A stretch of DNA of 58,284 nt, the filler included, from Circinaria calcarea (taxonomy: Eukaryota): the NCBI GenBank assembly GCA_051942165.1. It is 7 parts of 7 records of this genome, joined end to end, with 100 filler letters (N's around TTAATTAATTAA, not from the genome) between each part and the next. Parts side by side here need not be neighbours in the genome. Positions count along the whole stretch, not along the records: positions 1 to 8,247 come from JAVECS010001145.1; 6 more parts are not named here. One strand, given 5' to 3'. Shown here piece after piece: positions 1-58,284 of this stretch; within the stretch, counting starts at the first letter, position 1; each line of letters starts with the position of its first letter. Both the position numbers and the translations under genes were made by a program. The notes under the pieces were generated by a model. It saw only the letters and a list, made by a program, of their open reading frames with translations. It ran no database searches and was not told where the DNA came from.

Positions 1-2
1 CA

Positions 3-449
3 TCACAGCCCTCCATTCATGACGTCGCAGAATACCTCGCTCTCCTCTCATCACAAGACCTCGAAGACTACGAAGGCACTGCTCCCAACTCAAAGGCCCC
101 GGCTATCGCAGCCAATCCTCAGTCACCGCCGAAGCCTCCAAATTCAAATACTCAATCATCAAACCTATACGCAAAACCCGCCCTTTCAACCACCTTGGAA
201 ATCCCATTCATCTCCACCCAAGACCTTACTTTTACGGAAGAAGACCTAGAAGATCTAGGTCTCATTTTACCAGCTCCACCAGTTGTAACCCCTAAATGCT
301 CAATAACCCCTCTCAAAAAACCACCAAAAGTAAAATCTTTGGTAGACCCTAGTGATTGTGACTCACATCACTGGGAAGGACTTGGCAAGGAGAACGCAAG
401 GGCGCATAAGGAGTCATATTACGATATGCTGGAGGATTGTGAGTGGTGA
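3..449 (+). CDS. 3' end of a hypothetical protein (5' truncated at contig start)
   Basis: Frame 3 is open from base 3 (SQPSIHDVAEYLALLSSQDLEDY...LEIPFISTQDLTFTEEDLEDL...MLEDCEW) to TGA at 447-449. No family recognised. Confidence 0.55.
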   Translation, partial: SQPSIHDVAEYLALLSSQDLEDYEGTAPNSKAPAIAANPQSPPKPPNSNTQSSNLYAKPALSTTLEIPFISTQDLTFTEEDLEDLGLILPAPPVVTPKCSITPLKKPPKVKSLVDPSDCDSHHWEGLGKENARAHKESYYDMLEDCEW

Positions 450-579
450 GTGGAGGAGTGGGAGCGGGAAAGGGAAAGGGGCTGGGAGTGATAGATGGAT
501 AACGGATGTGGCTGCAGTACAGAACAAGGTGGGATAAAAGGGATAGGAGGAACCTTGGTATACTTAGATCTGCCCTCTT

Positions 580-610
580 CAACAAACAAACAAACAAACA
601 AACAAACAAA
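580..610. repeat. (CAAA)n microsatellite
   Basis: About 7.5 perfect CAAA units read directly. Confidence 0.95.
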
Positions 611-1356
611 TATATACAAGTTCTACAGCCACCATTACTACCCATGACACTTGTACTAAATGCACACAAAGGAAGAGGCAAGAAAGCTTAGATACACCGA
701 GGGCGAACATGACGCTAGAAGTGGCCAACGGTTATTTCATATAGTAGCATACTGACCTGCGCGTATCTGACATCCACAACCGGCGTGTTCTGCATTGACA
801 TGCTCTGTACCGCGAGTTTCCTTCTGACTTGTGGTTCATCGAGGGCTTAAGCCGAGGCAGGTAGGCGGGTAGAGGCCGGCGCGTGGCTGCCCATAACTAT
901 ATTAACGGAAACACGATAAACACCTCCGGTTTGTCGTCCTTATTTCCTCTTCCTTGCCTCTGCCCCTTTCTGCACCCCCAAATTGCCCCCTTCTCCAAGA
1001 ATTGAAGAACAAAGTTATCCCTTTTCCTTGTTATTTCGTATGATCTTCATACCCGCTTCCTAAAGTTATCCTACCACCTCCGCAATCCTCTTTCATCCGC
1101 CCATTTGCTGTCAACGGCACCTGACACCAAAGGGGTGAGAGGAAAAACCGAGTCCGGGGGGGGGGATGTATACAATTCTCTTCCAGCTCCTTGCCATTCC
1201 AGCCGATAACATGGTTAGAAAAGAAGCCTATTAACGCCGAAGAATCTGCAGTGTCATCTCACGCAGATACCCGATGCTACTTGGAAGTAATGATTGAGCT
1301 GCAGCAGCCTCACTGCTGCTACGGTCGTGACTTTGTTGCCGTAACCCATTTTAACC

Positions 1357-1676
1357 ATGGTCATTGTACTAGACCTTCTTGCCATCAGCGCCGTGGCGGC
1401 GACCTTGTTGCGAGAGCGATGTGGCTAGGCGATCAAGGCACTTGGGAACTGACGCTTTGGCGTTTCTGCTGTCTCGCATTTTCGCATTTCCGCAGGATGT
1501 TAACCACCGAACATTCTTTTCGCACCACCCATAGTTATGTACTTAGCGTAATCTATCTACCGTATTTGTCTCAAGGTCACTGTCGCACAGACAGTGGAAG
1601 CTATGAGCAAACCCCCGGAGACATCGCCATAGCCTGTATTCCCGAATTGACGCCACCGTTGAGAAGAGGACTTTGA
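1357..1676 (+). pseudogene. Possible decayed remnant of a Pth11-like membrane protein gene
   Basis: Fragments MVIVLDLLAISAVAA and EQTPGDIAIACIPELTPPLRR loosely resemble the first helix and the E...IICACLPTL.PL terminal motif of Pth11-like proteins. They are broken by stops and frame changes; the similarity is weak. Confidence 0.25.
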
Positions 1677-2098
1677 CGTCATGATGGGTGAGGTTCTAAA
1701 GTAGAAAAGCCATATAGTAGCGTGCCAATATCTACGCTCCACAGCGTGGAATGCGATTCCTGCAGGGTAGAGTGTCCCACTAGCCTAGCTCTGTACACAG
1801 GGAACCCGGCAACAGCTTATACACGTATCAAACTGGCTCAACCTAATATCTCTCTATCTAAGGCTTGCCATTCTTCCTTAATATGCTTCTGTCGATATCC
1901 ATACCCATCATTTCCAGTTGCATCTGCATTGCATAATACAAGGCCATGAAGCGATCACTGACTAGACTTTAAAGCGCCCCACCGTCTATCGGGGGCTAGC
2001 AGAACCGCCGGCTTGGATGCAGTCTCATCGGCAAGGGCGACTGGATGATGAAAGCCTTATTAGGCTTCACGTTTGAGGTATATCAAGAATATATTGAC

Positions 2099-2302
2099 GG
2101 TAAACCTCTTGTGTGAAAGGATGACTACACATGGCTTGCGCGGGATCTTACTTACGCTAAGCACCTACGTCCATGTACGCAGGGAGACCAGGAACTAAGA
2201 AGTAGCAACATGATTATGGCCTTGGAATTAAGAGGGTATGATTAGAGGTGGATGAGTTGGCATTGAAGATCACAATAGCTAAGCAGATGAGAGTAGAAGG
2301 TC
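2099..2302. repeat. Diverged direct repeat, copy 1 (~200 bp)
   Basis: Shares collinear blocks GCGCGGG, CTTAC.CTA.GCACCTAC, TGTACGCAG, GAACT.AGAA and CACAATAGCTAAG with 3689-3889. Confidence 0.8.
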
Positions 2303-2707
2303 TAGCCATACAGGTAATTCAGCTTCCGGCTGCCATCCCGCGCGAAACCTTCAACATCCAGGACTGCTCTGGCCAGGCCCTCGATTGTTGTTGTACTACA
2401 CTTCTGCTAGCTGTGTAATACTCCCATACCATCCCATGTTCTCTATTTGGATAAGGCCGTTTGGCCAATGCGATCTAATGGACAATTCAGACTCGACTCC
2501 ACAGACTCTTGCTGGACGTCGTTGGTATCTTATCACTATATTCAAATTAGTACTATTCCCACAATAAATCAGAAGGCTCATTATATCGAGACGGAGGTAT
2601 TAACACCATGTGAATGCTCGGCTTTATGAAGAGGGGTGACGTGTATAGCATTACGAGGGGTGGCTTACTCGATACGACCATACTGGCCATCGAGCGAAAT
2701 TACAATT

Positions 2708-3187
2708 CTAGGAGAGGAATACCTTCAGCCCTTTGGTCTGCATGCTGGCTCCTGTCGGCTTTTGTCCAAATAGTTCGCAGCGAAGGCTGTCTATCTTTGA
2801 TTCAAGTCTTGCTTTGAGTTTATCGGAAGCCACATCCATCTCGTTGAATTTTGCATCCACCCTGTTGAATCTTGTATTCATCTCGTTGAATGTTGCATCC
2901 ACCTTATTGAATCTTGCATCCACCTCGTTAAATCTTGCATTAAATCCTATATCTATCTCGTTGAATCTTGTATCCACCTCGTTGAATCTTGTATCCACCT
3001 CGTTGAATCTTGTATCCACCTCGTTGAATCTTGCATCCACCTTATTGAATCTTGCATTGAATCTTGCGTCCATCCTATTGAATCTTGTATTCATCCATAC
3101 GGGAAGACCGGCAGTGATTACTGTCTGTAAAAGTCCGGTTTCTATGCCTTTAGAAATCGACTTAAAAAGTCGCTGAAATCTTGACAT
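2708..3187 (-). CDS. Small heptad-repeat (RFNEVDA/T) coiled-coil protein, 159 aa
   Basis: ATG-initiated ORF with about 12 heptads of the form RFN[EKR][VM]D[AT], giving a hydrophobic a/d pattern. Intron-like GT..AG segments lie in the 5' leader. Confidence 0.65.
   Translation of the reverse strand: MSRFQRLFKSISKGIETGLLQTVITAGLPVWMNTRFNRMDARFNARFNKVDARFNEVDTRFNEVDTRFNEVDTRFNEIDIGFNARFNEVDARFNKVDATFNEMNTRFNRVDAKFNEMDVASDKLKARLESKIDSLRCELFGQKPTGASMQTKGLKVFLS
2836..3094. repeat. 21-bp coding minisatellite
   Basis: Three perfect TCGTTGAATCTTGTATCCACC units at 2958-3020, flanked by degenerate units. Confidence 0.95.
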
Positions 3188-3688
3188 CCCGATTCGAAGA
3201 GGATGGATAAACTATACACAAGTTATTACTCAAGACCCGTAGAAGGGATATCCATGAAGATACCTTGGTATTGGAATACCTTGCAAAAGACGTTGTTAAT
3301 TCTCCAGTCACCTTCCGGTCAACTCTACCCTAGTTATCGAGAAGAAAGGCTTCAGATCTAGAGACCCAGGCTTACTTTTTGTTTTAGCTGATGAAAGAGA
3401 TGCAGGTGAAGCTTATGGAAGCAACTGGATCATCCTTTGTTCCTGTAACTATCTGCACGATAAAGAGTGTCGGACTTTATTATCAAGCCCACAACACTTC
3501 TCACCTTACTACCTTTGTCCCTACACATGAATAACGAAGCAAGGGTGGCACGGCCCTGCACCTTTGAGCAACGCGATTCCTAATTAGTCTAGAGGAAGCT
3601 ATAAGCCGCGGTATGACGTTTTGTTACAACCAACTCCAGCACCCCTATATTACATGACATAGGGCCACGAAGGCATAACAAGGATGCG

Positions 3689-3889
3689 GGTAACGCCTCC
3701 GGGAGAAGGAAACCGACATAACTCGCGCGGGTCCTTTGCTTACACTAGGCACCTACTTCTCTGTACGCAGAGAGAGACTATGAACTCAGAACTGGCAACG
3801 TGGCTATAGTGTAGGACCTGTGAGTATACAATCAGGAGTACGGTTACGCATTAAAGACACAATAGCTAAGAAGCAGAGAGGAGAAGATC
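3689..3889. repeat. Diverged direct repeat, copy 2 (~200 bp)
   Basis: Collinear similarity to 2099-2302, including the identical 13-mer CACAATAGCTAAG. Confidence 0.8.
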
Positions 3890-4289
3890 ATGTTGTGACT
3901 GCCCGGGCTGTGATTCTGTAGTTAGTAGTGGATTACCATTTCTGCTAGCTCTATACTGCTACCATACGATCCAACACGGCCCCGTCAGTTTCTTTAGAAT
4001 CCCTCCAGACTCTACGATCTTGGCAAATCACCTTATGAGATCACCATCACTGCAATGCTGTCCCTGCAGCAAGTAAACCGGCTCTATCTTCGAATACCTG
4101 TGAGGGAGGAACACTATGCAGCAGGAACGGAATATGCTTGATGCTGGAGACAAGGGAACTAATGGGAAATGGAACGGAGTTGGATTTATAGTCACAACTA
4201 AAGTGTAGGTGAAACGAAGAATACGAGTGTAAAAGGCAAGGCAACGTTGTTTATACCAGCTGATATGGTCTTTGTAGAGGCACACAAGT

Positions 4290-6146
4290 TCAATGATTCC
4301 GACTATGCTGGTCATAGCTTCGCGGAGGCCCATTTATGCTGGGATTCTTCAAGCGTAGCGTTTGGCTCAGGCTGAAGGTAGGAAAGGAAAAGCTTGAGCC
4401 TCCTACATCGATGGACCTGCCCCGGACAGGCGGCGATGTGGTCTGCTTCCTCTCATCTAGGTGGGATGTGGCAGCCCGAGCTGGGAAAGTCAGAGATATG
4501 CTCGACCTCCTTCCCTCGTCCAATCGCGCATACGAATTAGGGGGATAACTTCCTGCATTTCTCTCAACTTCGATCTTAGTCGAAACTCGCGGCTCATATG
4601 GTTCCTCTTCTCTTCTCTTCTCTCTTCTCTTCGACTGCTTTCTTCTATTTGCGAAACCTGAAGGGTGAGTTGTAGGAATACCATGATCATTTAGTATATC
4701 CTTGTCAGCGGTGTCATGTTGGAGAGATGCAGGTCCATGCCATTCATCATCTGAAGAAGATGATGACCCGTTAAATAAGGATGTATTGTCTGCGAGATTT
4801 CTCTCTGGAGACATATACCGCTGGATCGATAACGGTGTGAGGTGATCGAGGTAGTCGCTAAGTTCACCCCTTTTCGGCCTTACCGCTGAGTCTCTAGAAT
4901 CCTCGCCCCTTTTGGTCTGTAAAGTCGAGTTTTCCTTCCTTCCTGGATGCGTCACAACAGCGACCGGTTTCAACAAAATCAAGGGGGACACGCCTCCAAT
5001 TCCCAGTCGGATAAGAGATGGGTGTAGACAGTGCAAGAGAGTTTCGATCTGGGTATCTCTCTTCACCGGTCCCCATGTGTCAGCGTCTTTCAGGTTCCAT
5101 TCATTGAGCAATAGCGGTGCAGATAACTCCTTCGGAAAGTCTTCGACAATTAGCTCATACTGGCGACTAGAAGTCTTCATGTCCTGATGCAGTTTGATAG
5201 CTGGATCTAGAATATCTCGCTGGAATCTTGCTTCAAGTCTAGCGAAGGCAGCGGCCTCGAGTAAGAAGGAAGTTAGATCCTTTTTTACTAGACCTGATAT
5301 TCTGTTCGATTGTTCAGCTCCTCGATTTCCGCTTTCTGGAAGAGCGGCAAGCGCTGTTAATGTCTCAGATCTCCATTTATCTGTGGCTAATCGTTCTATT
5401 AAATCCCAGTTAGCTATGTATTCGATGGAAAGCCACTTGATCGCGCAGATGACGAACCTTTAGCTAGACTTGTACTTCCCTTACCCCTTTCAATATCTGT
5501 GACAACTGCGATCTGTTGAGAGGAGAGACTAATCGGATACTTTTGCTTGAACACATGTTCGTCTAGAGCCCACTGTATTACTACAGACAGGATCAAAAAG
5601 TTGGAACACCCATAGGGCCCTTTGTGGAAGATATCAGTCTCTCTTACAAAAGTCTCTAGGTTCGATTTCCGCTTTGTTTTCCCCCTTTTTCGACGCTGGT
5701 TCCGACACCGGCTATACAAAAGCGCATTGTCGTCGGTATCAGCCATGACTTCAAAAACCCATGTTTCGATCGATTTGTGGATTTGTTCGAAATCGTTTCG
5801 GATAGTTGTATCAGAGACTTGAGTATGTGGCTGCAATGCGAAAAGTGCTGACTTGCACTGCTCTAAATCGGTCTTCAAGAGCTCGCGTTCTTCGGTCCAG
5901 AGAGATTTTTCTTCTCTTAGGTTCCATAGCTTTTCTTTCGCCTCTATCAACTCGATATGCTTTATGTCTGCTCCTTGTGACTGTCTAGGGTCAGACATCA
6001 CCAAGGAGACTCTAAGTTCATCCGGTTCCTTCATATAAGATCAGCACAATATCTCAGTTTTAGACATCCAAGAGGAGGGAGGGGATGACTCCTAGCCATA
6101 CTTTACAAAGCGTCATAAGATCTGAAGGTGCTGCTGTCTCTACCAT
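4290..6146 (-). CDS. Coiled-coil hypothetical protein (3 exons), divergent partner of the Hsp70-like gene
   Basis: ATG at 6146 (MVETAAPSDLMTLCK). Introns 6101-6029 and 5457-5396 (GT..CTRAY..AG) join ORFs 5414-6034 and 4290-5180 in frame. Order of features: coiled coil, QVSDTTIRNDFEQIHKSIETW, KWRSETLTAL, ILDPAIKLHQDM, LHPSLIR...LLKPVAVV, then a low-complexity tail. Confidence 0.8.
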
Positions 6147-7227
6147 ATTCTATGTCAATCGCACCCAACGGTGAGTACCTGGTCTCTTTCAAGTTCGGAT
6201 ACCGTGCGTGCCCTTTTAACTTTAACTACTTAGTTTCCTCGATCCTCACCTATGATACATCGGTAACGGATAGTGGTTTAAGCTTTTTCCACAGCCTCAA
6301 TATCCAAAAGAGTGTGTTATGTGTTTATGGCGAGGACTCTCTAGGTTTCGGCCCTTACAGTTTTAAATTTGAGGCTCTAGCTCCTAGCTTATCATACGTT
6401 GTTACTTACATGAATCCAACAGGGAAAAAAATTCTCAATGTCTTTGCCGGGTGTGGGGTGTGATGGGAAATCCACGCGCATAATGCATTAAGTATCTGTG
6501 TGGTTACACGACTTGCTGATTGCATGGAATTGTCAGGCAAAGCCACCCATCGGCGATCAAGTGTCATATTGGCAGCAGAATAAGGCAATTAATTCGTACT
6601 TAGTCTTCCACTATAAGTGGGGGCGGAATTGAGCGAAAAGCCCAAAGCCGCAACGTGGTAGACGAAATACGAAGTCCTTCGTACGGTTCAAGCAGACGAG
6701 ACAGAATTGGCGGTCCCCTTATTCATTGGAATATCCCTCGGTACCGTTAGAAAGTGCAATCATGGCACAGAATAATTGCTTTGACATCAGTATGAATTGG
6801 TAGTAATCCATATATCCTATAAAGGGGAAGAACAATGTGGGATAACATAATGGTAGTGACACTCATGAGTACCGGACCCTATAGATGGTGCATGCTCTAT
6901 ATGCGAGCCGCATGGGTGCCAAGCCACAGTACTATAGCTTGAATTGAATAACATGGGATTGAATCGTTACAGTTACTGTGGGCCGCCCCACCCAAAGCCT
7001 CGGGGCTATCATGTCTATTGTCCCAAGCAAAGACTTCGAGTTGAAGGCTCTCAAACAGGTGGGTGATACAAGGCTGAAGAACATAAAGGACGGTTTCAGA
7101 GTTCCATTATTTGTAGATCTTGTTCATTCATACATCCAAAGCACTTGAAATCACAAATAGTATTCTGCACACTCTATATATACTGTTACCCCTAAGTTGG
7201 ACGGTTTGACAGCCAGAAGTTTCACAC

Positions 7228-8247
7228 ATGGCTATCAATGAAAGAGTTCTCGACCGGAAGATAAAGATTTTAGTGGCGGTAGATTTTGGTGGGTAGAGGC
7301 TATCCTCACGAGTCTACCATACGGAATCATTTGGTCGACCAAATGCTCAGCCTAACATTAACAGGAACAACATATTCCAGTATTGCTTGGGCACAGACGG
7401 GGAATGTGGGTTCTAAGTATGCTGCAAATTCGTCCGCTGATAGCTGACATCCATTAATCAGGCCGATTCCCAAACGATCATACAGCAGTAGCCTGAGCCG
7501 CACTCCACAGGCCTTGAAGGAAAGAGCGATGATAAAGTTCCGACGTAAGCTAAAACTGATGCTTCCTACCGAGGAGAAAATTCAAAGAAAACTGCCAACG
7601 CTGATGCCGCAGGATATTGAAATATGATGGCGTCGACTACAAATGGGGCTACCAGATCGAAGGATCGGACTTCCGGCACGAATGGTTCAAACTCGGTCTC
7701 GATCCCAGTTCGATGAGAGAATCTAAGCTTGCAGTGAAATATCCGAGCCCTACCCAGCTACCGCCCCGATCCGCCCCTTCTTCTGAGAAGCTGACTACCG
7801 ACTACCTTACTGCGCTTCATCAGCATGCAGAGTATACCTTAGAACAGACGTTTACAAAAGGAGTTCTAAAGAGCACACCAAGGGAATATATAATCACCGT
7901 CCCGGCTGTGTGGTCAGACATGGCGAAAGATCTGACACGTTCTTGTGCAGCCGAAGCCGGCATGGGGTCCCGAAACAGTCTCCATATTATCTCGGAACCG
8001 GAAGCGGCGGCCATGTACGCTCTAAGCGCTATGAATTGCGGACTTGGAGTCGGAGATACTTTCGTGGTGTGCGATGCAGGGGGAGGGTATGCCAATGTTT
8101 TAGTACCCAAATGCGATGTTCTGGACTGACTGATGATGGTTTTTAGGACGGTCGACTTGATCTCCTATACAGTTTCGTCCAAGGACCCTGTTCTTCAACT
8201 CAATGAAGCTGCACCTGGAACTGGTGATCTTTGCGGAAGTACTTTTC
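7228..8247 (+). pseudogene. HSPA12-like Hsp70/actin-fold ATPase gene with an in-frame TAG (7489-7491); 3' truncated by contig end
   Basis: Spliced translation gives ILVAVDFG|TTYSSIAWA, KVPT, HEWFKLGLD, TTDYLTAL, YIITVPAVWSD, IISEPEAAA, FVVCDAGGG|TVDLISY and LCGSTF, all hallmarks of fungal HSPA12-type Hsp70s. TIIQQ*P has a stop where W is expected. Confidence 0.85.
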
Positions 8248-8347
8248 NNNNNNNNNNNNNNNNNNNNNNNNNNNNNNNNNNNNNNNNNNNNTTAATTAAT
8301 TAANNNNNNNNNNNNNNNNNNNNNNNNNNNNNNNNNNNNNNNNNNNN
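8248..8347. other. Artificial contig linker
   Basis: 44 N + TTAATTAATTAA (stops in all six frames) + 44 N. Confidence 0.99.
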
Positions 8348-9194
8348 GATGGCTTGCATATCTTTGTTATATAGCTGGGGCCACGGTGCTTTGTAGCTCA
8401 GACTGTCTAGACCTTATCTACATACTATTAGCTCGAGGCTGTCGCCATGACTACTCACGTATTGAAAAGCTCCATGGCTGATGCAATAGGCGTCCTGGGC
8501 GGCTTGTGCTCCGGCTATGCTGTGCTACTGTCGAGGCATTCTGGTCGCGGCAAGCTAACGGAGCGCAGGCATCAATTGTCAATTGAATGGAGGCTGCATT
8601 GGGATTAAATCGATGCTTTGTTGCTGTGGCTTGCAGCTCCGTTGTTGACGCGACGTCGGATGCGCCCGACTTTTTGTTTTCAGCTGTCAATTCTCGCGTG
8701 TTGCGCGTTGGCACAACCAAGAGTGGCTTGGATCCGTCAATGAACTAGTCCGTACTCCGTAGTGGAAGTTGGCCAACGGCCAGGCATGCGGAATAGCACC
8801 GCCAAATCGGCAGAGATGGGCCCCTGCCCGTCCTTATTCGGAGGACGACTTTGGTGGCTTGGCGGTCCGAAAGCAATCATCGGCCCATGCAGGTCATGCA
8901 GCCACAAAGGGGGGGGGACCTGGCAAATATCCGAAGCGCATCCTCTGGAGTTATGACTACGTTCATTCTTTGCAACTGTGGGGTTCAGTACCCCATAGTG
9001 GCATAGAAGTAGCAGTAGCAGGAGTTAGGATCCGCTCTTGGTTCTCCATTGGCGCTAGACCACAATGGCCTCTAGCAACTACAGATAGTGGCCGTCTTTG
9101 TTTTCCTTCAACCTCATCGTCTTCGGTCTGCTATGTCATTCGCTCCTTAAATGCATCCGCATTTTCTTGTCACGGATACTGTATTGCAAGAGAT

Positions 9195-10552
9195 ATGGGC
9201 GCCAATGCCCGAGGGGAGGCCTCCATCCGAGCAGATGTTGCCCTCAGTGTGTTTGTCACTGTTGCCGTTCTCCTCCGCCTACTCGGTCGATGGCGAAGTA
9301 AGGCATCATATGGCGCTGATGACTGGTTAATGGTAGCAAGTCTAATACCATTCTATGCCATGTGCATCTTGGGAGCTTTCTGTACGCTTGAGAGTTTTCC
9401 TACTCAACGTGTGTTGAAACGTTCATCTGACTTCTGCTACTTCCCATAGTCTGTGCCGTAGGCGGTCTAGGGAAGCCGTTCGCGACACTGACTCCCACTG
9501 AGACCAAGCTTTTCTTTCGAGTATGAATACCCCTTGCCAATTTGGCCTGGCTTGAGCAAATGCTACACCTGCTCCTAAACCCGCAAGCCTTAGGAAACGG
9601 CTAACTTCTAAAACCTAGATCAGTACACCAACTTGGATTACTTATTCCACCGCCCTAACCCTAGTCCGCCTATCCATCCTGCTTTTCTACCGTCGTATTT
9701 TTACCACGGGTCGTTTTCGTCTCGTCACTCTCATCGTGGGCGCTGCATGTCTCACTTGGTATGTGGCACAAGTTCTGGTCTCCATCTTCCAATGCAGACC
9801 CATCGTCGGCTCATGGGATAAGTCAATTTCCAGTCGATGCCTTAATTTTGCATCTTTGTATTATGGGACCGCAGGCTCGAACTTGGCGCTCGACGTAGTA
9901 GTTTTGGCGTTGCCAATGAAGATGATCTGGGGTTTGAAGCTGGCTACGAAGCACAGAGTCGGACTCTGCGGGATATTCCTGCTTGGGAGCTTGTAAGCCT
10001 AACACCCACCCTTATGTGCTCGGGATGTGCTATGCGGTGCTGTCCCAAGAACCCCGACTTACATTTTCTATAGCGCCTGCGTTGCCAGCCTCGGTCGTAT
10101 CGCCACTGCCGGAGATATAGAGAATGAAGATCTCAGCTGTGCGTTCTCCTCTTTCTACCTTCGAAGGTGAACTAAACATCCAGCCAGACACCCTCTTGGT
10201 CCCCTACACCTTCTCCACCCTCGAACCCTTCCTCGCCATCCTCTGCTCCTGCTTCCCTACCTACGGGCCCCTGCTCCCAACCAGGAATTACGCCAAAGTG
10301 CTTCATAAGCGATTTGGGAATCATGGCACCGGAAACGAGAGTAGTGAGGGCGAGGATCATCTTAGACGGAGAGAGAAACATGAGATTGGAAATGAAGGCA
10401 AGGGTACGCATAGTCGTACAGTTAGTGGCCGCACCAGGTCGGATACCTGGCGTACAGAGACTACGGTCGTCGAGGACGGCAACGGCCGAGAGAGCGATGG
10501 GACGAGTCGTGCATGGGATAGGGAGCAACGGGCGATAGGGAGGGCGGTGTAA
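9195..10552 (+). CDS. Pth11-like integral membrane protein (fungal rhodopsin-domain GPCR-like, no CFEM seen), 5 exons
   Basis: Spliced motifs AVLLRLLGRW...YGADDWL, LVRLSILLFYRRIF, IFQCRPI..SWD....C, NLALDVVVLALPM..IW.LKL, RVGLCGIFLLG, CVASLGRI and LEPFLAILCSCFP; four canonical introns. Confidence 0.9.
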
Positions 10553-10678
10553 ATGGTGCCGACTTTTTTAGATTCTGGGAAAGGGGTCCTGTTGGATAGA
10601 CGGCAATGGATTTAGGTAGTTTAGAGAATGTGTTTGTGATAGAATTACCATCTGGTTAGTCTTAGACGAGACTTTACC

Positions 10679-11357
10679 GGGTCTCACTATATGCACACCC
10701 CTAATACATACACACACCCCCCATTACCATAATTGCACCACCCCCCCTCCCCATTAGGCAATAAAATTTTCTTTTCTTTTTGTATATCGAGGGTCCGGGT
10801 CAGTGTTACGTGACCTAGACTATCACTTATTCCGTGGCCAAGAACAGGCAATAAGTCTATGTTACGGGTTCAGGTCAGCGATATATGAAGGTTTTTGGAA
10901 GGCCGAAAACTCCATATCAAGGCGTATATTATTTTTACGCAATAGTAAAGCTCTATAGTCACTACATCTACATGCCAAAACCATGAATTTCGGGCGTGAA
11001 ATAATATGGAATTTTTTATTTAAAGCCTTGAATTTTAGGATTGCGCCCGTACCATAAGACTGAAAACTACGCCTTATAGACTATACACTACACGCGAGCT
11101 GCTTCACGACTGCTATATCGCTGATCTCCAGCGTCCATCACGTACATAGAGGATTCTATTTAAGTTATATCTAAGTTGATAGAACATCTATGAGCGGCGT
11201 AGTTTCTAACATACTTATATCACATACGAGCATGGTGCATTGATACATAATATATTTCGCTAAACTACTAATTTTATTGCCTAATCGGGGGAGCTGTGCA
11301 ATTATGGTAATTGGGGGGTGTTCGTGTATGTACTAGGGGTGTGCATATAGTGGGACC
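10679..11357. mobile_element. Non-autonomous DNA transposon (MITE), Mutator-like
   Basis: ~90-bp imperfect TIRs (10679-10768 and 11270-11357, starting GGTC[TC]CACTATATGCACACCCCTA). The 9-bp duplication AGACTTTAC lies at 10669-10677 and 11358-11366. The interior is AT-rich and non-coding. Confidence 0.9.
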
Positions 11358-11674
11358 AGACTTTACGCTGTTCACTCTCGGCGACAAGTTTTAGTGCGTG
11401 ATTGCCGGATTGGAGTACAGGGGAAACAATTCATAGCTCGGCGCTAGTAGATCAGTGCCTTCTTCAGTTAAATTCCGGAAAGGCTTATCTCGTATGCATG
11501 CCATTTGCACCAATCAGAATAGGAAAGGGATTTAAAATACCTAAAATTTTTGATAGTCTGAGTAAGGATTTTAGCGATTTTAGCGCCGAGCTATGAATTG
11601 CTTCCCCTGTAGACCAGTATCTCTGGACGCTAAATATCCGCTACCATATCTATCATTACCGGGATCACACATGG

Positions 11675-14600
11675 ATGCTGGTCGACCACATGGAGACTCA
11701 TAACCACCTCGGCGAGACATACTTAAGGCAACTCACTTTCCCTCCGACACCTGAAGTAGAGTTAGTATGATCCCTCACCCTGCAGCTCTCGAGGTCTTTC
11801 TGACACCAATCTCACAATCAGCCTTGTCGCCGTACATGGCCTGAATCCAAGAAACATCCCGAATCATGGAGAGAAAACGTGGACGGCGGGGAAAAAGGGC
11901 GATGAGAGACTGTGGTTGCGAGACTTCCTGCCGAAGCAGCTTCCAGCCGTCAGAGTGTTCCTCTTCGGATACAATTCCAATGCCGCCTTCAATACGACCA
12001 CCACCGGCGTTACAGAAGCCGCCGAGGACCTGCTGAATAGGCTAAGAAGTGAGCGAAAGGTGCGGTAATCCTGAAGATTGCCCTCTGTTAAATGGGTTCT
12101 GATGATTTGCCCACGGCATAGACGGCCCCGGACCGCCCGCTCATCTTCGTGTGCCATAGCCTAGGAGGGATTGTGGTGAAGAGAGTAGGCTTCTCTCAAT
12201 CTATCCGTCGAATCATATATCACACTGATACCGCATTACTCTCTCCAGGCGATTGTGAAAGCTAGGCTTATTTCGAAATACTCCAGCATCAGTCGATCCA
12301 CTAGAGGCTTTGCCTTCTTCGCTACTCCTCATCAAGGAGGAAACTTTGCAACGTTAGGTGACCCCTTGGCCAATATCTTTAAAGCGGTCCTCGGAAATGT
12401 CCCCAATGATTTCATGAAAGCTCTTCGCCGTGACTCCCTGATTTCGCGAGATTTCAACAACGACTTCGTAGATCAAGGCAGGAACTACCGGATCTGGAGT
12501 TTCTACGAGACCCAAAGTATGTTTAACTTACCCTTGCTGAAGGGCAGAGGATTGGTGCGTCAACTTAGGTCACGGTGTATGCATAATCTGACCACAGATT
12601 TAGATTGTCGATCAGGACTCCGCAACTCTCAACTTAGGCTCGATTGAAACGCGGGTACCTGTCAATGCAACCCATTCGACTATATGTAAATTCCCAACAG
12701 AGGACGAAAATTATAAATTGGTTATATCCAATATATCGGATCTGGTTGAATGGGCTATGAAGTCTTCAGAAGCTCCTCGGATTTCGGTGCCAGGGAGAAA
12801 AGGTTTCTCGAGGGGTGCCTCCAGCGTTTCTTCTGGCAGTGACGATAGTAGTTCAGATAATGGTCCACTAGCAGCCAGAAGGAAGCTTTCCAGTATATCC
12901 CTTATTAAGGATGATGCTCCCTCTAAGTCGTGGAGTACAACTTTGAGCAAATGGAGTAAACGTGGGTGGGTGAGGGAGAAGCGGGGTCCAGTGTGTAAGT
13001 TTCAACAGACAAGCCACGACAAGAGATTGACTGACAGATAATCCATAGTCCTCGTACCATATACACTGAGCCCTAGTTTTACCGGAAGAGAAGACGTCCT
13101 ACATCACCTAAAAAGAGCGTTTAAAGACGGTAATGAGACACAGACGCGGTTTGCATTGTATGGCTTAGGAGGGGTTGGGTAAGACACTTCCCTAATGGGG
13201 TATCAGGGAGTAAGAAAGACTGAATGGAAATAGCAAATCCCAAATCGCCGTTGCCTTTGCCCATTGGTATCGGATAAATTTCCCAGCCCATTCTGTATAC
13301 TGGGTTCATGCAAGCAGCACCGAACGGTTGTATCAATCTCTGGTCGACATTGCTCTCCAACAAAAACTCCTGGGCATCGAGGATCCTAGGGCAAATCATC
13401 TAGATATAGTGAAGAATTGGCTCGAGGACAAGGATAACGGGAACTGGATAATGATCATAGATAACGCAAACAACATTGACACCCTCCAACAAGCACTTGA
13501 ACCGACCTTGTCTAAATCAAAGGCATCATCTAGCTTGGCATTCACAGGACTAGCACACTACATTCCCGAATGCATCCATGGCCAACTTCTATACACCACC
13601 AATAACAGGACGGCAGGGATAGTATTGACCCATCAAGGTCTGCTCCACGAAGTACGGGCCATGAGTCCCCAAGAATCACGTGCAATGCTGCGGAAACTGC
13701 TCGCGCAAGACGGCCGTTCCGTACTTGATTCTGAGCATTTCGACCGGAAAAGTGAAGAACTGGACAGACTCTCGACGCACCTTGATCATTTACCTTTGGC
13801 GCTCGTGCAAGCCGCTTCTCTCATAAGAGAAAGCTATATGGATGTGGACCAATATCTGCACCAGCTGGAGGAAGATTCATCAGCGTTGACTAACTTATTA
13901 TATCGTCAGATTGAACAGTTAGAAGGAAAGATGGACCTTTCAAACGCTGTAGCCGGAACTTGGAAGCTTTGCTTTGAGCAAATCCAATCTCAAAACACTC
14001 CTGCCGCCGAAATACTCTCAATTATGGCATTCTTGGATCCGCAGGGCGTCCCGAAGCCCCTCTTGAATCATAAAAATATCCCATGGCTCACCCTTACTAC
14101 AGCGCTCGGCATCCTCCAAGCTTACTCCCTTATATCAACCGGCTCAGCAAGCGAAACTTATGACATGCACCGGTTAGTACATATCACTACGAGAAAATGG
14201 CTCGAGACTTCAGGTCAGCATAAAAAATGGTCTGTTCGGGCGTTGACCATGTTATCCATCAATTTTCCTAACGGCGACTACCATTCATGGCAAACCTGTG
14301 CACTCTTTCTCCCACACGCGCTGAAGGTCATCCGATGCGAGTTGCACGGTGTCGAGGAGGCTATCCTTCTAGGTACGTTGCAATTCAAGGTCGCCCGATA
14401 TTACTATAAACAGGGTCTATTTTTCGATGCGAAGGAACTCAACCTCCAAGCAATACAGCGACTTGAGAGATCCTTTGGTTCACTGCATGAGCAGACTTTG
14501 GCAGCCAAATCCAATCATGTAGCGGTCTTGAGAAAGTTGGGTGAGTTCCAGGAAGCGGAGCAGCTAGGTTTGGAGGTAATGAAAAACCAAAGAAGGACAC

Positions 14601-15685
14601 TTGGCGCAAATCATCCACAATCATTGACCAGCGGATACCTGCTGTCTCAAGTCTACCGGAACCAGGGCAAGCATAACGAAGCGGTCAAAGAATGCCGCAA
14701 ATCATTAGCCATCATGAGCGAATTTCCCGACTCTAACCAGAGGTATATTGGATCCACAAAGGTTATGCTAGCAGCGAACCTTGAGGACCTTGGCAAGTAC
14801 GCCGAAGCTGAGTCGCTGGATTATGAAGGTGTACACCTTTTGACGACGGAACTGGGACCGACCCATCCAAAAACGCTCGAGGCACAGATCCGGCTATCCT
14901 CTGTGCTGCGCCAGCAAGGCAAATACGAGGAAGCCACTGCCATCATCCTAAGAACTTGGAAAGTCCAGGAGGAAGTCCTCGGTACTAACCATCCGGATAC
15001 CGTTAAATCACGTTGGAATCTTGCCCTGAATCTCCATGCACAATCAAAATACTCCGAAGCCGAGCATCATCTCCGCGAAATCTGTTATCTAGCAGAGCAA
15101 GTCTTGGGTCGTAAGCATCCCGAAACTCTGACCGCGATCTCCAGCCTTGCTGTCACTCTGTGCGCTCAAGGAAACTATCCCGAAGCCATTGAAATGCATC
15201 GTTCTGTCCTTGCCAGACGGATCGCCCACCTTCGCCCTGACCATCCATCAACCCTCGGCTCGCGAACCGACTTGGCCCTTGCCCTCATCGGCGCAGGCGA
15301 CCCTCTTAAAGCAGAATCAATGGAGCAGGAGACTTTGGAGAGGCTTAAAAGATCTGTCGGCAAAAGCGATATCCACGCACTCCGTAGCCGCGAGAATTTG
15401 GCGAGAGCGCTTTGGGCGCAGAAGGATGACAAGGCGAAGGCGAAGCTGGCGAAAGTGCAGGCACGGAAGACGCTAAAGGGGAGGGAAGAGGTGCTGGGGT
15501 GGGAGAATCCGGCGACGTGGGCGGCGGCGGAGTTGGTGGCAGAGATTGTAGGCTGGGGGGAGGAGAGGTGGGGATTGGTTGATCGGGTGGAGCGGGAGAG
15601 GGAGAGGAGGAAGGAGGGGTGTAATGTAAGCGTGAGGGAGGTCGAGGAGGGAGATGAGAAGTCTCTGAAGGGGAAGCTGGAATGA
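11675..15685 (+). CDS. Fungal NLR: SesB-like alpha/beta hydrolase + NB-ARC + TPR repeats (multi-exon)
   Basis: Hydrolase motifs DLVAVHGLN, LWLRDFLP, RVFLFGYNS, RPLIFVCHSLGGIVVK, FFATPHQG, IVDQDSATL and NATHSTICKF. NB-ARC motifs FTGRE, ALYGLGGVG|KSQIA (Walker A split by an intron), WIMIIDNA, LPLALVQAA and YDMHRLV. TPRs of the LG..HP.T type. No internal stop seen after splicing; the start could be 11675 or 11690. Confidence 0.92.
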
Positions 15686-16593
15686 TGGAAGTCGTAGGTT
15701 TCTTGGATTTTGCCATGGAGAAAACTTCTTTTATATATACTCTCACTTTTAACATTCTGGACATAATGGAGATAACCGGAAGCTGGGCCGGGTTAGTTTG
15801 GCTTATGGCGGATACTATGTAACGAAGGAAATACGACAACGCGTTGGGCCAACTATTCGCTCGCAAAATGACATCTATTAAGCAGCAATATGTATGCTGG
15901 CATTTGCTACCTGAGTGTGTAACTAAACAAACTGTCTATACTACGAAAAGCGCTTTTATGAGGTGGAGAGAGTGTAGAGAGCATGGACCAGGCATTATAC
16001 CCGAAGGTAACACGTGATTCGGGTAAGTCCTATGACTTCCAACAATATCCATGTTACTTACTTACCCCTTTCTCTTCCCTTCTCTCTCTCATACATATCC
16101 CCAGGCATATATATCCCATCCCCAATCAGTGATAGTGACAGTGACGTGCAAAATGACAACCACCGGGTCGAAAACGTGAGCTGGTTTTGGAATAGTAAGT
16201 TTTGGGGCTTGCCAAAAAGAAGAAATCATCGATCGATCCCTCCTCCTTTATTTCTAAGACATTTAGGCTATGGTATCCCCTGGGGGGGGGCTCCAACTAA
16301 AAATCCCCAATCAAACAATATATTCAAACTCCACTGTTTTTTGGTCTTTTTTTTTTCCAATGCCAAAAATTCCAAATTCCAAATTCCAAAGTCCAAAATC
16401 GAGACGAGACTAGATTAGACAGTGGTGTCTGTTTTTTTTTTTTTTTTTGGGAAATTCAGAATTTAGATGTAGAAAGATTCAGGGCAATGGAAAGGGAAGG
16501 GAAAAGGGAGGGCTTAAATGCCTTGCTAAAACCCCTTCCTTCCCTTGCTCTGAGGACCTCTTTATATTTTTGAAAAAGGGGAGGGGAGAGAGG

Positions 16594-16693
16594 NNNNNNN
16601 NNNNNNNNNNNNNNNNNNNNNNNNNNNNNNNNNNNNNTTAATTAATTAANNNNNNNNNNNNNNNNNNNNNNNNNNNNNNNNNNNNNNNNNNNN
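16594..16693. other. Artificial contig linker
   Basis: 44 N + TTAATTAATTAA + 44 N. Confidence 0.99.
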
Positions 16694-17166
16694 CCACGAA
16701 ACCACTCACCCCCCCCCTTTTCCCCATCCGAGAGATGCTGTAAACTTACAAAGAATGCAGACTCTGGTTGGTCAAATTTCCCTGGGGATTACAATGGCTG
16801 GATAATGAGCGGAATTGCGTTATAGAACCTGGAATACACGACACGGTTGCGGTACACACCGGTTAGGGTTAGGGTAAGCGAGAAACCCAAGAATCAGACG
16901 GTATCGTTGACAGGCTAGTTTACACAATCAAGCTAATGGAGTTCAAATTCTATCATCAAAAGTAATGTCTTTTGCACGGTTATAGAATAACCATAGACTG
17001 ACGATGGCATACCTTCAAGTGGATATGAACGTTCAAGATTTGCAATTACATCACATGACTCATCCAATACATCGGCAGCTCATTAGTAGATAGAGTACAG
17101 CAGACTCTATGAAATGGACAGCTTACTCGTTCCACGGCCAGGTTTAGATAGATTCCATGCACTTAA

Positions 17167-18261
17167 TCACTCTTCTTCAATAGGTTGCTCAAGTACACTC
17201 GTGGCCCTACTCCCCATCGGCGTCCTCCCAAATTCCCTCACTTGATCCTCGCCAAACCGGACACCCTTGATCTTCTTCGTCCTCTTAACTTCTGGTGCCG
17301 AGTCCCTTTTAATGAAACTGGGCTTGTACGTGTGACCTGCTTTGCTGTCGGGCAAATTCCCTACTCCCACAAAGCTGGACTGGGATAGGTCTGCACCGGG
17401 TATTCCAGCCATGGAAGGCGTAGGTGTGGGTGGGCGTTTCAAGATGGAAGACAGAGGAAATCTAAGGGCCGCTTTAGATCTCCATGGTCGACTCCCGATA
17501 GTATCGTATCCATGACCAAAATCAACGGATTGTCCATCCTTTTCTCCTCCTAGTGCGTCCAGAGAGGAGGGAGGTGGACTGTGGCCCCTGTTTGTCAAGC
17601 GCCACAACCTTTCCTGCTTCTCCTCCGCTGTCTCCCGATATCCTCCTTGGCTACTCGTCCCCTCGCCAATCCTCGACGGATAATCCCCATTCGATGAAAT
17701 CTTGCTCTCGTCGAAGCGTGCATATTCACCATCGATTTCGCCCATAAAGTTGTCCCACGTAGTCTTTCCAGGTGGCCGTAGCTTCCATGCTTTGATCGAC
17801 GTCGAGGACGGTTTCTCATCACTCGAGAGGGAGGAATCGTAGCTTGAGCCTTGACTAGACAGCTCACGCTTACGAGCAGCACGTCTCCAGAGAAAGAAGC
17901 CGGCAACGACCAAAACTAGGACGAACACGACACCGACGCTGATCATGCTCATCATTATGGCAGATGGACCTTTTGGAGGTGGAGAATTAGTTGGCAAGGA
18001 TGGTGAGGTCGAGGTCGTTGTCGAAACTCTTGGTTGGGAAGGAGATGGTGGAGCAGTTGTGGATGCTACGGCAGCATTAACGGGTGTAAAGGGCCTTTGG
18101 AAATCACCCTCTTCCCCGGTCCGAGCTCTTATTGCAGTAGTTTGGCCAGCGCTGTCAAGTAAGAAGGTTGTCCATGCGTTCCATGGATGGAAACGATCAG
18201 TTTCAGGGACTTTGACAATCGCAAAGAGCCCAGGACTGTATTCGTTCGTGTATATTGACAT
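17167..18261 (-). CDS. Single-pass membrane protein with S/T/P-rich stalk (start uncertain)
   Basis: 364-aa ORF with an S/T/P-rich segment, a TM helix ISVGVVFVLVLVVAGFFLW followed by RRAARKR, and a cytoplasmic tail with KGVRFGEDQVREF. Confidence 0.8.
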   Translation of the reverse strand: MSIYTNEYSPGLFAIVKVPETDRFHPWNAWTTFLLDSAGQTTAIRARTGEEGDFQRPFTPVNAAVASTTAPPSPSQPRVSTTTSTSPSLPTNSPPPKGPSAIMMSMISVGVVFVLVLVVAGFFLWRRAARKRELSSQGSSYDSSLSSDEKPSSTSIKAWKLRPPGKTTWDNFMGEIDGEYARFDESKISSNGDYPSRIGEGTSSQGGYRETAEEKQERLWRLTNRGHSPPPSSLDALGGEKDGQSVDFGHGYDTIGSRPWRSKAALRFPLSSILKRPPTPTPSMAGIPGADLSQSSFVGVGNLPDSKAGHTYKPSFIKRDSAPEVKRTKKIKGVRFGEDQVREFGRTPMGSRATSVLEQPIEEE

Positions 18262-20015
18262 GCTTGAGGCCGCTGACTCGACCTCTTATAGCATGTACTG
18301 TCCTCTGACTATTGATGTTCTACTTGATCTAACTACAAATGTAGATTGTAGACACCAACTCGTGACCGTAGTATTTAGTGACCGTAAACTGGTTGTAGAT
18401 CTCGATCTGATTGCCAGATGTAGAAACGGATTTAGGAGCAAAGCATTAATTGATCGCAAACGGGTTTTAGTAATCCAAGCAAGAAGTGCATACAACAGGT
18501 GCATCTGATATCATCAAAGGAACTCTGGGATGTATCACACATTATTCCTGTACCTCGGTTCAAGAATAGTGAATTGGATAGGAAATTATACAGCAGCTGA
18601 CCCGGTGGGATGTACCTTTCAGGCTGCTTCCTCCTGCTAGATCGACAGTGCTCTGGAGGAGTTGGTCTCCAAGTCTTCTGTTAATGGAAATAGAGTTTTG
18701 TCCCCCTCTGGACAATATCTTACAGCTCATGGGAAAAACCTAAGTAGAAACAGAAAACCGCAGACTTACCAGACATTTACCTTTAGCTAAGCTAGGTCTA
18801 TCACATTCATGACAACAGAAGATAGATAATCAGGACTACTTCTGCAGAAGGATTGATACTGATGGCGAAGCAGCACCCAAACAACAGACAAAGGGCGTAT
18901 TAAAGGAACACCCCCTCTCTCCCTGGTGGTATCTGCCCAGACCAGGGGCTATAGATCGCTGCTCTGAAGGCAACTTGACTGGATGTTCTGAGTGAGACGC
19001 GTATCCTCGGGATCACCTTCAGTATCGTCTCGTCGCGTTGTGCGGGTAGTGAAGATGAGTTCTACTGGAGAGACTAGAGATTGAACTGTTCTCATGGAGG
19101 AGGTAGCTCAGTGGTCAGGATGAAATGATAAGCTCTGCAGTCAGCAGCAGTAGAATGGGCGTTATTGGTGGACCCGCCCTGCAGGCATCGTTCCTACGAG
19201 TAATTTGTGTTGATTGTTCATCGGCCGTGAGGGGAAAATCTAAAGCACACCGCCCTTCTCATCGTACGGAAGGAGGGTCAATATAAAGAACGCATGGCCA
19301 GTTCCACAGCGGCCCGTGCAGAGCGGAAGCTCAATGGTTTTCTGCCAAGTCAGAAGATGGATGCATGATGATGGTAGAAGTGACGCCGTGTAACAAACGT
19401 CGTCGACCGTTGAAGGTGATGATGATGTGGGGCCTCCCAACGGCCAACACCAACCAACACAAAGACAACTGAACAACGCGGGCGGAATGCTGTAGGGTCA
19501 CTTTGGCTCCCCCCTCCATCAGTCTCCCCCCCAACTGCTTACTACCGACGGCCCATGGTCGACATCCAGCTGACTATGCCATTCCACCTCTCCACGTCTA
19601 CGATTCGCCAGATCGAGCGTGATACAAAGCCTACCGAGTTGGTTGGGGCTTATCCATTATCTACAAAGAAGGCTCACGATAGCCAGGCATTCTAATGAGT
19701 GTTTCCGCTAAACTGGATGTTGGAGAGCCAGTGGCCTTTCTTTTCCCGACGTGATGACTAGCACAAGCATGACCTTTGCCGCCATGACACCTGACATCTC
19801 TGGCCTTTTTCCTTCCCTCTCCTCCCTTTGCTCACCTCCGTCCTGCTCTCTACCTACATGCACTCGTCATCCTATTGAGATTGCACTCGTCGTGAGGACA
19901 GTGCTCTTCGGCTGCCCCACCGCTGCTCAGTTTCAAAGGAATTAGACTCGGCTCTTTCCAAGGCTCTATATTCGACATCTTGAAGGAGAAGGAAAGAAAA
20001 CGCTCGTCCCTTTTG

Positions 20016-22665
20016 ATGGACAATTCGCCAAAGGACCTCCCGCACGAGACTGGGGTTCGAGAACGGGGATGGCGGACGGTTTTCGGACGCTCGAAAAAAG
20101 CCCCGGCACAAAGCACATCCGCAATGTCTACGGGCTCTGATGGCGACGAGAAATCCAGACCAGCCAAATGGAGTCTGGGCGTCCTCAATGACAAATCGAC
20201 CGATGAAGTACCTGGTAAGTGATTATTGCCACGAACGTCGAGCGACTACGCTGGGATGGTGTTGCCCGTCAACATGGAACTCGGCTAACTCAATGGCCCC
20301 CTTCCAGGCACCGTTCTTCTCATGCCCAAAGAAACCAAGCACAATGAGCCTCTTGGCCTCCGGAACATGCCGACCAGAACGTCTGCTTCGTCTTTGCCCT
20401 TCACGCCCACCTCGGGACCGGTACACACTCGGCCATCAGTTTCTCGCAGGGAATCAAGAAGAAAGGAAGATAAGAAGAAGACGGCCAACGGCCAGATAAT
20501 ATTAGAGCCGCAACCTGATGATTCGATGAATGACCCGCTCAATTGGCCGTCTTGGCGGAGAGACGTTGCGTTGTTATCCCTGGGCTTCTACTGCATGATG
20601 GGAGGTGGCATGACACCGGTCCTAGCCGCAGGATATCAGGACGTATCGGACTCATACGCTGTACCCTTGTCCAAAGTAGCACTTACGACGGGCTTTTATA
20701 TGCTGGGCCTGGGGGTGGGTTCTGTTTTGAACTCGCCCACGGCAATTCTTTACGGCAAACGTCCTGTATATCTCTGCAACATTCTTCTATTCGCATTGAC
20801 TGCTGTTTGGTGTGCGGTATCGCCCAACTACATTTCGTTGGTGGTAGCCCGGGTCTTCATGGGTCTTGCCGTCAGTCCTACCGAATGTCTGCCGTCTGCT
20901 ACGATAGCAGAGATATTCTTTCTCCATGAGCGGGCATATCGACTTGGAGTCTATACCTTACTGCTTCTCGGAGGCAAGAACATAGTCCCATTGGTCAGCG
21001 CAGTCATAATCCACGGTTTAAGCTGGCAATGGGTCTTCTGGTGGGTTCCAAATCTCTCAACGTGGGGTTTTGCACAGGCAATTGACTAGTCTAGGATTGT
21101 GGCCATCATTGTCTGCTTTTGTTTCGGGCTCATTTTCCTTTTCGTTCCCGAGACATTTTGGGACCGCACGCCGATTCCAAAGGTCTACTCAAAGGGAAAG
21201 CGGCCTACGTTGGCATCTCTCAGCGCCATTTTTCACCACCACTCTCACATTGAGAAAAGCTCTGGTGCACTCAACTTTCAAACTAGTCCTAGCTTTACAA
21301 GTGAACAGCCTTTAGAGAATCCCGCAGCCGCGTCGTGGCCTAACGTGACGGCAGGTTCAATCGCTCAAAGACGAACACCAAAAACTTCTCCTCACGTTGG
21401 TTTTGTAGAGGATGGAATTCGACAGCCCGTCCCCACGATAGACTTGGAAGCCCATAACGTTGACATTCAGGTGAAGTCACCTGATAGCGTTTACACTGGT
21501 TCTAGAGCTCACCTTCAAAGCTCTGCACATCTCAATGTTCCAGCCAGTACAGTGGTCACTAATAAGTCAGCACCTCGACCGCTTGCATTCCATTCGGATT
21601 CCTGGAGAGTCGAGCCTCGCGGCGAAGGACCCAAGACACCTGGACTACATAACCTCAACTCGCCGTATTACCTCACTACGGACACGCCTAGGATCGCCTT
21701 TGAACATAAAGAGCCAGACATTGAAGCCGGCAAGTCCCACGTTACTGAAGCGGAATCAACGGTAGAAGTACCCAGTACCGTTGATCTGAACGAGAAGCCT
21801 CCAGCTGTGGATTCGTTCCGTCCGCTCCAATATACGCACCACCTTCGGACTCAACCTGCCAAGACCTTTGTCCAGGCTTTGAGACCATGGAATGGAAGGC
21901 TTTCCAACGACAAATGGTTCAAAGTTGCTGTGCGTCCATTTATACTATTCGCCTATCCGTCAATCCTCTGGTCTACTCTGGTGTATTCTCTCAGTATCGG
22001 TTGGCTCATTGTTCTATCCGAGGCCGTCTCAGTCATTTACCGCAACCCGGATAGCTATAACTTCTCCGCGCTCGGGACCGGTCTCGTGTACATTTCCCCT
22101 TTTATTGGCGGCATCCTTGGTACAGCGGTAGCCGGCAAATTTAGTGATATGATTGTACGATTTATGAGTAAACGGAACGGAGGAGTTTATGAACCGGAAT
22201 TCAGACTCGTGATGGCTATTCCCGTGGCAATTTCCACCGTCATTGGCCTCATGGGCTTCGGATGGAGTGCCGCTGAGAAAAATAGTTGGATTGTCCCAAC
22301 GATATTCTTCGGCATCATCAGTTTCGGTTGCTCTTTGGGGAGTACCACGGCTATTACCTTTGCGGTGGATAGCCATCGACAATATGCCGGCGAAGCACTC
22401 GTGACGCTGAATTTCTCAAAGAGTGAGTTTTCCCCTTGGACCATCTGCCATCCAACACGCTGACGAACTTCTAATAGACATCTTCCACGGCCTCGCCTTC
22501 TCCCTCTTCTTTCCCCACTGGCTCGAGTCCGAGGGGTCAAAAGATGTCTTTATTATCATCGGCGCCATTCAACTCATTTGCCTCGGCACCACCGTCCCCA
22601 TGTACATTTTCGGCAAGCGCGCCAGGATGTGGACTGTGAGGAGAAATCTGATGGAGAGGTTTTGA
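20016..22665 (+). CDS. MFS transporter (Hol1-like), 4 exons, with a long central loop
   Basis: Motifs RPAKWSLGVLND..DEVPG|TVLL, ILEPQPDDSMNDPLNWP, AILYGKRPVYL, IAEIFFLHERAYRLG, FVPETFWDR and NGGVYEPEFRL; ends WTVRRNLMERF*. Canonical introns join the ORF-track pieces. Confidence 0.93.
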
Positions 22666-24934
22666 TTTTGTTTAGTGGTAGGGGGAATTTAGTACGGCAT
22701 TGCGATGGAGCGAAAGGCGGATTTTTTGGGGGGTTTTTTAAGCATTGGGTGGAGTTTCATACCCGGAATTTGTGGATGATGGAAGGAGGTTATCTGTATT
22801 TCTAGAGACAGATTGGGCTTATGCTTGGACTGGGACAACGAGCGATTAGTTCAGGTGCAAGGATGTAATGGATACTTTTATTTTGTGCACTCGTAGCATT
22901 TTCGTCACCAGATTGGAAAGATTTTCACCATCAACAGGCCCCATTTCTCCCTCTCATTTATTTATTTGTTTATTTATACATCCACACTTCGTCAGCCCAT
23001 CCCCTCCCATTGTTTGAAGGATACGTGCTGTCGTGAACGGGTGAGGTTCTAAGCTACAGATGGAAGGCATAAATAAATAAGCCATATACCATAGTAGTGA
23101 GCCAAGATGTACGCTCGACACCATGAATCCGGGTGAAACTGAGACTAAAATCTGAAACCGAAAGGCGAGTAGAGCTGGTATTTTGATTATTTTCACTCTC
23201 TTTTCTTGAAGTTTCCTGTTCCCGGACCGGAACCGGGAACAGGGATCCGAGTCCGGCAAGTCTTTCCCATCCCTTCATGGCCCGGCCCCACATATTATCA
23301 CCAGGACCGTTTTCTTCTTCACGAGCCCTTTGTCCCTCATCCTCTTCCATCATTATCATCGTTCATCACCGTCATCATCATCATTGTTCTCCTTTCCTTT
23401 TTCATCTCCCTATCCGCGCCCGACGTCATCAACCCGGTGAGGTGTGACGAGGAGAAAAATCTCTTCGCGAGGAAACAAAGGAATCCAGGTGGGTCTATCT
23501 ATGGCATGTCGGTTGAGCTTCTCTTGACCCCCACCCCTTTCGAGAAATCGTTGTGCGTCCCTCCTCCTCGTTGTCGTCGATGGGTATATAAAAAAATAAA
23601 GTTGCGTTAACGAGATTATTCAGGGGCAAGGATAAATAGCTGCGGGAAAGAGAAAAGGAAATCCGGGTCAAGGGGCATTAAGGTGCGGTCGTTGGCCGGA
23701 AGGTATATATGAAGAATAATTAAAGAGGTGAAAACATCGTAAAACTACTTAAAAGATCGTTGATCTTTTAATGTCGAGAAAATATTTCTTTTTTTTTTCT
23801 GGCTTCGATTACTATACGCGGGCATCTGCCCTCCCGGTTAGAAAACAATAAACGGGGGCGAGAATTTTTCGACGACCCCACTTTAAATATATATAATTCC
23901 TTCATCTCTTTATTCTTCTCCTCCTTAAACTACCCTTTTCTCTTCTCTTTCTCTCTCCCGCCTACCGGCCTTCGTTCGCCTTCTCCTCTTTTCTCGCCTC
24001 GTTTCCCCGAGGATTCGGTTTGCTGGCCACCGTGTTCGATTTCTAATCAGCCACCTCTCATTCTCTCCGTACATCCGTTAAGGTTTCTTCCTAAACTCGC
24101 TCGATCACGTCGAATTTTCCTTACCCCTTCCCCAATCTATCCCGGTCTTGCCGGTTGTCCTTTTAGACTCTTTTCCCTTTCCAACTTGGCCATGGTCAGC
24201 TCTCGGCAAAACCCTGACGAACGATCGACGCCTTCAATCCCTCCAGACTCGTTCCGGGGGAATCAGCGTCGAACCAGCCAATATCTCACCACGATCAATT
24301 TTCTCCTTTCTGGCCGAAAACCAACGGGCCAACGCTCATCGGGCTGACGGGGGAATATCTTCCCCCTTCTTTCTCGTTTTCAGTTTCAAATTTACACCTC
24401 AACCCGAGTCCCCATAACAGGTATCCCATCTCGAACACCGAGAACCCTCCCCTCTAACTCAACTCGACTCGACCCTCTTCCTCTACAACGTGCGAGAAAT
24501 TAACCTACGGTCGAATGATTGGCATCTTCTACGGAAAAGGGCCGAGCGCGACGGAGATTGATAATCGGATCTGGCAGTTGTTGCGTCGCGTCCTGTTCGA
24601 CTACGCCCAGGTTCGAGCCATCAAGAAGTCCAAGGCAACGAGGCTCGACTCGACGGCCCGAGTTTGTATATAAATATAAACATAAATATATATAACAAGG
24701 AGAGGAAGTTTGAAAAGGGATGAAGGGGAATGGGAGATGGGGTGTGTTCCGTGCGAGCTAACGACCGGTAAAGGGAAGCCGGGGGAAGGAAGGGAAAGTG
24801 GTGGGGGTTTTGAATACGAAAAGGTCCATTCCATTCCATTCCCAGTCCCAATCCCAGTTCAGAAGAGGGGAGACCGCGGGGGCGGGGAGAACGGAGGCGA
24901 GGGCCCTCGGATTTAAAAAAAACAAAATAGGAAG

Positions 24935-25034
24935 NNNNNNNNNNNNNNNNNNNNNNNNNNNNNNNNNNNNNNNNNNNNTTAATTAATTAANNNNNNNNNN
25001 NNNNNNNNNNNNNNNNNNNNNNNNNNNNNNNNNN
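24935..25034. other. Artificial contig linker
   Basis: 44 N + TTAATTAATTAA + 44 N. Confidence 0.99.
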
Positions 25035-25323
25035 GGACCCCCCCCCCCCCCCTTTCCCTTCCCCCTTTTTTCATCCGGCTTGTCTTTTCTTTCTTCTACT
25101 ATCTTTTTGCTCTTAATTTTACAAGGAAGGTACAAGCAAGTAGGGTTCTGGGGATTGATTGACAGGGAGAAAAGAAAACGGGCTACGGCGGATAAATCGA
25201 AATAAGACACACAGACATGCCGAGACTGATTTATCTAGACTCGGACATTAAACAAACCTCTTCCATTCATCTACAGGGAAATTATTATATACAGCACTCA
25301 ATACCCACCACCACCCACCCACC

Positions 25324-27176
25324 TTACCAGTCCATCTTCTCCTTTACGTACAAATCCACATACTGATCCGCGCCCATCTCCTCCAACCTCGGCGCATCAT
25401 TCCCCAACTGCATCAGCTCCTTCACCTTTTCCTCCGCAAAATGCGGTCCCAGATGCCTCTCGTACTTTTTCAAAATCTCCGGCTTCGCTTCCTCCCGCCT
25501 CGATTTATGACCCAGCGGTGCTTCCACCACGACTTCCTCGAGGACAGTGCCGTCGTGGAGATTGACGGTCAGGGCGTTGGGAATGGAGCGGAGGGTAGCT
25601 TGATGGTAGTCCTTTGTGAACTGGGGGTCTTCGACGCATTTTATACGTTTGCGTAGGGATTCGACAAGGGGGGAGGTGGCAGCTTCGGAGCCGTCCGTGT
25701 AGTCGGTTGCTTCGAGGCGGTTGAAGACGAGCATGGTGGCAACCATGTACTATAGGGTATATTAGTGAGAATACAGCTTTGGAAGAGAATTTCATGCGAG
25801 CTGAGCAAAGGTAGGACATACCTGTATACAGTGATCCCGATCTGCAAAATTGTCCATAGGCTTCAGCTGCTTATCGATGATGCGGACACAAGCCTCGTGC
25901 GTGCGGATGGTAATATCTTTAATGTCTTCCGCAGACTTGCCCCGCTCTTTCAGCTGGGCATGAATGTGTTTGGCAGCTTCAATAGCTGTTTGTGAGTGAA
26001 ACTCGGCTGATAGAGAAATCAGTGGGAGAACTGCCTGTAACTCGGAATATACTAACCTGGGTATGAAACCTTGAATAAAACATTCTCCATAACATAACTA
26101 CCATAAGGCCGCTGGAATGCGAATTTCTTCCCCTTGAACAGGACATCATAGAAACCCCAGGTAGGGGCTGAAAGAACGGTCGGTACACCTTGTTCGCCCT
26201 TCTGCACCTTTAAGACTAGGTTCACTGCTCTCTGGCATGCGTCTCCGGCAGCCCATGACTTCCTGGACATCGTGTTGGATGAATGTCTGTACGTCCTTAG
26301 GCTTTGCCCGTCGACCCATGCCTGTGAAACAGCATCCGCAGTCTGCCTTTCTGATAGTCCGAGCATTTTCGACACGACCGCTGCCGTTGCAACCTTGACC
26401 AAAACAACATGATCTAGTCCCACCTTGTTGAACGAGTTCTCTAGAGCTAGACAACCCTGAATCTCATGGGCCTTGATCATCGCCTCCAGGACATCCTTGA
26501 TTTTAATGATGATGCCATTGCCAACCTTTCCGCCGGCGCGATTCGTCCGTGACACCCAATCGGCGACAGCCAGAATACCACCAAGGTTATCAGAAGGATG
26601 GCCCCATTCTGCTGCAAGCCAGCAGTCGTTGTAATCAAGCCATCGGATCATCGCGCCAATGTTGAATGCTCCGTTGACCGGGTCAAGTACGAAAGGGGTG
26701 CCAGGTACCCGTGTGCCATTGGGGACGACAGTCCCTTCGACGATCGGCCCAAGTAACTTGGTGCATTCCTTGAATCGCAATGCTTCGAGCCCGCATCCAA
26801 GCGTGTCGAGCAGGATATATCTAGCGGTGTCGAACTGAGATTTACTCCAACTGATCAGTTAACGACCCGGCCCTGCCATGGAAGAGAGACTTACAGCGAG
26901 AATGGAGTCGATCTTGTAATTGTGAACATAGCTTGCCATGTCCTGGATTTCGGAATCATATTCCCTAGGGCCCCCGCCAATTGAATGTTGCATAGGCTCC
27001 GGGATTGTGGCCTGGAGCGGTCGCATTGTCGAGAGTGACGCCGACTGTGGGGGTAGCTGGTAGCTTAAGCCTTGAACCGTAGGTTTGACTTGTGATAAGG
27101 AACCTCGAGTGAAGCAGGTCGAGCGCTGCAGGTTCCTTTGTGCTGCACCGTTAATGGCCTTGACGAGAGCTGACAT
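25324..27176 (-). CDS. prpD: 2-methylcitrate dehydratase, probably mitochondrial (PrpD/PDH1 family), 4 exons
   Basis: Motifs [76 protein letters not shown] and [15 protein letters not shown]; Arg/Ser-rich N-terminal presequence. Confidence 0.97.
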
Positions 27177-27574
27177 GACGTCCTAAGCTCAATTGGCCAC
27201 GGTAAGTCGTCAGCCCTGACGCAAGGGAGAATGCAGGTGTTTGCAGTCACTACTCTGATATATTAGATAGACAGTAGGGCATCAATGGAAATAGAAATCT
27301 CTCCCACTCAAGGGATTGCAGCGTGGAGGAGCTCGCTCCCCTCGTTGAATTTCCCCACTGAAGCAGCCGAGGCTATGGCGTCGGGGCTCCCATAATACCT
27401 ATAGGGCTGAATGGTGTCTTCATTCCTATGGGACAACCTGACTGCTTTTATCCCTTCTTCATCGAGATTTTTCATATTTTGGTACCCATTTCAATGTCGG
27501 CGATGAAGAATAGCTCATGCTCACTTGGTCCTATTCATAAAGCGCAGTCGGTGCCTTCGAGTCACGTTTCAAGT

Positions 27575-28531
27575 CTACAGGGCGACAGATGCTAAATACA
27601 ATAATCCAGCTGCAACCGTTGCCGGCAAGGTGACATCCACATATATCCTCTGTGTCCCGTGTGGCACAGGGAAGATTCCCAAACTGCTACAGTTGCTACA
27701 CTCAAACAATCCCCCAAGAAGACATTGCCATACTGGTCCACTGCTTGCCATTATGAACGATTGGGCTTCAATTCGCAGGGTGGAGGCAAACACTGATTGG
27801 CGTCTGTCTAGGCCTGTCATAACAGCTTCAACAATATGGCGACCAGAACTTGAATGGTACCATGCTGTGAATACGGCGTCTGTTGTCGATGATGGTGTCC
27901 CTTGTGCGAGTTGTTTATCTATAATCCGGACAAAGTTCTCAGTGTTAACACAGTATGCTGTTTCAACCAACTCGCCCGGGGCGGGATGCGAGTGCTGCAC
28001 ACCATCAATGCAGATTTCGTGTGGCTCGCAATTGCCATTGATCCGTATTTGGTCGTTATAGATGGTGGCACCCATCCTGATACATTGGGTGGTATATGCT
28101 TGAGGGCTAATGTCGTGGTTACACAGAGAACGGACGGCTATGTATAGACGTGGACAGTTGTAGATGGCCCGCGAGTGTGACCGTTTTTGGTTTCGGAGAG
28201 ATTTAGGATGGTTAAATACATCTCTATCGTCAGAAATATCCTTCTCCACGCTCCCAGGAAGAGAAAAGTCGACGGTGGAAGCAGCAAAACTGAAATCGTC
28301 AATCGGCATTCTCATATCACTTGTCTGGAATAAGAATGGATGCCTTATGACATACCCTCTGTCTTCAGTCAGTCCTAGAGATTCTTCACTCGCTGTAAGA
28401 GCCTGCGAGACTTGTTCTAGTACATCACTTGTGGAATCGACAGGAGAGCTTCCTGCGTTGAGGACTGGTGCTGCAGTCACTCGGAAATTGAGGCCAAGTA
28501 ACCATATGGTGCACAAGATCAGACTAGGCAT
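27575..28531 (-). CDS. Secreted cysteine-containing protein of unknown function
   Basis: Intronless ORF. Likely start MPSLILCTIWLLGLNFRVTA (signal peptide), then an acidic pro-region, KR dibasic site, and a Cys-spaced domain (YNCP..SLC..TTQC..GNCEPHEICIDG..AYCV). An in-frame ATG also exists at 28588. Confidence 0.8.
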   Translation of the reverse strand: MPSLILCTIWLLGLNFRVTAAPVLNAGSSPVDSTSDVLEQVSQALTASEESLGLTEDRGYVIRHPFLFQTSDMRMPIDDFSFAASTVDFSLPGSVEKDISDDRDVFNHPKSLRNQKRSHSRAIYNCPRLYIAVRSLCNHDISPQAYTTQCIRMGATIYNDQIRINGNCEPHEICIDGVQHSHPAPGELVETAYCVNTENFVRIIDKQLAQGTPSSTTDAVFTAWYHSSSGRHIVEAVMTGLDRRQSVFASTLRIEAQSFIMASSGPVWQCLLGGLFECSNCSSLGIFPVPHGTQRIYVDVTLPATVAAGLLYLASVAL

Positions 28532-29429
28532 TTCCGTGCGATAGGCGGTAGGATACTCACCAAACGTCCAATTGAACCATTTATGCATCCACCATCCTTT
28601 TTGGCCGCCGCAAGGTCGGTTTCAAGTTAGGACAGTCCATGCGACATGCGCTCTCACATGGGCTACCAGTCATTGAGTTTGTAGCATGTTTATTGCGTAT
28701 CGGTACGGAGTACTCGTCGATTAGCTGACGTTCAATCTCAGGGTTCTTCCTTTCCCCCCCTAGCCCTAACTTTGGATTGACATAGCGTTTCTGGGTTGCA
28801 GATGAATCCCCAGCACCCGAGGGATGAACACCTTGAACTGCGCCACTTCATCTAACCCTCACAAAATCCTAACACTCCACCAAAACTAAATGCGGATGAT
28901 GGGTTCAGCGACAATTGGCCGAGTTTCGAATCAGGCTTGGAGACCATGATATCAGCACTACATACTTTGCAGGAGACATACCTGTTTGAGGTGCGTAGGG
29001 TTAACACTAGGAGAGAAGCAGGGCTAACTTTATCCAAGAAAATAAAGCAGGGCATTCCTCATATCGTCTCTAAGCACCATCATCACAGCAGGTCATCCTC
29101 CAATGAGGAACAATGTAACCCTCACCGAAAGGGTGTGGCTAAAGCAACCTGAACAGGACTCCTCCCTACTGTGTGCGCCAACGACCTTTTGCGGGATACC
29201 CCGCGGATTCCGTTGTTTCATCCAGAGCCCCACTCGGTTCCTCCGCTGGCTCCAAGTTCCAGGCCAAATGTCTAAACTGAGGAGTCTCCAAACGTATTGA
29301 CGGGTATGATCGAACGTTCAGGGTTCAGACCTACGAAAATAGTTTTTAGGGCGGTATAAAATGCAAGTTGATGGGGTAGTGTCACCACCTATTTGTGTGA
29401 ATTCCTGGAGAGCCTGACGGGTAATCTAG

Positions 29430-30260
29430 ACTCTTTCTATTCTTTCTAGTGCTTCTAGTGGTAGCTTGTTCTTCAAGAATCGGATCAAGATCGTTGAGAG
29501 TCCTACTTCAACAGGAACAGATCAAGCTGTTTGCATTGTCAGCAGTCTTAAAGATTATTGCAATAATGCCTCAGCTACTTGATCGCTCTCTGAATCTCAT
29601 TGTGCCGCCCGTCGCGGGAGCAGGAAGTTGTGCGCCTGATGGACAAGCCATCTTCATACCACCACTAAAATCTCCAGTCATGGTGTGTTGCTAAGTTGGA
29701 AAGCTTTTAGCGCAATCGGATTGAACCTGCGCTACCTTAGCTCGGCTCGTCTCCGAAGACGCAGATCCGGGTACTATCACCTTAGTAAAGCTTGATACAG
29801 CCACGCCATTTCTTCTTGGCTGCATATCGAGGCAATTTAGCTTCATGTCTTAGGGACCGAAGCTACGAGTACTGTGCGCCTCCATTTTGACAGACTCTTA
29901 CACAGGAAAAGGTATAGTGCATGACGCCCATACCAGAGGCCAAGTAAAAGTTTATATGGAGAGCTGGTCCTCGGCGGCCGCTGGCCCTAACTGACTCTGG
30001 GTGGAGTGAAGCAAGACGGATAAAGCTCTCTAGGCGTTGGCGTTGCGGATCTTCTACTGGATGGATATGCTCGGTTTACGGAGACATCGTTCGCAGCTCC
30101 ACCGCCTATTCATACCATCGTGAAGCATCTAGAAGGCCCTTCAATCAGAAGTCTCGTTTGACCTTGTGTCCAGCCTCGACGACAGGTGCTGTCCATTTAT
30201 GGTGTCCTTGATCTCCCAAACATGCGAGATACAAAACATCATGCTTTCCGCGGACATTGA
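29430..30260 (-). pseudogene. Possible decayed gene of unknown family
   Basis: The minus strand gives protein-like stretches interrupted by isolated stops (HDVLYLACLGDQG...RDF*LKGLLDASRWYE*AVEL and DSESDQVAEALLQ*SLRLL). No family recognised. Confidence 0.25.
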
Positions 30261-30503
30261 TGAACACCAATGAAGTGGAGACTGTCCAAATCTACTTTTG
30301 TGGTCGACCTTCCGGCCGGGCTACTGGATGTAGGTAGGCATCTAGACCTCCCACGACAAAGGGCGTCTTGGAAGAAGATCTATAAGATCTCTTGAGCTCC
30401 CAGTTTACAATCGTCCTCATCATAGTCATCATCTACATTCACAAGCTTGCCCAGCCTTCTACCCAACTGTGTCTACCCAATCTTCAGAACTCGACCCGCC
30501 ATC

Positions 30504-30884
30504 ATGCTCTTTTCATTACTGGCCGCGCTCTTCACTGTCGCTTCTATGCCAGTATTCGGCTCACCCACCGGCTCTACTTGCCTGTTGCCAAGGCGGTGGT
30601 GCTACCAGCACAAAACTAAGATGCGAAGCCTATGAGTGGCATCGTTTGGATTTCTCCACTTGAGATACGGTTAGGCTTACTCTATACGTTTTAAGATACC
30701 AATGCGCAGGCTACGGGAATGTGTGATCCTAGCCAGATCTATTGCTGTCAACAAGTTGTCATTGGGGTAAGAGGGCATTCGGCGTATAGTGCAATCATGG
30801 AATTCTAAGTGAGTCGTTTACACAGACTGGCATTGCAGCAATTGCGGGCCTGCAACTGCAAGGACTGTCAAGTGTCCCGCTTGA
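30504..30884 (+). pseudogene. Small secreted Cys-rich (hydrophobin-like pattern) pseudogene
   Basis: Signal peptide MLFSLLAALFTVASMPVFG. After a +1 shift it reads ACCQGGGATSTKLRCEA|YTNAQATGMCDPSQIYCCQQVVIG|TGI, and after a -1 shift SNCGPATARTVKCPA*. The first intron donor reads ATGAGT rather than GTGAGT. Confidence 0.55.
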
Positions 30885-31691
30885 CGGCAGTATGACCATA
30901 TTTGCGTATAAGTACGAGAGAGGCCAACCGAGTCATTTAGTGATGAAGAGTAACTGTTATAGTCCTTTTAGGTATTGGGCGAGGGTTGTGAAATCGAAGA
31001 GTCTCTCCCTTGAAATCAGTCTGTTATTATTCAGTCGCGTGTAATGTTCCATTCACTCTTTAGATGATTTTTATGCGTTGTTTAATACAACTACCAGATT
31101 CCCATGAAATCTGAACCTATGCCATATACATGACCTAAACCAACAAAAAATCCCTACACTTAGGGTCAAGGAGGCCGTTCGGCTCTTTACCTCTAAGCGA
31201 AATGGCCCTTGGCCTCAAACGTTCCTATACTTTGCCACATTTACGAGTTAAAGTTTTTTTTTTTTTGGTATCTCGTAGCATCAATAACCATGATATCCTA
31301 GGGTGCAGCTCCGTGAGCTATATGCAATGTATGGGTGCGTAACCACGGTCATTTTGCCCCTATAATAGGCATAAAAGTACTAGTTTTGGTAATGATTTCT
31401 ACGCTTAGAAGAATGGCAAGCTTTTCACAAGGAGAAAAGCCTGGGGTGTAGATGTTCCAAAGTCTTACAACAGATTTTATACATGGTCTCGTGGTTTTTC
31501 GAACTTTTACCTCTATATTTTGCTCTTTATGGTTATGTAAAACGTATAGGTCATGCATTAGTCGAATGACCAGTGTGCACTGCGTTTGTATTCTACTTAC
31601 GGTGACTTTCCTTCATTTACTGTTTTCTAGCCTCAATTCCTACTCTTAACCAATCTTGGCCCCCTAAACCTATTTTTATACTTGAAACGAA

Positions 31692-32320
31692 ATGTATCAA
31701 GACGCCATACTCTTACAAAATCTAGACTACCGAGTGCCCTTCGTCCAACCGATTATGGCAGCAACCAACAACACCCTTGCCTTTGTAACGCAAGCAACCG
31801 TCCTCAGCACATGGCGCGGCTCCGGCTCCGGCTCCGGCAACGCCGATCCAGCCTACATAAACTTGAACCTCCAAATCCCCACCTAGCCAGCCGACCAAAC
31901 CCTCCTCGCTAGGGTAGAAAACCGGGATCCCGCCGACAAATCCCTACCGACCCAACTATCAGAACCAAATACACGATGCACGGCGAACTCTTCTATGCCC
32001 GTGAGGAGGACTTGACCCGGAAAATTTTCCATGTGGACTCGTTCTCCAAGCTCACGGACCCCAGCGTTGGCGCCGACAGCCCGCCCAAGTTCAGTCTCAC
32101 GGCGCGGGTGAGAGCGGTGACGGAGAGGCCGATGATTGTGGTGTGGGAAGTGGGGGGTTCACATGAGGGCGCGGGGAGGTATCAGGGCCGGGCTGCTTTG
32201 CAGTATCAGCGCCCGCGGCATGACCTGGAGGTTGGGGAAAGGGTGTGTTTTTCGGATTATGCGATGGGGAGTGGGAAGGATGAGCTGGTTGTGAAGGGGA
32301 GTAGGAATGTGGTGGGATAA
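31692..32320 (+). pseudogene. Disrupted hypothetical gene
   Basis: Reading continues past TAG at 31884-31886 (QIPT*PADQTLLARVENRD), then needs a 1-nt shift to join ORF 31976-32320 (TIRTKYTMHGELFY...). No intron explains the breaks. Confidence 0.45.
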
Positions 32321-33273
32321 GGGGTGAGGAGGGAGGGTTTGAAGGGAGGGGAGGGGACGGAAGGTAAGACGCGGATGGACAGATCTGATGGTGGATTTTC
32401 ATGCAAGAGAGCGAACCAATGTGGTGAATTTTGACGATGAATTCACTTAAATAAATGCATATAAGGTATAGGATTCTCCGGAAACGTGTTCAGACTTCAT
32501 CCCAAACCAACAGAGAAGAGAAAGGCCACAGAACTTAACGAGTACGAGAACAGGAAATTGCAATGCCTATCCCCCGTAGCTATGAAATTTGCCATTTCAT
32601 TCCCCTTCCCCCACACACCGCTTGTTCTTGGTAGGATTTCTGAGAAAGGGACTAGGTACTTCCAGAGGTCCCTACCTATGGCAGGTTGTGCCGCAAGGTG
32701 GCTGTCGCAAAATCCTCAACTGCCGCAAAATTCGCCCCTGTTATCGAATGTATCATTATTACGACAGTGAGAGCCTCTTTTTTTTGGGGGCGGTAATGAC
32801 CTTGCGACAGTGACCCTTTACTACAATTGAGCCCTTTGGTGACAGTTGACCCCCTCCACGCGCCTGATAAAAAGTGGTTAATTTCGGATTTTTCCCAGCC
32901 TAGTTTACTCGCCTAACAAAGGGCCTATCAAAGGGCTCCTACCACAGTGGCCACGCCTTGAATTCCGCGGGGGCTTTACGCCCGTTGTTTGTAGGAGAGC
33001 GACGGTTGGCAAGTAAAATTAAACAACCACTTACTTTTTTTCTGTCAAGCGCGTGCACCCCTACCATAGCGTACTCGGTACTCCGTAAGGACCATTTGGT
33101 TTCAGCAAATCCCTATCACGCCGTTGAAACATGGCACGCGGGTGACAAAAAAGTTCGGACGTTACCGATTTACCCACCATAGTCGCTCGCGTAAAAAGGA
33201 CCCCTAAGTTTGTGGTGAAGCCCCGAGCTAAGGGGGTTTCTAGGCCTGTTGTTAGTGGGGCATTTACGGTCGG

Positions 33274-33373
33274 NNNNNNNNNNNNNNNNNNNNNNNNNNN
33301 NNNNNNNNNNNNNNNNNTTAATTAATTAANNNNNNNNNNNNNNNNNNNNNNNNNNNNNNNNNNNNNNNNNNNN
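33274..33373. other. Artificial contig linker
   Basis: 44 N + TTAATTAATTAA + 44 N. Confidence 0.99.
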
Positions 33374-33380
33374 AGACAGT

Positions 33381-33540
33381 ATGTATATTATATACACCCC
33401 GAACTTAGGATTTCCAATTGCCGTTCCGGGACGGGAAAGGGAGCAGGGCCGCTTTAGAGGGAGCACAGAGGGAGCACAGAGGGAGCAAGAGGGAGCACGA
33501 GGGAAGCATTGAGCGAGCACTATGGGGCAGTACAGGGGCG
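33381..33540. repeat. Dispersed repeat with GAGGGAGCA(C) units, copy A
   Basis: (TA)n-CCCCGA ... GGAAAGGGAGCAGGGCCGCTTT followed by 10-11-bp GAGGGAGCAC[A/G] units; homologous to 36885-37066. Confidence 0.8.
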
Positions 33541-34372
33541 TAGCAGGTGGGAGCCTGAAGTGGCTTTGAGCTGCCCTTGATGGTTTTCTGCCGCATAGAA
33601 TTTTATGGGCAGCTGGAAAGATCGTAAGACTCCTCATCAGGTCAAGGCCTGCACAACGTTTCCACCGGTTCCATCTTGTCGAGGCAAGTTCGGGGTATAT
33701 AGGTGAGCTCAATTATTCGCTCGCCTGTTACGTTGAAGAGTCTTCTTCCAGGACAGCCACTTGGGGGGTTTTGATTTTCTGTGTAAGAAGAATGTATGTA
33801 ATGGAAGCCAATAGAATTCATTACTAAATTTTAATCCTTACTAGTTGAACATAGCTCCGATGTGGACCTACAACGGAGCTATGCAACGCTATGTTGACTT
33901 AAATAGGCAATTGATTATCGTATGAAGTCATATCCACCACCAAGATTCAACGTCAAGTCATTCAGGTACCGCAAACGTCCAGATTCCACCCTTTTCTTAA
34001 TAGTAATAGGCCCGGGTCCACGTCGCCTTTTCGCCTCTATAAGATAGCGTACTCGAGGGGCATAGCCATGAGCGCGGCAGAGTCGTAGGTATTTAATAGT
34101 ATATAATATAAGAAAAAGATCAAGCTCACGAAGCTGTTTCTGCGCAAACGGCGCCTCAAAAGCACGGAAGGGCGTGGCGAATTCTGAGGGGGGAATTCTA
34201 CAGTATAATAAATTTAGAGTTTTGATATTGATTAATTAGGCTTAGCTCTCGGATTTCTGTTATTCCGTGCCTAAATTACATTAGACTAACCTAACAAAAA
34301 ACCACCAAAACCCCCCAAGTGACTCCCCCCTCTCCTGCTGATTCTTCACGCTCTCGTCTTTTACGCGCAATC

Positions 34373-35206
34373 ATGCCCTCTTCAATCTTCCTCCTCCTCA
34401 CCAGCTTCTCCTTCCTCCTGACCTCAGACCTCTGCTCTGCATCCCCTCAAAATCCTAGTCCTACTGAACCCTCCATCCCTACTGGACCCTCCAGGCCTGG
34501 CTTCGACTGCACCTTCCAACCTGTCGTCGGCTTCGGTCCCGACACTATGACCCCCGAATACAATGCCGGCCTAGTGTCCCAGGACTCCGTCTCTAAATAC
34601 ATCTACTGTGCCGGTGAAGACTCGAAACTACAATTGAACGAGTATAATCAGAGCCCGGTCAATGCGCTCGATATACTGGTGTTAGCGACGGAGACGTGCG
34701 GGCAATACAAACTAAGCAAAGTCATTCAGGACTATGCAAAGACGGGTCCATCAGTCAAATTGACACACTATTTGTGTGGGAAGGCTGGCGACATGGATCT
34801 GTGCGCCTTGAGTCGATGTATTGGCGCGAAAAAACGGGAGCATGGTCTGAAGGGAGTGTGCCAGAATAGTGATGTCAACTTGTTTGACAATCCAGAAGTA
34901 TGTGATACTGATAATAGTGATGCTGGTGGTGACGACTCAACTACGACCACGGATAATAATACTGATTATATAACTGATGCGTTCTCACCTAATACTGTTG
35001 CTGATGCTTCGGACTCAACGGCGACGGCCACGACATCCTCAAGTTCGGACATAGCAACAACGACATCGCCGGCTCAGACACTGAGCAACACCGCAGCCGC
35101 GAGTCCGAGTCCGAGCTTAAATGCTGCGTCGAGGATGCTGACGGCTGGTTTGGGAGAATTGACCGCCAGGGGAGTTTTGCTCATCGTACTAGTGGCGGGT
35201 TTATAG
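34373..35206 (+). CDS. Putative GPI-anchored cell-surface protein
   Basis: Signal peptide MPSSIFLLLTSFSFLLTSDLCSA, a Cys-containing domain, a D/T/S-rich stalk, and a C-terminal omega-like NAAS followed by the hydrophobic tail GVLLIVLVAGL. Confidence 0.85.
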   Translation: MPSSIFLLLTSFSFLLTSDLCSASPQNPSPTEPSIPTGPSRPGFDCTFQPVVGFGPDTMTPEYNAGLVSQDSVSKYIYCAGEDSKLQLNEYNQSPVNALDILVLATETCGQYKLSKVIQDYAKTGPSVKLTHYLCGKAGDMDLCALSRCIGAKKREHGLKGVCQNSDVNLFDNPEVCDTDNSDAGGDDSTTTTDNNTDYITDAFSPNTVADASDSTATATTSSSSDIATTTSPAQTLSNTAAASPSPSLNAASRMLTAGLGELTARGVLLIVLVAGL

Positions 35207-35575
35207 GTCGAATCATCTGGGACTTTAACTGTCGTCTATAGAGTATGAAAGTGAAGAACTAGTAAGCGCGTGAGCTACTACTTTTCAATCAAGGCTGGGC
35301 AAACTTGACCAATGAGATATTAATTAATGTTTAAGAATCTGGTATGGCTCAAGCACGGTGGCAGCGATAAGCGATAATAGTACTTCTGAGAAGAGTTGAG
35401 GAAGTTGGAGGAGGAAAGCTTTGCCTTTATACATTTGCTGCTCGTTTCGATGTTTACGATAGGAGGGTGCATTGCAATTCTTCGGTCTTGGGGCCAATCT
35501 CTGCGTTAGATATCTGCGCTGGGAAGCCACGGCAGCGGTAGCATCGTGGATGAGGATCACGCCCTGAGTAAAAGA

Positions 35576-36195
35576 GTGAATTTTATTGCCGGACTATAGA
35601 ACGAATTCTTCTTCCTTCAATTGCTGTGGGAACTACAAAGCGGGGGGCCAGTTCCTGAGTACTAAGCCCCGTCTTGGTTGTGGGCGTCAGTTAATAGCAC
35701 TGTCTACAATCACCAAAGTAGCGATAAGGGAATTGAACTTTGCCAGCCTCTAGTCAAGACTGTATACATATTAAACATCAGTCGAATAATTTCTTTTAAG
35801 AGATGAAAGCAGCAGAGCTCACAATCACTGGTCCTCTCCTCAAATGCAATTTGTTTAAGACCAGAACAAGAAGTAGCATGCCAAGAGCAAAGTTTTTGGT
35901 GGATGGCAAACCTCTCGACTCGTGGCCTGCTGATTTGGTATATTGGCCCGCAGAAGGCCAAGAGGCCTATTTATTATTTATCTGTCAGGAGGAAAATCAC
36001 GAGGACATTAATATTGTGAGCCTCGTGCTCAAGAGAATCCAAGATCAGCAAGCACACTATCGGAGACTTGGTCGGTTTATAATCAAAGCTGAGACTCGTG
36101 AGTATGCCACGGAGCTGGCCAAATCATACAGTTTGCGAGATGATGAGTATGAGAAGGCGCTCGTGAATGAGGACTATAGAATCACCGTCATTTGA
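35576..36195 (+). pseudogene. C-terminal remnant of a HET-domain-family protein gene
   Basis: FIAGL*NEFFFLQLLW...PEY*APSWLWASV matches the Y.AGLW...LLW...APSWSWAS motif typical downstream of HET domains. It continues with ELTITGPL and LVLKR....YRRLG. Stops at 35597-35599 and 35663-35665 plus a frameshift; the HET domain itself is not present. Confidence 0.75.
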
Positions 36196-36780
36196 CGAGA
36201 TAACTTTAGTACCCACCTATTCGATTCATAGGCATCATAGTGTACGCCTTGCGCGCCTTTCTTTCTCATCTTTAGGCCCGAGAATAGATACCTAGTGGCA
36301 TTCATCAACAAAAATAGGCATTCGCCCTCAGACATCTATGCTAATACTACTTTACACGTACCTCCCGTACCAAGTGTACGTTGGCTTGCCATAAGCATTC
36401 AAGGCTGTGCCTGGCCAAATGGGGGTCCGAGATAACGTGATAGTTCTATATGATGCTCGACATACCGACGCTGTCCCGTAGAATTTCTACCAGAGTATCG
36501 GAGATCCTATAATCTTCGAAACCCTGGCAATCCAGGCCGTCAGAGCCTGAGAGATTTGAAGATCTTGTTTTGAATTCACGTGCTTTGTAAGAGCTGCTTG
36601 GCGACTAGTAGAGAACACCCTGAAGACCTTTTCAAATGCGCTTTAGCTTTGACGTTTTTCAGTATAATCACTAAGCAGAAGACAATCCAGAGGGCCCCCA
36701 ACTTGAAGCCAACACCCCACTCATTCGGCGCCATCCCTTTCGTTCAAAAGCCTTTGTTCGTTTGCGGCGACTGTATCATA

Positions 36781-37066
36781 AGGGAGCACTGGGGGAGCAC
36801 GAGGGAGTAGAGAGGGAGCAAATGGACGAAATAAACTTTAGGGCTGGAGCAGTGCGGCGGTGCCGTATATTTGAAACTCAACGATATTATATATATATAT
36901 TATATATTCCCCGAGATGGGGGTGAGCCTAATCCGTTTTTAGTGTGGAAAGGGAGCAAGGCCGCTTTTAAGAGAGCAGCGAGAGAGTAGCAGGGGAGTAC
37001 GAGGGAGCAGGAAAAGAGCACGAGGGAGCACGGGGGAGCACGGAGGGAGTACAGGGAGTAAAAGCA
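36781..37066. repeat. Dispersed repeat with GAGGGAGCA units, copy B
   Basis: Two clusters of GGGAGCA/GGGAGTA units (36781-36820 and 36948-37060) around a (TA)n tract; GGAAAGGGAGCA.GGCCGCTTT is shared with copy A. Confidence 0.8.
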
Positions 37067-38016
37067 GCTGAATACGGCTTAACAAGGGGGGCAGCCTGTT
37101 ATGGCTCCTCAGCTCGGTTTTAGTTACCCAGTGGCCTCTTAAAGACGTCAGCCAACAACTGCTGCCTAAACTCAGCCACTTCCTTTAAAGCCTAAGGATG
37201 TCACCCGTAATCGTGCCCAAGGGTGTACTTCGAAAAAATTATTTCGCGAAATGCGAGTAAATGGAGGTGGAATAGGCTGTATTGGCTGTTGGAAGTCACC
37301 CTTTAGACCCGATTAGGCTTAGCGGCGTGTTGCTTTTTACATAGCATAGAAGGCGAGCACGCACACATAGAAATGCAAGCAACCTTCACATTCTGCATGC
37401 CCACACCTTCGTTCAACATTGGCTATGGTAACTACCAGTCTATGTGTATGGATTTCACTATGGAACAGCATAGTAGAAGATTCTGCTATGTGTGCCCTGC
37501 GGGGGTTATTTCATCCGCTCCGTCCGCTGGTTCCTACGTAGTGTAGAACCCCCTATTCTTGACAACAAGGAACTTTCTTGTGAACCTTCCTGCAGACGTG
37601 TGTATGCGTTCCAGAAGAAACCCGATGTTAAGGCATCGGCGGGTCGTCAGAAGGATCTTCCTAGGCTGAGCAAGGCTGAAATTACGGGGCGTACCGCAAG
37701 GCTGAGCTACCACAAGAGTTCCCCGCCACGACAAGGTAATGATAAAGGCTATCATTGCTGTTCGAGCTGTTTGATACCTCCTAAGGTTGATCTTAGTTAT
37801 GCTGACGGATCCACGAAAGCCTAATCCGAATGGCACTATCCACGGTCTTATTAGTGCGAACCGCATCTTCTTAGAATTCGAACTTGGTAAAGTGAAGTCA
37901 TTTCTGGGAGAGGCTCCTTAGCTGAGACCTTCGACAGCATAATACTGGTTCAATCGTCGCTACACCCGAGCAAGTATACGAATCTCCTTTTTCACGCCTT
38001 GCTAACTTAATGCCAG

Positions 38017-40890
38017 CAATACTTGCGTTCTTGCGTCCGGGGAGCGAGCTATCGAGTTGTTCTACTCGAAGCTTACTCAGGACGAGAAGAAAAAGATCGA
38101 CTTAAACAAGTGTCAGTCTGCTTCGTTCGAGGAGCTTCTAAAAGCTGCCACCGCCGCTAAAACCCTTGCTGAACTCAAACGTTTTCGATGGACCCCTACT
38201 ATTCGGAAGATCTTTCAACAGATCAATCGCTACGCCGTCGCGGGGGATGTTATTGTACAATATAATACCGAATATACCTCGATTGCCTGGGGGGCCTTTC
38301 GTTTCCTGCTTCTGGCGAGAATCGAATCTGTCACCCTATGAATATGGTGGCTGATGAATTGGGTGTTAGTTTGTCGTGGAAGAAGGTACCATGGCCGAAA
38401 AGCTCTCTGAGGCATTGGATTCTTTAATTCCAATTGTTCTTCGAGCTCAGGAATACGCGGTGCTCTTTTCATCACACTCTGGCTCGTCCACCGCGGGCGT
38501 ATTCGTGATGTTGCAGGGCAACCTAATACATCTTTACGCAGAAGTGCTTAACTTTCTTGTCAGGGCAACCATATTCTTTACCAAGGGAACTTTCAGTAAG
38601 CTTTTATATACCTGTCACTCTCTGAAGCATGCTGATAGTTTGAAGGACGATATATGTCTGCCGGCTTCTCACTTTTTGATACCCGGTTCAAGAGTATACT
38701 AGATCGAGTGGGCAAGCTTGAGAGCAATGTTGGAAATGACGTAGTATTGCTGAATTCAGAAGGTAAATCATGTTCGTCTCGCTTAGTATTAGGCGGCTGA
38801 TTGTTCAAGCCGAAAATCGACGGCAAGAATACGAAGATGGGGTGTGGTTGAAGCCTGCAGACTTCTCCACCAACTTAGACGATCTATTACAGCGTCATCT
38901 GCTGGGTACTTGCAACTGGTTCCTCCGCTCAGACACGTACGGAAACTGGTGGGAATCCTCTAAGGACTCTTTAATCTCGAACCTTCTCTGGGTTCAAGGG
39001 AAGCCAGGATGCGGCAAATCTACACTTGCAGCGCAAATTGTCACTGATTTAAAGCTCCTAGCCGATAATATTATATGCTATGTGTTTTGCAAAAGCGGCG
39101 AGGAGAACAAAAGTGACCTGAAAGACATTCTACGGAACATGATCTATCAGATCCTCTGCGCAGCTTCACGCTCAAACCTATCATTCAATCAAATTGTTCG
39201 AAACGCACGGCTCGGTACTAGAACTCCGTACGCACAAAACACGGCCCAGCTGTGGAGTCTCTTGCAACAAATGCTAAGGAAGGAAGTCCAAGTGTGCTGC
39301 GTAATCGACGGCCTTGATGAATGCAGCAATACTGCGGCGGATCAAGTGTCTTTTCTCGACCACATTTCAGGCATATTTCACGCTGCCAAGGCTACTACAA
39401 GGCTAGCGGTGATTTCAAGGCTGGATAAATCTGAGTTAAATAATGCGTCCTTATGGACGAGCATCCAAATTCAGACCTCCGATGTTCAAGGGGACATTGA
39501 AAAGCTTGTGTTAGTAAGATTGCGAGAGTCCGTAGTTTTGAATCGGCATAGAGAAAAAGACCGTCTTCAGATAAGACTTATCGAAAGTTCCGACGGGATG
39601 ATACTTTGGGCAGATTTAATGATCAAAGAACTGGAGGCTGGTTATTGGGATGTAGAACGTGTTCTCCGCTATCCTCCAAGAGGTCTTGGGGCAGTCTATG
39701 CCGCGATTTTTCGAAGGTTGTCGACATCATCGGTAATCACTGAAGTCCAGCATATTCTACGGCTCTTACTTATTACTGCAAGGCCTCTTTACCTTAATGA
39801 GCCTTCAATGGGCCTCGCCTTATTTAAGGTTTACGCAGCCATGAAGACTACATTCTTCAGGGAGATCCTGATAGAGAAGGTAAAGATATAATTCGTAAGT
39901 CGACCTCTTTTTTAACTATTATACTAGATAAGATCGTGCAGCTTGCGTATAGTTCTCTCAAAGAATATCTCTCTGAAATAGAGGGGGGAGCTAAGGACGT
40001 GTTAGACTTTGCCTCGGAAAGTTTTCGCTTTAAGTTAACAGACCTTCACTCTACTCTGGCATCTTGTTTAATTACCTATCTTTCGTTCGAATGCTTCAAA
40101 GATGGAGCTCGAGATGAAGGTTTACAAGCTATATTATTCGACGGGAATTCCTTACTTAAATACTTGATATTATATTTAATAACTCACTCCACACAGTCAC
40201 CGCCCTTTATAGTGTTAGCGGAAAAACTTGTATTATTCTTTCGTTCGGTATCTGGCTGGCAATGGTTGCAACGCCTAGAGGTAGTATATAGAACATCTTT
40301 CGGTCACCTCCAACTTATACAATCTTAGTTAAGGTGTTGGTCAAACTCCCCGTACGTTGATAACGACTATCGGAATATCTTTAGAAACTTTCTTTTAGAT
40401 TTAGCTCAACGGAGATATGAAGATAACAAAGTGTTCCCTGCTGAACATGAAAAGTACCTTGCGGCGATGTTTGTTCTCGCCAAAAGTTGCAGAGAGCATG
40501 GAAAATATGACAGAGCAGAGGAGCTGGAAGTGCAAGTGATGGAGACGAGAAAGAAGGTGCTGGGAGGAGCATCCTTCGACGCTGACCAGCATGGTTAGCC
40601 TGGCATCGACATTTTGGAATTAAGGACGGTGGAAGGAAGCCGAGGAATTACAGAAACAAGAGCTAGAGACATGTTCTAGGATATTAGGTTAGGAACATCC
40701 AGACACACTAACTAGCATGGCCAACCTGGCTTTAATCTGGAAATGTCAAGACCGTAACAACGAGGTCATAGAATTAATGGTTAAATGTGTTCGATTGCGG
40801 AAAAGAGTATTAGGAGTGGAACATCCATACGCGAAATCATCAATTAATAAATTAGATAAATGGGAAAGGGAGAAGTCATTTTTTCAATAG
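38017..40890 (+). pseudogene. NACHT-TPR NLR pseudogene (5' exon(s) unresolved)
   Basis: N-terminal helical domain (GDVIVQY..EYTSIAWGAFRFLL), GTCNWF, Walker A WVQGKPGCGKST, Walker B CVIDGLDEC, SDGMILWA, ARPL, V.LA(H>Y)SSLKEYL and TPRs of the LG.EHPDTLTSMANLA type. Frameshifts near 39826 and 40565; stops at 40326, 40621 and 40690. Confidence 0.88.
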
Positions 40891-41015
40891 TAGAATTTCT
40901 AATGCAATATTATGTTTATCAACTCAACACGTGGAATTACAACGCGGGAGAATATTGTGCCATATATGATTCCGGTCGTTATGAGGCTGCTCGAATGAAT
41001 CTAAATGTGACATAG

Positions 41016-41282
41016 TAAGAGTATGGAGCCAAAGTCATTTGGCCACCCCTTTAAATTTTTCTAAAGTGCCGCTCAGCGCAGGGTAAATTTAATAATACCG
41101 GTAAATTACTGAATACGTAGAGAGCTTATATTTTACATTGGCGTGCAGTACTAAAACAGCGAGTGTCCCGATTATTTTGGCAAGGTACGTAGTAATGTAC
41201 CGGTATTATTAAATTTACCCTGCGCTGAGCGGACTTTAGAAAAATTGAGGGGTGGCCAAATGACTTTTGCTCCATACTCTTA
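41016..41282. mobile_element. 267-bp foldback MITE
   Basis: Near-perfect ~93-bp TIRs (41016-41110 and 41191-41282; TAAGAGTATGGAGC...GCTCCATACTCTTA) flanked by CATAG on both sides (41011-41015 and 41283-41287). Confidence 0.92.
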
Positions 41283-41610
41283 CATAGGATACTACCCTAA
41301 TAAGTGTTTTGATACGACTTTATTTTATTCTTATCTTCGGGGGCAGTGAAGTTCGGTTTAATCGCTAGTCTAAGATATCCCCCCAGTGGCAAGTAAGCCC
41401 CTGCATGCTTTAGCTTTTACTATTGCTATTCCAAAAGCGTCACAATACCGAGCCCGATGGCCATGGCCCATAACGAACGGCGACGGTAATTTCCATGGCC
41501 GCAGACGTGGGTCTACTCTAGCCATATCTATATCGCCACTACTGCCTCTTGCTCTAGGTTCTCCCTTTTCTCCCTTTCAGAACAACAACCTTGTCCCCCC
41601 CCCCTTCCCC

Positions 41611-41710
41611 NNNNNNNNNNNNNNNNNNNNNNNNNNNNNNNNNNNNNNNNNNNNTTAATTAATTAANNNNNNNNNNNNNNNNNNNNNNNNNNNNNNNNNN
41701 NNNNNNNNNN
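41611..41710. other. Artificial contig linker
   Basis: 44 N + TTAATTAATTAA + 44 N. Confidence 0.99.
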
Positions 41711-43379
41711 GGGTGGTAAAGGAAAGGCAAAGGAACGGCTTCCGATTCAGGAGGAGGCTCCGGAGAGGGGGGGGAGGTGGTGGTGAAAGCTCTCGCCAGG
41801 GAGCAGGCGGAAAGGGAAAAGGAAAAGGAGAAGCTTCTGATCAAGGAGGGATTCTGCTGGAGGCAGAGGAGGAGGAGGAGGGGATGGCAAACGAAAGGAA
41901 AGCACTTCCAGCTCATCAGGAGAGGATTGGGGAATGAAATAATCATTGATCGTCATCCGCCATAGTCTCGGAGTAATAGAGAAGCTGCTTCCGGAGGAGA
42001 GGTATTGGCAGCTTAATAAGTAAGTGGTTTTTCAGAGTGATGTTTCTTCTTATTCTATCACAGCCTACCTACGGCGCTGCTTAGCTCTGGTGGGTTTCTC
42101 TGGTCTACTGGGGAAATACCGGGTCAACCTCCCCCAAACGCCCCTTTTACGCCATCGCATACCAACCGTGGCGGTAGCCAAAGTCATACGTCCAGTGTCG
42201 GTGTCGGCGTGTCCCTGAGGCGAAAGGATGAGAAGGAAAAAGAGTGTTATCTCGAGCGCACCCCACTCCTATTTCGTTTTTTTCTTGATTGTGAAAAATA
42301 CTAGTTCTCAAAAGAAATCCCTGCGTAGGCTTCTGGGCTTTTTGATGGTTTTTTCTTGTTTACTGAGGTTTGCTAGGGTAAAACCTAGCCCCAGTGGGTT
42401 TTTGGGCCGAGCAGCAATTCGAGAGACCGTAACATACTCGGCCCCATTCTGTCGCGCTCTACGTTCTAGGTGTAGAGTCAGTGGAGCCTAGCTATTGTTG
42501 TTCTATAACCGTGCGGTTTCTACGGAGGACTGCTTTGCCATGGCAGAGACTTCTGTACTCCATCCACTTATCCTCCACATCGCTACTGCTCCTCCATCCT
42601 CCATTCCAATCCTCCGATATAGAATCGACCCTACCAACACGGACTTGGCAGCTTTGTCAAAACCCCCCTACGCGCTCCTAACCCCCAACTCAACCCCCTA
42701 TCCAGTTACCACTTATCGGTCCTCGACTGTTTTGTGGTAAAATAAACCTCATATCTCCTCTCTCTCTCAAGCCCCTTTCAGAGCCCCTTTCTCAGGAGAT
42801 TGGCTGGATGTTTTAAGAGACTTTTTGTTTTTTGCCGTAGGAGTGGCGAGAGAATGAAAGGTTTGGGGGCTCACGGGCTGCATAACTAGGTTAGGTAATG
42901 AAGGAGCAGGCGGGGGATGAACCGGAAGAGCTAGCCAATTTGGCGACCAAATGAAGTCGAAATCCCAATCGTCGCAGGAACAGCCCACAATTGTTTTCGT
43001 CTTCAAGCACAGGTCTCCTTTGGGACTATCCTTACCCAACTCGGGACGTCTGGCCTTTCCTTTTGGTGATCAACACCGTAACAGTCTCACTATCTACCAA
43101 AGAGGGGAGGCGTGGAGAGGCTTAGAGGAGCGGAAGAGCGGGGCAGGTTCCTCCGAGTATATTCATGGGTGGAAAGAACCAAAGGGTGAGCGAGTTGCGT
43201 GACGGACGCATCCTGCGTGGGCCCCGTGTTACAATTGACGTAACCTTGCGCCTGTTTCCTACCTTTACTTTTGGCCGGTCATGGGATTTGACCTTGATGC
43301 ACTCTAGCCTCTAGGGCTAGCAGAGCATGACGTCCTATAAGCACGTCATGGTACAGTTTAAGTTTTCAGGTCAAATCGC

Positions 43380-43618
43380 GCGGGGGGAAAGGCTGGAATG
43401 CATCTAGAATCAATTTGGCAGTAAAAGGGACTGCAAATGCTGTGCATGTGCATGTGATTTGCCTAGGCCTAGGTACCTAGCCTCAGAACTTGTCCCGCCT
43501 TGCCCCGCCTCGTTTTGGTCCCTTGCTTCGTGGGGATCACCTGTGCGTGATGTCATATTCATCAGGCTGCACGCTGAGTGAATATCCACCCCACTTGTTG
43601 GAGGCGCAGGTTATAAAG
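43380..43618 (+). promoter_or_regulatory. Putative grg1 promoter: TATA box and CreA/Cre1-type SYGGRG sites
   Basis: TATAAA at 43612-43617 followed by a CT-rich tract. SYGGRG matches at 43380, 43503 (reverse), 43530 and 43589 (reverse). These short motifs can also occur by chance. Confidence 0.4.
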
Positions 43619-43738
43619 CCCCTCTTTGCACCCCCATTCTCTCCTCCTTTCTACACCACACATCACAATCACAAATCATCTCTCACACAAACAAAGACAA
43701 ACCCAAATCAAACCAACAAGTACTTCACCAACTTCGAA

Positions 43739-44126
43739 ATGGATTCCCTCAAGTACGTCTTGTCTACGATCTCAAGTACCGGAGCATCTCACTGATGATG
43801 ATACTTTGCTGCAGGCAAGCCGGTAACTACGTGTCCGACACTGTCTCGGGCAAGACCTCGGAAGCCTCCAAGGAAGCCAACAAGGGTACGTCCATCCGTT
43901 CAAGCTGGCCGTCCACCTAGGCTGACAAAGTTCCCCAGGCGTTGCCAAGGACAATAATGCCAGCATGGGCGACCGTGCGAGTGCTGCCAAGGATGCTGTC
44001 TCTGACAAAATGGATCAGACTAGCAGTGAGGTAGGCTGTCCCACCGGAACACAGTTTTTGGGTGGTAGTTGACTGACAACCGAATAGACCTCTGCATCCG
44101 TCAACAAGGAGGCTGCCAAGCACTGA
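43739..44126 (+). CDS. grg1: Glucose-repressible protein Grg1 (ccg-1 family), 4 exons
   Basis: The spliced product MDSLKQAGNYVSDTVSGKTSEASKEANKGVAKDNNASMGDRASAAKDAVSDKMDQTSSETSASVNKEAAKH matches the Grg1 signature NYV...SKEANK.VAKD....G.R..AA.DA..DK. Confidence 0.95.
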
Positions 44127-46391
44127 ATATTTCCCTTCACCACCTTACCACCAGGCACCATACCAGGGTTGTACGTGTGACAGATGAATACATGTGGCAA
44201 GGATGAAACAGGAATGCAGACAGCATAGATAGGAAACAATTGATACCCTTGGCTCTGCACACCATCTGCAATACGACTTGGACGTGATTCGCCTTGTTGA
44301 AGCCCGATTTGTCTCTGTCCTTGTCAAGCTTCTCAACCGCTCCAGTCCCCAAATCCAGCTCCCGAAGTAGTCGTATATTCCAATAGTAGTGTACGCTTTG
44401 ATTTCACTTTCCTTAGGAACTGGGTATTCTCATTCTTTGGTATGGGGTTGCCCGTAGAAACTACCTCGCCATCAAACCATAATCTGACCAAAGGTTCTCA
44501 ACTTGGAACATCAAAAGCAGACTTGTGTTTCATTTCTTCGATCATTTGGGCAGCTGGTGCCATACGTAGAATCTGCTGCACCTACTGCCAGCAATCAGAA
44601 GACCAGCCAGGGCACCACAAGCCCTCTGGACCGAACCCTAACTCAGTCCCTTCGATCCTTGTTCCTACCTCCAATGCAGATATTCTCTCCTTGGAATCGC
44701 GAACGGTCAAGTTCATCATCAAGGCAGTCTCAATTGTCCAAGCCAATGCAAAGCTCGCGCATCCAACTTTCCGTAGCGGCTGTTTGGAAAACCTACTCAC
44801 GTGCTACTCTCCCCTATGGCAACCGTGGGGCTCGGTGTTGAGTTTGTCCGATCGCTCTCCTCCTCAGCAGAAACCAGAAGACCTACGGACCTTTCCGTCC
44901 GGATCCAGTAGGGAAATCCATTTTAGGAAATGGCGCACCGGTTCCATTCCCTCCATCGCGACATCCGCTTTCTCTCGTAGGCCTCCATGACGGCCCCCGC
45001 TTCGCGGGGAGCCTCTGCGAGATGATACCTTAGGGTGGATATGGGATTTTTCTCACCTAACCATGCAGGGGCATCAAATCGTCCAATCACTCCTCACACG
45101 CCATGTATTTTGGTAGCGTCAATGGTAAATCCGACATTCGGACTAGACTCCGTGGCTATTTCCTCTTGCACTCATCTGCGGATCAATGCGCTGCTGGTAG
45201 CGTCAGCGAACCGGCGCTGAGCACACCCCACTGCAGGTACATCAGCTGAGATTCTAGCGGAAAAGGAGATTCTGGTTTCTGTATTGAAAGCGTGTGTGCG
45301 CGCGAACGGCTCCAGGCGGGGAATATCACCAGAATTGGGTTCAAATCCCATTAACGCTACTTTTGGTGGTTTCCCCGTCCTGTTTTCTTGTATGGGCTCC
45401 AGGGCAGGGAAAGCACGAATGGAAGATTAGGAGATTGATGGTAATGAATGCAACAGCGCCGCGAAGGGAGCTGTCAACGAAAACTTTGGTACCCGGGAGG
45501 GAAGATACCTCGATACGCTCAAGGTATGCGAAAAGCTTTCTAAATACTGTACCATAACAGCGGCCTTGGGGAACAAGAGATGGGACCCTCTCAATGTCAA
45601 ATCGCCGTGGTTCCCAGCCTTCATCTTTCATGGCTCGGCTCTATATCGACTACTTCCCCTCTCCTCCTTTGGTACGTCTTCACTTTAATCTTGTCCCCGC
45701 CCTACTCCGTCCTTTACAACCTTTGCTCCGGCTTCCATGCCTATTTCGTTCTCCATCTTCAACGAATGACGTCAGTAGAGTCATCTCTCCTCTGGCCTAT
45801 TACCCCCTATTCTTCCAGAAAGAGAGTACCATAGACATCTGCAGGCCACAATTCTATATCTCAGAACGGCCACACCTAAGAGATGGCTGCTTGTTCAAGT
45901 TGTGCCAATGGGGCGTTATATTCCATGCATACCTATTTCTTGGAGAGTTCGCGGAATTGCCTTTCGTTACTTTCAGCCAGCCACACATATGCGGGGCCGG
46001 CCATCGTCGTTCCCCCTAATGTGTGCACTCTACAAAATACCTACTTCAGCTACATACCGAGGAGCGCCGACATAAATATGCCTTTTCTATGCAGGAGAAA
46101 TAAGACTAAAGAAGATTGCCTCTAACCTTATCAGGCAAAGAGGCGTTTATCATATTCCCATGGTAGACGGGCTTGAGACCACCCGAGGCCAGCATCAAAA
46201 GCCAAGTCTCGCAGTATACGAAGTTAGATCTTTGAACATTTTGCCAGAACTACCACGTCATCGATTCATCGGCTGCATGATGTAAAAAGGTCACTCGCAT
46301 TCTTTTGTCGAGTGTCGTGCATTATCTCCAGAATCGCGTCCAATCTCACAGATTTGAGTTTGACTTCTAACTGCATAGCCTACCTCCAAAC

Positions 46392-47408
46392 ATGGTGCTC
46401 ATTACTTTCTGTCTGGAGGTCCTCCTCTGTGGTCTGGCCGCAGCGCGACCTCAAGGCCCCAATACGGTTGCGGTAAACAATCCCAACCTTCGTACAATGT
46501 CCCAGAACTCCAGTAAGTCTGAAATTTATCAGCAGCCGTTTTCTCAAGTTGAAAATTTCAAAAGCTTGGTTTATTATTCCCATTCCGAAGGCTGCCGTCC
46601 AATCTGTAGTCCCATACTCACTCCTCCCGGTCCCAACCAGTGATGCAAGCCTGTTCCCTTCCGGCTTTCCAGACAATGCACATCCAGTTCTCGTTAGCTC
46701 CGGCTATAGCAACGACATTCGCATGGGTCCTTTACAGATCTCGTCACTCATGGTGGCAAACACCATCGTTCCATATGTCGATCGATTGAGGGATGGGAAG
46801 ACACCATTTCAATCTGCCGTGCGGAACTGGATTGGTGGAACCAACGGACAGGATAGCATGTCTGTTGTGCCCGGTAAGCTTCTCCGAGTCCACCACTTCT
46901 GGCGTCATCAGATATGCTCGTCTCTAACCACCACATAATAGCTGTTGTAGGAAGCCTCCAAGGCACAACGATCACACCCGCCAAGTTCGTCCCGGACAAT
47001 GCCGCATTCCAGGAAATCGTCCCGGGCGAATACATCGCCTAAGTTAAACAAATCATAGTTCCAAACCCAATTAGTGGTCCCGGAGTCATTATAGAAGCCA
47101 TCGATATGGACTTCACCATCACCACCACGCCCGCATATACCTCTCGTACTTTCCACGCCCTGATCAACCAGGTTCAAACTCTGACAAACGGGTTATGCCA
47201 AAGGAACCCGTATTACTTCAACGAGACCTTTTCGCGTCCCATATTTACAACTGGCCAGGTGACGCTCTATCAGCCTGCCGGGCCGGCAGCGCTGGCTGGG
47301 ATCTATACGGGACAAACAGGGTACTCGGCCAACGCGCAGGCGATTGGGTATACTGCGCAGGATTGTAAGACTGCGGCAGCCATGGTCGATCCCGCTGCTT
47401 TGGAATAG
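46392..47408 (+). pseudogene. Secreted protein gene (3 exons) with a single premature TAA at 47040-47042
   Basis: Signal peptide MVLITFCLEVLLCGLAAA. Intron 46513-46564 and a second intron after SVVP give MSQNSTWFIIPIPK...HPVLVSSGY.NDIRM...VPYVDRL.DGKTPF...YIA*VKQIIVPNPISGPGV, with the frame continuing to 47408. Confidence 0.75.
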
Positions 47409-49725
47409 AGTTACGAGACAAGGGGAGATGGGTTCAGATAGTACCATAGATTCTGTTGTTGGCGGGTTAACATTTAAATGGAGATATACCTAGATTTACA
47501 CCAAATAATGTAAAGTAATTTGCTTCACCCCGTCAATACGTTGCGTTGTTCAACGGATTTATGCATATAGATGATCATATAATCACGAAACTTTTTACAG
47601 TTTGAGCGATTTGATTTGTTGGCGGTAATATGATTTTCCGTCCTTTACCCCCATACACTCCAAGATCTTTGGGGGGGCTGCCCTTACCTCCAGCGGTGTT
47701 TAACCTCGCCCTACTACCCTCTTTCATCGATGCTGTCATTGTCTTTTGCGTCTGCTTGGTAGTCGGAATTGCACTGGAATGTATCCTCATCAATGCTTTT
47801 CTTCTGTCTTGCTTCGGTTTCAGAAAAAACGGGCTATATAGCTAAAGGTCATTTTCTGTAAACAGCAGCGAAATCCATTTGCTTCCAATAGCTTTACCCG
47901 TTATGCTTTATTTCCAGTCTATTCTCGCCTTCGCGGCTCTGCCTTTGCTTTCTAGTCTGCTCTCCTGCATGAACCCGGAACCCCTTTTTGTTCCAGAACC
48001 AACCGAAGGAGTTGTCAAATGAGCTTCCAACAACATGAGTACATCCTGGTCTGCTTGTTCGTAAACTGCGGCTCGACTTTTTCAAAGCATAGCTTGCTGG
48101 TGCGTCGTTTGGGCACTCCTGGAGGATGGAAAAGTAACCGATTCGCCTTTAGGCGGAGCATAGTCATCTGTGCTTACTGGTTGATAAAAGCTACGATACA
48201 GCAATGAACATCTTGAAACGAGTTCCAGGTAGATCATTGTCCTAAACTGACACAACCATGTACTTTGACCTCCGATGGAGCAAGCCCCAAATTACCACCC
48301 GGCAAGAGTCTCAGTTCCTTTTGGTATGGCGAGAAGACGTTCCCGGAGAATGGCTTAGCTCAGGAAACTTGCAGGTAAGAGATATGGTCGAGAGCTCAGC
48401 ACTCCCGCATACTGACACGGTCCCCAAAGATCTAACGCACACCGGTTAGCACCCTTTGTCGACCCTGGTAAAGCCCATAGCATAGAGACTGATAAGGTTC
48501 CGCCTTTAGGTTACGGCTTAGAATCCATCTCCCACGTCTCCGAGACGTCGCGCCATCAAGGCACGGATCTCATCCAGACGGGATGTGGGGACACGCTTGA
48601 GATACGGCCTCGGTTTCCAGCAGGTCCCCATCATCATTCGCCTTTGCACTCTCCGCTTGCGCACCTAGCTAAAACTCTCTCACCCCAGCTAGCTCCTAGT
48701 GCATCATCCAAAACCCCAATCACATACCCGACTCCCCTTGCAACCATAAGAACCATCTCAATGGAACCTTGGGTCCTTGTACGTCCTTCTCTCCCGACCC
48801 TTTCGATCGTAGCATAAGGGACAACTAACACATGGAGCAACCACCGAAGTTGGCTTAAACGCCATGCACTTCCGTCTCGGCTACCCTATGGTATCTCAAT
48901 CCCCCTCCTCCCCGTTTCTCCAATGGGGAATTCTGACGATCTCCTACATAGGCGAATACTCTTCAATGTACTCTTGACGCAGAGGCCGGTTGATGGGGGA
49001 CCTAATCTGTTTACTGGGTGGGAGAGTTTGACGCATGCGAGTCAACTGAATTAGATCGCGGGTGGTGAAGGGCACGGAAGCGAATTACACATACTTAAAG
49101 TAGGCGCCAGAGACCACAGAACCGAGTAAAGATGAACTTTCAGTAGTAATGTTGGCAAATCCGAGTAAGTCAATTGAATGAGGTCAGGGTCACCGGCCCC
49201 GAGGGATCACTTATGTACTGGTATCACCGGTGCATGATAAATTCTACGCGGTTCTGCGTACTTTAGAGTCCATCCTCCTGCATAACAAACGCGCTAATCT
49301 TAGGATGGACTCTATACTTTCTAACGACTATCTCTGCTTCATTTCCACCTTCCAAGTACCGTCTACTTTGGCGTCGGCGACCTGATGGATTCCATGATTA
49401 TTATACGTGCAGCCCATTCCTTCAACGCTACTCGTCCTTTTGTATTAGCATGAGGAGTAATCGGTGTCGATCGACCGATGGCTGCAGAACTCATGATACG
49501 AAAATATATCCACAAGATCCTTATCTTCTCCGCATATCTCCACAAGGGAGCTATGGATGATTAATGCAGAGAACCATGTATAAGCAATGCAACCACACCA
49601 ATTCTCCTCTGGTTCTTCGTCCTCACGCAATGTCCGCATCGCCCAATTCCTCGGATTTCTCTATAATTGATACTGCTAGCTCCATACCCGACACCAGCGA
49701 ATCTCGAGCCCCAAACGCTTCTGCC

Positions 49726-49883
49726 ATGGGAAAGCAAGTCAAAGTTGCTGCCGTGCAAGCCGAACCCGCATGGCTCGACCTCCAAGGCTCGGTGCAAAAG
49801 GTCATATCCCTCATCGAAGAAGCCGGCAAGAATGGCGCCAACGTCCTGGGCTTTCCGGAAGTCTTTATTCCTGGTTACCCCTG
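49726..49883 (+). CDS. Nitrilase (carbon-nitrogen hydrolase), first exon only; truncated by contig end
   Basis: [25 protein letters not shown]...[17 protein letters not shown] contains the catalytic Glu motif FPE; a GTAAGC donor follows. Confidence 0.93.
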
Positions 49884-49947
49884 GTAAGCAAATTGCGCGT
49901 ATCTACTGCCGAGCCCATGATGGTGACGCTTGATCGATGGCTTCACA

Positions 49948-50047
49948 NNNNNNNNNNNNNNNNNNNNNNNNNNNNNNNNNNNNNNNNNNNNTTAATTAAT
50001 TAANNNNNNNNNNNNNNNNNNNNNNNNNNNNNNNNNNNNNNNNNNNN
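49948..50047. other. Artificial contig linker
   Basis: 44 N + TTAATTAATTAA + 44 N. Confidence 0.99.
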
Positions 50048-51900
50048 GCTCCGGTCACGCCAAAGACTTGCAGGAGACGGGGAAAGGTAATCGAAAGCGC
50101 GGCGGCCCAAAACAGACAAGTCGCTACCGCCCAACTCATGCCCACTTCACGATGTGATAGCGGAAAGACCTCGGCCGAATATGTAAATGGCACCGGACCC
50201 TCACCGGGTGAATAGAAGGCGGCAAAGAGGAAAACGAAGAAGGCGATCATCCCGAGATGTGCTCTGCTCTCCTCCGGGATGTAAAAGCAAAATCCGGCGG
50301 CAAGAAGCGTCCATGCCATCTGAGGGAAGGTGAAGAGGAGAAGGGTTCGGCGGCCCCACGTATCAATAGTCCATACGGCAGGCCAGGCGAAAACGAAGTT
50401 GACGAGGCCAAATCCCCAGGATGCGAGGAGTGCTTCGAGATCGTTCGCTCCAGACAATTTGAAAATTGTCGAAGAATAAAAGGCAACAATGTTGATACCA
50501 CACATTTGTTGGGCCAACATGACCGTGAAGGATGCGAGCGTCGCGCGACGGACCCGTGGGATCGTGAAGAGTTCAATGAAGCGGGTTACGTAGTTGTTGC
50601 GACCGATGATGGAGGATTCTTCAAGAAGTTGAGCGTGGATGTAGTACAGGTCGCGCGCCGCTTGAAGTGGAGTATTTCGGAGGCGACAAAGAGACTTGAA
50701 CGCATCCTTATAACGACCTTTCTTGATGTACCAACGTGGCGACTCGGGGCAAATGTAAACACCAAAGACCAAAGGCAGAGCCGGGATAAATGCGGAACCT
50801 AGCTGGAGACGCCAGGAGATGGCTCCCGTATTGTACACAGCTAGATTGGCGCAGAATCCGAGAAAGATACCTGGCGTATGAATCAGCTAAATTCCATTCA
50901 ATCAACTTTTCGGTTCAGTAACTACTCACCGAATGCAGTCCACATCTGCCAGCTCATAACGAGACCGCCACGGATAGACGCTGGACAATTCTCTGCCGCA
51001 TAAATGGGGATGACAGAAGCTTTGCATCCCATGCCGATACCTAGTAGGAGACGGGTGACAAAGAGCTGTTGCCAGTTTTGGGACACGGCAGATCCGATGA
51101 CAGGAATCAAGCAGAAGATAGCGGATACAAATATTGTACCACGGCGACCAAAATAGTTGTTGAGGGGGTCGGAAAGCCAACAGCCACTGCAGCAACAGGT
51201 TAGCGACGGACAGTGATGATGCACTGAGTGTGTTCACCGAACTTACAGGAATGCAGAGGCGATATAAGGACCAGCGTTGACAACACCGACGATCCATCCG
51301 TTAGTAGCAGTTGCACCCTCACCCGCGTCCGGTACACCAAAGGCAACTGGCCAAGACAAATTTGCACCATTGGAGCCGGTCTGATCCCACCCTTGAACGG
51401 CGGCGCCCACCGAACAGAGGATGACGGTAGTGTAGAGTGCTCTGGGCTGACGCCACTTATGGAGGACCTCATTCCTAAGGGCTTCACGTTCCGGGTCTTC
51501 TAGCTCGGCAATTTGCTCGAATGCCGGAGGATTCTGAGCGACCAGCGCACCCTTCTGAACAAGAGGGATGAGGTCTGTCATGTCGACATCACGGCAAAAC
51601 TCTTCCACATTATGGAAAAGGGTGGCGCGTGGGATACCGGCAAGGGGATTCTGGATTCTGGCGGAGCATGTTAGGGTACAAAGGCTTCCCGCATTTGGAC
51701 TATATTCGAGACTTACCTGGCGGAGATATTCTTATTCAAACTGACGGACTGCTGACGACCTCGCTCGGGCTCGTCAACATCAACACTGAATACCGAGTTA
51801 GTCTGGCCGTTTATTCGATTATCCTGAAAGTAAGCCGTCCGACTTACTCTTGCTCGACATGCGAGAGATCTGCCTTCTCGGAGTAACCTCCGTTGGCCAT
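50048..51900 (-). CDS. MFS sugar porter family transporter (myo-inositol/polyol-type), multi-exon, 3' truncated
   Basis: Motifs [74 protein letters not shown] and [22 protein letters not shown] at 51900 (MANGGYSEK). Confidence 0.95.
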
Positions 51901-53963
51901 CGTGATACTTGACAATGGGAAGACAGCAGGATTGTTGGATAATGGGAAGCTCCCTTGACCGTGTTAATGGAGGAGGAGGAGAAAGAAACAGACGAGAGGT
52001 GGGGAAGGGGAGGCATGATATAGGCTACCGTCCAGGTTCAATGGTGATCCCCACAAATCCACTTTGCAGCTTCGAAGAAAAAAGGCCGGGACCGTTTGCA
52101 GCTAGCGCCAGATGCGGCCGACTGGGATCCTTCAATGTAACCTTACAGAGGTAGCCCATCGACTCTCAGATCCAGGCGACTTTCCCGGCCCCGCTTTTTT
52201 GCCTTGAACGACCGAGTAAGCTTTAGCGGCCGAATACGCTAACCACGGCCGCAAAGTCCAAAACCTAACGCCCATCCATGATCCTACCAGTAGTCTATTA
52301 CAGAGTAGGGCATATCTCTCCGAAAGTCATGTCCTGCCTGCGAGCGAATACCGAGGGAATCACCAAAACTGCCCCGGCCGTGGATTAAAATAAACCCCAC
52401 CCAGCGGGACAAAGAATTTTCAGGTTGCCCGCAGCGACCCTCTTTTCTTGGCATATTCCTCACTTCATCACCTACCCTATCAGGCATCTGCTGCTTTTCG
52501 ACGGCGGCAGCACCAAGCTGTCTTTCTTGCAGGCGCTTGCAACCACTCGGTACAGCCGAGGCCAGCCTGCATCACGGGATCTTCATGACAAAGGAATCCG
52601 TGTTCCTTTGGGTCCAAGGCCTGGATGTGGCTCAATCATTGCTGGCATTACAAAGGATGGGTCACCGTCTTTCCCTGTGTTCGCCGTCATACACCCGTTG
52701 CTCAACAATCCACGGGGAGGCACATGATCGAACTGGACTGTTTCGACGGTTAATTGTCATGGCCTGTCGGGCTGGACCGTAGAGGAGTCTCGAGGTCCAA
52801 TAATGTCCGAGGGGTCTACCTTGTGAGTTGTGGTTTGGCGCTGATCCCTTAACAATAACTACAGCGTATCCATGACCATGGTGCTGGTGTTCTCCGCATA
52901 CCCGCTCCTGCGTCTCTTTCTCAACCCTTGAAAGTAGCCTTGAATTAGACCGTAGAGGATCATGGGCCGTAAAAGTGCCTTACTTGCACTCAGTACTTAA
53001 TGCCTTATCAATGGCCGGGTTCGACGTCCAGTCCAGGCTGGCTACGGTGGTGGAGTGGATGGAGTGGAGATTAGCTCGCAGGATGCTGCTGCGGGGCCAA
53101 TGCAGTCTCTGGGGTAGGACACGGACAGGATTCCTTCTGACTGCCAATCATCTTTTGAAAGCGGTCATCTTATCGAATAATCTTATCCCTTCTCCCCCCT
53201 CCCCCCTTCTCCTCTTCTAGCCACTTATTTCCCCCAACCTCACCACGTCAAGGATCACGACAAGCACAAAAGATGCGCAATCTGAGGCCGACCGAACGGC
53301 AGTGGTTATTATTGGAGTGTCTGGATTATTTGAGCAAGGTAATGCAGCCAAGGTACCTACGGTGAAAAAGATTCGCAGCCAACAATCGTGCATTGCATGC
53401 AGATTGCAGCACGAAAAGCAGGTTTGATACCAAAGCAGGGCGCGCAAGAAATCAGTGAGAATATTCATAAGCCTGTTTCACATTCCATGACCCCTGAGCC
53501 TTGTGGACCCGTAATCCCACTTTCCTTGCAGCTCTCGTCAGCAGAGAAGAAAATGGATTCAGGATGCATTCGGCCATTCCCACAAGTCTGCCTCAAAACA
53601 CAAACTACCTAGATACGGCGTAGTTTAGATCTGACATACAGTACGGCTCATTGGCATCCGCATGCGGCGGCGGCGTTTAACGGTCGGGCCGAATGAATCC
53701 TGGGGGCGGAATGCCAAGAGATCAGCAATTGGGCTTCTCGCTAGGCGGATTCCGGAATGGGCGGGAGGAAGTTGGGAATACGGTAAGTCTTGCACTATGG
53801 CGGGTGAAAGTGGTAGAAATCGCTTTTAAGTTATGCCTGACTTCGCACTCCGGCAAATAGTTATCTCAGGGGACGACCGTTCTTGGGTCCTTGGGAGGAG
53901 CGTTACGAAAGTCTAGTACGGACAATGGGATATCGATTGTCCATGTATTTCAGTACGAAGGTG

Positions 53964-55399
53964 TCAGTCAAAGACAGTCTTCTTCCCTTCGAATACAACG
54001 GTTTTCTTTTGCTCCTTGGCCTTTTTCGCCGCTTCCCACGATGGATGCAGTGGACCATCCATAGCCTTGGGCTTTTTCTCCGTTCTTGGATGGACAGGAT
54101 CACTGTTCGCTCCACTCGCACCACGCTGGCCGGCTTCCCTGCGAGAGGACCTTGACCCCATCCTAGATCCACCCCTACCTCTTCCTCTCTTTCCTCTGCC
54201 ATCAGCACCTTGCGCACCCCTACGAGGATCCCAACCCTGAGCTCGATGTTCATTTTTGAGATGATTGGCTTTTTGACCATATTTCTTCTCTGCCAGTGCT
54301 CTTCTGGCTTGCTGACCCATTCGATTCTTCCGTGGCTGAATGTCCGCCGCATGTGCATCCTCGACAAAGTCAGAGTCGGATCCTGAAATGTAGCCGCCCA
54401 TCATGAGAGAAGGTAGGAATGTCGTGGACTTGAGGGCTGCAGTAGTTCTGGATTTAGAGGTTTCAAGCCTATTGCTAGGAGGAGTTGAACCGGATGACGA
54501 TGGCGATTGAGAGGGTGAAAGGGATCTATCGCTTAGGGAATTGTGGCTTGCCTGTCGGAAAGCATTCGCGGTCGTGTTGAAATTCTCGCCGTCGCTAAAA
54601 GCATCTTCAGAAGAGCTGCTGCTCGCAAGTCTTGACGCAAATTGTCCGTAATCAGGCTCATCCTCTTCATCTGTATTAATATTGTTCGTTGGTGAGACAT
54701 CCGAGTCACCGAATCCATCCCATGCTGGCTCCATGTGTCCCCCTTGATTTTCTTGCTTCCCTAATATGTGTGCTCCACTTGGAAGTGCGTTGTCGCTGCC
54801 TTTTCCATTCCCATTCGCTCCGAAGTCCGCCGCTCGTAAGCGTGTTCTATAAAGTTTCTCCTCTTCTAAGCCAAGTACAGCTCGCACTGACATCATGAGG
54901 TCCGCCATTGCTTCTCTGACTGGATTCGAATTGTAAAGCCTGGCCGTAACATTCGCGTGAGCCACATCGTAAGGAATACTGGACACTTCGACTTTAGCAG
55001 CAATGTACCGTGGAAAGATTGGAGACGCGGCCACGGGTTTTGTCTTCATTAGGGATCTGTAGATATGTAATTCAGCTATAGCTGAAAGGTCTATATTCTA
55101 TATGCATAATAAGCCCAATGATCCTTCTTCACGTTGAAGATACTGACCTTTAAGGCCACGATTTCGGCATCCATTCGTTTGATATCTTTATCCACATGCT
55201 TCTCTCTTGCCAACTTCTGCCGTCGACCCATCTTTTGACGCTCAAACCCTCTCCCGAGCTTGAGAGCTCGAAATACAGACTTCTTGCCATTGTCAATAAC
55301 CCCCTCTAGGTGTCTTTGTCGTTGGCGTAATTCCCGAGCTTCTAGATCTCCAAGGTTCCCGTAAATACCATCAGGGTCCCCTCGCTTCCTCTTGGCCAT
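53964..55399 (-). CDS. BUD22: Bud22 domain protein (ribosome biogenesis), 2 exons
   Basis: MAKRKR...RALKLGRGFERQKMGRR; intron 55147-55098; STTFLPSLMMGGYISGSDSD, RKNRMGQQARRALAEKKYG, LHPSWEAAKKAKE and FEGKKTVFD. Confidence 0.93.
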
Positions 55400-55837
55400 G
55401 TCCAGTAAGCTATTGGGAATGTTGCAATACAACGAAAGGTTCTGGGTGTCGAGTCAACCCGGCATTGATCCGGGACGGCAATGAACCTTCCGAGACTCCG
55501 GCCATGCAGAACACCCACTCGCTAAACAGTAGATCAAATCACGCTCGTGAACGAAATTCAGATCTTGTCACACTCCACATTTCTATGCGCTCTACACCTT
55601 GACCGCATTGCATGGCAGTGACATAGTAACCATCATCGCTGGCAGCATTACGGATCAGATATGTAATCTCTCCTAAGACCATCAAGGACGATGCGCAACA
55701 AGAGAGCTTGACAAGTACAGGTTGAGAAAGCGCACGAATGTAAAAAGGAAGACTGCTTTGGCTATCCGTTAACAGCAATATAACTGGAAGCTCTGCCTAT
55801 ACACCAGCCTCTTTCTTCAATACCAGTCGTCTTCATC

Positions 55838-57051
55838 ATGCCTTCTTTGATCAACTCGGCGCGGCTCACTCTGCTATTTCTCTCTGTCATTGGGTTTTAC
55901 GGGACTTGGTATCTAACCCTCAACAACGGTACTCTCCAAAAACTGGCTCATATCAGGGACGTGGGACCTCGAAAACTTCCCGGAACCGAGGCACCACTGA
56001 AACTCTCCTATACTGGCTTCGAGTTCGTGGACCATCAATTGACCGTCTTGACTTTATTCTTTTGGGAGACGGTAGATGGCAGTATGCCGCACGCGTCGTT
56101 GTATGTACTTTACTTCGGTGGACAAATTGCTGGTGCTTATGGATTGGTCATGGTCGAAAGTATGCGAGCCGGTACTCGTTGGCGACTAGTCTCCTTGTAA
56201 GATGCGTGATACTCGACTTATATGGACTGGGATGCTAATTTTGCTGCAGTGTGATGCTCTGGGGATTCCTGATGCAAAGTGTTACCTATGGGGTAGTCAT
56301 GCCGCTGTACTTGGCATTGCATCTCTTGACCTCCAAGACCGTCGCACCCTCCGAGGAAAATATCTCTATGCAAGTGATAGAGCTGATATGCACGGTTCCG
56401 TCAATGATTCTTGGTTACGTTGTGCCCTCAATCCTGCTGAGTTTGCCTGTTCCATCTGTCTTGAGTTACGAGGGAAAACAAGTTGCGATGGCGCTGTGGC
56501 AGGTATTCCCTCTTTGGGTTGCTTTATTACACTCTCTGTCGACATATATTGTCACACTACAAACGCGCACCATGCGAAGACCCGTGACGGAGGACAACCG
56601 GAATACCATGTCGATCCTTCGATTGGTGTACACGTTCTTCCTCACGCTAACTGGAATCAGTCATATATTCGCTGGAGTTTTGATGCTAACATCCATGATT
56701 TTCCCTGGCCTGTTCGCACCCGAAGCCGTTGGAATATTCAATTTGTCAAAGGTTGCCATACCAATTACCATGACCTCTTCTATCGAAGTTTCGTCAATTG
56801 GAGAGGGTACACTCCTACTATTTCAGTATGATAACACGGTTGGATCCGCCGCAATGCTTTTATGGGCAACCGTGATGTATATCAGGGCCTGTGAACGAGT
56901 TGGAACCAGTCTGAGCTCGGCGAGACTTCTTATGCAGGTTGTGGCACTAACCGCAGTCGCTGGACCGGTGGGATGTGCAATTGTTATGATCTGGTCCCGC
57001 GACGAGCTAGTGCACAGTGAGAAAGACATTCAAAGAAGGAAAGCTATGTGA
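55838..57051 (+). CDS. Integral membrane protein of the CtvD/AurD/PaxA(AtmA)-like epoxide hydrolase/cyclase family, 2 exons
   Basis: Multi-TM protein with YTG...VDHQL..L..FFW..VDG, FGGQ, VESMRAG, WGFLMQ...GVVMPLY, LGYVVPS, ALWQVFP, FQYD and GP......IWSRD; intron 56197-56249. Confidence 0.75.
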
Positions 57052-57661
57052 GGCCTTCCCTTCTTTCTAGACCTTGCAAACTATGGGAACAGCTGTACGC
57101 GACACAGTTTGGAAAAGCAAGCAAATGATGGCGGCAGGACCTTGAGCATACCCTTTGTCCAGAGTAATCGCTTTCAGCGATGTATTTACAGCTCCTAGTC
57201 TAGTGAATCTGAAGTCGAGGAGGCTCTGTCTTCACCATGAAGAACCACGGCAGACTTGGCTTTCGATAACTTTTTCTTGAGCAGAGCCACTATGACATGG
57301 CAACAGGTATAAATGATTCTTTTGATTCACAACCATATTCACCGAACAGGAATATCCAATCTGGAATGTCCAGTCTGGAACACAACGCATGAGGAGCCAC
57401 TCGCTTAGCTTCTGTCCTTAGCGTCCGGCACGCCAACACTTCCGAGGCTCCTACCAATTCTTCCTTCGCTCTTCCACATCTCAAACATCCACACAACCTT
57501 CAGCAGGTGAACCACAAACACGCGTCTGCTCAAAAGGATGGTCGGATCAACAGGTAAGGCTATACGACTCCCATCTCGTGACGGATATGGATATTGAACG
57601 CCTTTACACAGTCCGCTAATCGGCAACAAACCTTGCAACCATTACCAGCGTTCAAGACACA

Positions 57662-58284
57662 ATGGTGGGCAAATCAGGACGGTCCACGAAGTAGGCATTG
57701 GATTCCTCCAAATCTTTTGCGTTCTCCGAATACTGATGAGTTGAATAAGGGCCCGTGGTTGGACCCGATCAGCCCGTGAAGATGCGAAGTTTGAGGATGC
57801 GGACGATGATGACTTCCTCTCCATCAACCCGTTAACCCGCGACGAGTCAAAGCCATTTCGGTTTGTTGACTTGAGTGGGGAAATGAAAAACATGATTTAT
57901 TTGTACCTTGTAACTCCGGACAAGGGAGAGCCTCTAAGGCTTACGAAGACCTACTCCCGACGCAGTCAAATCTCCACCGCGATCCTCTACGTGGATCGCC
58001 AGGTACACCAAGAGGCGTCCGCGGTCCTCTACAGCAGGAACACCTTACAGATTACTCCTGGCTACCGTCCAAAGCAGATCCTCCGTAAAGACCAAGACCT
58101 TGGAGCGACGCGACGTTTGCGAAACGGTCGATTGAGCGGCAGCACCAAGTTTACCGGCATTATCTATCCACATGTGCTGCGTCGCTTTAGGAAGATCGAA
58201 CTTGCACTTCGAGTGGACCTGTACGCTAGCGTGATACCGGTGCCTATCCGGGCTGAAATGGTTGGATTGACCCTGCTCAAAGGA
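57662..58284 (+). CDS. F-box-like hypothetical protein, 3' truncated
   Basis: MVGKSGRST|KARGW..., then PFRFVDLSGEMKNMIYLYLV and AILYVDRQVHQEASAVLYSRN, matching the common fungal F.DLP.E.RN.IY...IL.V.RQ...EA..VLY..N pattern. The frame is open to the end of the window. Confidence 0.8.

Follow-up and report, generated by a model that had tools for sequence, protein, structure and literature searches.

A gene pair of Pezizomycotina comprising a putative HSPA12-like Hsp70 ATPase and a coiled-coil partner, a candidate GrpE-type cofactor

Among the described systems closest to the locus reported here are DnaK-GrpE and mitochondrial Hsp70-Mge1/GrpEL1, where likewise an Hsp70-fold ATPase gene adjoins the gene of a coiled-coil protein. 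On the ATPase side, vertebrate HSPA12A and HSPA12B possess an Hsp70 nucleotide-binding domain without the canonical substrate-binding domain or lid, as the fungal ATPase discussed below may. On the partner side, MIEAP/SPATA18 (PF16026) and plant GIL1/IRKI (PF24994) also present a C-terminal domain of ~150-190 aa behind a coiled coil. In the HSPA12 passages of a 2026 review, HSPA12-type Hsp70s are described as widespread and their function is called unknown (PMC13580251), and such passages of 2026 reviews name no cofactor or partner of HSPA12. Moreover, no publication describing an Hsp70/coiled-coil pair of this kind was found in the full-text literature outside paywalls.

The locus lies in a window of 58,284 nucleotides from Circinaria calcarea, the whole stretch of DNA that was analyzed, which consists of 7 contigs of ~8.2 kb each joined by N linkers (N44-TTAATTAATTAA-N44). 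Gene models and translations bear out the two divergent genes claimed by the first-pass annotation (Table 1). We propose that this pair, transcribed divergently, is a unit conserved in Pezizomycotina and made of an HSPA12-like ATPase and a dedicated coiled-coil cofactor; with a GrpE-like action of the latter included, the proposal would stand at about an even chance.

Table 1. Coordinates of the features at the locus, counted along the whole window.
Feature	Position	Strand	Remarks
Partner gene	4290..6034	-	Exon 1 5485-6034, intron 5396-5484, exon 2 4293-5395, stop 4290-4292; 551 aa
N-terminal long helix/coiled coil of partner	5830..5965 (approximate)	-	Helix 6-48 in the AF2 model of P0004, mapped via BLASTP
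Most conserved helical region of partner	5486..5812	-	GPY.CSN..ILSV.IQ..LD..VF motif; invariant columns in alignment A2
Partner C-domain	4926..5393	-	Helix pair, then six-stranded beta head; AF2 model
Motif LLHCLHPSLIRLGIGGVSPLILLKPVAVV (LLHCLHPSLIRLG..SPLILLKPVAVV)	4953..5039	-	Last four strands of the partner beta head
Disordered Ser/Arg/Pro-rich tail of partner	4293..4925	-	Low pLDDT; poor conservation in alignment A2
Divergent intergenic region common to both genes	6035..7227	no strand	1193 bp, GC 0.44
HSPA12-like (putative) Hsp70 gene, 5' part	7228..8247	+	Exons 7228-7288, 7365-7405, 7462-7544, 7613-8086, 8147-8247
In-frame TAG	7489..7491	+	At the Trp codon of the QWP motif
Assembly linker N44-TTAATTAATTAA-N44	8248..8347	no strand	End of contig 1; six such linkers across the window

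The end of the contig truncates the plus-strand gene at 8247, leaving only 253 codons, and its remainder is absent from the rest of the window. Its four introns (7289-7364, 7406-7461, 7545-7612, and 8087-8146) are all bounded by GT..AG, and it shows an identity of 96% to the homologue P0194 of Circinaria calcarea and of 63% to P0195 of Trichoglossum. Exon 4 matches PF00012 with an E value of 7.7e-5, above the cut-off, and the motifs DFGTTYS, EPEAAA, and CDAGGGTVD are those of an Hsp70/actin-fold nucleotide-binding domain. All six homologues compared, full or partial, align to PF00012 positions ~107-372 of 599, that is, to the nucleotide-binding part; the match ends at ~372 in each of them, and the window copy stops before that region. 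The Hsp70-fold ATPase recognized at first pass is an atypical Hsp70, with a PF00012 match confined to the nucleotide-binding part. A putative HSPA12-like identity is what the source name of homologue P0308 ('heat shock 70 kDa 12B-like') and some motifs point to, DFGTTYS, KVPT, and ITVPAVWSD being stretches that resemble those of HSPA12.

The window copy of this gene looks damaged by an in-frame TAG, which reads TIIQQ*PEPHS where homologues have PIQQWPG, TIIQWPD, LIQQWPG, and VIVWPD, and which replaces a Trp (W66) almost invariant in alignment A5. Independently of the other alternatives considered below, the module could be decaying in the Circinaria genome, the Hsp70-like copy being a pseudogene and the locus having no joint function, a possibility that we place somewhat short of even. 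Apart from the position of the TAG at a conserved Trp codon, the model of the closest relative (Circinaria P0194, 431 aa) is without the N-terminal exons as well as the WTAVVRGA..G..RKHYG stretch conserved in other homologues. However, all other motifs in the 253 codons are intact, as is the partner gene, which keeps every family-conserved motif. Moreover, a single base of the TAG could represent a polymorphism or an assembly error, and the TAG would be usable as an alternative acceptor (intron 7406-7491), with the frame kept and 10 residues lost.

The model of the minus-strand partner gene, for which tblastn of homologues P0004, P0021, and P0087 onto the window was also used, has a sole intron of 89 nt (GTAAGG...CTAAC...TAG). 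Exon 1 is supported by an identity of 42% to P0004 over the N-terminal 152 residues, and exon 2 by one of 45% to the same homologue across 87% of the queried exon-2 stretch. The stop codon is the one annotated before. Regarding the two start codons proposed originally, ATG 7228 of the Hsp70-like gene is kept, but for the partner a start at 6034 is more likely than ATG 6146, because the latter would require one more intron, of 73 nt and ending in an AAG acceptor, and because the N-termini of homologues (MKATEPSD, MKPTESSD, and MKDVKPED) resemble the MKEPDEL read from ATG 6034. With this start, the ~1.1 kb formerly assigned to the stretch shared between the ATGs becomes 1193 bp. No heat-shock element is found inside this intergenic region, and the whole window contains 18 matches against 18.9 expected.

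The partner family is Pezizomycotina-wide (262 cluster representatives at E<=1e-3), and metagenome contigs scanned with alignment A2 and then with P0114 yielded no relative. No Pfam family is recurrent in it, at most 2 of the 118 scanned members sharing any one of them (E<=10), and the Pfam coiled-coil matches are all weak; judged from its sequence, the partner is a coiled-coil gene outside any known family. In its layout, a coiled coil comes first, then a helical bundle and a helix hairpin bearing a beta head of six strands, and a disordered tail comes last. The full-length AF2 model of homologue P0004 (mean pLDDT 51.6, with generic helical matches in Foldseek) shows a long helix at the N-terminus, a helical region (helices at 56-177), and a disordered tail (pLDDT <50 at residues 340-551), as had been anticipated. 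For the C-domain, an AF2 run on window positions 4839-5393 with 118 sequences gave a mean pLDDT of 81.2, with helices at 2-16, 19-41, and 47-73, strands at 79-82, 100-103, 118-124, 126-129, 138-141, and 144-148, and pLDDT <50 at residues 157-185 of the modeled piece. The short segment LLHCLHPSLIRLG..SPLILLKPVAVV, described at first pass as preceding the tail, lies within the beta head of this model; the P of its LHP is invariant in alignment A3, and the family consensus is CLHPS..R....G.......KPV.VV.

The linkage of both genes in fungi was followed in a sample of 17 organism-named partner homologues, 7 of which have a same-species Hsp70 homologue among the 120 matches listed. Partner and Hsp70 homologues are adjacent in four of these seven testable species, according to consecutive locus tags and same-size contigs, namely Rasamsonia (9317/9316), Sarea (001219/001218), Exophiala xenobiotica (002796/002795, and 005332/005333 in a second strain), and Botrytis porri (010606/010605). 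In the other three, Cudoniella, Halenospora, and Circinaria, the listed Hsp70 homologue is on a different contig; genomes carry several copies of the Hsp70 family. Including the window, where the head-to-head layout is seen, the adjacency read from locus tags spans four classes, Lecanoromycetes, Sareomycetes, Eurotiomycetes, and Leotiomycetes, the last being the class of Botrytis. The synteny of homologues agrees in this way with the co-occurring two-gene unit suggested earlier, and a conserved two-gene module in fungi is supported.

Also, a same-strand ORF of one family is located directly downstream of an HSPA12-like gene in 11 of 14 bacterial loci, abutting or overlapping it, and the bacterial ATPases share 22-31% identity with the fungal one over nearly the full length (tblastn E down to 3e-31). 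An alignment of the bacterial partner family to GrpE by hhalign gives a probability of 94% and an E value of 1.4e-7 over 61 columns, the latter being flattered because the GrpE set was chosen by the bacterial-partner profile itself. Among 400 other Actinomycetota genomes, this profile picked up the C-termini of true GrpEs in 14; each of the 13 translated profile matches is GrpE, and all 12 aligned ones match PF01025. Between the fungal and the bacterial partner, the hhalign probability is 0.1-0.4%, and when the fungal partner was cross-searched by HMM with the bacterial partner and GrpE, the matches were confined to coiled-coil parts. Fusions of Hsp70 and partner in two bacterial loci (L002 and L004) were considered and rejected, since the long open frames differ in frame from the Hsp70 ORF and the genes are therefore separate.

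Divergent gene pairs can persist by promoter sharing alone, and the fungal adjacency could be inherited microsynteny at a shared bidirectional promoter, with two proteins that neither touch nor share a pathway. The limitation of the adjacency to four of the seven testable species would fit such a scenario. A complex prediction for the Rasamsonia Hsp70 (P0279) and residues 1-320 of its partner (P0087), run without controls, reached 0.23 against a mark of 0.34 and speaks neither for nor against contact. Nonetheless, the adjacency is seen again in four fungal classes, and an analogous pair of ATPase and coiled-coil protein exists in the bacterial loci, of which fungal promoter sharing cannot be the source. 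We consider mere microsynteny very improbable. Because the pair is kept in distant fungi and bacteria combine a similar ATPase with a GrpE-like protein, the Hsp70-like ATPase and its coiled-coil partner probably work together.

Concerning the kind of cooperation, the first-pass annotation had proposed a GrpE-like partner. In the AF2 model of the C-domain, a helix pair and then six short strands come in the GrpE order, but no profile similarity to GrpE, MIEAP, or GIL1 was found. For example, GrpE (PF01025) has no match in the window pieces at E<=1 and is not among the 25 families listed for the 118 partner members (E<=10). When aligned by hhalign to 12 true GrpEs, the fungal partner reaches a probability of 0.6%, or 0.3% with a trimmed C-domain alignment. 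Profile searches of PDB sequences with alignments A3 and A8 returned coiled-coil noise only. The Foldseek comparison recommended at the outset, performed on the AF2 model of the window C-domain, gave nothing at E<=0.001, and GrpE is absent among the matches listed for the full-length P0004 model. In the ranking obtained with the window C-domain, GrpE chains occupy positions 3 and 5 of 350,542 (E 0.89 and 1.3), and they are three of the four listed chains that cover helices and head together. Conservation in the partner is highest in the N-terminal helical bundle, which has no counterpart in GrpE. A GrpE-type function is plausible for the fungal partner as a candidate role, considering the predicted fold and the analogy with the bacterial pair. 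In such a role, the ATPase would bring an Hsp70-fold nucleotide-binding domain together with a C-terminal domain of non-canonical type, and the partner would dimerize through its N-terminal helix. The C-domain of the latter would dock on the nucleotide-binding domain in the manner of GrpE on DnaK, this docking would tune ADP/ATP exchange, and the long disordered tail may bind clients or set the location.

Alternatively, the pair would cooperate with the partner acting as an adaptor or scaffold, possibly MIEAP/GIL1-IRKI-like, and not as a GrpE-type exchange factor; its coiled coil and disordered tail, the latter of ~210 residues, would bring the ATPase to a particular site, a client, or a condensate. 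Mieap is presented as an IDR protein forming condensates (PMC10845071), and an Hsp70 family as well as a Mieap family is reported to be enormously expanded in bivalves (PMC8382680). When residues 1-345 of P0004 and the window's own C-domain were used as Atlas queries, whose scores are leads only, the named clusters that came closest in language-model features were MIEAP (0.80-0.81) and GIL1_IRKI_C (0.78-0.82). However, all these scores are below the 0.9 mark, and only 5 of the 10 best named matches agree, a situation that the tool itself labels 'probably wrong'. Moreover, PF16026 and PF24994 have no match in the window pieces at E<=1 or in 30 distant partner members at E<=0.01, and neither is among the 25 families listed for the 118 members. 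One bacterial partner (L007) does show a sub-threshold MIEAP match (E 0.0023, 18.4 bits against a cut-off of 27), but PF16026 has no match in the five bacterial genomes searched. Also, an adaptor of this type is compatible with a GrpE-like fold of the MIEAP domain itself. On balance, we regard the adaptor role as unlikely, while giving it some weight.

Returning to a dedicated cofactor with GrpE-like action, a wider scenario, distinctly unlikely in our estimation, is that HSPA12-type Hsp70s from actinobacteria, fungi, and perhaps animals and plants would have a GrpE-derived cofactor lineage of their own, comprising the bacterial downstream gene, the fungal family, and possibly the C-terminal domains of MIEAP and GIL1/IRKI. 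If this were true, MIEAP-like proteins would be Hsp70 cofactors, and the expansion of Hsp70 and Mieap in bivalves would be the co-expansion of one machine. More immediately, a partner kept beside the ATPase across four fungal classes, together with a bacterial GrpE-like counterpart, offers a concrete handle on HSPA12-type Hsp70s, with two proteins amenable to co-expression, binding, and nucleotide-exchange tests. The pairing could also give the first functional context to a Pezizomycotina-wide family devoid of Pfam domains.

Finally, a comparison with the known systems delimits the fungal pair. The bacterial ATPases have, as the fungal one, a PF00012 match restricted to the nucleotide-binding domain, and the bacterial partner combines an N-terminal coiled coil with a small C-terminal domain, as does the neighbor gene in the fungal pair. 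On the other hand, the bacterial partner has 170-300 aa and a GrpE-like C-terminus, in contrast to the 551 aa of the fungal one, and the bacterial genes are co-directional, whereas the fungal genes are head-to-head. With respect to MIEAP and GIL1, the partner differs in the absence of an HMM match and in Atlas scores that do not reach the mark. Unlike DnaK, the fungal ATPase, judged from its homologues, has no canonical substrate-binding domain match, and unlike DnaK-GrpE, the fungal genes form no operon. Compared with GrpE, the fungal partner has no Pfam or profile similarity and carries an extra conserved helical bundle and the long disordered tail. Nevertheless, its predicted C-terminal fold, in which a small beta domain of six strands comes after a helix pair, would be GrpE-like, its motif L-H-P-x-L-x-R...K-P-V-x-V-V and the L-R-P-G-Y...R-P-A-x-V-x-V of GrpE appear alike by eye, and over helices plus head its best co-linear matches in structure are GrpE chains.

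The best-supported reading of the locus is that the plus-strand HSPA12-like ATPase gene (the Hsp70-like gene) and the divergent minus-strand coiled-coil gene (the partner) form a conserved functional pair. No published description of such a gene pair was found in a literature search. Both genes lie on the first (1-8247) of the seven pieces of about 8.24 kb that make up the window, and their closest public proteins come from a Circinaria calcarea MAG (93% identity for the partner and 96% for the Hsp70), which points to a probable source among the lichen-forming Lecanoromycetes. Because the linkers between pieces (N44-TTAATTAATTAA-N44) join separate contigs, features flanking a linker are not genomic neighbors. 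Also on the first piece, a 167-aa open frame carries about 12 tandem seven-residue units of the type ARFNEVD, TRFNEVD, or ARFNKVD and then a short tail that looks helical.

For the partner, the first-pass annotation had chosen the ATG at 6146, which would call for one more intron, of 73 nt and ending in AAG; the ATG at 6034 is preferred for this reason and because its product begins in a similar way to full-length homologues (MKATEPSD, MKPTESSD, and MKDVKPED). The spliced end at 4290 is retained, being part of the stop codon. Both exons are supported by P0004, a full-length homologue of 551 aa, with 42% identity in the N-terminal region and 45% over the queried exon-2 stretch, and searching the window by tblastn with P0004 and two other homologous proteins (P0021 and P0087) gives a result consistent with this model. 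The intergenic region shared by the two genes measures 1193 bp, and a search for heat-shock elements inside it found none.

Coordinates of the features in the window
Feature	Position	Strand	Remark
Linkers	8248-8347, 16594-16693, 24935-25034, 33274-33373, 41611-41710, 49948-50047		N runs
Tandem-repeat open frame	2708-3211	-	167 aa
Partner open frames	5414-6040 and 4290-5459	-	joined by 89-nt intron
Partner intron	5396-5484	-	GTAAGG donor, CTAAC branch site, TAG acceptor
Partner start ATG	6034	-	in frame with exon; protein begins MKEPDEL
Partner stop	4290-4292	-	product 551 aa
Hsp70-like gene start ATG	7228	+	
Hsp70-like exons	7228-7288, 7365-7405, 7462-7544, 7613-8086, 8147-8247	+	
In-frame TAG	7489-7491	+	codon 44 of Hsp70-like gene

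The four introns of the Hsp70-like gene are 56-76 nt long, all with GT..AG boundaries, and its translation contains DFGTTYS, KVPT, ITVPAVWSD, EPEAAA, and CDAGGGTVD. Two points are absent from the first-pass annotation. One is that the gene ends at 8247 only because the contig does; 253 codons are present, and no further piece of it lies within the window. The other is the in-frame TAG, which stands in TIIQQ*PEPHS where homologues read PIQQWPG, TIIQWPD, LIQQWPG, or VIVWPD, the W being nearly invariant in a 64-sequence alignment. Mutation of a single G to A in a TGG codon would be enough to produce it, and it could reflect true pseudogene formation, a polymorphic site, or a mistake in the assembly. 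Alternatively, the TAG might act as the acceptor of a different intron (7406-7491), keeping the frame with the loss of ten residues. The model of the nearest relative (P0194, 431 aa) also has neither the N-terminal exons nor a conserved segment close to where the ATPase domain ends, gaps that fit decay in this lineage or may come from a poor gene model. The ATPase copy in the window may be a pseudogene. As a separate observation, TGG to TAG is a TpG-to-TpA change, the type made by repeat-induced point mutation, a single site being no evidence of that process.

Exon 4 matches PF00012 just over the cut-off, and six homologues match this family only at about profile positions 107-372 of 599, corresponding to the nucleotide-binding domain, with no match in their last ~170 residues. 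The relatives are named at source "actin-like ATPase domain-containing protein," "Hsp70-like protein," and once "heat shock 70 kDa 12B-like." This fits the HSPA12-like class, to which the ATPase would belong.

For the partner family, word-based searches retrieved 8, then 48 relatives, mostly unnamed lichen-fungus proteins; an exhaustive profile search reached 262 cluster representatives with E<=1e-3, the stricter limit of E<=1e-10 leaving 124. Members with an organism name belong to Rasamsonia, Exophiala, Phialophora, Cudoniella, Oculimacula, Clarireedia, Botrytis, Amylocarpus, Halenospora, Geoglossum, Sarea, Elasticomyces, Lojkania, Hypoxylon, Cytospora, Stereocaulon, and Circinaria, every one annotated "hypothetical." A Pfam search of the window's partner pieces returned no family, and a scan of 30 distant members gave none at E<=0.01 in 26, sub-threshold hits, chiefly to coiled-coil or helical families, in three, and ankyrin repeats plus a winged-helix domain in one. 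In this last protein (P0170, 456 aa), the helical region that is conserved near the N-terminus in the partner family (profile 57-177) forms the C-terminal end of a chain that carries those domains; it is probably a merged gene model, the alternative being a real NLR-like fusion.

The AF2 model of P0004 is modest (mean pLDDT 51.6) and runs from a long N-terminal helix through a helical region and a small alpha/beta part to a disordered tail from residue 340, the same order as the coiled coil, helical region, and tail proposed from sequence inspection. The window's own C-domain, modeled with 118 sequences, gave a confident prediction (mean pLDDT 81.2, >90 in the head), with helices at 2-16, 19-41, and 47-73 and then six short strands within residues 79-148. 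The segment LLHCLHPS...KPVAVV, singled out in the first-pass annotation, forms the last four of these strands.

The GrpE likeness proposed for the partner is not borne out by sequence or profile and may be weakly favored by structure. At E<=10, no Pfam family occurred in more than 2 of 118 members, the partner profile retrieved coiled-coil noise alone from PDB sequences, and hhalign against twelve true GrpEs gave a probability of 0.6% (0.3% with a re-made C-domain alignment). Foldseek of the C-domain model returned nothing at E<=0.001; GrpE chains ranked third (9a81_A, E 0.89, 165 columns) and fifth (1dkg_B, E 1.3, 162 columns) of 350,542, and three of the four chains reaching the beta head among the matches listed are GrpE. 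The main rival reading is that the partner is an adaptor or scaffold, possibly MIEAP-like. Among named Atlas clusters, those closest to P0004 1-345 and to the window C-domain are MIEAP (0.80-0.81) and GIL1_IRKI_C (0.78-0.82), which are leads only, since all scores fall under the 0.9 mark. The nearest named cluster with MIEAP is most frequent in Mollusca. In a bivalve genomics study, the largest expansions listed include Hsp70 family OG10 (68 versus 4.4 genes per genome) and the "Mitochondria-eating protein" (Mieap) family OG24 (53 versus 0.6) (PMC8382680), a joint expansion that is suggestive as a coincidence and no more.

Conservation of the pair was assessed from source locus tags and contig sizes, starting from 17 partner homologues with an organism name, seven species having an Hsp70 homologue among the 120 Hsp70 matches listed. 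Among these matches, partner and Hsp70 carry consecutive tags on same-size contigs in four of the seven: Rasamsonia byssochlamydoides (9317 and 9316; contig 127,618), Sarea resinae (001219 and 001218; 509,593), Exophiala xenobiotica (002796 and 002795, in a second strain 005332 and 005333; 3,833,114), and Botrytis porri (010606 and 010605; 998,435). In Cudoniella, Halenospora, and Circinaria, the listed Hsp70 is on a different contig; the Circinaria contigs are just 5.8 and 10.7 kb, and the Hsp70 family is multi-copy per genome. With the window included, adjacency, which the tags give without orientation, spans four fungal classes. Metagenome scans for relatives gave no match.

The pair has a bacterial counterpart. 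The fungal Hsp70 alignment found 14 loci, 13 in Actinomycetota and one in a Planctomycetaceae MAG (per record title), whose HSPA12-like proteins (520-630 aa) match PF00012 only in the nucleotide-binding domain, as in fungi. Eleven of the 14 loci continue on the same strand with an ORF of a single family that directly adjoins or overlaps the Hsp70 stop; it is missing from three Amycolatopsis loci. This bacterial partner combines an N-terminal coiled coil with a C-terminus conserved as G.P.DP..QEAW..C...V..PAYLV..RV...Q.V.T. In Streptomyces sp. MMG1533 (L014:6280-7052, +), it is split over three frames, being frameshifted or badly assembled. At the Catenulispora rubra locus, an ORF (L001:4260-4985, +) matching DA1-like peptidases (PF12315, E 1.1e-16) stops 7 bases short of the HSPA12-like gene and is a possible third component of the bacterial cluster.

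A profile of eight bacterial-partner ORFs matched 14 of 400 other Actinomycetota genomes, every time through its last ~45 positions. All 13 hits translated (one with an internal TGA was left aside) are GrpE, with a PF01025 match in 12 of the 12 aligned after dropping a near-duplicate. In hhalign, GrpE and the bacterial partner aligned over 61 columns of the GrpE beta domain (probability 94%, E 1.4e-7), a value somewhat flattered because the partner profile itself picked the GrpE set. One bacterial partner (L007) is matched by a GrpE HMM (E 0.002) and, below threshold, by MIEAP (E 0.0023); a PF16026 search of five bacterial genomes gave no match. The fungal and bacterial partner families share no profile similarity. 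Given the bacterial analogue and the order of the modeled fold elements, the most likely mechanism would be that the fungal partner acts as a GrpE-type cofactor docking on the ATPase domain. In that case, its additional helical bundle and its disordered tail would serve targeting.
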